Positions 1 to 64,000 of a stretch of DNA of 64,000 bases are shown in pieces (within the stretch, counting starts at the first letter, position 1; each line of letters opens with the position of its first letter). The stretch comes from Bugula neritina (lineage: Eukaryota; Animalia; Bryozoa). Location of the stretch: NCBI GenBank assembly GCA_964035545.1, contig OZ037772.1, forward strand, positions 1,984,001 to 2,048,000. Reading direction: 5' to 3'. Made by a program: the position numbers and the translations under genes. A model generated the notes under the pieces. It was not told where the DNA came from, ran no database searches, and was given only the letters and a program-made list of their open reading frames with translations.

Positions 1-2342
1 AAAGTACTATGGTTTCCCAGCAAGTTTTACCTAGTTGAAATGTAACTTTCCAGTGTCAGAATAGCAGGTTTGACAAAATTTCTTATTTATATACTGCTAT
101 AGTAACAAAGAAAATTATCTGTTCCTGCAATTACTTCTACTAAGGTCTAGAGGGAGACTGCATCCCTATTATGCAAAAGATAATAGGCCCTTTGTAGTTC
201 TGGGCCAAGTTTCTTTTCATCTTCATAATAATCAGGAAGCTTAAGTAAGCTTAAAAGTTTTTAATTTACTAAAAATGGCTGCCAAGAGTTGTAATTTAGT
301 TTGAACCTTATAAAAAAATCCTGGAATTAGCCAACTTCAAAAGCACTGTCATAATTATAAATTCTTTTGAAGAAGTTTACCCTCAAATACTGTACAATAA
401 AGAAAAATCTTCAAGATAGCTGTTCTATTTTTCTTAGTTTTGTGTTATCTCAGTACATGCAAAGTTTATAGTCTCTATGAGAGACCTTTTTCAACTGGCT
501 GAGCATAATAGCTGAAAATTTTGTCTGCTGTCACTACAACGTGAACTTTTATAATAGGAGATGTTAAAAAATGCTTGCAGCTTACTTTTGCGACTATAAA
601 TATTAGACCCTGTAGCATATAAGATACACCAAGTTTCGTTCACAATAAACCTAATGGGAATCAAGAGATATTAAATTCAAAGTTATTAACACATATTATT
701 GAAAACTATTTATACATGTCTTACTCTTTTTTTGTGTTGGTAGTCAAATTATATGACTAGCAAGAAATTTAGATTTTGATATTCACCCATTGCGTGAACA
801 ATATTTTTTCTAACTAAATTATTTTTCTTGAAAAATTTTCAAAACAGGGAAACCAATTCAGCAACTCGTTTTAAAGTTTGAAAAAGGCATGTAGCACCAG
901 TGCTACACTGGTCGTCTGTCTCTAAGAGTAACAATTCAGTTTAATTCCAATTGGCAACTCCCCTCCATATAAACTCTAAACAATATAATATTCTTTAACA
1001 CTTGTAACCTATTGATAGTCCAGGGTGCTTTGCTTGCCATACTCTGGCTTACAGACAGAGGATTAAAATTGCTTTTTATTACTGGGTACCTGTTATATTT
1101 TGCTCTTACAAGATAAATAAGTTTTAAAATATGCTAAAAGTATAAAAAGTATAAAAACATTTTTAATGGTAGCACCATACATTGTTGTCCAGTTTGTATC
1201 TCTATCCTAATATTTTGCATTATTATTATTGCTATCAATTTGTGAAAAGAGGTACTGAAAGAGCTTTTTATGAAACTTTGAAACATTTACCATATACACA
1301 ACTTACTGGATTGCTCTGTGTCACGGTAGGCTAGCGGCAAAGCTAGCCAAAATTGCTTATTCTGAAGTCTAGCTTTTGTGAAAATTGGCAAGCTTTAGTT
1401 AATAACCTTTAATTATATAGCCAAGTTGTTTAATTAAAATTTAAAGTAGCATTGCCTTACACACAATAGTTTCGGAAAACAATTAAAAGAAAAGTTCAAT
1501 AATATATTACTAAAATACCAGGAAAGTCTTGCTGATGTTTATAAAGCATGCATTAAACATACTGTATTTCAATGGAAGATGTCTTACCTATTGTAGAAGA
1601 AAAGTTGTCTCCTTGCCTTAGTTTACAAGGCTATAGCATAATGATAGTAGTAGACTGATACTCAAACAAAAAAGTTAGGAAAGAATTTGGTGCTTGTCAT
1701 AAATATTATGTTAATTTGTTTCGCTAGCATTAGGACAAAAAGAGAGATAAACCAGTTGCTCATATTGTGAGATTGTGCATAAACTGCTATACTAGCTTAC
1801 AAATTGTTGTGTGCCAATATTTAAATTATCAATATATTTATGCTAGGTAAGGCCAGTAAGGAAATTTAGTTTACCAGTGCATGGTAACTTATATATTTTG
1901 ACTGCTAGAAGTTTAACTGCATTAACAAATAGGCCTCCTTATGCTGTGCAAGATTAAATAAAAAGTGCATAAAATCAGTAACAAAGACAAGTTCTGAAAC
2001 GTCTGCTCATGCAAACAAAATGCCCAATTGCTAAGTGTTGGGAGCAGTTTTGAAGAAGCTTGTATATTATACCACCAATTGTTAACATTCAATCTATAAG
2101 TTACCGCTAAAAATTGAAAAAAATCCAAGGCACATTCAGAAGCTTGCTAATATATTTCTTTCAAAGCTATTGCAATTATAGAGTAATTTGTAGTGTAACG
2201 GCTGGATTTCTAGCCCACAAAAAGTTTCAATAGCTTATAAAAGGGTAGACAACAGATGTGCCTCACGTGCCTGCCACAGACGTGTGTCACTTGCAGTAAA
2301 TGGTAAATAATATTATAATGAGTGGTAATGAGAGATGAGCTC

Positions 2343-2754
2343 CATTACATATTAATGTTATTAATTACATTTAATTTGGTTCTCACAAGGGATAAATAGA
2401 AGTTTAAAAATCTTACTCATGGGGTCCAACTATGTGAGGCAATTTTAACATTGGCGAATCTCCTTTGTTCTCAGCAGTGATTACTAGTGGATACAATACT
2501 GCATTGAATTATTCTGAACTTGTTTAATTAAATACTTGGTATGGTAGAACAAGTATGAATTTTGTTTTAAGATTTAAACTTTGAAATATAATAGATATGC
2601 AATTACAAAGTAATTCTAAAACCCGATTCCATTTCTAGATGTGTAATATATGTTCTACAATTACAGTTTTATACATATGTAACAAATTACATTCAATTAC
2701 TTGAAAAAAATTAATTGATCACAACTAATTACAAATTACAATTTCTCAAACCCT
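2343..2754 (+). mobile_element. Old diverged copy of the non-autonomous hAT-like element seen at 53040-54168 (right part)
   Basis: Collinear similarity to 53150-53295 and 53930-54168 (gttctcacaag..., gggtccaacta..., cagcagtga..., caaattacattcaattacttgaaaaaa). Ends in aaaccctg like the young copy and lacks its nested insertion. Confidence 0.7.
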
Positions 2755-4176
2755 GGTGGTAATGGTTAATAACTGGCAGACTCAAATATCCTGTGTGCAG
2801 AAGTTTTTAGGGTTAGGTATTGATAATATTTAAAAATATTTTTAATTTGTTTTTTCATATTTCTAATTTTGTCCCCAAAATTTGAGGGCTGAGAGTATGA
2901 AAGCTGTTGAAGGTGAATGGAATATTCTTAGCCTTTTGAACTGAGTTATCCTGCATGTACTGCAGAATTTGTTAGATAATTTCCCAGAGTACACAGGTAT
3001 GTAAATGTTGTATATAAGGGCTTTAGATGTCTTGAGTATTGGTTTGTCTATTAGTTATTTTCGAGTTTACGAAAGAAGATTCTAGTAAGTTAACTGCTTG
3101 GTGACTTTCTCTCTAAGAATCAATAAGAATATTTTGGTCATGAATCATTCATTTAATATCTCAGTTTTTTTTATATGTTAGAAATAAAGATTAAATTGGC
3201 TCTCTATAGTTAACATGGTAGTTTATTTAGTGGTAAATGAGCATCATACCCTACTTATGCACCAGAATTGGTCACAAGTCTTGAGAAGGTGAAGTGAAAA
3301 CCTCATATATACTACTAGCTGTAGTAAGACAAAACTACTGCTACTGTTGCAGGCACACCCAGCTCTCATGTGCCTCACAGACGTCTCAAACATAAGACAG
3401 TGAACAAGCGTATGATGCTGACTGAGACAACTCTCAAGTCTATCCATCTATTCCTCACACGCTGCTCAGCACAAGGTCACACAGGTGTGAGCCATCACTT
3501 CCAGTGCCAACTTAACATATCCATTTCATTCCTCAGCCAATCAGATCAGCTCAAGTGATGCACCAATAATATATCACATTGTTGACTTGAGAAAGCAGGT
3601 GCTACAGCAGGAGCCCTGTACCATCACTGGGCAATCTGACATGAGCTCACGGGTTTCTTCTTGCACTGCTATGTGTAAAATAACAGTCTTCTTTTATACA
3701 ATATTAAGCTGTTAGTTTAGCATATAACTTGGCTCTATGGTTTTATATTATAGTTTATAAGATTGTGCCTCTCATGTATGTTTCCAACATGGAGATAATT
3801 TGGCATGTAATAATAAGCTCGTGACTTTTCTGGCATCACCAGGAATGCTGACAGGTTTTGATATATTGTATTATTAATCCATTTATTGCAAGACATAATA
3901 ACCTGTACACCTTTTGTTTTGAGTATATTATTACAAGAACAAGTTGTGTTTTTGAATGCATTTTATTTGACTTATTTATAAATTCAACAATAAATACCAA
4001 GGTCCCATGTTAATGATTTCGAGCTTCTTTGTAAGTCTTCTCTTCTGTAAAGGAAAAGAATGATAATGATAATGATATATATATATGTATATGTATGTAT
4101 AAAGTATGCTGATTGTCAACCTATAGTTGGAGTTCCAGCAAAGATTGAGGTATATATATATATATATATATATACC

Positions 4177-4557
4177 TCAATCTGTAGACAGCAGCTGTTT
4201 CGGGATTTGTCTCATCATGAGCACAGAACAGAGTACCATGGCCCACACCTTCGCACAATAGTAGAAACTTATAGTTTTACTAAAGCATATTTAAAAGGTG
4301 TGTTAACCCAAGATAGAGTGCTCAAGTGACTCTAGGGGTCACCTAGGAGTCACGAGCATTGCAAAATGCTAGCAGCTTGAGTTTGTGACCGTGGTGAGAG
4401 TGCTCAATCATTTAATGTCATTGCTGGGCATTAAATGAGAGCATAATATCTCAATCTGTGGACAGCAGCACAGAACAAAGTACCATGGCCCACACTTTTG
4501 CAATAGTAGAAACTTATAGTCTTACTAAAGCATATTTAGAAGGTGTGTAAACCCAAG
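4177..4557 (+). repeat. Local direct duplication (~110-140 bp, two copies)
   Basis: ctcaatctgt(a/g)gacagcagc...acagaaca(g/a)agtaccatggcccacac...gtagaaacttatagt...actaaagcatattta...aaggtgtgt...aacccaag occurs at ~4177-4311 and ~4450-4557. Confidence 0.85.
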
Positions 4558-6111
4558 CCATATATATAATATAGCTATAAACATGCACGTACATAAAGAA
4601 AATAACATTCATGCAACTAGTAGTAAATACTATTTAGTATGAGCTTTTACTAATTTCACTATGGCATCATAATAAATAGTGATTCATTATACACTACTAA
4701 ATAAATTGGTGGAGATCACAAAGCACTTAATAGTCTTTATGCAGAATTTTTCTTTCAGTCTAATATATGAAAGTTATAAAAATTATTTTAGAGGGAACAC
4801 GCACTAACTGAAAGCCAATTTGTTTTCAATAAAGTATATCATAGACCTGCATACTTTGTTCAGGAAAGAAGAGAGAGCCACAAAGGAAGAGCCTACCATG
4901 TCTAATGAAAACAGACCTGTCATACTAAGTATATAGCTATACAGACCTGCTATACCAGATAAAAACAAACCTGCCATATTGCACAAAACTGAACCTGCAG
5001 CACTGAGCAAAGAGCAACCAATCAAATATTCCAAGCAAAGAGAACACAATTCAGCATTGTGAGAAAACCTCCCCAGGGGGATCAGCAAACTCCAACAGCT
5101 GGTCAAAGTTTTAGCTACAGAAAAGGAAGAATTGCCGAGTATAGTGATGATTCAGTGAGGAAAACCGCATGCTTACCTTGTTCTGGTAACCACTACACAA
5201 CTGGGAAGAGAAAGGGCTGGAAAGCTACACAACTTTGAGAGATTTCTCATACAGACAGCTGTTCTATAGGAAGTGTTACATAAGAGTTGTGACTATTGAC
5301 TATTATAGACAGGGTTGTAAGAATGTGGACACAGTTTTAGGATTTATTATTTTAGGAATCCAATACTTTAGTTATGTTATGATAGCATTAACTTAGCAGA
5401 AGCATCGGTGGAATTTCATATAATGCTTAATTACTACTCAAAGCAGAATAGTTTAGTATTTTTTAAAAAGAACATAATATTATATTTGTATCCTTTTATA
5501 AATAAATGTTTTTTATACATGCCGGTCATAAAAGTCAATTCATTATATGGTATACAAAATTAGATCTGTAAATAAACATGCTGCAGCTGAAGAATTACAA
5601 ATAAAATGAGAAGGAAACAAAACGTATTCAACTGGATGAGTCATCAGATGACATTGCTGTATAAAATGATGAATTAGGAAAGAGAAAGTATGTGGAAACA
5701 AAGCAACACTGAACTACAACATGGCTAACAAATACCAGGTTAGCAGAAATAATATCATATTCAATAAATAAAATAACAAGAGGTGTAAAATGTCAATATA
5801 AGTACACATAGAAAAAATAGGTGATATACAGAATAAAAAGTAACAGTTTAATATTGATAAAGCTTTTCATTTTCACACAAACATAAAATCTTTACAAGGC
5901 ATTATTGTATATATAACTATTTGTATTAGAAGAGAGAAACAATATAATTTAGTATGCTCACATGGAACTATAGAAGGAAATGTCAGCTAGAAGAGGAAGG
6001 AAATGGAGGTCAAGGCCAGCAACACAATGTCAAGGTCAACTGGAAAAAAAGTAGTTTTAGGTCACAACTTGTCATTCTCAAACATGGCGGCTAGTTTGAG
6101 CACACTTTTGG

Positions 6112-6748
6112 ACTAGAAGAGGAAGGAGGCGAGGAGACCACAGAGCTCTCTGGGGAGGGAGGTAAAACACGTTTCAGCTACAAAGCAAGAGTTGAAAAGA
6201 GAACTAATTGGAAAAAGTTGAAATTTTACTCAATTTGATCAAAAATGAACAGATATTAATAAAAAAATTCTACAGATTCTAACGCTGATAAGCCAGGACA
6301 ACTATAGCATATTATAATTATATTATCACCTCCATTATATAATAATCATATTACATAATATATTATATTTTTTATATGCCATATTATAATTATATTATAT
6401 TATAATCATACTATGTTATAAATATGGTATATTATTATATTATACTATCAATGTACATGACTTGCACAAAGTAGATGCCAAACGTTACCTTTTCTGTGTT
6501 GGCAACTTGGGGCAGAACTCTTTTGGGTCGAACGTCTGAAATAGATGGGGAAGAGATGATTTACCGCCCGTAGCAGAGGCGTGATGTCAAGAGAAGAACC
6601 CGAGGCTAAGTTACGACAACTTCTTCTCATGGTGTTGGCGGCTTTGAGAAAGATAGCTCTGTCGTACTCCTTGCCTGAAGACAGGAAACGGTCATTGTAC
6701 TTCCATAAAGGAAACGTACATGAACTGTATCAGAAGCTCAAACTAACG
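6112..6748 (-). pseudogene. Two exon-like segments of an unidentified gene (3' end)
   Basis: AG..GT-bounded segment ~6491-6748 (...WKYNDRFLSSGKEYDRAIFLKAANTMRR..., one in-frame TGA) splices in phase 1 to ~6112-6177, which reads AETCFTSLPRELCGLLASFLF*. No family recognised. Confidence 0.4.
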
Positions 6749-8942
6749 TCTGTTAATAGTAATGGAAGATATAACAATCTTAATGAGAATTAAAGGCTCT
6801 ATTAATAGTAATCATACCTTCCTACTGTAAAGAGACGACAGAGTGAATAAAAAGGAATAACTGAACAGAGAATACATTCAATAACAGGTGGTTGTCAGGT
6901 GGGTGATATTCACTACTGCTTCCTCCTGATCACGTCATGTAACAGTCAATGACATCACATGTCGACTCACTCTGCACTGCGGGTGGCTGTGACAAGCAGT
7001 GCTCCATACTTAGACCACCCACAGTCCAAGCACCTGGAGCACTGCCCACACATGGCAAAAAGTGACAAGACAAAGTGCTGGGAACAACTAGCAATACAAA
7101 GAGAATTAACAGTCAGAGTATGAAGCTGGTATTCACGAGTTTGAAGGTGTTTTCAATATCATCTCTATAACTGGTTAGAAAGGATTGCACTTGGTTGAGT
7201 ACTCTGTTAACAGCACCATAAATATCCTCTCTAGCGTGGCAGTTGCCGGCACCTGCACAACATGAAATAACTACCACCTGCTATCCGTTGACATATGTGA
7301 GACCAGTTGCTAGTGACATCAAATGGCAGGTACTTGGTTAGCAAATTTATACAAAGATGAGAGTTCTACTGTCACTTGATCAAAGCTTCCGACACTCTTC
7401 GCCTAGTGTGACTCATAAGTTATATATGACTTAGGCTAGCAGGTGAGCATGAGCTCATTTTATAAGCTATGTAGCTCAAAACTATGCAAGCATCCTACCA
7501 TAAAGAGACACCACTGCACCGCACCATTGGTATGAGAGTCTTCATAAGAACTAAAGCTACACTCAAGCCCCACAAGCATGATAGAATATATCACAGACAC
7601 TTACTATTGCACATATAGTCTATGAATGAGAGGGTTGCAGTTAGCTTCTCTGTAGATGTATGGATACATTGAGCAAGGGCACCTTGGGCACATGCCATGG
7701 GCACATCTGTTGACAGCTGTCAAGTACATGACAGTACATATTGATGCACTGCCTTGTCTATGTTACTCAGCAGTGCCTGCAAACAAATATGGAGATATTA
7801 CTCAGGAAATGAGCAGAATTCTTTTTATTTCAGAGATTTTACATATTCTTAAATTAACAAAGGCATAAATTTCGAACATCTACATAAAATATTGGAGATA
7901 TGTTAACTTTTTCTGCAACATCTGTAAGTTAAACAGCAAAAAACAAGTTTATACCCAACATCTTAATGTCAACCATTGGACAATCACCTGCATGAATTGA
8001 ATGATGAGCCTGGATATCTTATTGCTGAGCTGTGACATCCTCTGCACAGTGTCTGCAAGGTGCTCGAGTCAATATCATCACACATACTGGAGCACAGCTG
8101 GCACTGTTCCAACAACACCTCCGATGAGGTCACCAGTTGCAGACAACACGCCCCTGTAGCTTCTTGACACTGGGAATCTTCTGGCTCTATAAGTTTGTAT
8201 AATGAGGATATATTTAATACGATGTTATGTGATTATATGGAGTTGTCATCACAATACAAAATAGTGATAGTTTTGAGCAACAACTCTTATATTATTATAT
8301 GAACTTATTGAGAAACAGCATCTTGGGAACATAGGCTTTACATTACTACATTACCATACATACACATGTATAACAGAAGTTGAACAAAATATTTGTATAT
8401 TCCTATCCTAAAGATTTAAATATTTTTCAAGTCAGTTGGGTTTTACCTTTTATATGTACACTGTTCAGTGGAATGCTTCTTTTAAACAAACAAAGTGTTA
8501 TTTAAACTCATTAATTTTAGTTGCCAAGGGAGATAAAGTTGCAGATAGTTTCTTTTCCTTTCAGATAAAACGTGTTACATATGCATATGAATATGTGCAA
8601 CTGATGATAGCAATTATAATACAAATACCTTGCAACATAAAATAACACAACACCTGCAAAATACTGCTTACAATCGAATTTGCAGCTCTAACTGTAATAT
8701 TGAGTCCACCCTGTGGAGTAATGGTAGCAAGCCAGCGGGTGAACAGTTTTTAATTGAGTTTTGGGTTTAAAAAGAAATTAGGACTCACCTGCTGACGCTG
8801 CCTTGTAGCTCTCCAGAATGCTGCCAGCAGAGATTGTACCCAACTCACACTGCCGCAGTATGCAGTCAAACACCTTCCTGCTCCCTGCATTGGTTGCTAT
8901 AAACAGTACAGAGCTACACATATGAGATAAGAATGGACTAAC

Positions 8943-9447
8943 AGAGAGAGGGAGAGAGAGGGAGAGAGAGGGAGAGAGAGGGAGAGAGAGGGAGAGAGAG
9001 GGAGAGAGAGGGAGAGGGAGGGAGAGGGAGGGAGAGGGAGAGAGAGGGAGAGAGAGGGAGAGAGAGGGAGAGAGAGGGAGAGAGAGGGAGAGAGAGGGAG
9101 AGAGAGGGAGAGAGAGAGAGAGAGGGAGAGAGAGAGAGGGAGAGAGAGAGAGAGAGAGGGAGAGAGAGAGAGGGAGGGAGAGAGAGGGAGAGGGAGGGAG
9201 AGGGAGAGAGAGGGAGAGAGAGGGAGAGAGAGGGAGAGAGAGGGAGAGAGAGGGAGAGAGAGGGAGAGAGAGGGAGAGAGAGGGAGAGAGAGGGAGAGAG
9301 AGGGAGAGAGAGAGAGAGGGAGGGAGAGAGAGGGAGGGAGAGAGAGGGAGAGAGAGGGAGAGGGAGGGAAAGGGAGGGAGAGGGAGGGAGAGGGAGAGAG
9401 AGGGAGAGAGAGGGAGAGAGAGGGAGAGAGAGGGAGAGAGAGAGAGG
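8943..9447. repeat. GA-rich microsatellite (mostly GGGAGAGAGA 10-mer)
   Basis: Pure purine tract; source of the spurious poly-SL/P ORFs; left boundary of the segmental duplication. Confidence 0.97.
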
Positions 9448-9492
9448 ACAGATCAACAGTTACTGGCATCTAAATTTCCCCACAATTCTCAC

Positions 9493-9693
9493 CTGTTCTG
9501 TGATCTTCACCTTGATCTCTTCCAACTTGTTATGACTTGGTAACCTGCTGTCTCCACTGTTGGAATCTGGTCTTATACCCTCACTCTCATTGGACGAGCC
9601 GTTAGCCAATAATGTGTGAGCAAATGGTGTGTTGGTGTTTAATGCTGAGTTATTACTAGTGTTTACTGCTGCCTGAGAGAGATTCGGCCTCAA
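9493..9693 (-). pseudogene. Orphan duplicate of the C6orf136-like exon (paralog 51536-51736)
   Basis: 201-nt phase-0 exon ttgtag|ttgagg...gaacag|gtgag encoding LRPNLSQ...[13 protein letters not shown]. The downstream C6orf136-like exons are missing here. Confidence 0.75.
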
Positions 9694-9708
9694 CTACAAA
9701 ACATAACA

Positions 9709-9972
9709 GGATAATCTACAGTACAAGGAGAGGATCTACAGTACAGGGAGAGGATCTACAGTACAAGGAGAAGATCTACAGTACAAGGAGAAGATCTACA
9801 GTACAAGGAGAAGATCTACAGTACAAGGAGAAGATCTGCAGTACAAGGAGAAGATCTACAGTACAAGGAGAGAATCTACAGTACAAGGAGAGGATCTACA
9901 GTACAAGGAGAGGATCTACAGTACAAGGAGAAGATCTACAGTACAAGGAGAAGATCTACAGTACAAGGAGAG
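9709..9972. repeat. 20-bp minisatellite (GGATCTACAGTACAAGGAGA), ~13 copies
   Basis: Direct tandem units visible. Confidence 0.97.
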
Positions 9973-10336
9973 GGGGAATTATTTTCAACATGAAGAGTGT
10001 AAGCAAGTTCCAATAACAAGAAGCTAAACATTTGCCAACTTTGAGTCCTCTAACAGCTGCAAGGCCATCTTAAGCTTTTACCTAAACAAATGATGCCTAA
10101 GAACTTTTTAATCCCCACCCCAGAAAGAAACCTTGTGTCCATCACCTGAAAGACACACCATGTTTCTAATGTATTCCTTAGCTACAGTTTCACAAGAGAA
10201 TGGATATGATATGTGAGTGGTAGATGAACTCACCTGGTCAGTCATTGAAAGTCGAATGAGTTCACTGGATATCACTCCGTCTGTGTCACACAGAAAGTGC
10301 TTCCTCTGAGAGTTCTGGACCTTTGTCTTCGCTCCT

Positions 10337-10807
10337 ATGGCAACAGCAGGGAGACTATTAGTTACTATAGCAACAGTAGTGAAACTATTAGTTACTATAG
10401 TAACAGCAGTGAAACTATTAGTTACTATAGCAACAGCAGTGAAACTATTAGTTACTATAGCAACAACAGTGAAACTATTAGTTACTATGGCAACAGCAAT
10501 GAAATTATTAGTTACTATAGCAACAGCAGTGAAACTATTAGTTACTATAGCAACAGCAATGAAACCAGTAGTTACTATAGTAACAGCAGTGGAACTATTA
10601 GTTACTATAGCAACAACAGTGAAACTATTAGTTAATATAGCAACAGCAGTGAAACTAGTAGCTAAACTAACTCGTGCACAGAGCAAATATAAAAATACAC
10701 AGCTATAGTGTACACAAAATATATATAAATATACACAGCTATACACAGAGTATATATAAATATACACAGCTATAGTGTACACAGAGTATATATAAATATA
10801 CACAGCA
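10337..10807. repeat. 30-bp minisatellite (GCAACAGCAGTGAAACTATTAGTTACTATA, ~11 copies) followed by a 30-34-bp TATATAAATATACACAGCTATA(GTG)TACACAGAG array
   Basis: Tandem units visible; they explain the repetitive ORFs at 10108-10827. Confidence 0.95.
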
Positions 10808-12953
10808 ACAGTAAGGGTTGACACCATAATTTAGAATGAAGGAAGATTCTGTTTTCACCTGAAGAAGGTAGAAGCTGTTGGGTGGTCCTGTGTTCAATAG
10901 ATGAGAGATTATCTCGGTATATGGTGTACGCATCATCAGATATGGGAGTGAGTCCTTGGTGGTCACATTTGAAGAGAGAGAAAGGTTCTGATACTCTGAG
11001 GGATATGTACAGTACATAAATTCAGATATGTACAGATTTGATGGATATAAGGGTTTGTCTACTGTGAGCTAGCTAGTCAACTATACTATGTATTGTACAG
11101 AAAGAAACAATTTCTCTCTCGTATACAATGGCACATATTCACATATATCTTTATTGTATACTGTGGTGTTAATAACTGGTCAATATTAATACAGTCTCTG
11201 CCCCCACTACTATAAACCACATGTAAAACTAGTAACATTTCTGTCAATATCCATTAATCACAGTCTGAGAACAGCATGTATATAAATGATAACTTTTTAC
11301 CAGTAAATATTTCTACTGTAAGAACAGCTCACAGGAAATCCAGGTTGTCGACTACTAACTCATAATTATCACTAGTTGACTACTAGTAACCATGGTAACA
11401 ACTAACATCCTATTACAATCAAATGTTACTTGCTATCACCTGAATAAATATCAGATTAGAGGTATAATGTATGAATAATGTTGGCAGACAGTGGCCTACC
11501 AGTATGTCACTCTTAGTAACTGAGTCAATATACTGAGAAGTTACAGGGAGATGATACAATCCTTATATCTAATCTCTTGTACTAAACGAGGAATAAGAAA
11601 ACTTGTGTTCTAGTGTGAACCAAAATCTCTACTTAGCTACAAACATAGCTGATACTCTCCCCTGTTTATATAATAAAATTGTAATCTAAAGAATACAAAC
11701 ACACTTTTCCTTAGTGGATGTCAGGACTGGACTACTCAAAGCTCTCACCAGTTTTAACTTCTCAGGAGCATTGAGGAACACGGTCTACAAAATACACCCA
11801 CACATATCTAGAACTACCCTCTATATTCACTAAACAGAGTTCCTCAGTCTATTCAGCATGATAGGACACACCCAGCAGGAAATAAACTCAAGGCTAAAAC
11901 AGTTATCTGACTGCGAATCACACATTTTATGTTTCCACATTGAAGAACACATTTAACCAGCACACACTAGGCTATCTACAATCAGCTAGTCTCATGGTTC
12001 TCTCTCATACTACAGAGAGCTAAGTCTATCTAACTGGTGGCCAGCTATAAAGTTCTGAGTATTTATATAGTGTGCCCATGAATTGTTAACAGGGTGGACT
12101 CAACTTCTTTAACCCCTTCGTCTCGAACTCTCTGTATAATACTTATATTATGGGGCGCAGTAGCTATGTATTTTTGTAAATTGAAAAAAAAGTATTTAAA
12201 TATACTCCAGTTGCAGTTTTATAATAGATTAGGAGACAACTAGCTAATGTTTAAATGAAAACATTTAATGGCCTACACCAAGCTTGAAAATAATTAGATA
12301 TAAGCCCACCCCTTGTGCTAGTCACATATTCATATTCATAGCTTAAGTGAGCTGAAGCGCACATCACAGTGGCTGATCATCACCACACACATTCTCACAC
12401 TGTTCTCATAAACTGCAGAGTCGTAAATATGCTCTCCTTCACATTGGTACTTGAACTCGTACTGAAAGTGTTGCTCATAACTGTTCATATTGACACTGAC
12501 ATTATGAAGTCAGTAATGATATTTCATTTTCAATAGTAGGGCTTTTAGATGGTATTGATTCATCCACAATGAAAAATACTTGCAAATGTTGATAAATTAT
12601 TTTATGATTGAATTGGTGAGTTATAATGTGTGTCATTCAAATGTGAATACTGAACATGATCTGGTCACCTTGATTACCTCATATTGATTCATCGCAAATG
12701 TCAGTATAATTGTGCCATAGAGAATTCTATCAAGTTTGAAAATTGACATTCAGTTTCACATTGCTCATTCAGTGATCCATGCTTAGTGTCACATTGGCCT
12801 TTAGGCTTGAAGCAACGAAATCTAACAGTAACACTATCTATAAGTATATTTATATTATTGTCAAGTATTAGCATTATGACATAAAATTAAAATTAAAGCC
12901 TGTCAGTTATAGTGTCTAACCAGACTTCAAGCTGTTGAATCCCACATTGAAAA

Positions 12954-15502
12954 TAAAAAACAAAGAATGACGAAAACCAAAAGGTCAGAATAAACCTCAA
13001 GTACTAGCTCATCAACAGCTAAATGTACCCAAAGGCAGAGTGCTATACCTAATTCTACTCCGGGACCTACCGTGTCTCAGGCGATGTGTGAAAAATGTAC
13101 TAAAAAAATAGATGATGAAGATGAAGGCACCCTGTCAATTGAGTGTGAAACTTGTCTCAATTGGTTCCATTTAGACTGTACTGATCTTATGAAGCAAGAC
13201 CTAAACACCATCACGAAAAAGGGTTTTCATTGGTTTTGTGACCAATGTGAAGCTGTGGCATACCCAAATTTCATAACCAGACTTCAAGCTGTTGAATCCT
13301 ACATTGAAAAAAGTTATGTTCAAGTAATGGGTTCATTTAATAATCGCATGACTGCTGTGGAATCTCAACTAACTAGCTTATTTGAGAATCATGTTTCCAG
13401 AAGTGAGAAAACATTTGCTTCGGTAGTTGCAAGACTGGAAGACTCCACTACAACAATAAATAGGCAACTAAAAAACCAAGAAGTTCAAATTAAATTTACC
13501 AAAACAAAGATTTCTAGCGAAAGCAGAGCTAAAAATATCATAGTTTTTAGAATTTCCGAGGAACACGACACTACTTTAGATGAATCCATAGGTAAACTCT
13601 CAGAAGTTTTAGATTCATGTAGTCTCAGATTTTGCGCAGCAAGAGATAATGCCGCAAGATTAGGACAAAAAAATTTAACAAGATTTGACCCATGAAACTA
13701 ACATTAGCTTCAGAAGTTCAAAAATGGGAATTTCTAAAACGAATCAACGTTCAGAAAATAGAAGGAGTCTTTGCTCGTCTTGACTGGAATAAAGAGGAAC
13801 AAGAAATAGATTTTCAACTGAGAAGCGAGCTTAGGGAATTGAGGCAGAAAAATCCAGAAAACAAGTACAAGATAACAAACGGGAAGATAGTAATCGAAGA
13901 ATATTATCTGTAAATGCAAGATCAGTAAAGGGGAAAATATCGGAGATTCAAACCCTATCCGTTGAATACAATATCATTTGTATCACTGAAACACACCTAG
14001 ATAATGCATTTTTGAATTCTCAATTTTTTTCTCCCAAAGACAAAGTAGTATATAGAAAAACCCGTGACTCGCACGGAGGTGGTGTATTGATTGCCATAAA
14101 TGTAGGAATTCCCCATAAGCTAATCAGGTGTGAAACAGAAGCAGAAGTAATCACAGTATGTTTTAGATTGGATAGCAAGGAATATTGCAATCTTACTTGC
14201 TATTATAGACCCCCTTCTTCATGTGTTATGAACTTATTCTTTGAGTACATGGAAAATATTCACACTAAATACTCATAACTGGTGAATTTAACCTTCCAGG
14301 AATCAATTGGGGAAAATACTGGTCTTTCAACTTGTTGGAGGATATACTATACTGACTTTTGTAATTTTCTAACAACTTTTTCATAATTATACGCACGTAG
14401 CAGGCAATATATTAGATCTCATCTGTACTGACTTGTCATATAAAGTTTAAAGCACAAATATAATAACACAGGGTATTAGCAACCATTCCATGATAGAAAC
14501 GGTCTTGACTGGTAAAGTTAAACAGAAGAAGAAACCACCTATCCCCCATCAAGCTATTTTACAAAATCGAGTTTCGAACTCGGCGGGTTTACAACTGGTC
14601 TAGACGAGTTGCTTTACACTATTAAAAACAAAGTGATGCTGAAATATGATATTAATGTTATATGGAATACATTTCAGACTGAATTACATATACTTGTTGA
14701 TTCATATGTCCCAACTAAACAACGTAAGCCTAAAAATCTACATGAGCCTCTCTGGTTTACGGGCATGTTAGAAACAGCGAAAGTTCTACAACCGCTTTCA
14801 AAAGTCTGGTGATGCTGATCACTTGGCTAAATATAAAGAATTACGTCGCCACAATGAAAAATTATTTAGGAAGCTAAAAGCATCTTTTCTGGTGAATCGT
14901 CTATACCAACCTCTTTCCAGTGGCTACACAAAACTGTTTTACAAATATGTTACAGACCTAAAAGGGAATGATAATGAGATTACTTCCATAGAAAATAATG
15001 ATGATATTTTGATGCGCGATAAAACTAAGATATCTAACACTCTGAATGGTTTTTTCTACAGTGTGATTACCACTCCATCACCTTTAACAGAATTACCATC
15101 AGTCGCTGAGAAACATAATATAGTGGTAACTAAAGAAGGAGCTGTAAACCTGCTGAGACAACTTGTGCAAGGTAAAGCTCCTGGGGTAGATGAATTCACA
15201 AAGAACTATCTCACAGTAGACTTAGATCGAACAGCAGAAATACTGGTGTGTATTTTGAATCATTCACTCAGTACAGGAATAGTGCCGGATGACTGGAAGA
15301 CTGCAAATGTAACACCTGTGTTTAAACAGGGTAACCGCACTCTAGTTTCCAACTATCGACCAGTATCACTAACGTGCATTTGTTGTAAAATTCTTGAACA
15401 TGTGGTTCTGCATCATTTAAACACACAATTGGAAAATTTCATACATGAAAGCCAACATGGTTTTCGCCGCAACTTTTTATGTGTTACTCAGCTTGCTACC
15501 GT
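12954..15502 (+). mobile_element. CR1/L2-group non-LTR retrotransposon (LINE), degenerate and 3'-truncated
   Basis: ORF1 (ATG 12967, stop at 12991, frameshift ~13690, end 13913) has a PHD finger (CEKC..CETCLNWFHLDC..WFCDQC), a coiled coil and RAKNIIVF. ORF2 from ~13898 has APE motifs (NARS, ITETHL, GGGVLI, YYRPP, G[E]FNLP, NILDLI) and RT N-terminal motifs (KAPGVD, WKTANVTPVFK, NYRPVSLT, QHGFR). It ends before the catalytic YxDD. Confidence 0.9.
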
Positions 15503-16082
15503 CAACCAAATCAAATTTAAATTATTCATATTGACGTTGAAGTTTAATTTTATTTTGAAACTTAAAAATTAAAATTAATATAGTTTGTTCAAACAATTAA
15601 AATTATATTAATTATTGTAATGATCATAATCATAGTCATAACGTTAACTCATATTGCAATAGACATTGATAGTAATACTAAACTTTGGTCTTTTGCTTTT
15701 CAAACTTGCAGGTAGAAACAATTTTAAATGAGTATTAGTATGTTGAATACTGGTGATCATATGGGGAAAATGATGATAGTTCTTACTTGCAATTCATTTG
15801 TTTGTTTGATTATCAATTTGTATGTTCAGTAAATTTTATGTATTTCTAGGTATTGCATACTCTAGCAATAATAACTTTTATTCTGTAAATGGATGTATAA
15901 TAATGTTAAGGTGACTATAGTTTTATGTGATTGTCTATAAAATACTCTTGTTAGCATTAGTGTTCTTGATGTATCATTAGTGTTACTAAAAACAATGTTT
16001 AGGCTTAAAATCAATACTATTGTCATAATTCAAATTTATTTTTTGTATTTGTTTTTCGAAATTTTGTTTGTTCTGAAACCAG

Positions 16083-16100
16083 GACCAACCACTACTACTA

Positions 16101-16141
<41 letters not shown>

Positions 16142-16261
16142 GCTGCTACTACCACCACCACCACTACTACTGCTACTACCACCACCACCACTACTACCAC
16201 TACTAATACCATCTCCACAACTACCACCACCACTACTACTACCACAACTACTACTCCTTCA

Positions 16262-16299
<38 letters not shown>

Positions 16300-18921
16300 C
16301 ACTACTACCACTACTACTACTACCACTACTACTACCACCACCACTACTACCACCACCACTACTACCACCACCACTACAACCACTACTACTACTCCTTCAA
16401 CAACCACTACTACTACTCCTTCAATTACCACTACTACTACCACTACTGCTACTATTACCACCACTACTACTACTACCACTACTACTACCACTACTACTAC
16501 TACCACCACCACTACTACGACTACTACTACTACTACTCCTTCAACTACCACTACTACTACCACTACTGCTACTATTACCACCACTACTACTACTACCACT
16601 ACTACTACTACCACTACTACTACCACTACTACCACTACTACCACTACTACTACTACTACTCCTTCAACAACCACTACTACTACTCCTTCAACTACTACTG
16701 CTACAGCTGCTACTACTACCACCACCACTACTACCACCATCACTACTACCACCACCACTACAACCACTACTACAACTCCTTCAACAACCATTACTACTAC
16801 TCCTTCAACTACCACTACTACTACTATCACCACCACTACTACTACTACCACTACTACTACTCCTTCAACTACTACTACTACAAATACCACTACTACACTA
16901 CTACTACCACTACTACAACCACTATTACTACTACTACTACTACCACTACTACTACTACCACTACTACTACTACCACTACTTCTACTCCTTCAACTACTAC
17001 TGCTACAGCTGCTACTACTACCACCACCACTACTACCACCACCACTACTACCACCACCACTACAACCACTACTACTACTCCTTCAACAACCACTACTACT
17101 ACCACTACTGCTACTATCACCACCACTACTACTACTACCACTACTACTACTCCTTCAACTACTACTACTACAACTACCACTACTACACTACCACTACCAC
17201 TACTACTACTACCACTACTACTACTCCTTCAACTACTACTACTACAAATACCACTACTACACTACTACTACCACTACTACAACCACTATTACTACTACTA
17301 CTACTACCACTACTACTACTACCACTACTACTACTACCACTACTTCTACTCCTTCAACTACTACTGCTACAGCTGCTACTACTACCACCACCACTACTAC
17401 CACCACCACTACTACCACCACCACTACAACCACTACTACTACTCCTTCAACAACCACTACTACTACCACTACTGCTACTATCACCACCACTACTACTACT
17501 ACCACTACTACTACTCCGTCAACTACTACTACTACAACTACCACTACTACACTACCACTACCACTACTACAACCACTACTTCTACCACTACTACTACCAC
17601 CACCACTACAACCACTACTACTACTCCTTCAACTACCACTACTCCTTCAACTACTACTACCACTGCTACAACCACTACTACTACTACTACTACTACTACA
17701 GCTGCTACTACTACTACTCCTTCAACAACCACTACTACTACTCCTTCAACTACTACTGCTACAGCTGCTACTACTACCACCACCACTACTACCACCATCA
17801 CTACTACCACCACCACTACAACCACTACTACTACTCCTTCAACAACCATTACTACTACTATCACCACCACTACTACTACTACCACTGCTACTACTCCTTC
17901 AACTACTACTACTACAAATACCACTACTACACTACTACTACCACTACTACAACCACTATTACTACTACTACTACTACCACTACTACTACTACCACTACTA
18001 CTACTACCACTACTTCTACTCCTTCAACTACTACTGCTACAGCTGCTACTACTACCACCACCACTACTACCACCACCACTACTACCACCACCACTACAAC
18101 CACTACTACTACTCCTTCAACAACCACTACTACTACCACTACTGCTACTATCACCACCACTACTACTACTACCACTACTACTACTCCTTCAACTACTACT
18201 ACTACAACTACCACTACTACACTACCACTACCACTACTACTACTACCACTACTACTACTCCTTCAACTACTACTACTACAAATACCACTACTACACTACT
18301 ACTACCACTACTACAACCACTATTACTACTACTACTACTACCACTACTACTACTACCACTACTACTACTACAAATACCACTACTACACTACTACTACCAC
18401 TACTACAACCACTATTACTACTACTACTACTACCACTACTACTACTACCACTACTACTACTACCACCACCACTACAACCACTACTACTACTCCTTCAACA
18501 ACCACTACTACTACCACTACTATCACCACCACTACTACCACCACCACTACAAACACTACTACTACTCCTTCAACAACCACTACTACTACCACTACTGCTA
18601 CTATCACCACCACTACTACTACTACCACTACTACTACTCCTTCAACTACTACTACTACAACTACCACTACTACACTACCACTACCACTACTACAACCACT
18701 ACTTCTACCACTACTACTACCACCACCACTACAACCACTACTACTACTCCTTCAACTACCACTACTCCTTCAACTACTACTACCACTGCTATAACCACTA
18801 CTACTACCACTACTACCACTACCACCGCCTCCACCACCACCCGCTGCCACTCCAACTGCTACTCCAACTGCCGAACCAACAACAACTAAAATGTTTGTCA
18901 ATTCCAGAGCCCTCGACTTCA
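16083..18921 (+). repeat. (ACT/ACC)n array with higher-order units; probable decayed Thr-rich mucin-like exon
   Basis: Pyrimidine tract plus AG at 16081-82, then (G)PTTTT.. with recurring cct-tca (PS) codons. The unique tail AATPTATPTAEPTTTKMFVNSRALDF is followed by a phase-1 GT at 18922. Repeated 1-nt slips (..tactacactac..) rotate the frame T>L>Y. Confidence 0.7.
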
Positions 18922-19680
18922 GTATGAAATTCCCATGACTTGGTGGCCATGTTGCAATTTAGAGTAACTATAACTTTGAGAGTGTAAGCTAAAATCTACA
19001 CAATAATATGTTCATTAAAATTGTACTCTGCTTGTCACCAATTTCAATATTAACTAATTATTTGTTTTCCCAAACTTAACTTCCAGAATTTTCTTCTAAC
19101 CTATCCAATCTATAGTATAAAACTAAATCCTCACTTCCTTTCTATATAACCCTGAATTATATTAGCTCAGTATAATTTTTTAGGCTCAGTTCCTTAGAAT
19201 ATAGTGATTTATAGTTAATTCAACTTAGCATGTTATGCACCGTCTGCTAATTTTTAGATAAGTGAGACATTTTTAGAGGTGTGAGCTATGATCAAAAAGT
19301 CAATCTTTTTTTACTTTGCTCTCTGCTATTCTTTCTCCATATTCTACACTATTTTACCTTTTTCTTGCACACCATTTTTTACATTACATTACATTCTTAT
19401 TTGTTACACCACATTCTACCTTATTTTGTTGAGAAACAATCATGCGATCCTATCGCTAATCACATTCATGACAATCACGTGACAATATGCTAACTAATTG
19501 CTTTACTAGAATCGCTGTATACTTGTTTACTCTCTCTTCCGTTTTATATTATACAAAACCATCACGCTGTTTTTCATTCTAATAAATATTTTATTATCAA
19601 ATAATTAAATCAATCAGTCAGTTTGCTCGATAATTTAAATCAGCAATCAATAACGTATTTCATAATAAATACTATACACA

Positions 19681-22600
19681 ATGGCCACACATTCAACAGG
19701 TTATGGGCCCAGTGGCTTCAAACACAGGCTTCTCTTTGATGGTGATTCAAACAATTTCTCAATTTGGGAAACAAGATTCACTTCATACTTGTACACACAA
19801 GATGAACGAGTACACACCGCACTTCTACCCAAAGAAGAAGGAGAAGATAACGCTGCTGACTTCAACAAAAAGAATAAGCGAGCTTACGCTGAGCTTGTAC
19901 AAGTTTTAGACGAAAAGTCTCTTCAACTTGTGATGAGAGATGCCAAAGACGATGGAAGAAAAGCATTCAAAATCCTAAAAGAACACTATGCAAGTACACA
20001 AAAGCCTAGAGTATTAACTCTTTATGAACAACTTACAACTGTAAAAATGAATGATACAGAAGACATTACAGATTACCTGATTCGTGCTGAGAACTACTCA
20101 GCAGGCCTCAAGTCTGCTGGGGAAAATATTAGTGACAATTTGGTGATCGCAATGATCATGAAAGGATTACCAACATCCTACCAGCCTTTTGTTGTAGTAC
20201 ATACGCAACTTGACAAAAACCAAACCCTATCAGAGTTCAAAGCAGCTCTGACCAATTTCGACCTTACTGAGTCGGCAAGATGCTCTCAATCTACAGCCAT
20301 GGTATTTAAAGGAAGAGACAATTTCAAACCCACTAGCAAACGTGATAAACAATGCACTGCTTGTGGTAAAAGCAATCATTCTACAACAGATTGTTACTCA
20401 AAGCACAAACTATTTTGTAACTACTGCAAGAAAGCTGGACATATCGAATCAGTTTGCTGGACAAAGAAGAAGACAAGTAAAACTGAAATTTCATCGGCAA
20501 ATGCCACATATGCCTTCACTGTGAATACATCAAACCAATGCAACATAGCCACACAAAATAAATCTCAAGGAGGACAGTTGCTTATGGTGGACTGCGGAGC
20601 AACAAGTCATCTGGTGAACAATGAGAACAACTTCATTAGTTTTGATAAGAGCTTCACGCCTGAGAACCACTACATAGAGATGGCAGATGGTCGCAAAACA
20701 AACAAGCTGGCTGTAGCCAAAGGCACAGCACAGTTTACTATTACTGATGACAACAATATGGAGCAGCAGATTCATCTAAAAGACGCTTTGCTAGCACCAA
20801 CAATACCAACAAGCCTATTTTCAGTCCACGCCGCCACACAAAAAGGGGCAAAAGTACATTTCTCTAGAGAGAAAAATATACTGACAGTCGACAGGACAAC
20901 TTTTCCAATTATGCCCAAAGGCAGATTGTACTTCCTCAAGACAACCCATACAGGTGACTCAATAAACACCGCAAAATCGCTGCCCGATTGGCACAGGGCA
21001 CTAGGTCATATGAACACCAATGACATAATTGAGCTGGAGAAAGTGACAACAGGTATGACCATAACTGGAGCAAAATTAAAAATTGCATGCAAGACATGTG
21101 ACGAAAGTAAAATCACCAAACAACCTCACAAACAAGACGATAAACCTGAACTAGCTACACAGCCTCTACAACGTGTACACTCTGACTTATGCGGACCCAT
21201 CACACCAACTGCTAGAGGAGGACAAAACTACATAATAAACTTCATAGATGAATTTTCCAGTATGTTGTTCACCTACAATATACGCCACAAAAGTGATGCC
21301 ACCACTGCACTTAAGCAATTCATTGCAGATGTGGCACCTATAGGAGATGTGAAGGAGATCCATACTGACAACGGCATGGAGTACCTTGGACAGCCATTTG
21401 AAGCCGTGCTACGCGAGAGGGGAATCAAACACACCACTACAGCACCCTACTCATCCTACCAGAATGGTAAATCAGAGAGGACTTGGCGCACCATAATGGA
21501 CACAGCACGATGCCTACTCAAAGATTCAAATCTCCCCAAGACTTTCTGGAGTTTTGCCGCTGACCATGCCAAGTACCTAAGAAACCGAAGCTACCAGAGA
21601 CGGACGGGAAAGACAGCCTATGAATTATTCACAGGCACGCTACCCGACATGAGGAAAATCCACAATTTTGGATCCCAATGCACATTCTACTCAGAGGGAA
21701 ATAAATTAAAACTCAGTGACCGCGGACAAAGCGGCATATATCTTGGTGTCAACACAAAGGCCCAAGGCTACCTTATACTTACCCCTAATCAGAAAATTGT
21801 TACATCCAGAAATGTCATACCACAAATATGCGGAAATGACGCAATGAACGTCATACCACAAGGACCCGCACAAAACAGCAGAAATGGTACTCAGAATACC
21901 ATGCCACAAGAACCTGCACAAATATGCGGAAATGATGCAATGAACGTCATACCACAAGGACCCGCACAAAACAGCAGAAATGGTACTCAGAATACCATGC
22001 CACAAGAACCTGCACAAATATGCGGAAATGACGCAATGAAAGTCATGCCACAAGGACCCGCACTAAACAGCAGAAATGGTACTCAGAATACCATGCCACA
22101 AGAACCTGCACCAGATCCGGCAAAGGCCACCAACCAACCTGGACCACGTAAATCGGAACAGAAACGAAAGCCTCCTACATACCTACAGGACTATGACATA
22201 GAAGACACTGACTATGCTTGCTCACTGATGGCAAACATACCACAGTCCTACGAAGAAGCTGTAAATTCAAAAGATAAAGAAGCCTGGAAGAAAGCCATGG
22301 ACAAGGAAATAAACACCCTACGTGATTCAAACACCTGGTCTATCCAGCCGCTACCTGAAGACAGGACAGAGACCAAGGGCAGATGGGTTTATACCCTCAA
22401 ACAGGGAAAAACGCCAGGTGAAACTCAACATAAAGCTAGATATGTAGCAAAAGGATTTTCACAAATACAAGGAGTTGACTATGAAGAAACTTACAGTCCA
22501 ACCACCAGATTCACATCCATCAGATTGCTGTTACAGAAAGCAGCAAATGAAAACATGAAAATACATCAACTAGATGTTAAAGGAGCGTACCTAAACGCAC

Positions 22601-23787
22601 CAATCGATAAGGAAATTTATCTACAACAGCCTGAAGGGTACGAAGAAACCAACAAACAAGGGAAGCTTTCTTGTCGTCTCAACAAATCCATTTATGGCCT
22701 CAAGCAAAGCGGACGCAATTGGCACCAAACACTGACCACTTTCCTCAAGGAGCAAGGCTTCACACCTGGTGCTGGAGACCCTTGTCTATACTCAAAAGAG
22801 GACCCTTCAGATAAATCAGCCAACATCATCATTCTTTTCTGGGTTGATGACATCCTTCTCTGCTACCGAGACAACAACAGAATCACACAAACCAAATCTA
22901 TGATGCAACAAAAATTCAACATGGATGATAGAGGAGAATTAAGCTGGTTCCTGGGGATAGACTTCAGGAGACATGAGGACCAGTACACTATGTCACAGGA
23001 GCGCTACATAGACACACTGTTGAACACCTACAATATGGCAGATTGCAACCCTGTATATACTCTTGCTGAAAAGGACTTACAACTAGAAAAAGCAACAGAC
23101 GACGAATACGAGCGTTCAAAGGACTACCCCTACAGACAAGTTATAGGTTCTCTCATATACCTGATGACCGCCACACGTCCAGACCTAGCATGGATCATTG
23201 GGAAGCTCTCCCAACACCTAGAAAGACCTGGACCTGCACATATTGCTGCCTTGAAACGGCTGCTACGATACCTTAAAGGTACAAAAGGATTTAATCTGAG
23301 ATTCACTCCCAATCAACAAGAACTAGTGGGCTATGTGGATGCAGATTGGGGTGGAGAAACCTCCACACGAAGATCAACAACAGGATATGTATTCACCCTG
23401 GGTGGAGCCCCTATAAGTTGGAACAGCCGACGACAACCCACAGTGGCCTTATCATCATGCGAGGCCGAATACATAGCATTAGCCGAAGCCACAAAGGAGA
23501 TGCTATTCCTACAGACTTTGTGCAAAACATTCAAGATGAAACAGCCTAACCCTAACACACTTTTCACTGACAACCTTGGAGCCATTGCCCTCACCAAGGG
23601 ACAACCATACTCACATCAGAGGAGCAAACACATTGACATTAGATTCCACTTTGTCAGAGAGCAAACCACCATAGCGTACCAACACATCAGAGGAGCAGAG
23701 AACCCTGCCGATGTCATGACTAAAAGCTTGCCTAAAACCAATCACAGAATTGCCCTGGAGCTACTAGCTATCGAATCACATGCTTGA
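19681..23787 (+). CDS. Copia gag-pol polyprotein (1368 aa, uninterrupted)
   Basis: Two CX2CX4HX4C knuckles, protease VDCGAT, integrase (WHRALGH..CKTC, SDLCGP, TDNG, NGKSER), RT (DVKGAYLNA, WVDD), RNase H (DADWG, EAEY, KHIDIRFHFVRE). PR-IN-RT-RH order defines copia. Confidence 0.97.
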   Translation: MATHSTGYGPSGFKHRLLFDGDSNNFSIWETRFTSYLYTQDERVHTALLPKEEGEDNAADFNKKNKRAYAELVQVLDEKSLQLVMRDAKDDGRKAFKILKEHYASTQKPRVLTLYEQLTTVKMNDTEDITDYLIRAENYSAGLKSAGENISDNLVIAMIMKGLPTSYQPFVVVHTQLDKNQTLSEFKAALTNFDLTESARCSQSTAMVFKGRDNFKPTSKRDKQCTACGKSNHSTTDCYSKHKLFCNYCKKAGHIESVCWTKKKTSKTEISSANATYAFTVNTSNQCNIATQNKSQGGQLLMVDCGATSHLVNNENNFISFDKSFTPENHYIEMADGRKTNKLAVAKGTAQFTITDDNNMEQQIHLKDALLAPTIPTSLFSVHAATQKGAKVHFSREKNILTVDRTTFPIMPKGRLYFLKTTHTGDSINTAKSLPDWHRALGHMNTNDIIELEKVTTGMTITGAKLKIACKTCDESKITKQPHKQDDKPELATQPLQRVHSDLCGPITPTARGGQNYIINFIDEFSSMLFTYNIRHKSDATTALKQFIADVAPIGDVKEIHTDNGMEYLGQPFEAVLRERGIKHTTTAPYSSYQNGKSERTWRTIMDTARCLLKDSNLPKTFWSFAADHAKYLRNRSYQRRTGKTAYELFTGTLPDMRKIHNFGSQCTFYSEGNKLKLSDRGQSGIYLGVNTKAQGYLILTPNQKIVTSRNVIPQICGNDAMNVIPQGPAQNSRNGTQNTMPQEPAQICGNDAMNVIPQGPAQNSRNGTQNTMPQEPAQICGNDAMKVMPQGPALNSRNGTQNTMPQEPAPDPAKATNQPGPRKSEQKRKPPTYLQDYDIEDTDYACSLMANIPQSYEEAVNSKDKEAWKKAMDKEINTLRDSNTWSIQPLPEDRTETKGRWVYTLKQGKTPGETQHKARYVAKGFSQIQGVDYEETYSPTTRFTSIRLLLQKAANENMKIHQLDVKGAYLNAPIDKEIYLQQPEGYEETNKQGKLSCRLNKSIYGLKQSGRNWHQTLTTFLKEQGFTPGAGDPCLYSKEDPSDKSANIIILFWVDDILLCYRDNNRITQTKSMMQQKFNMDDRGELSWFLGIDFRRHEDQYTMSQERYIDTLLNTYNMADCNPVYTLAEKDLQLEKATDDEYERSKDYPYRQVIGSLIYLMTATRPDLAWIIGKLSQHLERPGPAHIAALKRLLRYLKGTKGFNLRFTPNQQELVGYVDADWGGETSTRRSTTGYVFTLGGAPISWNSRRQPTVALSSCEAEYIALAEATKEMLFLQTLCKTFKMKQPNPNTLFTDNLGAIALTKGQPYSHQRSKHIDIRFHFVREQTTIAYQHIRGAENPADVMTKSLPKTNHRIALELLAIESHA
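19699..19712 (+). promoter_or_regulatory. Primer-binding site, copia-type (complementary to the internal anticodon-arm region of tRNA-iMet)
   Basis: GGTTATGGGCCCAG immediately after the 5' LTR; same motif as the Drosophila copia half-tRNA PBS. Confidence 0.9.
21821..22110 (+). repeat. 3 x 96-bp in-frame tandem repeat (each a dimer of 48-bp subunits) in the copia IN-RT linker
   Basis: QICGNDAMNVIPQGPA-QNSRNGTQNTMPQEPA x3; units start at 21821, 21917 and 22013. Confidence 0.95.
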
Positions 23788-24066
23788 GGGGGCGTGTTGA
23801 GAAACAATCATGCGATCCTATTGCTAATCACATTCATGACAATCACGTGACAATATGCTAACTAATTGTTTTACTAGAATCGCTGTATACTTGTTTACTC
23901 TCTCTTTCGTTTTATATTATACAAAACCATCACGCTGTTTTTCATTCTAATAAATATTTTATTATCAAATAATTAAATCAGTCAGTCAGTTTGCTCGATA
24001 ATTTAAATCAGCAATCAATAACGTATTTCATAATAAATACTATACACAATGGCCACACATTCAACA

Positions 24067-24430
24067 TATTTCACCTTATTTTTGCACCATATTCTACATT
24101 ATTCTACCTTATTCTTACACCATTTTCTACCTTATCCTTACACCATGCATATTCTACATTATTCTTACACCATATTTTACCTTATTCTTACACCATATTC
24201 TACATTATTCTTACACCATATTTTACCTTATTCTTACACCATATTCTACTTTATTCTTACACCATATTCTACCTTATCCTTACACCATATTCTACCTTAT
24301 CCTTACACCATATTCTACATTATTCTTACACCATATTCTACATTATTCTTACACCATATTCTACATTATCCTTACACCACATTCTACATTATTCTTACAC
24401 CATATTCTACATTATTCTTACACCATATTT
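24067..24430. repeat. 23-bp minisatellite (ATTCTACATTATTCTTACACCAT) interrupted by the copia element
   Basis: ~15 tandem units; degenerate units also lie left of the element at ~19325-19426. Confidence 0.93.
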
Positions 24431-24659
24431 TATTTAAGTGTTGGATGCTTGGGGAAATCCACCCACTGGATTTTATGGGTTTTTAGTGTATAAGTGCTTT
24501 CTGACTCTCATCAGTTTGTATAATACAAGAACCCAGGAGAATCACTGAATTGGTATAACATAGAGATATGTTCATCAGAAATGTACATGATGTAGCAGTG
24601 CAGCCCAATGAAATCATTCTAGAAAGTTAAATGATGTTCTTTTAGACATTGCTCTGTAG

Positions 24660-25116
24660 AACTCAGAGTGAGCATGTGACATCCAGGTTCCGAGTGTATT
24701 ACTATCAGTGGTGGAGAGGAAGAAGGTTGTTGGTGTACAGGGGGTACTCACTACTACAACCGAGCTTGTGTACCTGACATGACTAGTAAGTGTGTATCTA
24801 CAGACAAGCAGACTGACTGACTGACTGACTGACTGACTGACTGGACAGACTGACAGGTAAACAGATAGGTAAATATCGATCACATATATAGTGAAGCTAC
24901 CAACTGAGACCTAGACTGTGTTTTGATTTAGCATATACTGGTATATGATATCTTTCTAAAATGTGTTTACAGTTTACTGTACAAAGTATAGTTCCATCAG
25001 ATGGACTCACTCTACTCATGTGTAAGACTCATCAAGAATGCCTACCCAATCAGATCTGTGTTAACGAGGTGTGCACACTGACGTGTAAAAGTGACCCTGA
25101 GTGTGCATCCAACCAG
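24660..25116 (+). pseudogene. Two Cys-rich extracellular-module exons (EB/dumpy-like), first one disrupted
   Basis: 24660-24785: ..PGSECITISGGEEEGCWCTGGTHYYNRACVPDMT|gt, with an upstream stop/frameshift. Phase-1 splice to 24992-25116: IPSDGLTLLMCKTHQECLPNQICVNEVCTLTCKSDPECASNQ|gt. Confidence 0.6.
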
Positions 25117-26260
25117 GTTAGATACTGCCTACATGTCTCTATCCTAGCAGCTAATTGCACGACCATATATGGAAGTATGCAATTGTATGCCCAGTATTTA
25201 TCTCTGTGGCCATATATGGTAACGAATGTCTTTGTGCATGTCCATATTTGGCAATATGTATCTGCGTGACCATATATGGTATGAAAATATTTTATGATGA
25301 ACTGTTTCTATGATGCATGTAGCTGTATGCGTTTATATGACCATATTATATAACAGCAATATGGATGACAGTTGATGAATGTATGCATTTCTATGACCTT
25401 ATAGCTGTATATTTCTTCATGACTGTATTTAGTAGTAAACTATCTCTTTGTTCATGATATAATATCTATTAGGCAGATTTTCTATTACACATCAGGTCTA
25501 CTCTGACAGTAGCCTGTATACATATAGATATCATTTACTGACTGGATGTTTTTCCTAACATTTCCCATAGCTTTTTTCGTGGCTCGAACCTATTATTTCG
25601 TGTTTACTAGGCAAACCCTCGAACCCCTAGACCATGTCTGCTGTATATTATATATTTATATGGGTGTCAGTGTGAAGTTCCGGTTTGTAGGAGAACCTGG
25701 TTTAATTGGACCACAGGGACTCAGTGGATGAGATGGAGAAGATGGAGCTCCTGGTTTACAGGTATTTCAAAAACTATTCTGAAACTCATACTTTTATTGT
25801 TCATTGTCTATGTATTCTCCACCATATTTTTACTAGAAGTAAACTTTAATTCAGTAATAAGTTAAAATAAATTGTTGTTTTGCATTGTACAGTTTATTAT
25901 TGCCTGAATCTTGTAATAAGAATATTGATTAGTTTTACAATATCAGAGTAGGGATGTTATTGGCTACTCTGTTCTGTTCTGCAGGGCTTCAGAGGAGACG
26001 AGGGGAAACGGGATTGCCCTGGAAAACCCGGACCTCAATGTCCAATGGAAGAGAGCCGGTCGACTGGGCTCAAGAGATTCCTCGGACCAGTCGGTGCTCC
26101 TGGTTATCCTGACCTGCAAGGACCGAGGTCGGTGAATAGTATCTTTGTGTGGCTCACTGCTTGTGTGGGAGTTGTCTCCTCTGAAATATTTGGAAGTGTA
26201 GCTTGAGTTCCTTGCCCTGTATTCTCAGTTAGCCACGCCTAGGTGTTTCACAGTTTATTA

Positions 26261-26419
26261 CAGGGTTGGGGTAATTGTAATTTGTAATTGTAATTGGTTG
26301 TATTTAATTACATTTTTTCAAGTAATTGAATGTAATTTGTGATTGATGTATGAAAATGTAATTGTAATTGTAATTAATTACTTATCTAATGTAATTGATT
26401 TTAACAATTACTTTACAAT
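26261..26419 (-). mobile_element. Truncated copy (right end) of the hAT-like MITE at 53040-54168
   Basis: cagggttggggtaattgtaatttgtaattg... is the reverse complement of ~54010-54168. Confidence 0.88.
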
Positions 26420-26434
26420 ATATATATATATATA

Positions 26435-26554
26435 TATATGCTATATGCTGGGATTCCCCTCACAGATATGCTATATGCTGGAATTCCCCTCACAGCTATT
26501 CTATATGCTGGGGTTTCCCTCACAGATATCCTATATTCTGGGTTTCCCTCACAG
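26435..26554. repeat. 30-bp minisatellite (ATATGCTATATGCTGGGATTCCCCTCACAG) x4
   Basis: Tandem units visible. Confidence 0.9.
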
Positions 26555-29500
26555 CTAGTCTGCACTGAGACAGGGTGTAGGCTAAGTAATCAAATTGAAT
26601 CCCAGGAGTGATTGTTACTTCAACTGACAGGATTACTATATGTATGATAGTTACTCTGACTGGTTTCCATGGATCATTTTTACCATACTGTTTACCACAT
26701 GATGCATTGTCTGAGTAAAAACAAGGAAACAAAGAAATATACCAGAAATGTTGAGAAATTTTGTGTTCCAGAATTAATAAATGACCACTTGTAGTGCATA
26801 CTGGTGCTGCTTGGCTCATAGGACAAGCCGGACAAGCTGGAGAACCTGGTCTGCATGGCAGAAATGGAAAGACAGGAGAAACTGGACAAACTGGTATGCC
26901 TGGTCCAACTGGCTCAAGGGGATTCACAGGAGAACCCGGATCTGATGGAAGGTAATATTTGTGTTTCACTTTGCCCTATTCAGCTTCTTGGAACTTTTTA
27001 TCTCTTTTGTTTTTATAATTTGTTGTCAATTTTCTCAGAGACGGTTTACCTGGAGTACCGGGTGCTGATGGTAGACCTGGGGAGCAGGGCGATCAAGGAC
27101 CTCCTGGCCCCATGGGTTCAGTCGGAATCCCCGGTAACCAGGGACCTGAAGGTGCTCAAGGAGACAAGGGTGATAAGGCAGGAACATTCTTTATTCAGTT
27201 TTCTATTTATTTCAGTTCTCTGGTTTTCCACTAGTCAATCTTTTAGTTGTTTATTTGTTTTAGTTTATTTATGTTGATACTAGAGTTGCTTCAATGACAT
27301 CACATCATGTAATATATTACATAACAGTGCAGTATAATACACCATAATATAATATGTTATACAATACAATATTGTTACAGAAAATATAATTCACTAATAT
27401 CTCACAGCTAAGTTGTGTCTCCTAAATATATTCATTACTATAGGGGCCAGCTGGGCCACAGGGTGCTTCTGGACCAACTGGATTGTCCGGGCCAACTGGT
27501 CCTCGGGGACCCCACGGAGCTTCTGGGAATTCCCGGCGAACAAGGACCTAAAGGTATGAATGAAGTTGAACCAATCTTTGTTCTTAGTTATTAGCCATCA
27601 ACAGAATCTTGACTCTAAGAGTTATCCTTCTTGGTAAGAAGGTAAGGCAACTCCTAACTCATGATAATATGAATATCATCTGTAAGACCCACTGGTTTCC
27701 AGGGACCGCAGGGATTCCCCGGAGCTCCCGGTATTGATGGTGAAAGGGGAGATGTTGGACCAGTGGGTATTGCTGGACCACCTGGGCTACGGGGTGCAGA
27801 CGGCAAACAAGGAATAACTGGTTCTCCTGGTGCTATGGGTGCTATGGGACCACCTGTACCTGATGGTGCTAAGGTAAACACTTACACTGCTAACAGGTTA
27901 TTGTTACTCATCTTGTTAGTTTAGTGGTAATAAACCAATAGTCTGTATTTCTAGGGTGAACAAGGGAGAGATGGGGAAATGGGTAGTCCTGGCAGACCTG
28001 GACCTCCTGGACTTCCTGGTGAAGCCCCAGTATTTGGTTAGTTATTAGCAAAACCAAGTTATTGTTCATTACTTGTATCTTTTTCATTCTCTTTCAACTG
28101 TGTATTGGTAATATTTTGGGAATTTCATCCATAGCCTGTGATTGAAGCTTTTATTTTATTCTACCATGGGTTATGTTAGGTGCTCCCCTATGATGATGAG
28201 TGCAATGATGTCCAACGGTAAAGGTGTACAAGCTGATGATGCAGGCGCCAACAATGAGCTTTATAATATGTACCTCAGTGAGTAATGGCCATGATGTGCT
28301 TTGATGTTGCCCGATTTGTAGCGGAAAAGATGTTTTAAATGCTGTTTCGGAACTCAAACGAAAGACTCGTTTCAAATTGTGTGTATGTTTTTGCAAATGA
28401 ACAATTTTATAATTAACTGTTGGAAACTATTGTAATAAAAATATAGACAGCTGTTATAATGTATTTCTCCTCCTAGCATTGATGATTGACATTCTTGTTT
28501 GATGAGTCACCTATTTAGTTCGCTTCTTCAGTCAAATGTTGCTACATTCTGACATATTATATAACGTTGGTTTTATTGCTGTTAGCTTACATTACTACTT
28601 CCACCTTATTTCTCTAGAAACAAAAGTAAGGGACGGGTCCAAAGACAGCCCTGTTAGGGACTGTAGAGAACTCTTCACTGAAAACCCAGAGTTCAAGAGT
28701 GGAACTTATTGGGTGAGAGAAGATACTGATATGTTTCTTTTTTTCTCTGCTCAGAAGAAATCCGTATCCAAGTCTTACGACTGAAATTCTGTGAACATGT
28801 TTTATATTCTGCAATTACTATTCCTGAGATGTCAATATAATGTCATGCGAAGTTTCCACAGATATTTAATGATTTGTTGTTTAGGAAGAAGAGTTTTCCC
28901 ATAAGTTGCCTGTATTACATAATTCTGTAGATTCAACAGCTGAACATGTTTTAGTAGTTTTATTTGATATTAGCATTATGTTAGTGTGAGATAGAGAAGT
29001 TGTATTCTCTATTGTTTGTTGTCAGGTGGATCCAGATGGTGGCTCCATAGCCAATGCTATCCAGGCTTACTGTCGCAAGGAAATGAAGAGCACTTGCATC
29101 AATGCCAAGACCTCCGAGTTTGCCACCAAATCGTACGTCACACAGCAGCTAGATAATCAGCCATTTGTTGCTAAACACATGGGAACAACAATTGTGAGTG
29201 TTTATCTTGCATCAACGATGACTTTCTCAGTAATACTTGAGAATATTTAAAAGTTTTATGTTGAGAATTGTCGCTATAGTAACATGTTGGTTTATTGTAT
29301 GGATTGTAGTTTGAGTATCAGGCAGAGTCTTCCCAACTCAACTTCTTTCGAATTCATTCTGAGAGAGCAAAGCAAACCCTGACTGACAGGTAATAGTCAC
29401 TGCTAACAGCTTATCAAATAGTCACTAGTCGCTAGTCACCAGATATTAGTCCTCTACTATGTTGCTAGTCACTTGATAATCTGAACAATCACTGGCTTCT

Positions 29501-29690
29501 TCTTAAGCTGAGCAAGTTGTTGGTATGACTATTCCTTTTACTGATTGTAGATGTATAAACTCAGTAGCAGTAGAAGACGCATGTGGTAGGAAGAATAAGT
29601 CAGACATTTTATATACAGCTGGTGATAAAGAATACACAGCAACAGATAGCAGGTTTCAATATTCCGTGCTGCAGGATGATTGCAAGGTAT

Positions 29691-29866
29691 GTAAATCTAA
29701 CCTGTATAATGTTAATCTGACCTGTATAGTGTAAATAAGACCTATATACTGTAAATCTGACGTATATAATGTAAATCTGACCTATATAGTGTAAATTTGA
29801 CTTATATAGTGTAAATCTGACCTATATAGTGTAAATCTAATCTATATAGTGTAAATTCTACCTACA
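29691..29866. repeat. 20-bp intronic minisatellite (GTAAATCTGACCTATATAGT), ~9 copies
   Basis: Tandem units visible. Confidence 0.9.
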
Positions 29867-30861
29867 TATGAACATGATTGCGATAGTTGCATCTTTTTTT
29901 CTATTAAGATACAATATAGCTTGCCTTTGAGGCTTTTTAACAACTACTAATGAGTTCAACCTAAAAGCACTTTGATTTCTGTGCAAGTTTAGAGTTTTGA
30001 GTTTGCTCTCTGCCATTTTGTAGTATTCCAAATACTATCAGAAGCTCAGACGGTGATTGAGATTGACACCAAGACCACCACTCACTTGTCTATTATTGAC
30101 ATAGCTCCTGGTGACATCAGGACCACCCACAAAGAGTTTGAGGTTCAGCTTGGAGAAGTCTGCTTTTCATAGACTCATATCTAACAACAGTTTTATTTGG
30201 CTGATTTGTAAGACTGTCCCTGATTAGATAATTAGTGGCCTATCAGAGAATGCAATCAATGTTTGGTTGGCTGAGACCAGCAGTCTGATTTTTATATATA
30301 ACCTAATTGTAAATGAAAGATTTGATTACTCTAAATAAATTTATCCGAGACTTCCAAGGCAGTGATGGTGATTTTTGTACATATAAATTTGAAGAAGTCT
30401 AGCTATAGGGTTTATACTGTTTTTTAATTATTACACCATAACCTGAGATTGTGAGTAGTGATTCTAGAATGAGATAGGGAGGGTGTTATGCCCCTCCCTG
30501 TGATTTATATATTTAGAAACTGTTGTTGATTTAGTAATTCTGTTGGTGCTACATTTTTGAATTTATTTAATCCAATCATTTCTCTAATATTCAAAATATA
30601 TTTTACCATACAGCACTACACAACTTATTTCTCAGCTTGTAGATTTCATCATCAAAATTATTGCAGTTTTCAGATCTGATTATTTAACCTATTCATCCTG
30701 AAATTCGACATTGTTAGTTTAAAATGGAATTTAACATATATTTTAGTTACTTAGTTCCAACTGTGTTGACCATATCAACATTTTAAATTTTACTTTGGCT
30801 GCTATGAAGTATATAAGCAAATGGCATTAAGTTATTAATATATAATAAGGTTTGCAAAGAC

Positions 30862-31260
30862 TTAATATACCAAGCAACTGTGACAAGACATGACAATAAC
30901 TCCAGCCAATCATACATAGGACTTTGTTCAACTACCTTCAAAACCAGACTCAACAACCATAAAGCCTCTTTCCTACATGCAGATAAAGCCAACAGCACAC
31001 AACTCAGCAGACACATCCGGGATTTAGAACAAAAATAACACGAAATTCAGCCTTATAAAATGGATAATTTTAAAATTTTGTAAATCTTACTAAAACCTAA
31101 TCAACAGATGTAACTTATGTAGCTATGAGAAATAATTAATTTTTAAACAACCGGAGTTATCCACTCTCAACAAACGCAAAGAGTGAAGTGTGAAAATTCC
31201 ATGCTAGTGACCTGCCACACACAGTACGTGTGTTGCGAGTGCAAATTATTATTAGCAAAT
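30862..31260 (+). mobile_element. Penelope-like element remnant (GIY-YIG endonuclease, decayed)
   Basis: Translates LIYQATVTRHDNNSSQSYIGLCSTTFKTRLNNHKASF..TQLSRHI, then after lesions IKWII..RCNLCSYEK..LNKRKE; typical C-terminal GIY-YIG of Penelope-like elements. Not in the ORF track. Confidence 0.85.
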
Positions 31261-31387
31261 GATGTTAGCGTTAAACTTTACTGCTTGCCTACAGATGTTT
31301 GTTTTTAAACAGCGTCACCGGGCAAAGTAATTTGGATATTATAAAAGCGGAAATGTAAAATATATAAAACTGTTTTAATTCAGCTCA

Positions 31388-33316
31388 GTATATTACGTTA
31401 TACAGTATATTATGTTATACAGTATATTATGTTATACAGTATATTATGTTATACAGTATATTATGTTATACAGTATACTATGTTATACAGTATATTATGT
31501 TATACAGTATATTATGTTATACAGTATACTATGTTATACAGTATACTATGTTATACAGTATATTATGTTATACAGTATATTATGTTATACAGTATATTAT
31601 GTTATACAGTATATTATGTTATACAGTATACTATGTTATGCAGTATATTATGTTATACAGTATATTATGTTATACAGTATATTATGTTATACAGTATATT
31701 ATGTTATACAGTATATTATGTTATACAGTATATTATGTTATATAGTATACTATGTTATACAGTATATTATGTTATACATTATATTATGTTATACAGTATA
31801 TTATGTTATACATTATATTATGTTATACAGTATATTATGTCATACAGTATATTATGTTATACAGTATATTATGTTATACAGTATATTATGTTATACAGTA
31901 TATTATGTTATACAGTATACTATGTTATACGGTATATTATGTTATACAGTATATTATGTTATACAATATATTATGTTATACAGTATATTATGTTATACAG
32001 TATATTATGTTATACAGTATATTATGTTATACAGTATATTATGTTATATAGTATACTATGTTATACAGTATACTATGTTATACAGTATACTATGTTATGC
32101 AGTATATTATGTTATACAGTATATTATGTTATACAGTATATTATGTTATACAGTATATTATGTTATACAGTATATTATGTTATACAGTATACTATGTTAT
32201 ACAGTATACTATGTTATACAGTATATTATGTTATACAGTATTTTATGTTATACAGTATACTATGTTATACAGTATATTATGTTATACAGTATACTATGTT
32301 ATACAGTATACTATGTTATACAGTATATTATGTTATACAGTATATTATGTTATACAGTATATTATGTTATACAGTATATTATGTTATACAGTATATTATG
32401 TTATACAGTATATTATGTTATACAGTATATTATGTTATACAGTATACTATGTCATACAGTATACTATGTTATACAGTATATTATGTTATACAGTATATTA
32501 TGTTATACAGTATACTATGTTATGCAGTATACTATGTCATACAGTATACTATGTTATACAGTATATTATGTTATACAGTATATTATGTTATACAGTATAC
32601 TATGTTATGCAGTATATTATGTTATACAGTATACTATGTTATACAGTATAATATGTTACACAGTATACTATGTTACACAGTATATTATGTTATACAGTAT
32701 ATTATGTTATACAGTATACTAAGTTATACAGCATATTATGTTATACAGTATATTATGTTATACAGTATATTATGTTATACAGTATACTATGTTATGCAGT
32801 ATATTATGTTATACAGTATATTATGTTATACAGTAAACTATGTTATACAGTATACTATGTTATACAGTATACTATGTTATACAGTATACTATGTTATACA
32901 GTATATTATGTTATACAGTATATTATGTTATACAGTATACTATGTTATACAGTATATTATGTTATACAGTATATTATGTTATACAGTATATATACTATGT
33001 TATACAGTATATTATGTTATACAGTATATTATGTTATAAAGTATATTATGTTATACAGTATACTATGTTATACAGTATATTATGTTATACAGTATATTAT
33101 GTTATACAGTATATTATGTTATACAGTATATATACTATGTTATACAGTATATTATGTTATACAGTATTTTATGTTATACAGTATACTATGTTATACATCA
33201 GTATATTATGTTATACAGTATTTTATGTTATACAGTATACTATGTTATACAGTATACTATGTTATACAGTATACTATGTTATACAGTATATTATGTTATA
33301 CAGTATATTATGTTAT
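31388..33316. repeat. 17-bp satellite (TATACAGTATATTATGT), >110 copies
   Basis: Homogeneous tandem array; source of the MLYSILCYTVYYVIQY ORFs. Confidence 0.98.
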
Positions 33317-33429
33317 ATTAATCAACATACAAATGAGATGCTCTTGTCAGTCTATCATTATACACTGGAACTGGGTTACTCTCTCACCTCCCCTCACCTT
33401 AGCTCAGCTAGACCAGATCTTCCCAAGTG

Positions 33430-34345
33430 ATGAATTTGGGCTTTTTTAGGGAAGATTTTTTTTTTCTAAAAATTTCTAAGTTTGTTACCAGCTCTTTGAG
33501 CTCTTGCCTTGTTTTCAATATTACATGTACTGCATATGTATAACTATAACTCCTTCATTTTATGTAGTTCATTTATTTATCTACACTACACTCTACAATC
33601 TAAGTTTACTTCTACATTCATGTGTCTAATATTCACTCTACTTTAGCTGCTACCCCTCCTACTACGAATGAAGGTTCAGAAGTTTGAATTGGAAGCAAAA
33701 CCAACAGGAAGTTTAAGCAGCAATGCAAGCTCATTTCTATAAACTATACACACTGCATACATACAGTGGATATATTTCCTGTGTTCCAGTACAATCATCA
33801 CATCATCACTCTTCATTATAGCAGCATCAATCCTTTCAAAGCTGAACTCAAGTTGTGACCTTGACATAATTCTATGATACAACTATCCTCACACTCAATA
33901 AGTTATTAGAAAAAGAACCTGTTCCAGAGATATCTTTCAAAAAGCATTTCTGCGAATATCCTTAAACTTTTAACGTTATTTCAACAGTATTTCCCTGAGC
34001 TACCTTCATAAGAGAGTTACATGAGAGTGTCATTGAGCTGGTTTGCAGTGAAGGATGATTTGCTGAATTCTGTGTTTCCACAAGCAAACTCTACCCACCC
34101 ATTGCTGACAATTTACACCATAACAGTTTCAGCACCACGTTTTTATATAAGGTAGGATGGGCTTAATATATGCTAATGGTTAGGAATCAGCAAAAAAACT
34201 GCCTTGACCTGCAAAGTGGCCTACAATGTGCAACTTGTCAAAAACCAAGTCAAACTTAAGCAAGCTGACACAATGTCATCAGCTGCAGCCATCATATTAA
34301 TAATTGAACTGCTCTGCGCTTTTTACATGCACAATATAATAATGA
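33430..34345 (-). mobile_element. Longer inverted copy of the CAGTGG-ended hAT-like family (see 37996-38506, 40659-41302)
   Basis: 33430-33680 is the reverse complement of ~41025-41265; 33820-33860 matches ~40835-40875; 34260-34340 matches ~38170-38245. Confidence 0.75.
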
Positions 34346-34519
34346 TAAAGAGACAAAGATTTTGTAAGGATTTTGTTACTAAAGGGGATATTGACATTAT
34401 GGGTATATTTGTAATTTGAAAATATACATTCTAAATTAGCTCAATTGAAAAATATGTACACTTGGTGCCCTGTATAATTTTTCAAAATTCAACTTAAGAG
34501 TTGTCTGTCTTCGACAGTA

Positions 34520-34761
34520 CAATATAGCGCTCCGCTCACTGAACGCAACATTTCTTTCACATGATTATTATAGAGCCGACCTTTGTAGTTGAGTGACGTA
34601 TTATAATCCTTCTGCGCGTAGAACTTCCTCGTTATTTTGGTTTTATTGTGCCTCATCTTAGTTACTAGTTACTAAGTGCCTGACCAGTTTAGTGACTGAC
34701 ACTATTGACTCACGTGAGGTGAGAACATTTTGAGTCATCTTATCATTTCTCAAATTGATCA
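34520..34761 (+). promoter_or_regulatory. Putative promoter and non-coding first exon of the TRIM gene
   Basis: Local CpG cluster in CpG-poor DNA, TGACGTA and CACGTG motifs, donor-like CAG|GTACTT at 34761. The first coding exon has an acceptor at 37483 upstream of its ATG. Confidence 0.4.
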
Positions 34762-36104
34762 GGTACTTTAATACTTACAGTTAGATTTACTATTACTATT
34801 ACAGTATTAGTATTTAGTATAAGTATTTAGTATTTTAGATTTATTTTTACTTTTAGTTTTAGTTTTACTTTTACTTTTAGCATTTAAGTTTAAGTGTAAG
34901 TCTAGGGTTATAAGTATAACTTATATAGTATATAATATAAGATTAAGTTAAAGGCTAAGGAATATAAATTATAAGTTATATAAATTAAAATACTTGTACT
35001 TATAGTTATAATATTAATTAAATAATATTAATTGTTTCTCTTTGAGTCTTTAACTTGAAATTTACAATAGTAATACCATAGCCCATAGTCATATGATTAT
35101 GATCGATAATTAATTAATTATAATCATAATGATTAATCAAATAATATAAATATGATTGTATTAATTATTTATTGATATTAAATTATTTATTATTATAATA
35201 AATTTAATCGACTTCAAGCTTGGGTTCAAGTTTTAATAGTAATACTGAAAAATTGATCTACTAGTACTAAACTACTACTAGTAGTAGTAGTAGTACTAGT
35301 ACTTGTAGTGCGATTACAGATTACTATTACTTAGTATTACTATTAGTCTATTAGTATTACATGTACTATTAGATTACTATTAGGATTGCTATTCGATTTA
35401 GTGTTGGTATAACTATAAGAATTGAGAGTAAGTATTTCACTTTCACACTATTTTATTAATATTTGCATTAACTTTGAGTATTACTATTAGTAATCACAAT
35501 TAGTATTGATATTACATTTGCTATTACTACTACTATTACTATTAGTGTTGTTGTATGAGTAATTACTAATTAGTATTAGTATTTTTTACTCATTCCATTA
35601 CATTTACTATAAGTATAACTATAAAGTGTAAGTTACTATTACTGCTCTACTATAACTATTAGTATTAGATTTAGTGTTACAGTTGGTCTTACTGCCAGGT
35701 CCGCTACCATCATTAGATTTATTTCTAATGATAGTCTTGGTGATTATCACCCAATATTATCATTATCAGCATGAGCATAGCTTGACTTTGTTAAGTCAAC
35801 ATTTAACAAGTTATACTTGTAATAATTTTATTATAACCAGTGAATCACTTACCTTTACTTTGTGAATTTATGATTGTAACACTGAAAAATATTATCATAA
35901 TTATAATTGCAAATTTTTGAATTAATGTTACACTTACTCAATTTGAATATCAGGATATCTTACCACTGGCACTAGCCAGTTTTCAATCACAATGCATAGT
36001 GATCACTGCATGTGATACATTGTCATACCCTGCACATTCCAATGCACTGCCCTTCTCTATTCATTGCGAATAGCATATTTATTTGGCTTATATTATTTTA
36101 CTCA

Positions 36105-36379
36105 GCCTAGGGCCACACAGTGCGAAAATTGAAATCACAAGTAGCAAAGGCGTCCACTGTAGCATCAGTGATGCGTGATAAATAAAGCTTTCTTTTTTAA
36201 ATCGCACTCGCTTGCAATAAAACGCAATTTACTGGAATGTAGCACTAAAATAAAGAAATTGGGCTCGCTGAATAACTACCAGTCAATTAGGTGACCACGA
36301 CAGAGACGATTCCGCACTTGCGCACAGTGGACACCTTTGCTACTTGTGATTTCAATTTTCGCACCGTGTGGCCCTAGGC
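36105..36379. mobile_element. MITE with ~56-bp TIRs and 3-bp TCA TSD (PIF/Harbinger-type)
   Basis: gcctagggccacacagtgcgaaaattgaaatcacaagtagcaaaggcgtccactgt and its reverse complement (2 mismatches); TCA at 36102-04 and 36380-82. Confidence 0.9.
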
Positions 36380-37506
36380 TCAGTGTTGATTATACAACTA
36401 ACATGTACTGCACTGCTCTAATTTATGTAGCAACACTTGGTAGTTGCTGCTATCTTTACTTCTAAATTTGTGTCATTTAAAAACTAACATATTTGCATAA
36501 TAGGTATTAAAATTTAAGTTACATAATTGGAATTTGACTATTCTATAAATTACTGAGAATATAAGGTTAACCACATTTATATGATGTTGTAGACATAAAA
36601 TATGAGGTTAGTGTTAATAAATCATTTGCTAGGTAAGAGTGTAGAATAAATAATTGGCTAGAGATGAGTGTAGAAGCTGCCAACTCGTGAAATAGCTACA
36701 CCTGACCTAGAAGAAGCACAAACTTGTTAAATTAGTATGTTTCACACCACCATAGTTTCTATTAGATGATTTGAATAGCAAAGGTGGTGGAAGGGTGAAT
36801 CTAAGTAACATATTAACCAATGCATCACCAATATTGCAGAGATGTTAAAATAAGTTTTTTAATTTAGATTATTAAAATAACAAATAATTTTTAACACCCA
36901 GCACAAAATATTTCATGAAACTATGTTTTCTCCCACTGCTAAGTTTCCCCCTGTTTTGTGTCTTAGCCTGAGCCCACGCTATGTATCTAGCCCAAAAATG
37001 GACTGGTAACATTGTAAAAATGGCTGATATTTTACTTTATGGCAAAGTCTGTATGCAGATAAGCAGCTGAGCCCAATTGTGCTGTTTGTTCATAAAAGTA
37101 ATACATAACTCACTGGTATTCATGTTTCACTTCTCCTCTATATATTAGAAACACTTGATTAGTGGTGTTCAATAGAAGTAGAATAATAGTGTTCACTGAA
37201 GCACACAACATTGCTTCATATTTACTGTATATGGAGTTTGAGTCTACAGCAAAAACCTATTCAGTGATTACAATGGAAACAATACAGCCTTTGTTAGAGA
37301 GTTAAAGCTGTGAGCTCAGCATGTTGTAGCTGGCTATCATGTATACCAGTGTTATTAACTGCCTTTGTGTGACATTATTTTTCACTTTATTTTGTATGGT
37401 TTGTTGTTAATGGTTAAGTCTTTGATTTGGAAACCTTCAAATAGTGTGAAATATTATGCTAAGAGTATGTGTATCTTTCACAGCACTTCCTTATTATATA
37501 ACCAAG

Positions 37507-40500
37507 ATGGCAGAATCCAGAGTTGTGAAAAAGAGACTAAACAATTCGTATCGCTGTGGGTACTGCTCGCAGTACTTCAACAAACTTGAAGATCCCAGAA
37601 CTCTGCCCTGTCTGCATGTGTACTGCATGAGATGTTTGAAGACTGACATCGGTGGTAGGAAGGATCATATCAGATGTGCTTATTGTAGGTGAGTTACAGT
37701 ACATAACACAATATATCATGTCATAGGCTTGCATATGATTTTCTCACTATCATCTAGGAGTTGTCTGATCTGTGTCTATGAAAAGCTAACAATACTGTAT
37801 ATTCTATGTGAACTCTGGTTACTAACTTGTGGAGTGTGTGGATATCTTTTCATTAGGTAGAGAAAGTAACTGTTATGTAGATTACATCATCAGCTGTCCT
37901 CTCTTGTTGATATGTGGTGCTGTTGGATGTCATGGGATTGGGGTTGTCTCCTCATTATATTATTTTGTTCTCATACAGTACAAGACTTGTTAGAGCAGTC
38001 ATTCCTAACCTTTTTCATACCATTCCCACTTTCGTACATGTTTACTATTAAGTCCCCTCCCTTTTGTCAATCGGAAATTTTTATGACGGACATAATGATA
38101 ATATAGATTACTATGCAATATTTTTTCTCTTACATTTGAATATAATATAATTATTTCTGATAATTATATTATGCATGTGTAAAACACAGAGCAGTTCAAT
38201 TATTAATATTATGGCTGCAGCTGATGACATTGTGTCAGCTTGCTTTCAAACCTCCCACCCCAACCCTTAAACCCCAACCCCAATATTGTAATTAAAACAC
38301 ATTCATGTAGAAGTAGACTGAGATGGCAGAATTGGTTAAATAGATAAGCTAAGATGAATGCTTATAGATATACATGTACATGTAACTTGCAAGAGCTCAA
38401 AAGTCTTCAACAAACTGCTTGAAATTTTTGAAATCAAAATCTCAGCTCCCCCTAAAAAGCCCAAATTCCCTCTTATAGGGGGATTCTCCCAGGTTGGGAA
38501 CCACTGTGTTGAATTGACTTGTGTTTACTATCTCCTTTCCTGTGATTAGAAACATGTATGATGTTGTCATGGCAACACAGTTGCTGTGGCACAAAGTACA
38601 GTTTACTAGTATGTAGTGATTGTGTAGTGAGAGTGGAGTGTCTGGTTATTGTCCATGGTTATGTGTAATCTGTAAGGAGTAGAATTATATTATTTTAATA
38701 TAATGTTGAGAGAGGTACTTTTATAATGGCAGTTTGCTAAATAGCTTTAGTTCTAATGCGATAGACTCATAACTCTGGAGTCTAGCAACTGCTACTATTA
38801 CCACTAGCTGTTCAAAATTCGGGCTGCCAAAGCATAATAGCCATTGACAAGGCCAAGCAGTCACTGGGAAATTATTTGACTAAAGAGCAGGTCTTATGAC
38901 AATTAGTAGTCAGTCCCTTAAACAGGAAACAGTGATTCTGTGACCTATTTAGTTAAATCCAGAGCTGAACTTTTGATTGACTATTAGATAGCCATCACAA
39001 TTTTATTTGGTACAATATAATATTATGGGGTGTCAATCAGTGTCTAATATAATCTGTGAATTGAGTGTCTACTTCTTCTACCACCAGTCAGTTGTATTAA
39101 GTGTTACTCTGTATTGAGTCATGAATAGTGTTGAGGATTTGGGCCTATATTATGCCACCCCCCCTCTCTGACTTAGACTGAGACCCAACCTGCTGCACAT
39201 ACATAGCAGTACTACACTGAAGATAGTCAACATGTGTATGTGTCATCCTACTAGTAATGGATTACTAAGTACAAGTTATCCTATGACTCACTCTTCTTAC
39301 GCTAGCTGCACGAGATAGACAACTCACACGTGACACGAACTCACAGTGCACTAGCTCTTGAAACATTGCCAAGGATGATGAAATGACAGTTTCGCGCCAC
39401 TCTTAGCAGTTAGAGTGGCATGGAATAGTTGTAGTATGTTGTAGTATTGGCTCCTCAGAATTCACACTTCAGTAATTAGTTGCATTGCACAAACTTGCAA
39501 CAGTATAGAATAATTATTGACAATATGGCCTCCACTCAGTAGTTAACTAGTAATTTATCTTGTCATTTTACAATACAAGTTATAATTGAGTCTATTTGTT
39601 GAGTAGCAGTTCTTTGTCATGAGTGACTATTTTCCAGCATATTAGGTACATAATATAGTCAAGTGTGTTTGTGTGGTAGCCTGTGGTCTATATAATGAAT
39701 GTGTGTTGAAGAGTGATGAGTATTTATATGAGTATTTGTCAAGGACACAGCTGTGTGTGTGGATGGAGTATTTCATTACTTGAGATGTACTAAACACAGC
39801 TAACACAGGTAACATACTGATTGCTATATATTGTAGGAAAGATCACTATGACATCACAGATCCCACAACACTACCAGTAGCTCAGCATGGAGACCCCTTA
39901 GAATACAAGTCTCCACCCAAACCTGCACCCATTCCCTGCGATGTGTGTAAAGGTGGAACAGAAGCTGCTGTGTTTTGTCTTGAGAGTCAAAAGAAATTAT
40001 GTCAGCAGCATCAAGAAGTGAGTCTTTCTTATACCATTTCTCAATATTAGTTACTAAACCAGTTCTGGTTTGTATGTAGAATATTATTGAAAAGAAATGT
40101 TGAGTCTGTGTGACTTTTTATACTAAACACACAGTTTCACAGTGCAGTGAGTCAACTATGACAGACTTGTTGGTGAAAATACGACCAACTAAACTGTTGA
40201 CCTTTATTATACAGAATCACAGAGAGCTGATGGGAGATAGACATCAGTTTATTGACATTGAGGTCTACAGAGCTTCTCCCCAAAGATATACTATAACTGA
40301 ATGTGAACATCATAAACAGGAACAGCTGACAGAAGTGTGTTCCAAGTGTCACCAGATATTCTGTATGAGATGTGATATGAGGACTGGCTGTAAGGATAAG
40401 ACAGGTATTTACTTGCTGTTTCTATTTCTGTAGAAAGAAACTGAGAAATATTACAAGAACCTGTTATTTATTATTTTATTATTAAAGTGAGTTATGTAAC

Positions 40501-43500
40501 AGTAAAAGAGGAAGTCAGTTTGTCAGCATTAAGGTTTGTGTGAGACAGAAGTGGATAGTGCAGGAGTTTATATTCTCACTGTTATGTTGAATATTTAGTA
40601 TATTTCATCCTTCAAGTGTCTGTTTCCTTGATAGGATGGTATAGGCATAGCTTTAACTCAGTGGTGTCTCACCTTTTTCATACCATCCTCCTTTTTATGA
40701 TTATTTTCTATTAAGTTTCCGCCTTTTTGATAAAATTGTAATTTCATTTATAAAGAAAATCTGGGACAGGTTGTTTTCCTAATAATTCATTGAGTGTAGA
40801 AAAAAGCACTTTGTGTTTGACATGAATTAGTGTCTGCCACAACTTCAGTTCAGCTTTGAAAGCATTGATGCTGGTATTAAAAGCAGTGAGTTGATGATTA
40901 TACTCATTCATTTTAGGTTCAGAGTTTTTAGTACAGCAAATATATCTACTAGGTATGCAGTAAGTAGTTTGTGGCGATCAGTTCTACTGACTGCAAAAAC
41001 TTCCTGTTTACTTTCAATAAATCTTTTAGCCTCCATTCGTAGTAGGAGGGGTAGCAGCTAGAGTAGAGTGAATATTAGACACATGGATGTACAAGTAAAC
41101 TTAGATTGTAGAGTGTAATGTGGATAAATAAATGAACTACATAAAATGAAGGAGTTATAATTATACATATTCATGTAACCTGGAACACAAGGCAAGAGCT
41201 CAAAAAGCTGGTAACAAACTCTGTGAAATTTTAGAAATGAAAACCCCTAAAAAAGCTCAAATTTCCTGTGAAGGGGAAATTCCCCAAGGTTGAGAGCCAC
41301 TGCTTTAATTTTTTCAACTATTTCATTCCAAGTGCAGTGATTAATGAGCTAACCTCTGACATCTTTCTAGTCCAACCAACTGTCTAGTTATCACATAGTA
41401 TGTGTATAGTGATATATCATCTACCTGTAGGTACAGGTAGTAGGTGTAGAATAAGTACAAGGTAATATCTATAATAATGCTTTTATAAATAGTGTGATTT
41501 TATGTATACAGAGGAGACAGTAGCATCTCATGACTTGGCATCTTTGAGTGATTTGTCTTGTGAGTTACGAGAAAGTCTGACTGGTGGAATAGAGACTCTG
41601 TCTGAGAAAGTTGCAGAGTTGAATGACATCTCAAAGGATGCCTGGAAAGAACTGAGTAAAATAGAAGATGAAGTGAAGAAGATGGTTGCCAGAGTAAACG
41701 CTGTAGCTGACGCTCAGGTATGCTGACATGGTGATGCCATGTAATATTATTTCTGTTTGTCTGAAATTGGAATTTGCATTTGGTCTTTGAGTTGTAATCA
41801 GAAATGAATTTTATTTGCCACTAGAATTAACTGGCCATTAAAGTATTATCATTCTGTGTAAAAGTAGCAGTAGTCATTCATCACATGTTACTCAGTGCAG
41901 AGGAACCTGTCAATACAGATGACTCACTCATCCTTCTGCAACTGTCAATCACTCACACAGAGAGGTTGGCTGTGTGAGTGATTGACAGGTGTCAGGAGGA
42001 GGAGACTAGTCACGTGATGTACTAGCTCTCTGCTGTGTATAGAGTGTCACGTGACTGAGTCATTGTCCACTCAGTGGGTGATCTGTCACTTTCATTTCGA
42101 GTGCAGAGGTTGTGAGGTGCAGATGTGGTTACACTGTGTTACTATTTATTAGATAGAAGAGATTAGAAAGAGAGCTACAAACCTGAGGCTAGAAATATAT
42201 GGATATTTGAAGAGCTGCACACAGATAGTGGATAATTATAGAATAGAGCTGGCCTTGAGTAAGACGATGGGCAGACAGTCTCTGCTGGACACAGTACAAC
42301 ATGCAGTTGATAAGTTCAATAATGCAGGGATTGTGAGAGACTACAAAGAGATGAGTGAGAAGATGGAAAAGGCTACAGATATTGGTGTAATAGAGAAGTG
42401 TGTACTTCCAGACAGCATCTTGGTACCAACATGTAGGTGGAGTCTATAAATAGTAACACTAACTATAAATAACTTTCTGCTTGTAATCATGTGAGTTGCT
42501 TTCACTGAATATTTTAATAGTAGAATAAGTAGATAGAGTTTATTTATTAGAGATTGAGTTTTGTTCTACTCTCACATTATGAGACATTTCTGCAGTGTTT
42601 CAGAGTTTATGATGTATAAGTGAGCTGCTAAACTGTGTTATGCTGACTACCTGCTGTCAGTATTAACAAGATATTCTCACTTAGACCTGTGCATCACGTA
42701 GCAACTTGTAGTAACTACAGACTGCTTGTATTTAAACATCTTTTAGTTTTAAGTTTGAAAAGCTGTTCCCACCTCCTCAGGTGATGAGATTCTCAAGTTA
42801 TAGAATTGTTATTTTGTTGTTGCAGACAGTGAAGACAGTCTGGGACTGAAGCTGCTGCAGCCACCATCTTCTCTACAGTCTGATGGACTTCCTGTACGTG
42901 ACTCGTGTTACACAGTAAACATCTCAGCTGATGGACATCTGATGTGTGGGACACTAGAAGGTGTAGAAGTAATAAATAGAGACACTCTGGATACTATCAG
43001 CTCAGTGGAGGACACCAACACTACATTGTGGGGGGAGATAATCCAACCTGAAGGGGTGATGGTTGGCAGCTGGTATAACAGAGAGGAGAAAACAGCTGAA
43101 GTCTCACTTCTTGATCCGAACTCCTTTGAGAAGACTCGCTCTCTCTACCAGCAGTCAGTAGGTAGATACGCTTACTATAGAATAGCTCAACACGACTCAC
43201 TGCTCTGTATTGTAGACATGATAGAGAAACAGCTGGTAGTCTGTAATCTAGTTGACAATAAAATACAGAAGTTCCCACTTCCTGAGATGAAGAACCCTCA
43301 CCCTGTATGCATCCTCCCAGACTCAACTCTCCTCATAGGAGACTGCACTGTAGATGGTAAAATGAGAAGATATAAAGTGGAGAACACAACTCTCTCTCTA
43401 ATGTGGGAGTTTCCTCACATCTCAGATCCATCTGGTATTTCCTTTGATCCAACATCTGAACTGATTCACATCTGTACACTGCTTGGACCTCTCCTCATCC

Positions 43501-44647
43501 TCTCACTTGAAGGTAAATACTCTGTTTATTATAGTAAGTTTAGTTATTTTATATATAATTATGTTGCAGTATATAATATATTTTAATAATTAAGAGTAAA
43601 CAACTTCCACTCATAAGATATATTATGATATTGTTAGTATTTATCAAGTCACTGATGTTATTTTTAGCTAAAAGTTATGTAATAAAGACTGTAACATGCT
43701 GATAGTAGATGTTATATTCTTCATCACATGACTTGTAGCTAATAATAATATTAGTGAATAATACTGTCTCCCTGCAATAAGTTTATTTCCAGCTGCAGTA
43801 ACATGCAGGATGTAAGCACAGGTAAAAGTGTATACTATATTGTATAGGTTTAAGGTGTACTCTGTGTAGTGTGCAGTGAGCTCTTAGTAAACTCTCTTAT
43901 TCAGTCTTCCTTTCCAAGGGTTCACCTGGTAGTGTAGAGGATAGGGACTCCACACTGCTGAGTGAGTTGGTGCTGCAAGGGGTTCAAACCCACCTATCAG
44001 CATGACTAGTTAGTATACTATGCAAGTGTTTTACAGTAATTTTAGAGGTGCTCAGTCTAACAACTGTACAGACTGCCAGCTACACATGAGTTATAAGTTG
44101 TAGTTTGACTTCAGTCTAGTGCTGCTGTTGTTTTGGTCATCAGATAATTTAAATGTAAATAATTTGATACTTTTTGACTGCCATTACTGAGACTATGTAA
44201 TTTGATGATGGCTGGTAGAGCAGTGTTTGCTGGTGGGACTCAGGTGGCTGCGGTTGGTTCTTGTCGAGTATTTAATATGTGATAATGTTGGAGTAGCTGC
44301 AGTGGTATTAGAAGTAGACATGTGGGTGTGTTTTTGCTCAGAGCCACAGGCTAAGTTTGTGGGTCAAGGTCAATATTGTTGTATAATGAGACACTGTTTT
44401 CTATTTGAGTATTTACTTCATGCATGTAACCTGCTTAGTTGCATCTTTAAAGGCAGTCTGTCTGTTTCTCTCAATACACACCAACTGATACAATATGATG
44501 CTATTATTTACAGGTCAACTGGTGCTTACTGTTCCCAGAGAAAGTCTTGGTGTGAGTGGCTGGGTGCGGGACATTGCTGTGTATAACAGAGACACAGTGT
44601 TTCTAGCATGTAGAGATGGTTTGAGGAGATACACAATAAAATACTAA
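37507..44647 (+). CDS. TRIM-family E3 ubiquitin ligase: RING, two B-boxes, coiled coil, putative NHL-like beta-propeller (~619 aa)
   Basis: Exons 37507-37688, 39837-40017, 40215-40404, 41512-41717, 42153-42432, 42826-43512, 44514-44647. All GT-AG, phases compatible, 1860 nt, no internal stop. RING CGYC..PCLHVYCMRC..CAYC; B1 CDVC..FCLES..LCQQH..H; B2 CEHH..CSKC..FCMRC; C-terminal P.GISFD-type repeats. AATAAA at 44828. Confidence 0.9.
37996..38506 (+). mobile_element. Non-autonomous hAT-like element (diverged)
   Basis: Ends cagtcattcctaacc.. / ..ggttgggaaccactg; both termini similar to 40659-41302. Confidence 0.75.
40659..41302 (+). mobile_element. Non-autonomous hAT-like element with 8-bp TSD
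   Basis: TIRs cagtggtgtctcacctt / aaggttgagagccactg; flanks ctttaact / ctttaatt (7 of 8 identical). Confidence 0.85.
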
Positions 44648-45374
44648 ACTTATCAGCTACAGTCTACTAATAATCAGCTCAGTCAGTGAGGTCCTGAGAG
44701 ATGAATTGGATAATATTTGTCATCAACATAATTATTTCATCACAATTCATCAATACACACACTCTGTAATTATATTTAGATAAGAGATGTTTTACTGTAT
44801 CAAATATGTGTTGTTATTTTACCATCTAATAAAGTTTATTTGTTAGTGAAAATATAGTCTGTTTTCATGCCTCATTAGCTTTAGTTCAAGTTGAGTTCAC
44901 TTACTAAAAAATAATCTATACTGGAGCAGTAACTGTAAATGACTTGTTTGTGGGAGAATTTATTCACTGAATTGACATGCAGGTGCAAGTACCTCCAACA
45001 TGACTAAGTAAATTTATTCCAACCATTCATAATAATATACATTCCATTGCTGTGTACAACAGCATTGAGTAGCCAATCAAATTGTTTCTTGTCACGCAAT
45101 CAGGAATCTGATAAATAATATATAAGGCAATCAACTAGATATAAACGCTGTATTACTCTACACATGAGCTGTCTATGATACAGCTGTTTTGTAAACTGTG
45201 TGTAATTTGATGAGTTTAGTTCAATTGGTTGCAGTTTAATTATGACGTGTTCCCCATTCACCTGGGAGAAATACCTTGTGTGCACAGACAAGTTGTAATG
45301 ACTAACAGAAACTTTTTCAGTAGGTTCCAGTTCATCTTGAATATAATAGTACAGCTTGTTGTCATTTGGTCTCC

Positions 45375-45869
45375 ATAGTATTGATGGTACACTACCTTGT
45401 TTGGCCTCAATAGTATTGATAGTATACTACCTTGTTTGGCCTCAATAGTATTGATGGTATACTACCTTGTTTAGCCTCAATAGTGTTGATGGTAGACTAC
45501 CTTGTTTGGCCCTAATAGTATAGATGGTACACTACCTTGTTTGGCCCTAATAGTATAGATGGTACACTACCTTGTTTGGCCTCAATAGTATTGATGGTAT
45601 ACTACCTTGTTTGGCCTCAATAGTATTGGTGGTAGACTACCTTGTTTGGCCTCAATAGTATTGATGGTATACTATCTTGTTTGGCCTCAATAGTATTGAT
45701 GGTATACTACTTTGTTTGGCCTCAATAGTGTTGATGGTAGACTACCTTGTTTAGCCTCAATAGTATAGATGGTACACTACCTTGTTTGGCCTCAATAGTA
45801 TTGATGGTATACTACTTTGTTTGGCCCTAATAGTATAGATGGTACACTACCTTGTTTGGCCTCAATAGT
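45375..45869. repeat. 35-bp minisatellite (AATAGTATTGATGGTATACTACCTTGTTTGGCCTC), ~14 copies
   Basis: Tandem units visible. Confidence 0.96.
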
Positions 45870-47618
45870 CTTGCTAACAGCACAACTTACAAGATTCAAC
45901 TAATTTAACTTGTTGAGATTTACATGAATATAATACATATGAAATGTGAAAATAGCATTAAAAGTCAAGCAAGGAATTCACATGTTGACACAATTATATA
46001 CTTTCACTTGAAGGTAAGCTTGATGAACCAATATGAACTGTTCACAGAGTTTACTGTGTAGGATTTGCACCTAGAATATTTAGTTACATCAGAGCTAAGT
46101 GAAAAATCTAACAGTTGATTTATTCTGTTGAAAGTTAATGTGTTGAGTATTGATCTTATTACCCAACTTCACCCTTTTTACTGTAGAGTTTGTTGATGTA
46201 AGTTCACTTAATTAAACTATCCTCATGCAAGGGGTGGGGGTGGAATATTATTGTGAATTTATGCTTTACTTGTTATTATAGGGTCTATTTAGGCAAAGCT
46301 ATTTCACCAGGTTTGTGATTGCTAACACTTTATTCTATTTATTTCAAGATACTAATAAAACTGTACAACTATCAAAAACACGTTCCATAATAAAAGAGAG
46401 AATATACAAGACTTTACAATAACAATTCCAAGTGCTCTCTGCCTGCTAGTCAAATAGACTAGGGCCCACTACAAGTATTCAGCTCCGCCTACTACTAATT
46501 ATTAACAGTCACTGATTGGCCATCACGATGGCACCATCACACTAGTTGATCTGCATGCTGCAAAATGCATCATGTCCTCTAGTTAAAGTGTGTGCGTGGA
46601 GTTGTCCTTTCGATATAATAACATAATATACAAAATCTCTGCAATATGCCATCTGGGATATCTGTATGATAAACTTAACTAATCAACTAGCAGCATCTTG
46701 GTTATTCAATGAAATTATCAAACTATATTATTTAACTGTAACATTATCCTAGTGAAACCTCTTATCTGTTCCTCCTATTCACTAATCATCAAATTATTCT
46801 CCTCTACCAAATCAATACATTGTGCAGACTCCATATTTAATCTCCTCTACATACAGTTTATATTCCAGCTATCAGAGTCATGATTCTACATCACATGAAT
46901 GTTCTCTACTTTAACAAGAGAATAGCCAACTATAAAAACCTGCTATAGCACACAATATAGCAACTTGTTATAACATGACATACAGTACATCAATATTCAT
47001 TCACTACACAAAATATCTCAATACACATAACAACTGGAGCTGCTGAAGTTCAATGGCTTATACAAGTTGAATTGAACAAAACACTACGTTTTTCTTCAGC
47101 ATATCAACTAGTATGGGTAGTGTGGAGAGATCTTTTATATATATAAAAACTTGTGTTTGAAGGAAATATTAAATTATATTATTCCTCTTAGCATCACATG
47201 TAGCATGAATATCAACTTATAGTTAGTGAGTTACTAGAAGTTTCTTTGTAACGGAAACCAGTCCGGGTTCCCCTGCAGTTCCATCTCAACGAGTCTGGCC
47301 TGAGCTGAGGTCACCGCATGATGACATCATTCACTAGGTTCTTCTTGGTGTCTGGAAATTTTCCACCAGTTACTCCAGTGACTGAAAATGAAGTACTAAT
47401 ACCAGTGACTCGGTCTCAAACTTACTTACTGAGTCATTGTGATTATTAGTTGATGACTTAATGTTTTAGTGAAGTTATAGTTATAGTTAACTTAAAGTCC
47501 TACTGATACTGATAGCTAATATGCCCCTCAGTCTCATCTTCACTCTCAGTAATTGTAATACTGATAGTAAGACTAACTAACGTCTAATGCTAAGTTCAAA
47601 TACTAATTATTACACTTC

Positions 47619-47653
<35 letters not shown>

Positions 47654-48940
47654 CTAGTAGTAATGAGAGTACCAGTAGTAGTACTAGTAGCGTTAGTACT
47701 AGTAGCGTTAGTAGTAGTAGCGGTAGTAGTAATGGGAGTACTAGTAGTGGCAGCAGCAGTAGCAGCAGCAGTAGTAGTAGTAGCAGTAGTAGTAATGAGA
47801 GTACCAGTAGTAGTAGTAGTAGTAGTAGTACTAGTAGTGGTAGTACTAGTAGTGGTAGTAGTGGTAGTAGTAGTAGTAGTAGTACTAGTAGTAGTAGTGG
47901 TAGTAGTGGTAGTAGTAGTAGTAGTAGTAGTGGTAGTGGTAGTAGTAGTAGTAGTAGTAGTGGCAGCAGCAGTAGCAGCAGCAGTAGTAGTAGTAGCAGT
48001 AGTAGTAATGAGAGTACCAGTAGTAGTAGTAGTAGTACTAGTAGTAGTAGTAGTAGTAGTAGTAGAAGTACTAGTAGTAGTAGTGGTGGTAGTAGTGGTA
48101 GTAGTAGTAGTGGTAGTGGTAGTAGTAGTAGTAGTAGTAGTGGCAGCAGCAGTAGCAGCAGCAGTAGTAGTAGTAGTAGCAGTAGTAGTAATGAGAGTAC
48201 CAGTAGTAGTAGTAGTAGCAGCAGTAGCAGTAGTAGTAGAGGTAGTAGTAGTAGTAGTAGAGGTAGTAGTAGTAGCAGCAGTAGTAGTAGTAGTACTAGT
48301 AGTAATGAGAGTACCAGTAGTAGTAGTAGTAGTAGTAGCAGTAGTACTAGTAGTACTAGTAGTAGTGGTGGTAGTGTTAGTAGTGGTAGTGGTAGTAGTA
48401 GTAGTAGTACCAGTAGCAGTACTAGTAGTACCAGTAGCAGTACTAGTAGTAGTACCAGTAGCAGCAGTAGCAGTAGTAGTAGTAGTAATGGTAGTAGTAG
48501 TAGTAGTAGTAGCAGCAGTAGCAGTAGTAGTACTAGTAGTAATGAGAGTACCAGTAGTAGTAGTAGTAGTAGCAGTAGTAGTAGAGGTAGTAGTAGAGGT
48601 AGTAGTAGTAGTGTAGTAGTAGTACTAGTAGTAATGAGAGTACCAGTAGTTGTAGTAGTTGTAGTAGTAGTAGTAGTAGTGGTGGTAGTAGTGGTAGTAG
48701 TAGTAGTAGTAGTAGTAGTGGCAGCAGCAGTAGCAGCAGCAGAAGTAGTAGTAGCAGTAGTAGTAATGAGAGTACCAGTAGTAGTAGTAGCAGCAGTAGC
48801 AGTAGTAGTAGAGGTAGTAGTAGTAGTAGAGGTAGTAGTAGTAATGTAGTAGTAGTAGTGGTAGTAGTAGTAGTAGTAGTAGCAGCAGTAGTAGTAGTAG
48901 CAGTAGTAGCAGTAGTAGTACTAGTAGTAATGAGAGTACC

Positions 48941-48984
<44 letters not shown>

Positions 48985-49258
48985 CAGTAGTACTAGTAGT
49001 ACTAGTAGTAGTGGTGGTAGTAGTAGTAGTGGTAGTGGTAGTAGTACCAGTAGCAGTACTAGTAGTACCAGTAGCAGTACTAGTAGTAGTACCAGTAGCA
49101 GCAGTAGCAGTAGTAGTAGTAGTAATGGTAGTAGTAGTAGTAGTAGTAGCAGCAGTAGCAGTAGTAGTACTAGTAGTAATGAGAGTACCAGTAGTAGTAG
49201 TAGTAGTAGTAGTAGTAGCAGCAGTAGCAGTAGTAGTACTAGTAGTAATGAGAGTACC

Positions 49259-49290
<32 letters not shown>

Positions 49291-49299
49291 CAGTAGTAC

Positions 49300-49353
<54 letters not shown>

Positions 49354-49368
49354 CAGTAGTAGTAGTAG
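47619..49368. repeat. (AGT)n microsatellite with recurring AGTAATGAGAGTACC higher-order motif
   Basis: Trinucleotide array; source of the poly-S, poly-V and poly-L ORFs. Confidence 0.96.
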
Positions 49369-49813
49369 ATGGAGGTTACCAATTCTGTCACTCTTGCAGG
49401 TCAACATACAACTCTACAGGAAACTAAAGACAACAGAACGGGGCTGACAAATCAACCAATCAAATTATAAATAAAGAGGAACTCATGACTCACTCTGTCC
49501 AGATGGTGTCGGTAAATGAGGCCATTTTTGTTCACCCAAAACGTGTTGAATCCATCTTTTTTACTACAAAACAATCATGTGACCATCATCATGTGACCAA
49601 CTCCATATTATTGCAGAAAGCAGTAGAAAGTGTTAAATTTGCGAAGTACAAGTAGCCATGTTGGAGGAATCTACTAGCAGAAAGGGACTCACATGAAGTT
49701 TTTCCTCGTCTCCTCCATGAAACCGTCTTTCTTGTTGTACGTGAAGAGGTTCCATTTCCAGAACATGAGGGCTCTCCACTGAGACACGCCCCTCATTGTC
49801 CACCTGTTGGGAA

Positions 49814-50320
49814 GTAATATATCTTCTTTATACTGTAATATATCCTCTCTATACTGTAATATATCCTCTCTATACTGTAATATATCCTTTCTATACTGTA
49901 ATATATACTCTCTACACTGTAATATATCATCTCTATACTGTAACATATCCTCTCTATACTGTAATATATCATCTCTATACTGTAACATATCTTCTCTATA
50001 CTGTAATATATCCTCTCTATACTGTAATATATACTCTCTACACTGTAATATATACTCTCTATACTGTAATATATACTCTCTATACTGTAATATATCCTCT
50101 CTATACTGTAATATATACTCTCTATACTGTAATATATCCTTTCTATACTGTAATATATCCTCTCCATACTGTAATATATCATCTCTATACTGTAATATAT
50201 ACTCTCTATACTGTAATATATCCTCTCTATACTGTAATATAGCTTCTCTACACTGTAATATATATACTCTCTATACTGTAATATATACTCTCTACACTGT
50301 AATATATACTCTCTACACTG
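49814..50320. repeat. 21-bp intronic minisatellite (TATACTGTAATATATCCTCTC), ~24 copies
   Basis: Tandem units visible. Confidence 0.96.
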
Positions 50321-50851
50321 ATTATTATACCTGACTTTAATGGCCCCCGTCATCAGGGTGAGATGAAATGTTAATTATGTATAGATTTACGTCTGCGTAC
50401 AGCAGATTGCAGAGTAACCTCAGCTTTGTGAGTTGCATCGCATACTTGGCTATTCCCCTGAAACAGTGAGTGAGAGAGTAAAGACTCAGGCTACACGTGG
50501 GAATACTGCAGACATAATATGACAGAGTTGTACATATAAAACAAGTATACATTGTATGTACCTATAGTACAAGGCATATACATTGTATGTACCTATAGTA
50601 CAAGGCACATAGTACAAGACGTAAGTACATGCAATATACACTCACTTGAAAGTCTTATTTTTGCCGGTGAAGTTGTTCTCGAACACAAGGTCTGTGGTGT
50701 AGTGATTGTAGTAGTGAACCGATGACTTGAAGAACACAGGAAACTACAGAAAGAAAAGATCAGCATCAACAGTAGCAACTACATGCCTTGACAGAGTAAC
50801 TGAGTTACCAGAGAGAGAGACAACTCCCTGACAGAGTACCTGAGTTACCAA

Positions 50852-50889
50852 AGAGAGTGAGAGGGAGAGAGAGAGGGAGGGGGAGAGGG

Positions 50890-50924
<35 letters not shown>

Positions 50925-51490
50925 GAGAGGGAGAGGGAGAGGGAGAGGGAGAGGGAGAGGGAGAGGGAGAGGGAGAGGGAGAGGGAGAGGGAGAGGGAGA
51001 GGGAGAGGGAGAGGGGGAGGGGGAGGGGGAGGGAGAGGGGGAGGGGGAGGGGGAGGGGGAGGGGGAGGGGGAGGGGGAGGGGGAGGGGGAGGGGGAGGGG
51101 GAGGGGGAGGGGGAGGGGGAGGGGGAGGGGGAGGGGGAGGGGGAGGGGGAGGGGGAGGGGGAGGGGGAGGGGGAGGGGGAGGGGGAGGGGGAGGGGGAGG
51201 GGGAGGGGGAGGGGGAGGGGGAGGGGGAGGGGGAGGGGGAGGGGGAGGGGGAGGGGGAGGGGGAGGGGGAGGGGGAGGGGGGGGGAGGGGGAGGGGGAGG
51301 GGGAGGGGGAGGGGGAGGGGGAGGGGGAGGGGGAGGGGGAGGGGGAGGGGGAGGGGGAGGGGGAGGGGGAGGGGGAGGGGGAGGGGGAGGGGGAGGGGGA
51401 GGGGGAGGGGGAGAGGGAGAGGGAGAGGGAGAGGGAGAGGGAGAGGGAGAGGGAGAGGGAGAGGGAGAGAGAGGGAGAGAGGGAGAGAGG
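50852..51490. repeat. (GGGAGA)n/(GGGGGA)n purine microsatellite, G-quadruplex-prone
   Basis: ~400 bp of GGGGGA units flanked by GGGAGA units; left boundary of duplication copy 2. Confidence 0.97.
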
Positions 51491-51751
51491 ACGGTTCAAC
51501 AGTTACTAGCACCTCAATTTCCCAACACTTCTCACCTGTTCTGTGATCTTCACCTTGACCTCTTCCAACTTGTCATGACCCGGTAGTCTGCTGTCTCCAC
51601 TGTTGGAATCTGGTTTTATACTCTCACTCTCATTGGATGAGCCGTTAGCCAATAACGTGTGAGCAAATGGTGTGTTGGTGTTTAATGCTGAGTTATAACT
51701 AGTGTTTACTGCTGACTGAGAGAGATTCGGCCTCAACTACAAAACATAACA

Positions 51752-52621
51752 GGATAATCTACAGTACAAGGAGAGGATCTACAGTACAAGGAGAAGATCT
51801 ACAGTACAAGGAGGGGATCTACAGTACAAGGAGAGGATCTACAGTACAAGGAGAAGATCTACAGTACAAGGAGAGAATCTACAGTACAAGGAGAAGATCT
51901 ACAGTACAAGGAGAGAATCTACAGTACAAGGAGAGAATCTACAGTACAAGGAGAGGATCTACAGTACAAGGAGAGGATCTACAGTACAAGGAGAGGATCT
52001 ACAGTACAAGGAGGGGATCTACAGTACAAGGAGAGGATCTACAGTACAAGGAGAAGATCTACAGTACAAGGAGAGGATCTACAGTACAAGGAGAGGATCT
52101 ACAGTACAAGGAGAGGATCTACAGTACAAGGAGAAGATCTACAGTACAAGGAGAGGATCTACAGTACAAGGAGAAGATCTACAGTACAAGGAGAGGATCT
52201 ACAGTACAAGGAGAAGATCTACAGTACAAGGAGAAGATCTACAGTACAAGGAGATAATCTACAGTACAAGGAGAGGATCTACAGTACAAGGAGAAGATCT
52301 ACAGTACAAGGAGAGAATCTACAGTACAAGGAGAGAATCTATAGTACAAGGAGAAGATCTACAGTACAAGGAGAGGTTCTACAGTACAAGGAGAGGATCT
52401 ACAGTACAAGGAGAAGATCTACAGTACAAGGAGAGGATCTACAGTACAAGGAGAGGATCTACAGTACAAGGAGAGAATCTACAGTACAAGGAGAGGATCT
52501 ACAGTACAAGGAGAGGATCTACAGTACAAGGAGAGGATCTACAGTACAAGGAGAGGATCTACAGTACAAGGAGAGGATCTACAGTACAAGGAGAAGATCT
52601 ACAGTACAAGGAGAGGATCTA
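51752..52621. repeat. 20-bp minisatellite (GGATCTACAGTACAAGGAGA), ~43 copies
   Basis: Tandem units visible. Confidence 0.97.
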
Positions 52622-53039
52622 ATGTATTCCTTAGCTACAGTCTCACAAGAGAATGGATACTCTACCAGATGTGTGTATGATATGTGAGTGGTAGATGAAC
52701 TCACCTGGTCAGCCATTGAAAGTCGAATGAGTTCACTAGATATCACTCCGTCTGTGTCACACAGGAAGTGCTTCCTCTGAGAGTTCTGGACCTTTGTCTT
52801 CGCTCCTATGGCAACAGCAGTGAAACTATTAGTTACTATAGCAACAGCAGTGAAACTATTAGTTACTATAGCAACAGTAGTGAAATTAGTTACTATAGTA
52901 ACAGCAGTGAAACTATTAGTTACTATAGCAACAGCAGTGTAACTAGTAGCTAAACTAATTTGGGCACAGAGTAAATATAAACATACACAGCTATAGTGTA
53001 CACAGAGTAGATATAAATATACACAGCTATAGTGTACAC

Positions 53040-54168
53040 CAGGGTTGGGGTCAATTACATGTAAATGTAATTAATTACAATTACATAAAGATTTGTCAAT
53101 TACAATTACAATTACAGTTAAAAAGTAATGTAATTAATTACAATTACAATTACATGGTAATGTAATTAATTACAATTACAATTACTTTTGTTCTCACAAG
53201 AGATAACTAGAAGTTATACAATGCCACTTCTAGGGTCCAACTACCAGGGGCAATGTTGACAGTGGTGAACCTCCTTTATTCCCAGCAGTGACACTATAGG
53301 GTCAATTCATGCCAAATCAACCAAATTTTAAGGGATTCCATGACTTTGCTTCTCAGATTTTGCTCATATTTACACATGTCCGGAGTACTATTCTGACATG
53401 ACAGAAACTTTTGGAGAAATGACTACATTAGTGGACAAAGGTTGGAAAAACTTTTGAGGAGAATTTGTGATTTCTACTTTTAAACCAACTTATAAATGTC
53501 TACATCTAAACTATTTTTTTTAGACTGAGCCTTAAAAATTGATGTAGGAAATATTTGAAAAAAATTCAAAATTTACAAAAATTTGCCCATATTCAATGGT
53601 TTAGCATATATGCACACAGAGTATTCTGTAGTATGTGTTGCTACTAGTGCAAATTGATAGGTGTTATCAAATCGCACAGCAAATTTTAAGACTTAGTCTA
53701 GAAAAATGTTTGAGATATAGATGTTTATAAATTGCTCTAAAAGTAGAAATCACAAATGTTCCTTAAAGTTTTTCCCAACCTTTGTCCACAAATGTAGTCA
53801 TTTCTCAAAAAGTTTTCTGTCAGGTCAAAAATATTTAAGATGAGTACTCAGGACATATGTAGGCCTATTTGGTGTAAATATAAACAAACTCTGAGACACA
53901 AAAGCACAGGCCATGTGGTGAGTTGGCATGGACTTGTTATTTAACAGTAGGCATGGTAGGAAAAGAATGATTTTTTCAAGATTTAAAAGTTTGAAGTAAT
54001 TGACATGTAATTATAAAGTAATTGTAAAATTCAATTACATTAGCAATGTAATTAATTACAATTACAATTACATGTTTATACATCAATTACAAATTACATT
54101 CAATTACTTGAAAAAATGTAATTAATTACAACCAATTACAATTACAAATTACAATTACCCAAACCCTG
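53040..54168 (+). mobile_element. Non-autonomous hAT-like element with perfect 8-bp TSD GTGTACAC
   Basis: TIRs CAGGGTTGGGGT / ACCCAAACCCTG, subterminal AATTAC repeats, TSD at 53032-39 and 54169-76; absent from the paralog (~10700). Confidence 0.93.
53298..53938. mobile_element. Nested foldback/MITE-like palindromic insertion
   Basis: ~53395-53540 and ~53680-53830 are imperfect inverted repeats (agaaatgactacatt..gtggacaaaggttgg / ccaacctttgtccac..aatgtagtcatttct). Ends caattcatgccaaatca / tgagttggcatggacttg. Absent from the copy at 2343-2754. Confidence 0.75.
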
Positions 54169-57100
54169 GTGTACACAGAGTATATATAAATAGACACAGT
54201 TATACACAGAGTATATATAAATATACACAGCTATACACAGAGTATATATAAATATACACAGCTATATACAGAGTATATATAAATATACACAGCTATAGTG
54301 TACACAGAGTATATATAAACATACACAGCTATATACAGAGTGTATATAAATATACAGCTATAGTATACACAAAGTATATATATAAACATACACAACTATA
54401 CACAGAGTATATATAAACATACACAGCTATATACAGAGTATATATAAACATACACAGCTATATACAGAGTATATATAAACATACACAGCTATAGTGTACA
54501 CAGAGTATATATAAATATACGCAGCAACAGTAAGGGTTGACACCATAATTTAGAATGAAGGAAGATTCTGTTTTCACCTGAAGAAGGTAGAAGCTGTTGG
54601 GTGGTCCTGTGTTCAATAGATGAGAGATTATCTCGGTATATGGTGTACGCATCATCAGATATGGGAGTGAGTCCTTGGTGGTCACATTTGAAGAGAGAGA
54701 AAGGTTCTGATACTCTGTGGGATATGTACAGTACATCAATTCAGACATGTACAGATTTGATGGATATAACGGTTTGTCTACTGTGAGCTAGCTAGTCAAC
54801 TATACTATGTATTGTACAGAAAGAAACAATTTCTCTCTCGGATACAATGGCACATATTCAGATATATCTTTATTGTATACTGTGGTGTTACTAACTGGTC
54901 AATAGTAATACAGTCTCTGCCCCCACTACTATAAACCACATGTAAAACTAGTAACATTTCTGTCAATATCCATTAATACACAGTCTGAGAACAGCGTGTA
55001 TATAAATGATAACTTTTTACCAGTAAATATTTCTACGATAAGAACAGCTCACAGGAAATCCACGTTGTCGACTACTGACTCATAATTATCACTAGTTGAC
55101 TACTAGTAACCATGGTAACAACTAACATCCTATTACAATCAAATGTTACTTGCTATCACCTGAATAAGTATCAGATTAGAGGTATAGTGTATGAATAATG
55201 TTGGCAGACAGCAGCCTACCAGTATGTAACTTTTAGTAACTGAGTCAATATACTGAGAAGTTACAGGGAGATGATACAATCCTTATATTTACTCTGCTGT
55301 ACTAGCCGAGGAACAAGAAAACTTGTGTTCTAATGTGCACCAAAATCTCTACTTAGCTACAAACATAGCTGATACTCTCCCCTGTTTATATAATAAAGTT
55401 GTAATCTAAAGAATACAAACACACTTTTCCTTAGTGGATGTCAGGACTGGGCTACTCAAAGCTCTCACCAGTTTTAACTTCTCAGGAGCATTGAGGAACA
55501 CGGTCTACAAAATACACCCACACATATCTAGAACTACCCTCTATATTCACTAAACAGAGTTCCTCAGTCTATTCAGCATGATAGGACACACCCAGCAGGA
55601 AATAAACTCAAGGCTAAAACAGTTATCTGACTGCGAATCACACATTTTATGTTTCCACATTGAAGAACACATTTAATCAGCACACACTAGGCTAACTACA
55701 ATCAGCTAGTCTCATGGTTCTCTCTCATATTACAGGGAGCTAAGTCTATCTAACTGGTGGCCAGCTATAAAGTTCTGAGTATTTATATAGTGTGCCCATG
55801 AATTGTTAACAGGGTGGACTCAACTTCTTTAACCCCTTCGTCTCGAACTCTCTGTATAATACTTATATTATGGGGCGCAGTAGCTATGTATTTTTGTAAA
55901 TTGAAAAAAAGTATTTAAATATACTCCAGTTGCAGTTTTATAATAGATTTGGAGACAACTAGCTAATGTTTAAATGAAAACATTTAATGGCCTACACCAA
56001 GCTTGAAAATAATTAGATATAAGCCCACCCCTTGTGCTAGTCACATATTCATATTCACAGCTTAAGTGAGCTGAAGCGCACATCACAGTGGCTGATCATC
56101 ACCACACACATTCTCACACTGTTCTCATAAACTGCAGAGTCGTGAATGGTACTTGAACTCGTACTGAAAGTGTTGCTCATAACTGTTCATATTGACACTG
56201 ACATTATGAAGTTAATAGTGATATTTCATTTTCAATAGTAGGGCTTTTAGATGGTATTGATTCATCCACAATGAGAAATACTTGCAAATGTTGATAAATT
56301 ATTTTATGATTGAATTGGTGAGTTATAATGTGTATCATTCAAATGTGAATATTGAACATGATCTGGTCGCCTTGATTACCTCATATTGATTCATCGCAAT
56401 TGTCAGTATAATTGTGCCATAGAGAATTCTAATAAGTTTGAAAATTGACATACAGTTTCACATTGCTCATTCACTTTCAGTGATCCATGCTTAGTGTCAC
56501 ATTGGCCTTTAGGCTTAAAGCAACGAAATCTAACAGTAACACTATCTATAAGTATATTTATATTATTATCAAGTATTAGCATTATGACATAAAATTAAAC
56601 TTAAAGCCTGTCAGTTATAGTGTCTATGAAATTAAATTCCAAAAATAAAAAAAAACAAAAATAACAACTTTTATTCACGCTTCAACTTTCAAAACGAAGA
56701 CTAGGTTCAACCCAACGAGGTAAGAGATGATCATTTAATCAGTTAATCACAATGCCTAGTATGTTATCACATTCACGCAAGCTTTCACTGTGAATCACAA
56801 TGATTATGAGTATGATTTAATGAGTATGGCAATCCCAACGACAATAAGTATAACTGTGAGTGTGAGTGACTGACTGAGTGTGACTGATAAGAGCCAGGCT
56901 AATGCCAGGGGCAATCGCAATCACAATCGGTATGACTGAATCACTATCAGTATAAGTATTACAATCACAAAGTCAAATGACAATGCCAATAGCACTATCA
57001 ATATCATATTGAATTGAATTTTGAATGCGAATATCAAATAGCACCCTCTTACCATTAGTATCAGTATGAGTATTAGTATTACTATTAGTATTACTTACAA

Positions 57101-57807
57101 CTTGCTTATGCAAGAGAATTAAATCTTTAAAGCGTAGCATCCTTTTCAAGCAAAATAAGGACAATAAGTTTCGTCAAATTGAGTTAAAAACTACAACTTA
57201 AAAGTCACAAGTATAAAGCAACTCATGCTCAGTCATCACTAATCCTAATCAAGCATATAGCATAATTTATTTTACAATGCGACAAGATTATCTAGACGGT
57301 GCGCTTACGCCTCTCATTGTACTTAAGCAATATCCAATTGTATGGTTTTTATGACTTTAAAATCCGTTTTTGAGAAGCAAGGCCAGTGTGGTATATTAAG
57401 AGTGTTGACTTTAAACCATGAAAAATCATTATGTCGCTAATGGTACCGCAAGTTTATATAAGTTATAAAAGAAAAGTTTTGCCACTTTTGTGATTTTATT
57501 TTTTTTTTTATATTATGTGTCCATTTTTTTAGTTTTGTTTATTGGTAAAGTTTTTAAACATATTTTCAATACATATAAAATTTTAAAAAAAGTTAAAACT
57601 TAATCATGCACGTATATACAAAGCTATAAAGTTTAAGCTTCGCTGTGATTACAATGTGAATATGAATTGAATAATGCTTGCAATAACCATTTTACACAAA
57701 ATATGTTACAGTTGCTATAAATGTAAGACTAGTAAATTGGATGCAAATAGGCACGGTAATACTATTTAATTTATGCTATTTTTGAAATTTGTAGTAAATA
57801 TTCGGCA

Positions 57808-57809
57808 TG

Positions 57810-57905
<96 letters not shown>

Positions 57906-58449
57906 TATAATAATATATTATATATTTTTATGTTATATATTGTTATATTATATATATATTATATAGGTATAATAATATTATATATAATATATATATATTA
58001 TAATAATATATTATATAATATAATAATATAATATATTATTATATTATATATTATATTATATATATATTATATATATATAATATCATATAAAATATATTAT
58101 TAAATTATATTATTTACAAAATATATATATATATTATAATAATATATTATATATTATTATATATTATATTATATTATTATATATATATATTATACAAGTA
58201 TAATAATATTATATATAATATATATATATTATAATAATATATATATATATATATTTATAGAATAATATATTATATATTATTATATTATATATTATATTAT
58301 ATATATATTATATATATATAATATCATATAAAATATATTATTATATTATATTATTTATAATATATATATATATATTATAATAATATATTATATATTATTA
58401 TATATTATATTATATTATATATATATATATTATACAAGTATAATAATAT

Positions 58450-58481
<32 letters not shown>

Positions 58482-58858
58482 TATAATAATATATATATAT
58501 ATTTTAATAATATATTATATATTATTATATTATATTTTATATATATTGTATATATAATATCATATATAATATATCATTATATTATGTATTATATCATATA
58601 TGATATATATATATATTATAATAATATATTATACATTAATATATTATATATTATATTATATATATATTATATATATAATAATATCATATATAATATATAT
58701 AATATATTATTATATTATATATTATATTATATATATAATAATATCATATATAATATATTATTATATTATATATTAAATTATATACATTATATATATAATG
58801 ATATTATATATAATATATATATATACATATAATAATATTATATATTATATATATATAA

Positions 58859-58917
<59 letters not shown>
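57808..58917. repeat. (TA)n and AT-only low-complexity tract with internal duplications
   Basis: Almost exclusively A/T; repeated tatacaagtataataatatt blocks. Confidence 0.97.
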
Positions 58918-58919
<2 letters not shown>

Positions 58920-59885
58920 CTGTGAGATATAGTGCGCTGCTTAAAAGAGCTCAATGTTTAAAACAGAGCATATCGTAAAATAGAATTGAAATGACACAGT
59001 TAAAATTGATAAAACATTTTATTACTAATAGTTTCATGTATGTTAAAATATACACTCTTCAGATAAAATGTTTAAATCTACTAAAGAATATATTACATGG
59101 TACTATTTAGGTAGTAAAAAGCTGAAAAGCTGGCGGATTAATGATATTTAAAAAAAGGCTGGTAAGCATATTGTATGGATTATAGGATGCTCATGTAACG
59201 CTTTCTAAAACAAATGCCCTCCCATGTCTACATGTAGAAATAAAATCACTTCTGGTGTTTAGTGAAGCGTATGTTGGTTTGTATACTATAAAATATAAAA
59301 TATTTCTCCCATAGACATAGTGTTATAGTTTTCAGATTTAGGGTTGATGTGCCACCAAGAGAGTCTATTTAACACTAGAGAAACTTCACCAGTTAAGTCG
59401 AGTAGATATCGTTATATTTAATACAAGAATACATAATAAAAATTCAATGTACAACAGTAATGATACGCACGTCTATTTAGTTTACAGCACTATCCTCAAC
59501 TGAGCTAGTAGCGCGAAGCGGCTACTATTACTTATCAAACAGCTTAGCTAATTGGCTAATACATTGTTCCGGGTCAATACGCAACCTTGCGTATTGTGTT
59601 GCTGGTAGCTCCACGAGCCACCACACTGCCCCCTCCAGCAGAAAGCCCACTTTCTGATAAAATAAGATTCACATAAAAAACGTATACTTCGTTGGGGGGT
59701 AAGAGAACAGCATAAAAGTATATAAAAAACAACAACTGGTAAAAATATACAGGTATATATATCGTGCACTAAGTAATAAGCAAGAGAAGGTCCTATCTAC
59801 ATATAGAGTACGTGCCACCATTACGGTAGGGAATGCCACAGAGAGGTAGGGGAATGAGTAGTAGGGAGTGGTAGGTAGACTCGAG

Positions 59886-60913
59886 TTAACTGCGGGCCGC
59901 ACGCTTCATGCGTTTAATAGACTCCTGTAAATATTTGAGTTCACTGGAGGCTGCCTGTATCCGTGGGGCCAGCCTGTACACTTCTTGCTCCAAGTCATGC
60001 GCCCTAGCTTCTACCTCACGTAGGTTACGGGCCCAGGGGGATGAGCGAGAGGAAGTTGGCTGCCTGTGTCGTTTCCGCTCTGAGGATGGAAGAGGAGGAG
60101 GGAGTGTATACGCATTTGTGTCTACTCTCTGTAGTACGACACGAGGAAAGGTATGCGGCATGCGTACAGGACTGTGAGGTGGAGAGTTAGCAGACTGTGT
60201 AGGTTATCTGCGGCTCCAGAGATGATGGGTCGCGGGGAAGGGAAGCCTTGCTCCAGGCGAGATAGCCGAGCTGAGTCAGTGATGAGTGGTTTGATGGCGT
60301 TGAGAAAGGCAGGATATGATGATTCGTCTACTTCATAGACATGTCCTTGATAGCACTGCATAGTACGTTGGTGCCGCAGTAGGTAATCACGATTATAGCT
60401 ATATTCTCCGCAAGGGCAGAAAGTGGTGATGTAGTGCTGCGGCAAGTGCACCTTTAGTCTGCGGTGGGTTGTGAATCGCTGCTGGCAGAGGTTGCATTCA
60501 CGATTACTCTCACCTCCTTGATGGGTCCTGATTTCTCTCTCTGTGGCAGGGGTAATCCAGTTGGAGGTTGCTTCCAACTGGGGTGGTAGTTGCCTGGTGG
60601 TAGGAGTTGCTGGGGCCGGCTCTGGGTCCCATGCCATCTCTAGAGAAGGCATGTCCGTAGAGACGGGTGCGAGTGTGTCTACAAAAGTAGAATTATTGTT
60701 AGATCGCGGTGGATCTTTACAACATAATTCTAGTGACTGTCGACCGTTGCTAGCCTGAGAGTCACAGCTTTTGGAATGCACTCGAGGAACTGATGAATCA
60801 TGTGTGGACTGACCAAGAACAGTGTCTAGCTCCAGGTCTAACAGACCGTCGGCCATTACAGTGTCTTCATCGTCATTCACATGAAACGTGGTTCCCAGTA
60901 ATTCTGATTCAAT
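59886..60913 (-). CDS. Gypsy accessory ORF downstream of pol: acidic/PST region, two zinc fingers, PxVxL, basic patch, coiled coil (one frameshift ~60203)
   Basis: ORFs 60122-60880 and 59886-60161 overlap and join with a 1-nt shift at gat-aa-cct. CNLC..F..HRRLKVHLPQH; CPC..Y..RDYLLRHQRTMQC; FPRVVLQR; RKRHR; LREVEARAHDLEQEVYRL..LKYLQESIKRM. Confidence 0.75.
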
Positions 60914-60964
60914 CTGCAGAATTTACTGGCATCGAGCCCGTTTCCATGAATAGGAATACAAGAC

Positions 60965-63900
60965 TTATACTGGCTTACCTGGGAACTCGGTATCTGGCTT
61001 ACCTGGGAACTCGGTATTAATGTCCATACTCAACGTTCTTGGTAAGGTTGGAGCTGGTTGTGAGATACGTCTGCCTTTGGCGATGTCAGCATAAGAAAAG
61101 GCTGAGCATCGTTTCTGAGGCACGAGGTCGGAACTATTTGCTTTACGCGTATTAATTCCTCCCACTATTCCGCCCTCGCAAAAGTTGATATTTGCGTGGG
61201 GTTCACAACTCCAACATTTTATCGTACGGTTTTCCCCTAGGCTTTCATATGCGCCGCTTCTAATGCAGTCACATATGAAGTCTTTCAAATACGGTGGGGG
61301 TTTCCTCGTACGCTGTCCCCTTTCTAGGGGGGGTGACACGCTTGCCGGTTCGTTAGTAGGGGCCTCTAATGGCGTCTCTACTTCACCGTTAGTGGTCACC
61401 TCTTCTTGTTCTCTGGATGGAGCCCCTCCCTCCGTGGGGGTTTGCACTTCCGGAACCGGCTCGGTTTCTGGAAGTGATGGAATTAGACTTGGCGGTGGCG
61501 GACACGCTTCTGTTGACAAAAGCTGCCGCTCCTCTCTCACCAAGTTTTCCTCCCGCGGTATGACCACTTCGTATTCAGGTCCATGCCGCCGTCGCCCGCG
61601 CGTCGTTGTCTGCCTCCTGGGCTCTAACAACGGGGGGGGGGCTTCTCCCACTCTGTCAGGGCTAGCCCAATACGGTTTCAAGCGAGACTCATTCTGGATA
61701 GACACCTGTCCTGAGCGCTCAATCTTGTACGTATGATTGGGCATAGCCTCGACGACCACGTAGGGGCCTACGAACTTAGGCTTCAGCTTATCAGCCTGTC
61801 CGCGGCGCCTACGGTAATTGACCATCCACACCTTATCTCCCCTTTGATAGAGAGGGGGTTCATCGGAATCTTCGTGCCGCACCTTCCACTGCTGTTGACG
61901 CAGTATATCGTGTGCGGCCTTCATCCGTTCCACTAGTTCACTGGCATACTCGTGAACCGAGTTGTCTTGCTCTGGAACGTGATAGGTGAGATGGTCGGGG
62001 ACACGAGTCTCTCTCCCGAGCATCAAGAGGTTTGGGGTCTCACCAGTACTGGTGTGTGGGGTGCTACGATATGCACGCATGACTTGCGGCAACACCGTAT
62101 CCCATTCCTCTTGACCTCGTCCAAGGAGGAGACTCCGGAGCGCATCACCTAGCATCCGGTTGTTGCGCTCCACCACCCCGTTACCTTGAGGGTGGTAAGG
62201 GGTGGTCCTGCTCTGATTTACTCCCCAGAGGTGGCAAAGGTCGCTCATCAGTTGAGACTGAAATTGAGCGCCTTGATCAGAGTGTATCTGTTCGGGAAGC
62301 CCAAAATAACAGAATACATGTTGGTCTAGTGCCCTGGCCACTGTTGGGGCTGATGCATCTGGGATAGCCAGAGCATCCGCCCACCTAGTAAAGTGGTCGG
62401 TTAGTACTAGGATCCAATTATTACCTCTGAGGGTCAGGGGCATGGGTCCGACCAGGTCTACAGCGACTACTTGCCAGGGCCTACCAGCATATAGCCTCCG
62501 CCGTCCTGCTTCACCAGGGGGGCGGCTATGCTTACTGGCCTGGCAGATCTCACACTGTTTGACTCTGAGCCGGACGTCACGCTCCATCTGCGGCCAATAC
62601 CACCGGAGTCGTAATTTGGATATCACTCGCTTGACCCCTGCGTGGGCCTGCTTGTGAGTATCCCAAATCAACTCACGGCGGATGGCTGTGGGGCAGACTA
62701 CCCTCTTCCTTTCCGGGTGTCTGCCGCTGGCAGCTAGAGAGATGGTTAGCAACCCATCCTGCCCAATCCGCAGCGAGTCCCAACGCTGACAGTATAGCCG
62801 GAACTCGGCGCATCCCTGTCGTATGCGTTCCTCGCTGGGTCGTCGCCCTTCCCTTTTGGCCTGGTAGATGTCTGCCACGACTCCCGGCAGCTCTTCTTGG
62901 AGCTTCTTCAGCTCTCGAACATTACCGGCCAGTACAGGGTTGGCGCGGAGGTTTTGTACATCCTCCGGGGACTCATCAACTCTTTGCCTGAGTTGACCTT
63001 GATCCCAGTCAAACGGCGCTCCGTGATGAGCCAGCGTCTCCAACTCGCATCGTGGGGGACCTCCATCCCTCCTCTCGATGTTGAGACACTGTTTGCAACC
63101 TCCGTCAGGTCGGCGACTCAACCCATCCGCATTGCTGTGTCTCTTGCCCGGTCGGTGTTCGATCCGGTATGAGAATTCAGCTAGGATTTCGAGCCACCGG
63201 GCGACCTGACTGGAGGGCTCTGCTCTCCTGCACAACCAGATCAGCGAGGCATGATCCGTACGCAGCCGGAACTTCCTGCCATATAGGTATGGTCTGAAGT
63301 GCTTCACTGACTTGATTACTGCCAGCAGCTCCTTGCGGGTAGTGCAGTGATTTCGTTCAGCGGGAGAGAGAGACTTGCTGTAGTAGGCTACTACTACTTC
63401 TCGGCCTTCCTGCACTTGCGACAGCACAGCGCCAACATTCTGGTCACTGGCGTCTGTGTCTAGGATGTATTCCAGAGTGGGGTCTGGGTAGGCCAAGATG
63501 GGCGCCGTTAGGAGGCAGCCCTTGAGGCGGTCGAACGCTTCTTGTTCGACTGGAGTGCACTGCCACGTCACTCCCTTTGCGGTAAGCCGGTTTAACGGCT
63601 GGGCTATGCCCGCAAAGTCTGGTATGTATTGCCTGTAATACCCTACCAGCCCCAAGAAAGCCCGGAGTCCGGTCAAGTCTTGAGGGGTGACCCAGTCTTC
63701 TACTGCCCGTACCTTTTCGGGATCCGTTGCCACGCCGTTTCGACCGACAACGTGCCCCAGGTACTTGACCTCCGGCTGCAACAGAGCGCACTTGGAAGGT
63801 TTGAGCTTAAGACCGGCACCTCGGAGTCTCTCGAAAACCTCTTGCAGACGACTGACATGTGTCTCGAAGTCTGGAGAGATTACGATGACATCATCGAGGT

Positions 63901-64000
63901 AGACCAGCAGTGTCTTCCAATGGAGTCCGCTAAGGACTTGTTCCATCAGCCTCTGGAAGGTGGCTGGGGCGGAGGTTAACCCGAAGGGCAGCACCTTCCA
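60965..64000 (-). CDS. Gypsy pol (RT C-terminal half, RNase H, integrase), open over >1000 aa
   Basis: LPFGL..APATFQR, YLDD, DTDAS, KELLA, TDH, ADGLSR, H..H..CEIC, DLVGP, SDQG, NGVVER, GPY, RTRKPP.YL.DF. Confidence 0.97.
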   Translation of the reverse strand, partial: WKVLPFGLTSAPATFQRLMEQVLSGLHWKTLLVYLDDVIVISPDFETHVSRLQEVFERLRGAGLKLKPSKCALLQPEVKYLGHVVGRNGVATDPEKVRAVEDWVTPQDLTGLRAFLGLVGYYRQYIPDFAGIAQPLNRLTAKGVTWQCTPVEQEAFDRLKGCLLTAPILAYPDPTLEYILDTDASDQNVGAVLSQVQEGREVVVAYYSKSLSPAERNHCTTRKELLAVIKSVKHFRPYLYGRKFRLRTDHASLIWLCRRAEPSSQVARWLEILAEFSYRIEHRPGKRHSNADGLSRRPDGGCKQCLNIERRDGGPPRCELETLAHHGAPFDWDQGQLRQRVDESPEDVQNLRANPVLAGNVRELKKLQEELPGVVADIYQAKREGRRPSEERIRQGCAEFRLYCQRWDSLRIGQDGLLTISLAASGRHPERKRVVCPTAIRRELIWDTHKQAHAGVKRVISKLRLRWYWPQMERDVRLRVKQCEICQASKHSRPPGEAGRRRLYAGRPWQVVAVDLVGPMPLTLRGNNWILVLTDHFTRWADALAIPDASAPTVARALDQHVFCYFGLPEQIHSDQGAQFQSQLMSDLCHLWGVNQSRTTPYHPQGNGVVERNNRMLGDALRSLLLGRGQEEWDTVLPQVMRAYRSTPHTSTGETPNLLMLGRETRVPDHLTYHVPEQDNSVHEYASELVERMKAAHDILRQQQWKVRHEDSDEPPLYQRGDKVWMVNYRRRRGQADKLKPKFVGPYVVVEAMPNHTYKIERSGQVSIQNESRLKPYWASPDRVGEAPPPLLEPRRQTTTRGRRRHGPEYEVVIPREENLVREERQLLSTEACPPPPSLIPSLPETEPVPEVQTPTEGGAPSREQEEVTTNGEVETPLEAPTNEPASVSPPLERGQRTRKPPPYLKDFICDCIRSGAYESLGENRTIKCWSCEPHANINFCEGGIVGGINTRKANSSDLVPQKRCSAFSYADIAKGRRISQPAPTLPRTLSMDINTEFPGKPDTEFPGKPV

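What the first reader, a model, noticed from the sequence alone, without database searches (positions are those of the whole stretch)
59886..60913. Gypsy retrotransposon with an env-position ORF encoding a zinc-finger / PxVxL / coiled-coil nuclear-type protein
Seen: between the pol stop (60965) and the PPT/LTR (59636) lies a sense-strand frame of ~330-340 codons with one 1-nt frameshift (~60203). It has an acidic N-terminus, a C2H2 finger plus a CxC..H..C finger (60496-60353), PRVVL (60146-60132), RKRHR and a terminal heptad repeat, with no obvious signal peptide or TM helix, so it is not env. Established: PxVxL is the HP1 chromoshadow-binding motif; some retroelements target heterochromatin via chromodomains or Sir4-binding peptides, and no chromodomain is evident in this integrase. 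Inference: a TE-encoded DNA-binding, dimerising HP1 interactor that could steer integration to heterochromatin, counter silencing or auto-regulate the LTR. I do not know a characterised gypsy accessory gene with this architecture, but cannot exclude one.
Basis: partly seen in the sequence, partly recalled or inferred. Interest (0 to 1): 0.85.

Follow-up and report, generated by a model that had tools for sequence, protein, structure and literature searches.

The report
Retrotransposon's own zinc-finger chromatin regulator
A lineage of Gypsy jumping genes, likely of marine animals, carries behind its integrase a conserved extra gene of no named family, sometimes separate and sometimes fused to integrase, whose product is predicted to bind DNA and likely helps the element switch itself on or handle the host's silencing protein HP1.

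Summary
The window copy is broken twice (near 60915 and 60203), but the gene is real: 13 relatives are uninterrupted over 355-383 aa, sibling variants are 20 synonymous to 6 replacement (pN/pS about 0.1), and 162 family representatives exist, none named. It is not env. New here: the same two-finger domain is fused in frame behind integrase in 12 of 51 Pol proteins of one integrase clade and in 0 of 69 outside it, tracks integrase divergence, and in a distant locus sits directly before PPT-LTR. The conserved layout is acidic-hydrophobic patch, two zinc fingers, basic patch, heptad helix. PRVVLQR is a conservation island in the near clade (23 of 24) and resembles KAP1's HP1 box, but strict PxVxL is not enriched in distant lineages and the window motif misses one criterion of the published HP1 signature. 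Best reading (0.45): an element-encoded nuclear DNA-binding regulator of its own transcription, with HP1 contact in some lineages; integration targeting is the main rival (0.27). No binding was tested. The scan had no earlier finding on this family, only unrelated extra-ORF Gypsy cases.

The parts
60965..64000 (-). Ty3/Gypsy pol (RT, RNase H, integrase, SH3-like end, about 230-aa tail); runs off the window
59886..60947 (-). Extra ORF (ORF3), broken in this copy near 60915 and near 60203; ATG 60947 matches the relatives' start, a second conserved Met lies at 60856
60797..60913 (-). Acidic, Leu-rich patch (39 residues, net charge -11, 8 W/F/Y/L); activation-domain-like composition, function inferred
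60225..60590 (-). Folded two-finger domain: N-terminal helix, C2H2 finger (60496-60434), CxC-x12-H-x4-C finger (60418-60353), strand and helices; limits approximate
60123..60146 (-). PRVVLQRV, HP1-box-like motif in a predicted disordered linker
   Evidence: KAP1 box P486-R-V-S-L490 from PMC12126490
60063..60077 (-). RKRHR basic patch, likely nuclear localisation signal (inferred)
59889..60029 (-). C-terminal helices with heptad pattern; oligomerisation inferred
59626..59636 (-). Polypurine tract
   Evidence: sequence
59348..59625 (-). Likely 3' LTR (TG...CA, about 280 bp); far end inferred from the terminal bases and depth, 5' LTR is outside the window

Best explanation
This is a long-resident accessory gene of one Gypsy integrase clade, and its product is likely a nuclear, self-associating DNA-binding regulator that would act on the element's own transcription. 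Shown: it is conserved, under purifying selection, element-linked, and either separate from pol or fused behind integrase. Inferred steps: it is made from its own Met; the basic patch imports it; the two-finger domain binds a family-specific site in the LTR or an internal promoter; the acidic Leu-rich patch recruits coactivators; the heptad helix oligomerises it; and in the window's sub-lineage the PRVVLQR motif binds the HP1 chromoshadow dimer, giving access to, or loosening, H3K9me3 chromatin at its own copies. It would work like foamy-virus Tas or plant VANC without being related to them.
For: Selection: 20 of 26 sibling variants synonymous, pN/pS 0.10, p=3e-8 (1e-5 if all were transitions); the other two frames give 6 of 26 and 2 of 26. 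13 uninterrupted relatives of 355-383 aa. Layout kept across fused and separate forms: acidic-hydrophobic window before the fingers in 24 of 41 proteins, after them in 0 of 41; heptad score 0.45 against 0.20+-0.02 shuffled, 39 proteins (thresholds recalled, not from a call). Finger 1 matches solved C2H2 DNA binders by sequence (SALL3, E=3.5e-5); core model pLDDT 91, nearest folds are tandem C2H2 DNA-binding domains though weak (Kaiso Z 4.0, rmsd 3.1, 58 aligned). In the window pol stops before it and near relatives start at their own conserved Met; a Met before an acidic patch is also seen by eye in the fused tails; fusion is scattered on the integrase tree (10 changes, shuffled mean 11.1), which fits expression independent of pol. 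Fingers diverge much faster than integrase (15-40% against 41-71%), as expected for family-specific sites. Motif column conservation 0.70 against 0.36 and 0.38 in flanking linker, central Val 0.86, +4 Arg 0.81; +4 basic is the near-invariant extra feature of HP1a ligands (PMC12526061, section 19); full signature in 5 of 26 distant lineages against 1.1 shuffled, p=0.006, wrong-register controls not enriched.
Against: No DNA site, transcript, localisation or binding was shown. Acidic composition is not proof of activation. Fusion to integrase in 12 of 51 clade Pol proteins fits a targeting role at least as well. Strict PxVxL is not enriched in distant lineages and 13 of 26 lack even the core-plus-basic pattern (13 against 9.7 shuffled, p=0.13). 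The window motif has 2 basic residues where the Drosophila signature asks 3-6; only 3 of 24 near relatives meet it in full. Shuffling breaks basic clusters and so flatters the full-signature test. An HP1 box is usually a repressor feature, so the sign of the effect is open.
Confidence: 0.45

Rival explanations
1. Integration targeting: the module is an integrase appendage (covalent where fused, a partner in trans where split) that tethers the intasome to DNA sites or to HP1-coated heterochromatin, doing the job of the chromovirus chromodomain or the Ty5 Sir4-binding peptide.
For: In-frame behind integrase in 12 of 51 clade Pol proteins, 0 of 69 outside; three more homologs begin at the Met of the clade's integrase-tail motif and others begin in pol-tail-like sequence; no chromodomain in the window Pol or 6 clade Pol proteins scanned; integrase and finger identities covary (Mantel rho 0.66, p=0.0006, 13 elements).
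Against: The window's family has a stop before it and its nearest Pol relative also ends without the domain (P0209); fusion is not clustered on the tree; 216-650 residues of variable linker separate integrase from the fingers; the acidic patch is not explained. No insertion-site data.
Confidence: 0.27
2. RNA export or processing factor like Cer1 CERV or retroviral Rev: the fingers bind the element's unspliced RNA and oligomerise to export it.
For: Precedent in an animal Gypsy element: CERV has a leucine zipper, NLS and Cys-rich region and is needed for export (PMC10309623, section 9). The pol tail just upstream folds better than shuffles in several windows (z to -4.15).
Against: CERV shares exons with gag and has a G-protein-like domain; nothing like it appears in the models or fold searches here. 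The HP1-box-like motif and acidic patch are not explained. The folding scan covered 53 windows on two strands with 40 shuffles each, uncorrected.
Confidence: 0.12
3. Self-repressor: the protein binds its own LTR and recruits HP1 as KAP1 does, limiting copy number.
For: P-R-V-x-L is shared with KAP1's HP1 box, which serves retroelement silencing (PMC12126490, abstract passage and section 7); DNA-binding plus HP1 box is the layout of host repressors.
Against: The acidic-hydrophobic patch is more widely kept than the HP1-like motif (24 of 41, against 5-13 of 26); the family is highly amplified in run X1 (depth in the tens of thousands, though depth is no copy number).
Confidence: 0.12
4. A captured host zinc-finger gene piece or neutral passenger.
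For: Finger 1 resembles host C2H2 fingers; the window copy is broken twice.
Against: Purifying selection, 162 representatives down to about 25% identity, covariation with integrase, same position before PPT-LTR in a distant element, no named host protein among the 49 hits.
Confidence: 0.04

Closest known systems
Chromoviruses (chromodomain at the integrase C-terminus; PMC3605345, passages seen) and Ty5 integrase-Sir4 targeting (title in that paper's reference list only)
   Same: Ty3/Gypsy element with an added chromatin-type module at the end of integrase in fused members.
   Different: No chromodomain; a two-finger domain, acidic patch and heptad helix instead; often a separate ORF; would reach heterochromatin through HP1's shadow domain, not by reading H3K9me.
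Foamy virus Bel1/Tas (PMC517496, passages seen)
   Same: Nuclear, acidic-class, DNA-binding regulator encoded next to the 3' LTR.
   Different: No homology shown or tested; Tas has its acidic domain at the C-terminus, belongs to Retroviridae and is not fused to integrase; activity here is only inferred.
VANC anti-silencing proteins of Arabidopsis VANDAL transposons (review PMC6719617, passages seen)
   Same: Element-encoded accessory protein that would act sequence-specifically on its own family and diverge fast.
   Different: DNA transposon, plant, DNA methylation; here an animal LTR element with C2H2-type fingers and an HP1-box-like motif.
CERV of C. elegans Cer1 (PMC10309623, abstract and section 9)
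   Same: Non-env nuclear accessory protein of an animal Gypsy element with zipper, NLS and Cys-rich region.
   Different: CERV is spliced, shares gag exons, has H/M/G domains and exports RNA; this ORF lies after pol and has another domain set.
Additional 3' ORFs of plant and fungal LTR elements, such as Grande gene23 and Boty (PMC7264820, first third and passages)
   Same: Conserved extra ORF between pol and 3' LTR; nuclear regulatory role suggested.
   Different: Those are mostly antisense or env-like; the word zinc does not occur in that review.
KAP1/TRIM28 HP1 box and Drosophila HP1a Access Codes (PMC12126490, PMC12526061)
   Same: P-R-V-x-L core, basic +4, hydrophobic +5, disordered setting, local conservation.
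   Different: Only 2 basic residues in the window motif; motif not universal in the family; binding untested.

Membership tests
Ty3/Gypsy LTR retrotransposon | pol order RT - RNase H - integrase | tested here: met
Ty3/Gypsy LTR retrotransposon | PPT followed by an LTR beginning TG | tested here: met
   sequence at 59636-59625; same junction in L010, followed there by PBS-like sequence, gag zinc knuckle and protease
Ty3/Gypsy LTR retrotransposon | paired LTRs, gag and target-site duplication of this copy | not testable with these tools
   5' half is outside the window and no genome is held
env gene (errantivirus-type) | signal peptide and transmembrane helix | tested here: not met
   maximum 19-residue hydropathy 0.05-0.96 in both pieces and 13 relatives; no env family in Pfam scans
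Chromovirus | chromodomain at the integrase C-terminus | tested here: not met
   no Pfam chromodomain in the window Pol (E<=1) or in 6 clade Pol proteins (E<=0.001)
HP1 chromoshadow ligand (PxVxL / HAC) | hydrophobic-x-V/I-x-aliphatic core with basic +4 | tested here: met
   PRVVLQR in the window; 23 of 24 near relatives
HP1 chromoshadow ligand (PxVxL / HAC) | conserved and in a disordered region | tested here: met
   0.70 against 0.36/0.38 flanks; pLDDT under 50 at 268-279 of P0001. Holds for the near clade only
HP1 chromoshadow ligand (PxVxL / HAC) | 3-6 basic residues between -4 and +4 (Drosophila rule) | tested here: not met
   2 in the window; met in 3 of 24 near relatives; the paper notes Pro at -2 often lacks basics at -3/-4 and that non-Drosophila content may vary
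HP1 chromoshadow ligand (PxVxL / HAC) | binds the CSD dimer, lost on central Val mutation | not testable with these tools
Classical C2H2 zinc finger array | C-x2-C-x12-H-x3-H spacing and fold | tested here: met
   finger 1; below Pfam cut-off
Classical C2H2 zinc finger array | second canonical finger with TGEKP-type linker | tested here: not met
   finger 2 is C-x-C-x12-H-x4..11-C/H with a direct strand linker
Classical C2H2 zinc finger array | whole domain matches a solved fold | tested here: inconclusive
   best Z 4.0, Foldseek E 0.75, fingers only
Retroviral-type transactivator (works like Tas) | acidic activation domain | tested here: inconclusive
   composition only: 24 of 41 upstream, 0 of 41 downstream
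Retroviral-type transactivator (works like Tas) | binds and activates own LTR or internal promoter | not testable with these tools
   needs bench assay
CERV / Rev-type export factor | homology or shared domains with CERV; RNA export activity | not tested
   CERV sequence not compared; only the paper's description was read

The most novel reading that the evidence does not exclude
An animal LTR retrotransposon clade encodes its own sequence-specific, HP1-binding chromatin factor, a mimic of KAP1's HP1 box joined to a new two-finger DNA-binding domain and an activation patch, used both as a free anti-silencing factor and, where fused, as an integrase tether into heterochromatin: a transposon-encoded counter-defence against HP1/H3K9me3 silencing in animals.
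Probability: 0.25. Interest if true: 0.9.

Novelty: new variant of a known kind. Interest (0 to 1): 0.74.

Why it matters
[quoted passage not shown] This family gives a concrete, selected, clade-wide candidate in animals with a one-residue test (central Val) and a natural comparison (fused against split forms). If the targeting rival is right, it is a third route to heterochromatin targeting beside chromodomains and the Ty5 peptide. Either way it is an unnamed zinc-finger domain family. That it is undescribed rests on ten answered full-text searches (the most direct found 0 papers), Pfam and source names; GyDB, Repbase, Dfam and subscription journals could not be searched.

Tried and rejected
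No genome is held for the window, so copies, insertion sites and the 5' half could not be examined. The search for related loci found no confirmed relative in metagenome (81 pattern matches) or viral contigs (77). A degenerate pattern gave 7 viral loci, all weak (best E 0.003 over about 30 residues; rejected as chance) and 3 metagenome loci, of which only L010 is a homolog. A 'longer' word search with the core alignment found nothing among 4746 candidates; this was a false negative, as searches then found fusions. Fold searches of the full model found only generic helices or weak C2H2 rows; of the core alone, only weak C2H2 rows. ESM Atlas gave unnamed C2H2-type clusters at 0.90 or less. Dimer prediction of the C-terminal helices was not available, so dimerisation is untested; an HP1 complex could not be set up. 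Expression: one metatranscriptomic run has 11 low-depth contigs on the element, two of them on ORF3; contigs do not show transcription, so this is not counted. My relaxed motif (10 of 28 against 4.4) was drawn after seeing the sequences and is not counted; the published signature was used instead. One search's family-wide counts were void (pattern error; repeated). The integrase tree is the quick version, 61 of 121 rows (all 51 clade rows, the window, 9 outsiders), with 18 of 58 inner branches open. Env and one-off host capture were rejected as above.

Full report
What is in the window. On the minus strand a Gypsy pol runs from the window edge to a stop at 60965, with RT, RNase H, integrase and an SH3-like end and no chromodomain. 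Between it and the purine tract and LTR start (59636-59625) lie two overlapping frames, 60922-60122 and 60203-59886. Relatives start METxL; the matching ATG here is 60947, in another frame, so this copy is broken near 60915 as well as near 60203. The rest of the window is repeat-rich animal DNA; the host is not known. The one named member of the same integrase clade is from the bryozoan Watersipora subatra (P0243), and the runs holding small shares are labelled marine or symbiont metagenomes, so a marine invertebrate is likely but not shown.

It is a real gene. The first piece found 49 homologs among 331 candidates, 46-77% identical, none with a name. Thirteen are uninterrupted over 355-383 residues and cover both window pieces. 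In run X1, which holds 0.61 of the element's sampled words and may be the window's own source, 10,810 of 13,747 depth units differ from the window by an indel at 60203, so that break is peculiar to this copy or a minority; no such row was listed for the break near 60915, whose state in siblings is open. Of the 26 variants listed on the ORF, 20 are synonymous: pN/pS 0.10, p=3e-8, or 1e-5 if all were transitions; the other frames give 6 and 2 synonymous. All 26 lie between 59930 and 60658, so the first 290 bases were not tested this way. A full HMMER scan with P0001 gave 162 representatives at 50% clustering, 68 at E<=1e-10. None of 30 scanned has a Pfam family over the whole domain; only scattered C2H2 scores.

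It belongs to the element clade. A pattern scan gave one homologous locus, L010 (3 matches examined; hhalign probability 99.6). Its ORF stops just before a purine tract and an LTR, which is followed by a PBS-like sequence, gag with a zinc knuckle and protease. Searching with the window's integrase end returned 179 Pol proteins, 120 listed. Twelve carry the two-finger domain in frame after integrase; all 12 are among the 51 with integrase identity of 52% or more, none among the other 69. These 51 and the window form one clade (SH-aLRT 100, quick tree), and the fused ones are scattered in it (10 changes; shuffled mean 11.1). The other 39 may be split, broken or cut by contig ends; protein records cannot tell. 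Across the window and the 12 fused elements, integrase and finger identities covary (rho 0.66, p=0.0006), the fingers being far more diverged (15-40% against 41-71%). So the module is likely ancestral to the clade and the stop between it and pol comes and goes.

Anatomy. AlphaFold models give a confident domain (P0001 residues 121-240; core alone pLDDT 91, pTM 0.78): helix, C2H2 finger, atypical CxC..H..C/H finger, strand, helices. Finger 1 matches solved C2H2 proteins by sequence; fold searches give only weak tandem-C2H2 rows. An acidic, W/F/Y/L-rich window precedes the domain in 24 of 41 hand-picked long members and follows it in none; the C-terminal heptad pattern scores 0.45 against 0.20 shuffled (thresholds are recalled rules of thumb).

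The HP1 motif. KAP1's box is Pro486-Arg-Val-Ser-Leu490 (PMC12126490, section 7). In 34 aligned relatives (about 21 effective) the motif is conserved at 0.70, above the fingers' mean (0.60) and twice the linker on either side; central Val 0.86, Arg at +4 0.81. A published refinement makes +4 basic nearly invariant and favours hydrophobic +5 (PMC12526061, section 19; its figure and supplements were not seen, so my pattern follows the text). The window motif has both but only 2 of the 3-6 basic residues; 23 of 24 near relatives have the core and +4 Arg, 3 of 24 the full signature. Across distant lineages (26 of 49 clusters with long enough flanks) strict PxVxL is at chance (4 against 3.8), core plus +4 basic is not significant (13 against 9.7, p=0.13), core plus +4 and +5 is 10 against 4.5 (p=0.016), and the full signature 5 against 1.1 (p=0.006); three wrong-register controls are flat. 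The matches fall before or after the fingers, as short linear motifs do. I put HP1 binding by the window-clade motif at a little better than even, and HP1 binding as the family's core function lower.

Mechanism. The features kept everywhere, fingers, acidic patch, basic patch and heptad helix, are those of a transcription regulator, and the scattered fusion plus an internal Met suggest a protein made on its own. I therefore favour a regulator of the element's own expression, Tas- or VANC-like in action, with HP1 contact as a lineage-specific addition (0.45). Integration targeting is close behind (0.27) because the module sits where chromodomains sit in chromoviruses (PMC3605345, passages; other integrase-type proteins carry OTU, Ulp1 or PHD tails, PMC2836005, passages). 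RNA export like CERV (0.12) and self-repression (0.12) remain; neutrality or one-off capture is unlikely (0.04). The first two are not exclusive. Every functional step is inferred.

Novelty. Extra 3' ORFs and integrase add-ons are known kinds (PMC7264820, first third and passages). I found no description of this family in ten answered searches; passages of three surveys of animal or annelid LTR elements (PMC13524379, PMC12440569, PMC8220671) show no such zinc-finger ORF, but I saw only keyword passages and none of their supplements, where such elements could be listed. Earlier scan notes hold no look-alike by sequence or place. Verdict: new variant of a known kind, interest 0.74.

Noticed in passing
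window 61560-61041, minus strand (pol tail): Several 120-nt windows fold more stably than dinucleotide shuffles (z -2.6 to -4.2; uncorrected for 106 tests); a possible cis-acting RNA element just before the extra ORF.
   Followed up: partly
window 60649-60809: Runs X4 and X6, which hold more distant families, cover this stretch of the ORF's disordered N-terminal part far more deeply than the finger-coding part, and the S/N-rich peptide there is well kept in near relatives: possible DNA- or RNA-level constraint such as an internal promoter.
   Followed up: no
window 61017-60970, minus strand: 24-nt tandem duplication at the very end of pol, each unit holding a splice-donor-like CAG/GTAAG.
   Followed up: no
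window 19669-23787, plus strand: Uninterrupted 1371-aa Copia gag-pol ORF (Pfam gag, integrase, RVT_2); its start looks GalEa-like (recalled label).
   Followed up: partly
window 12994-15572, plus strand: Broken non-LTR element: PHD-finger ORF1-like frame followed by an RT fragment.
   Followed up: partly
L010 2348-1: ORF3 - PPT - single LTR - PBS - gag - protease in one run: a circular, tandem or collapsed element; the PBS looks complementary to tRNA-Leu (recalled).
   Followed up: partly
proteins P0069, P0101: Two homologs carry the two-finger domain twice; P0190 joins a retroviral-type protease to the module without RT or integrase, perhaps a non-autonomous derivative.
   Followed up: no
proteins P0286, P0302, P0303: Pol proteins outside the clade list a PHD finger (PF00628), another chromatin-type add-on in related Gypsy elements.
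   Followed up: no
window 26520-27277 and 42804-43586: Collagen-like Gly-X-Y fragments on both strands, and a 260-codon open frame with no Pfam match.
   Followed up: no
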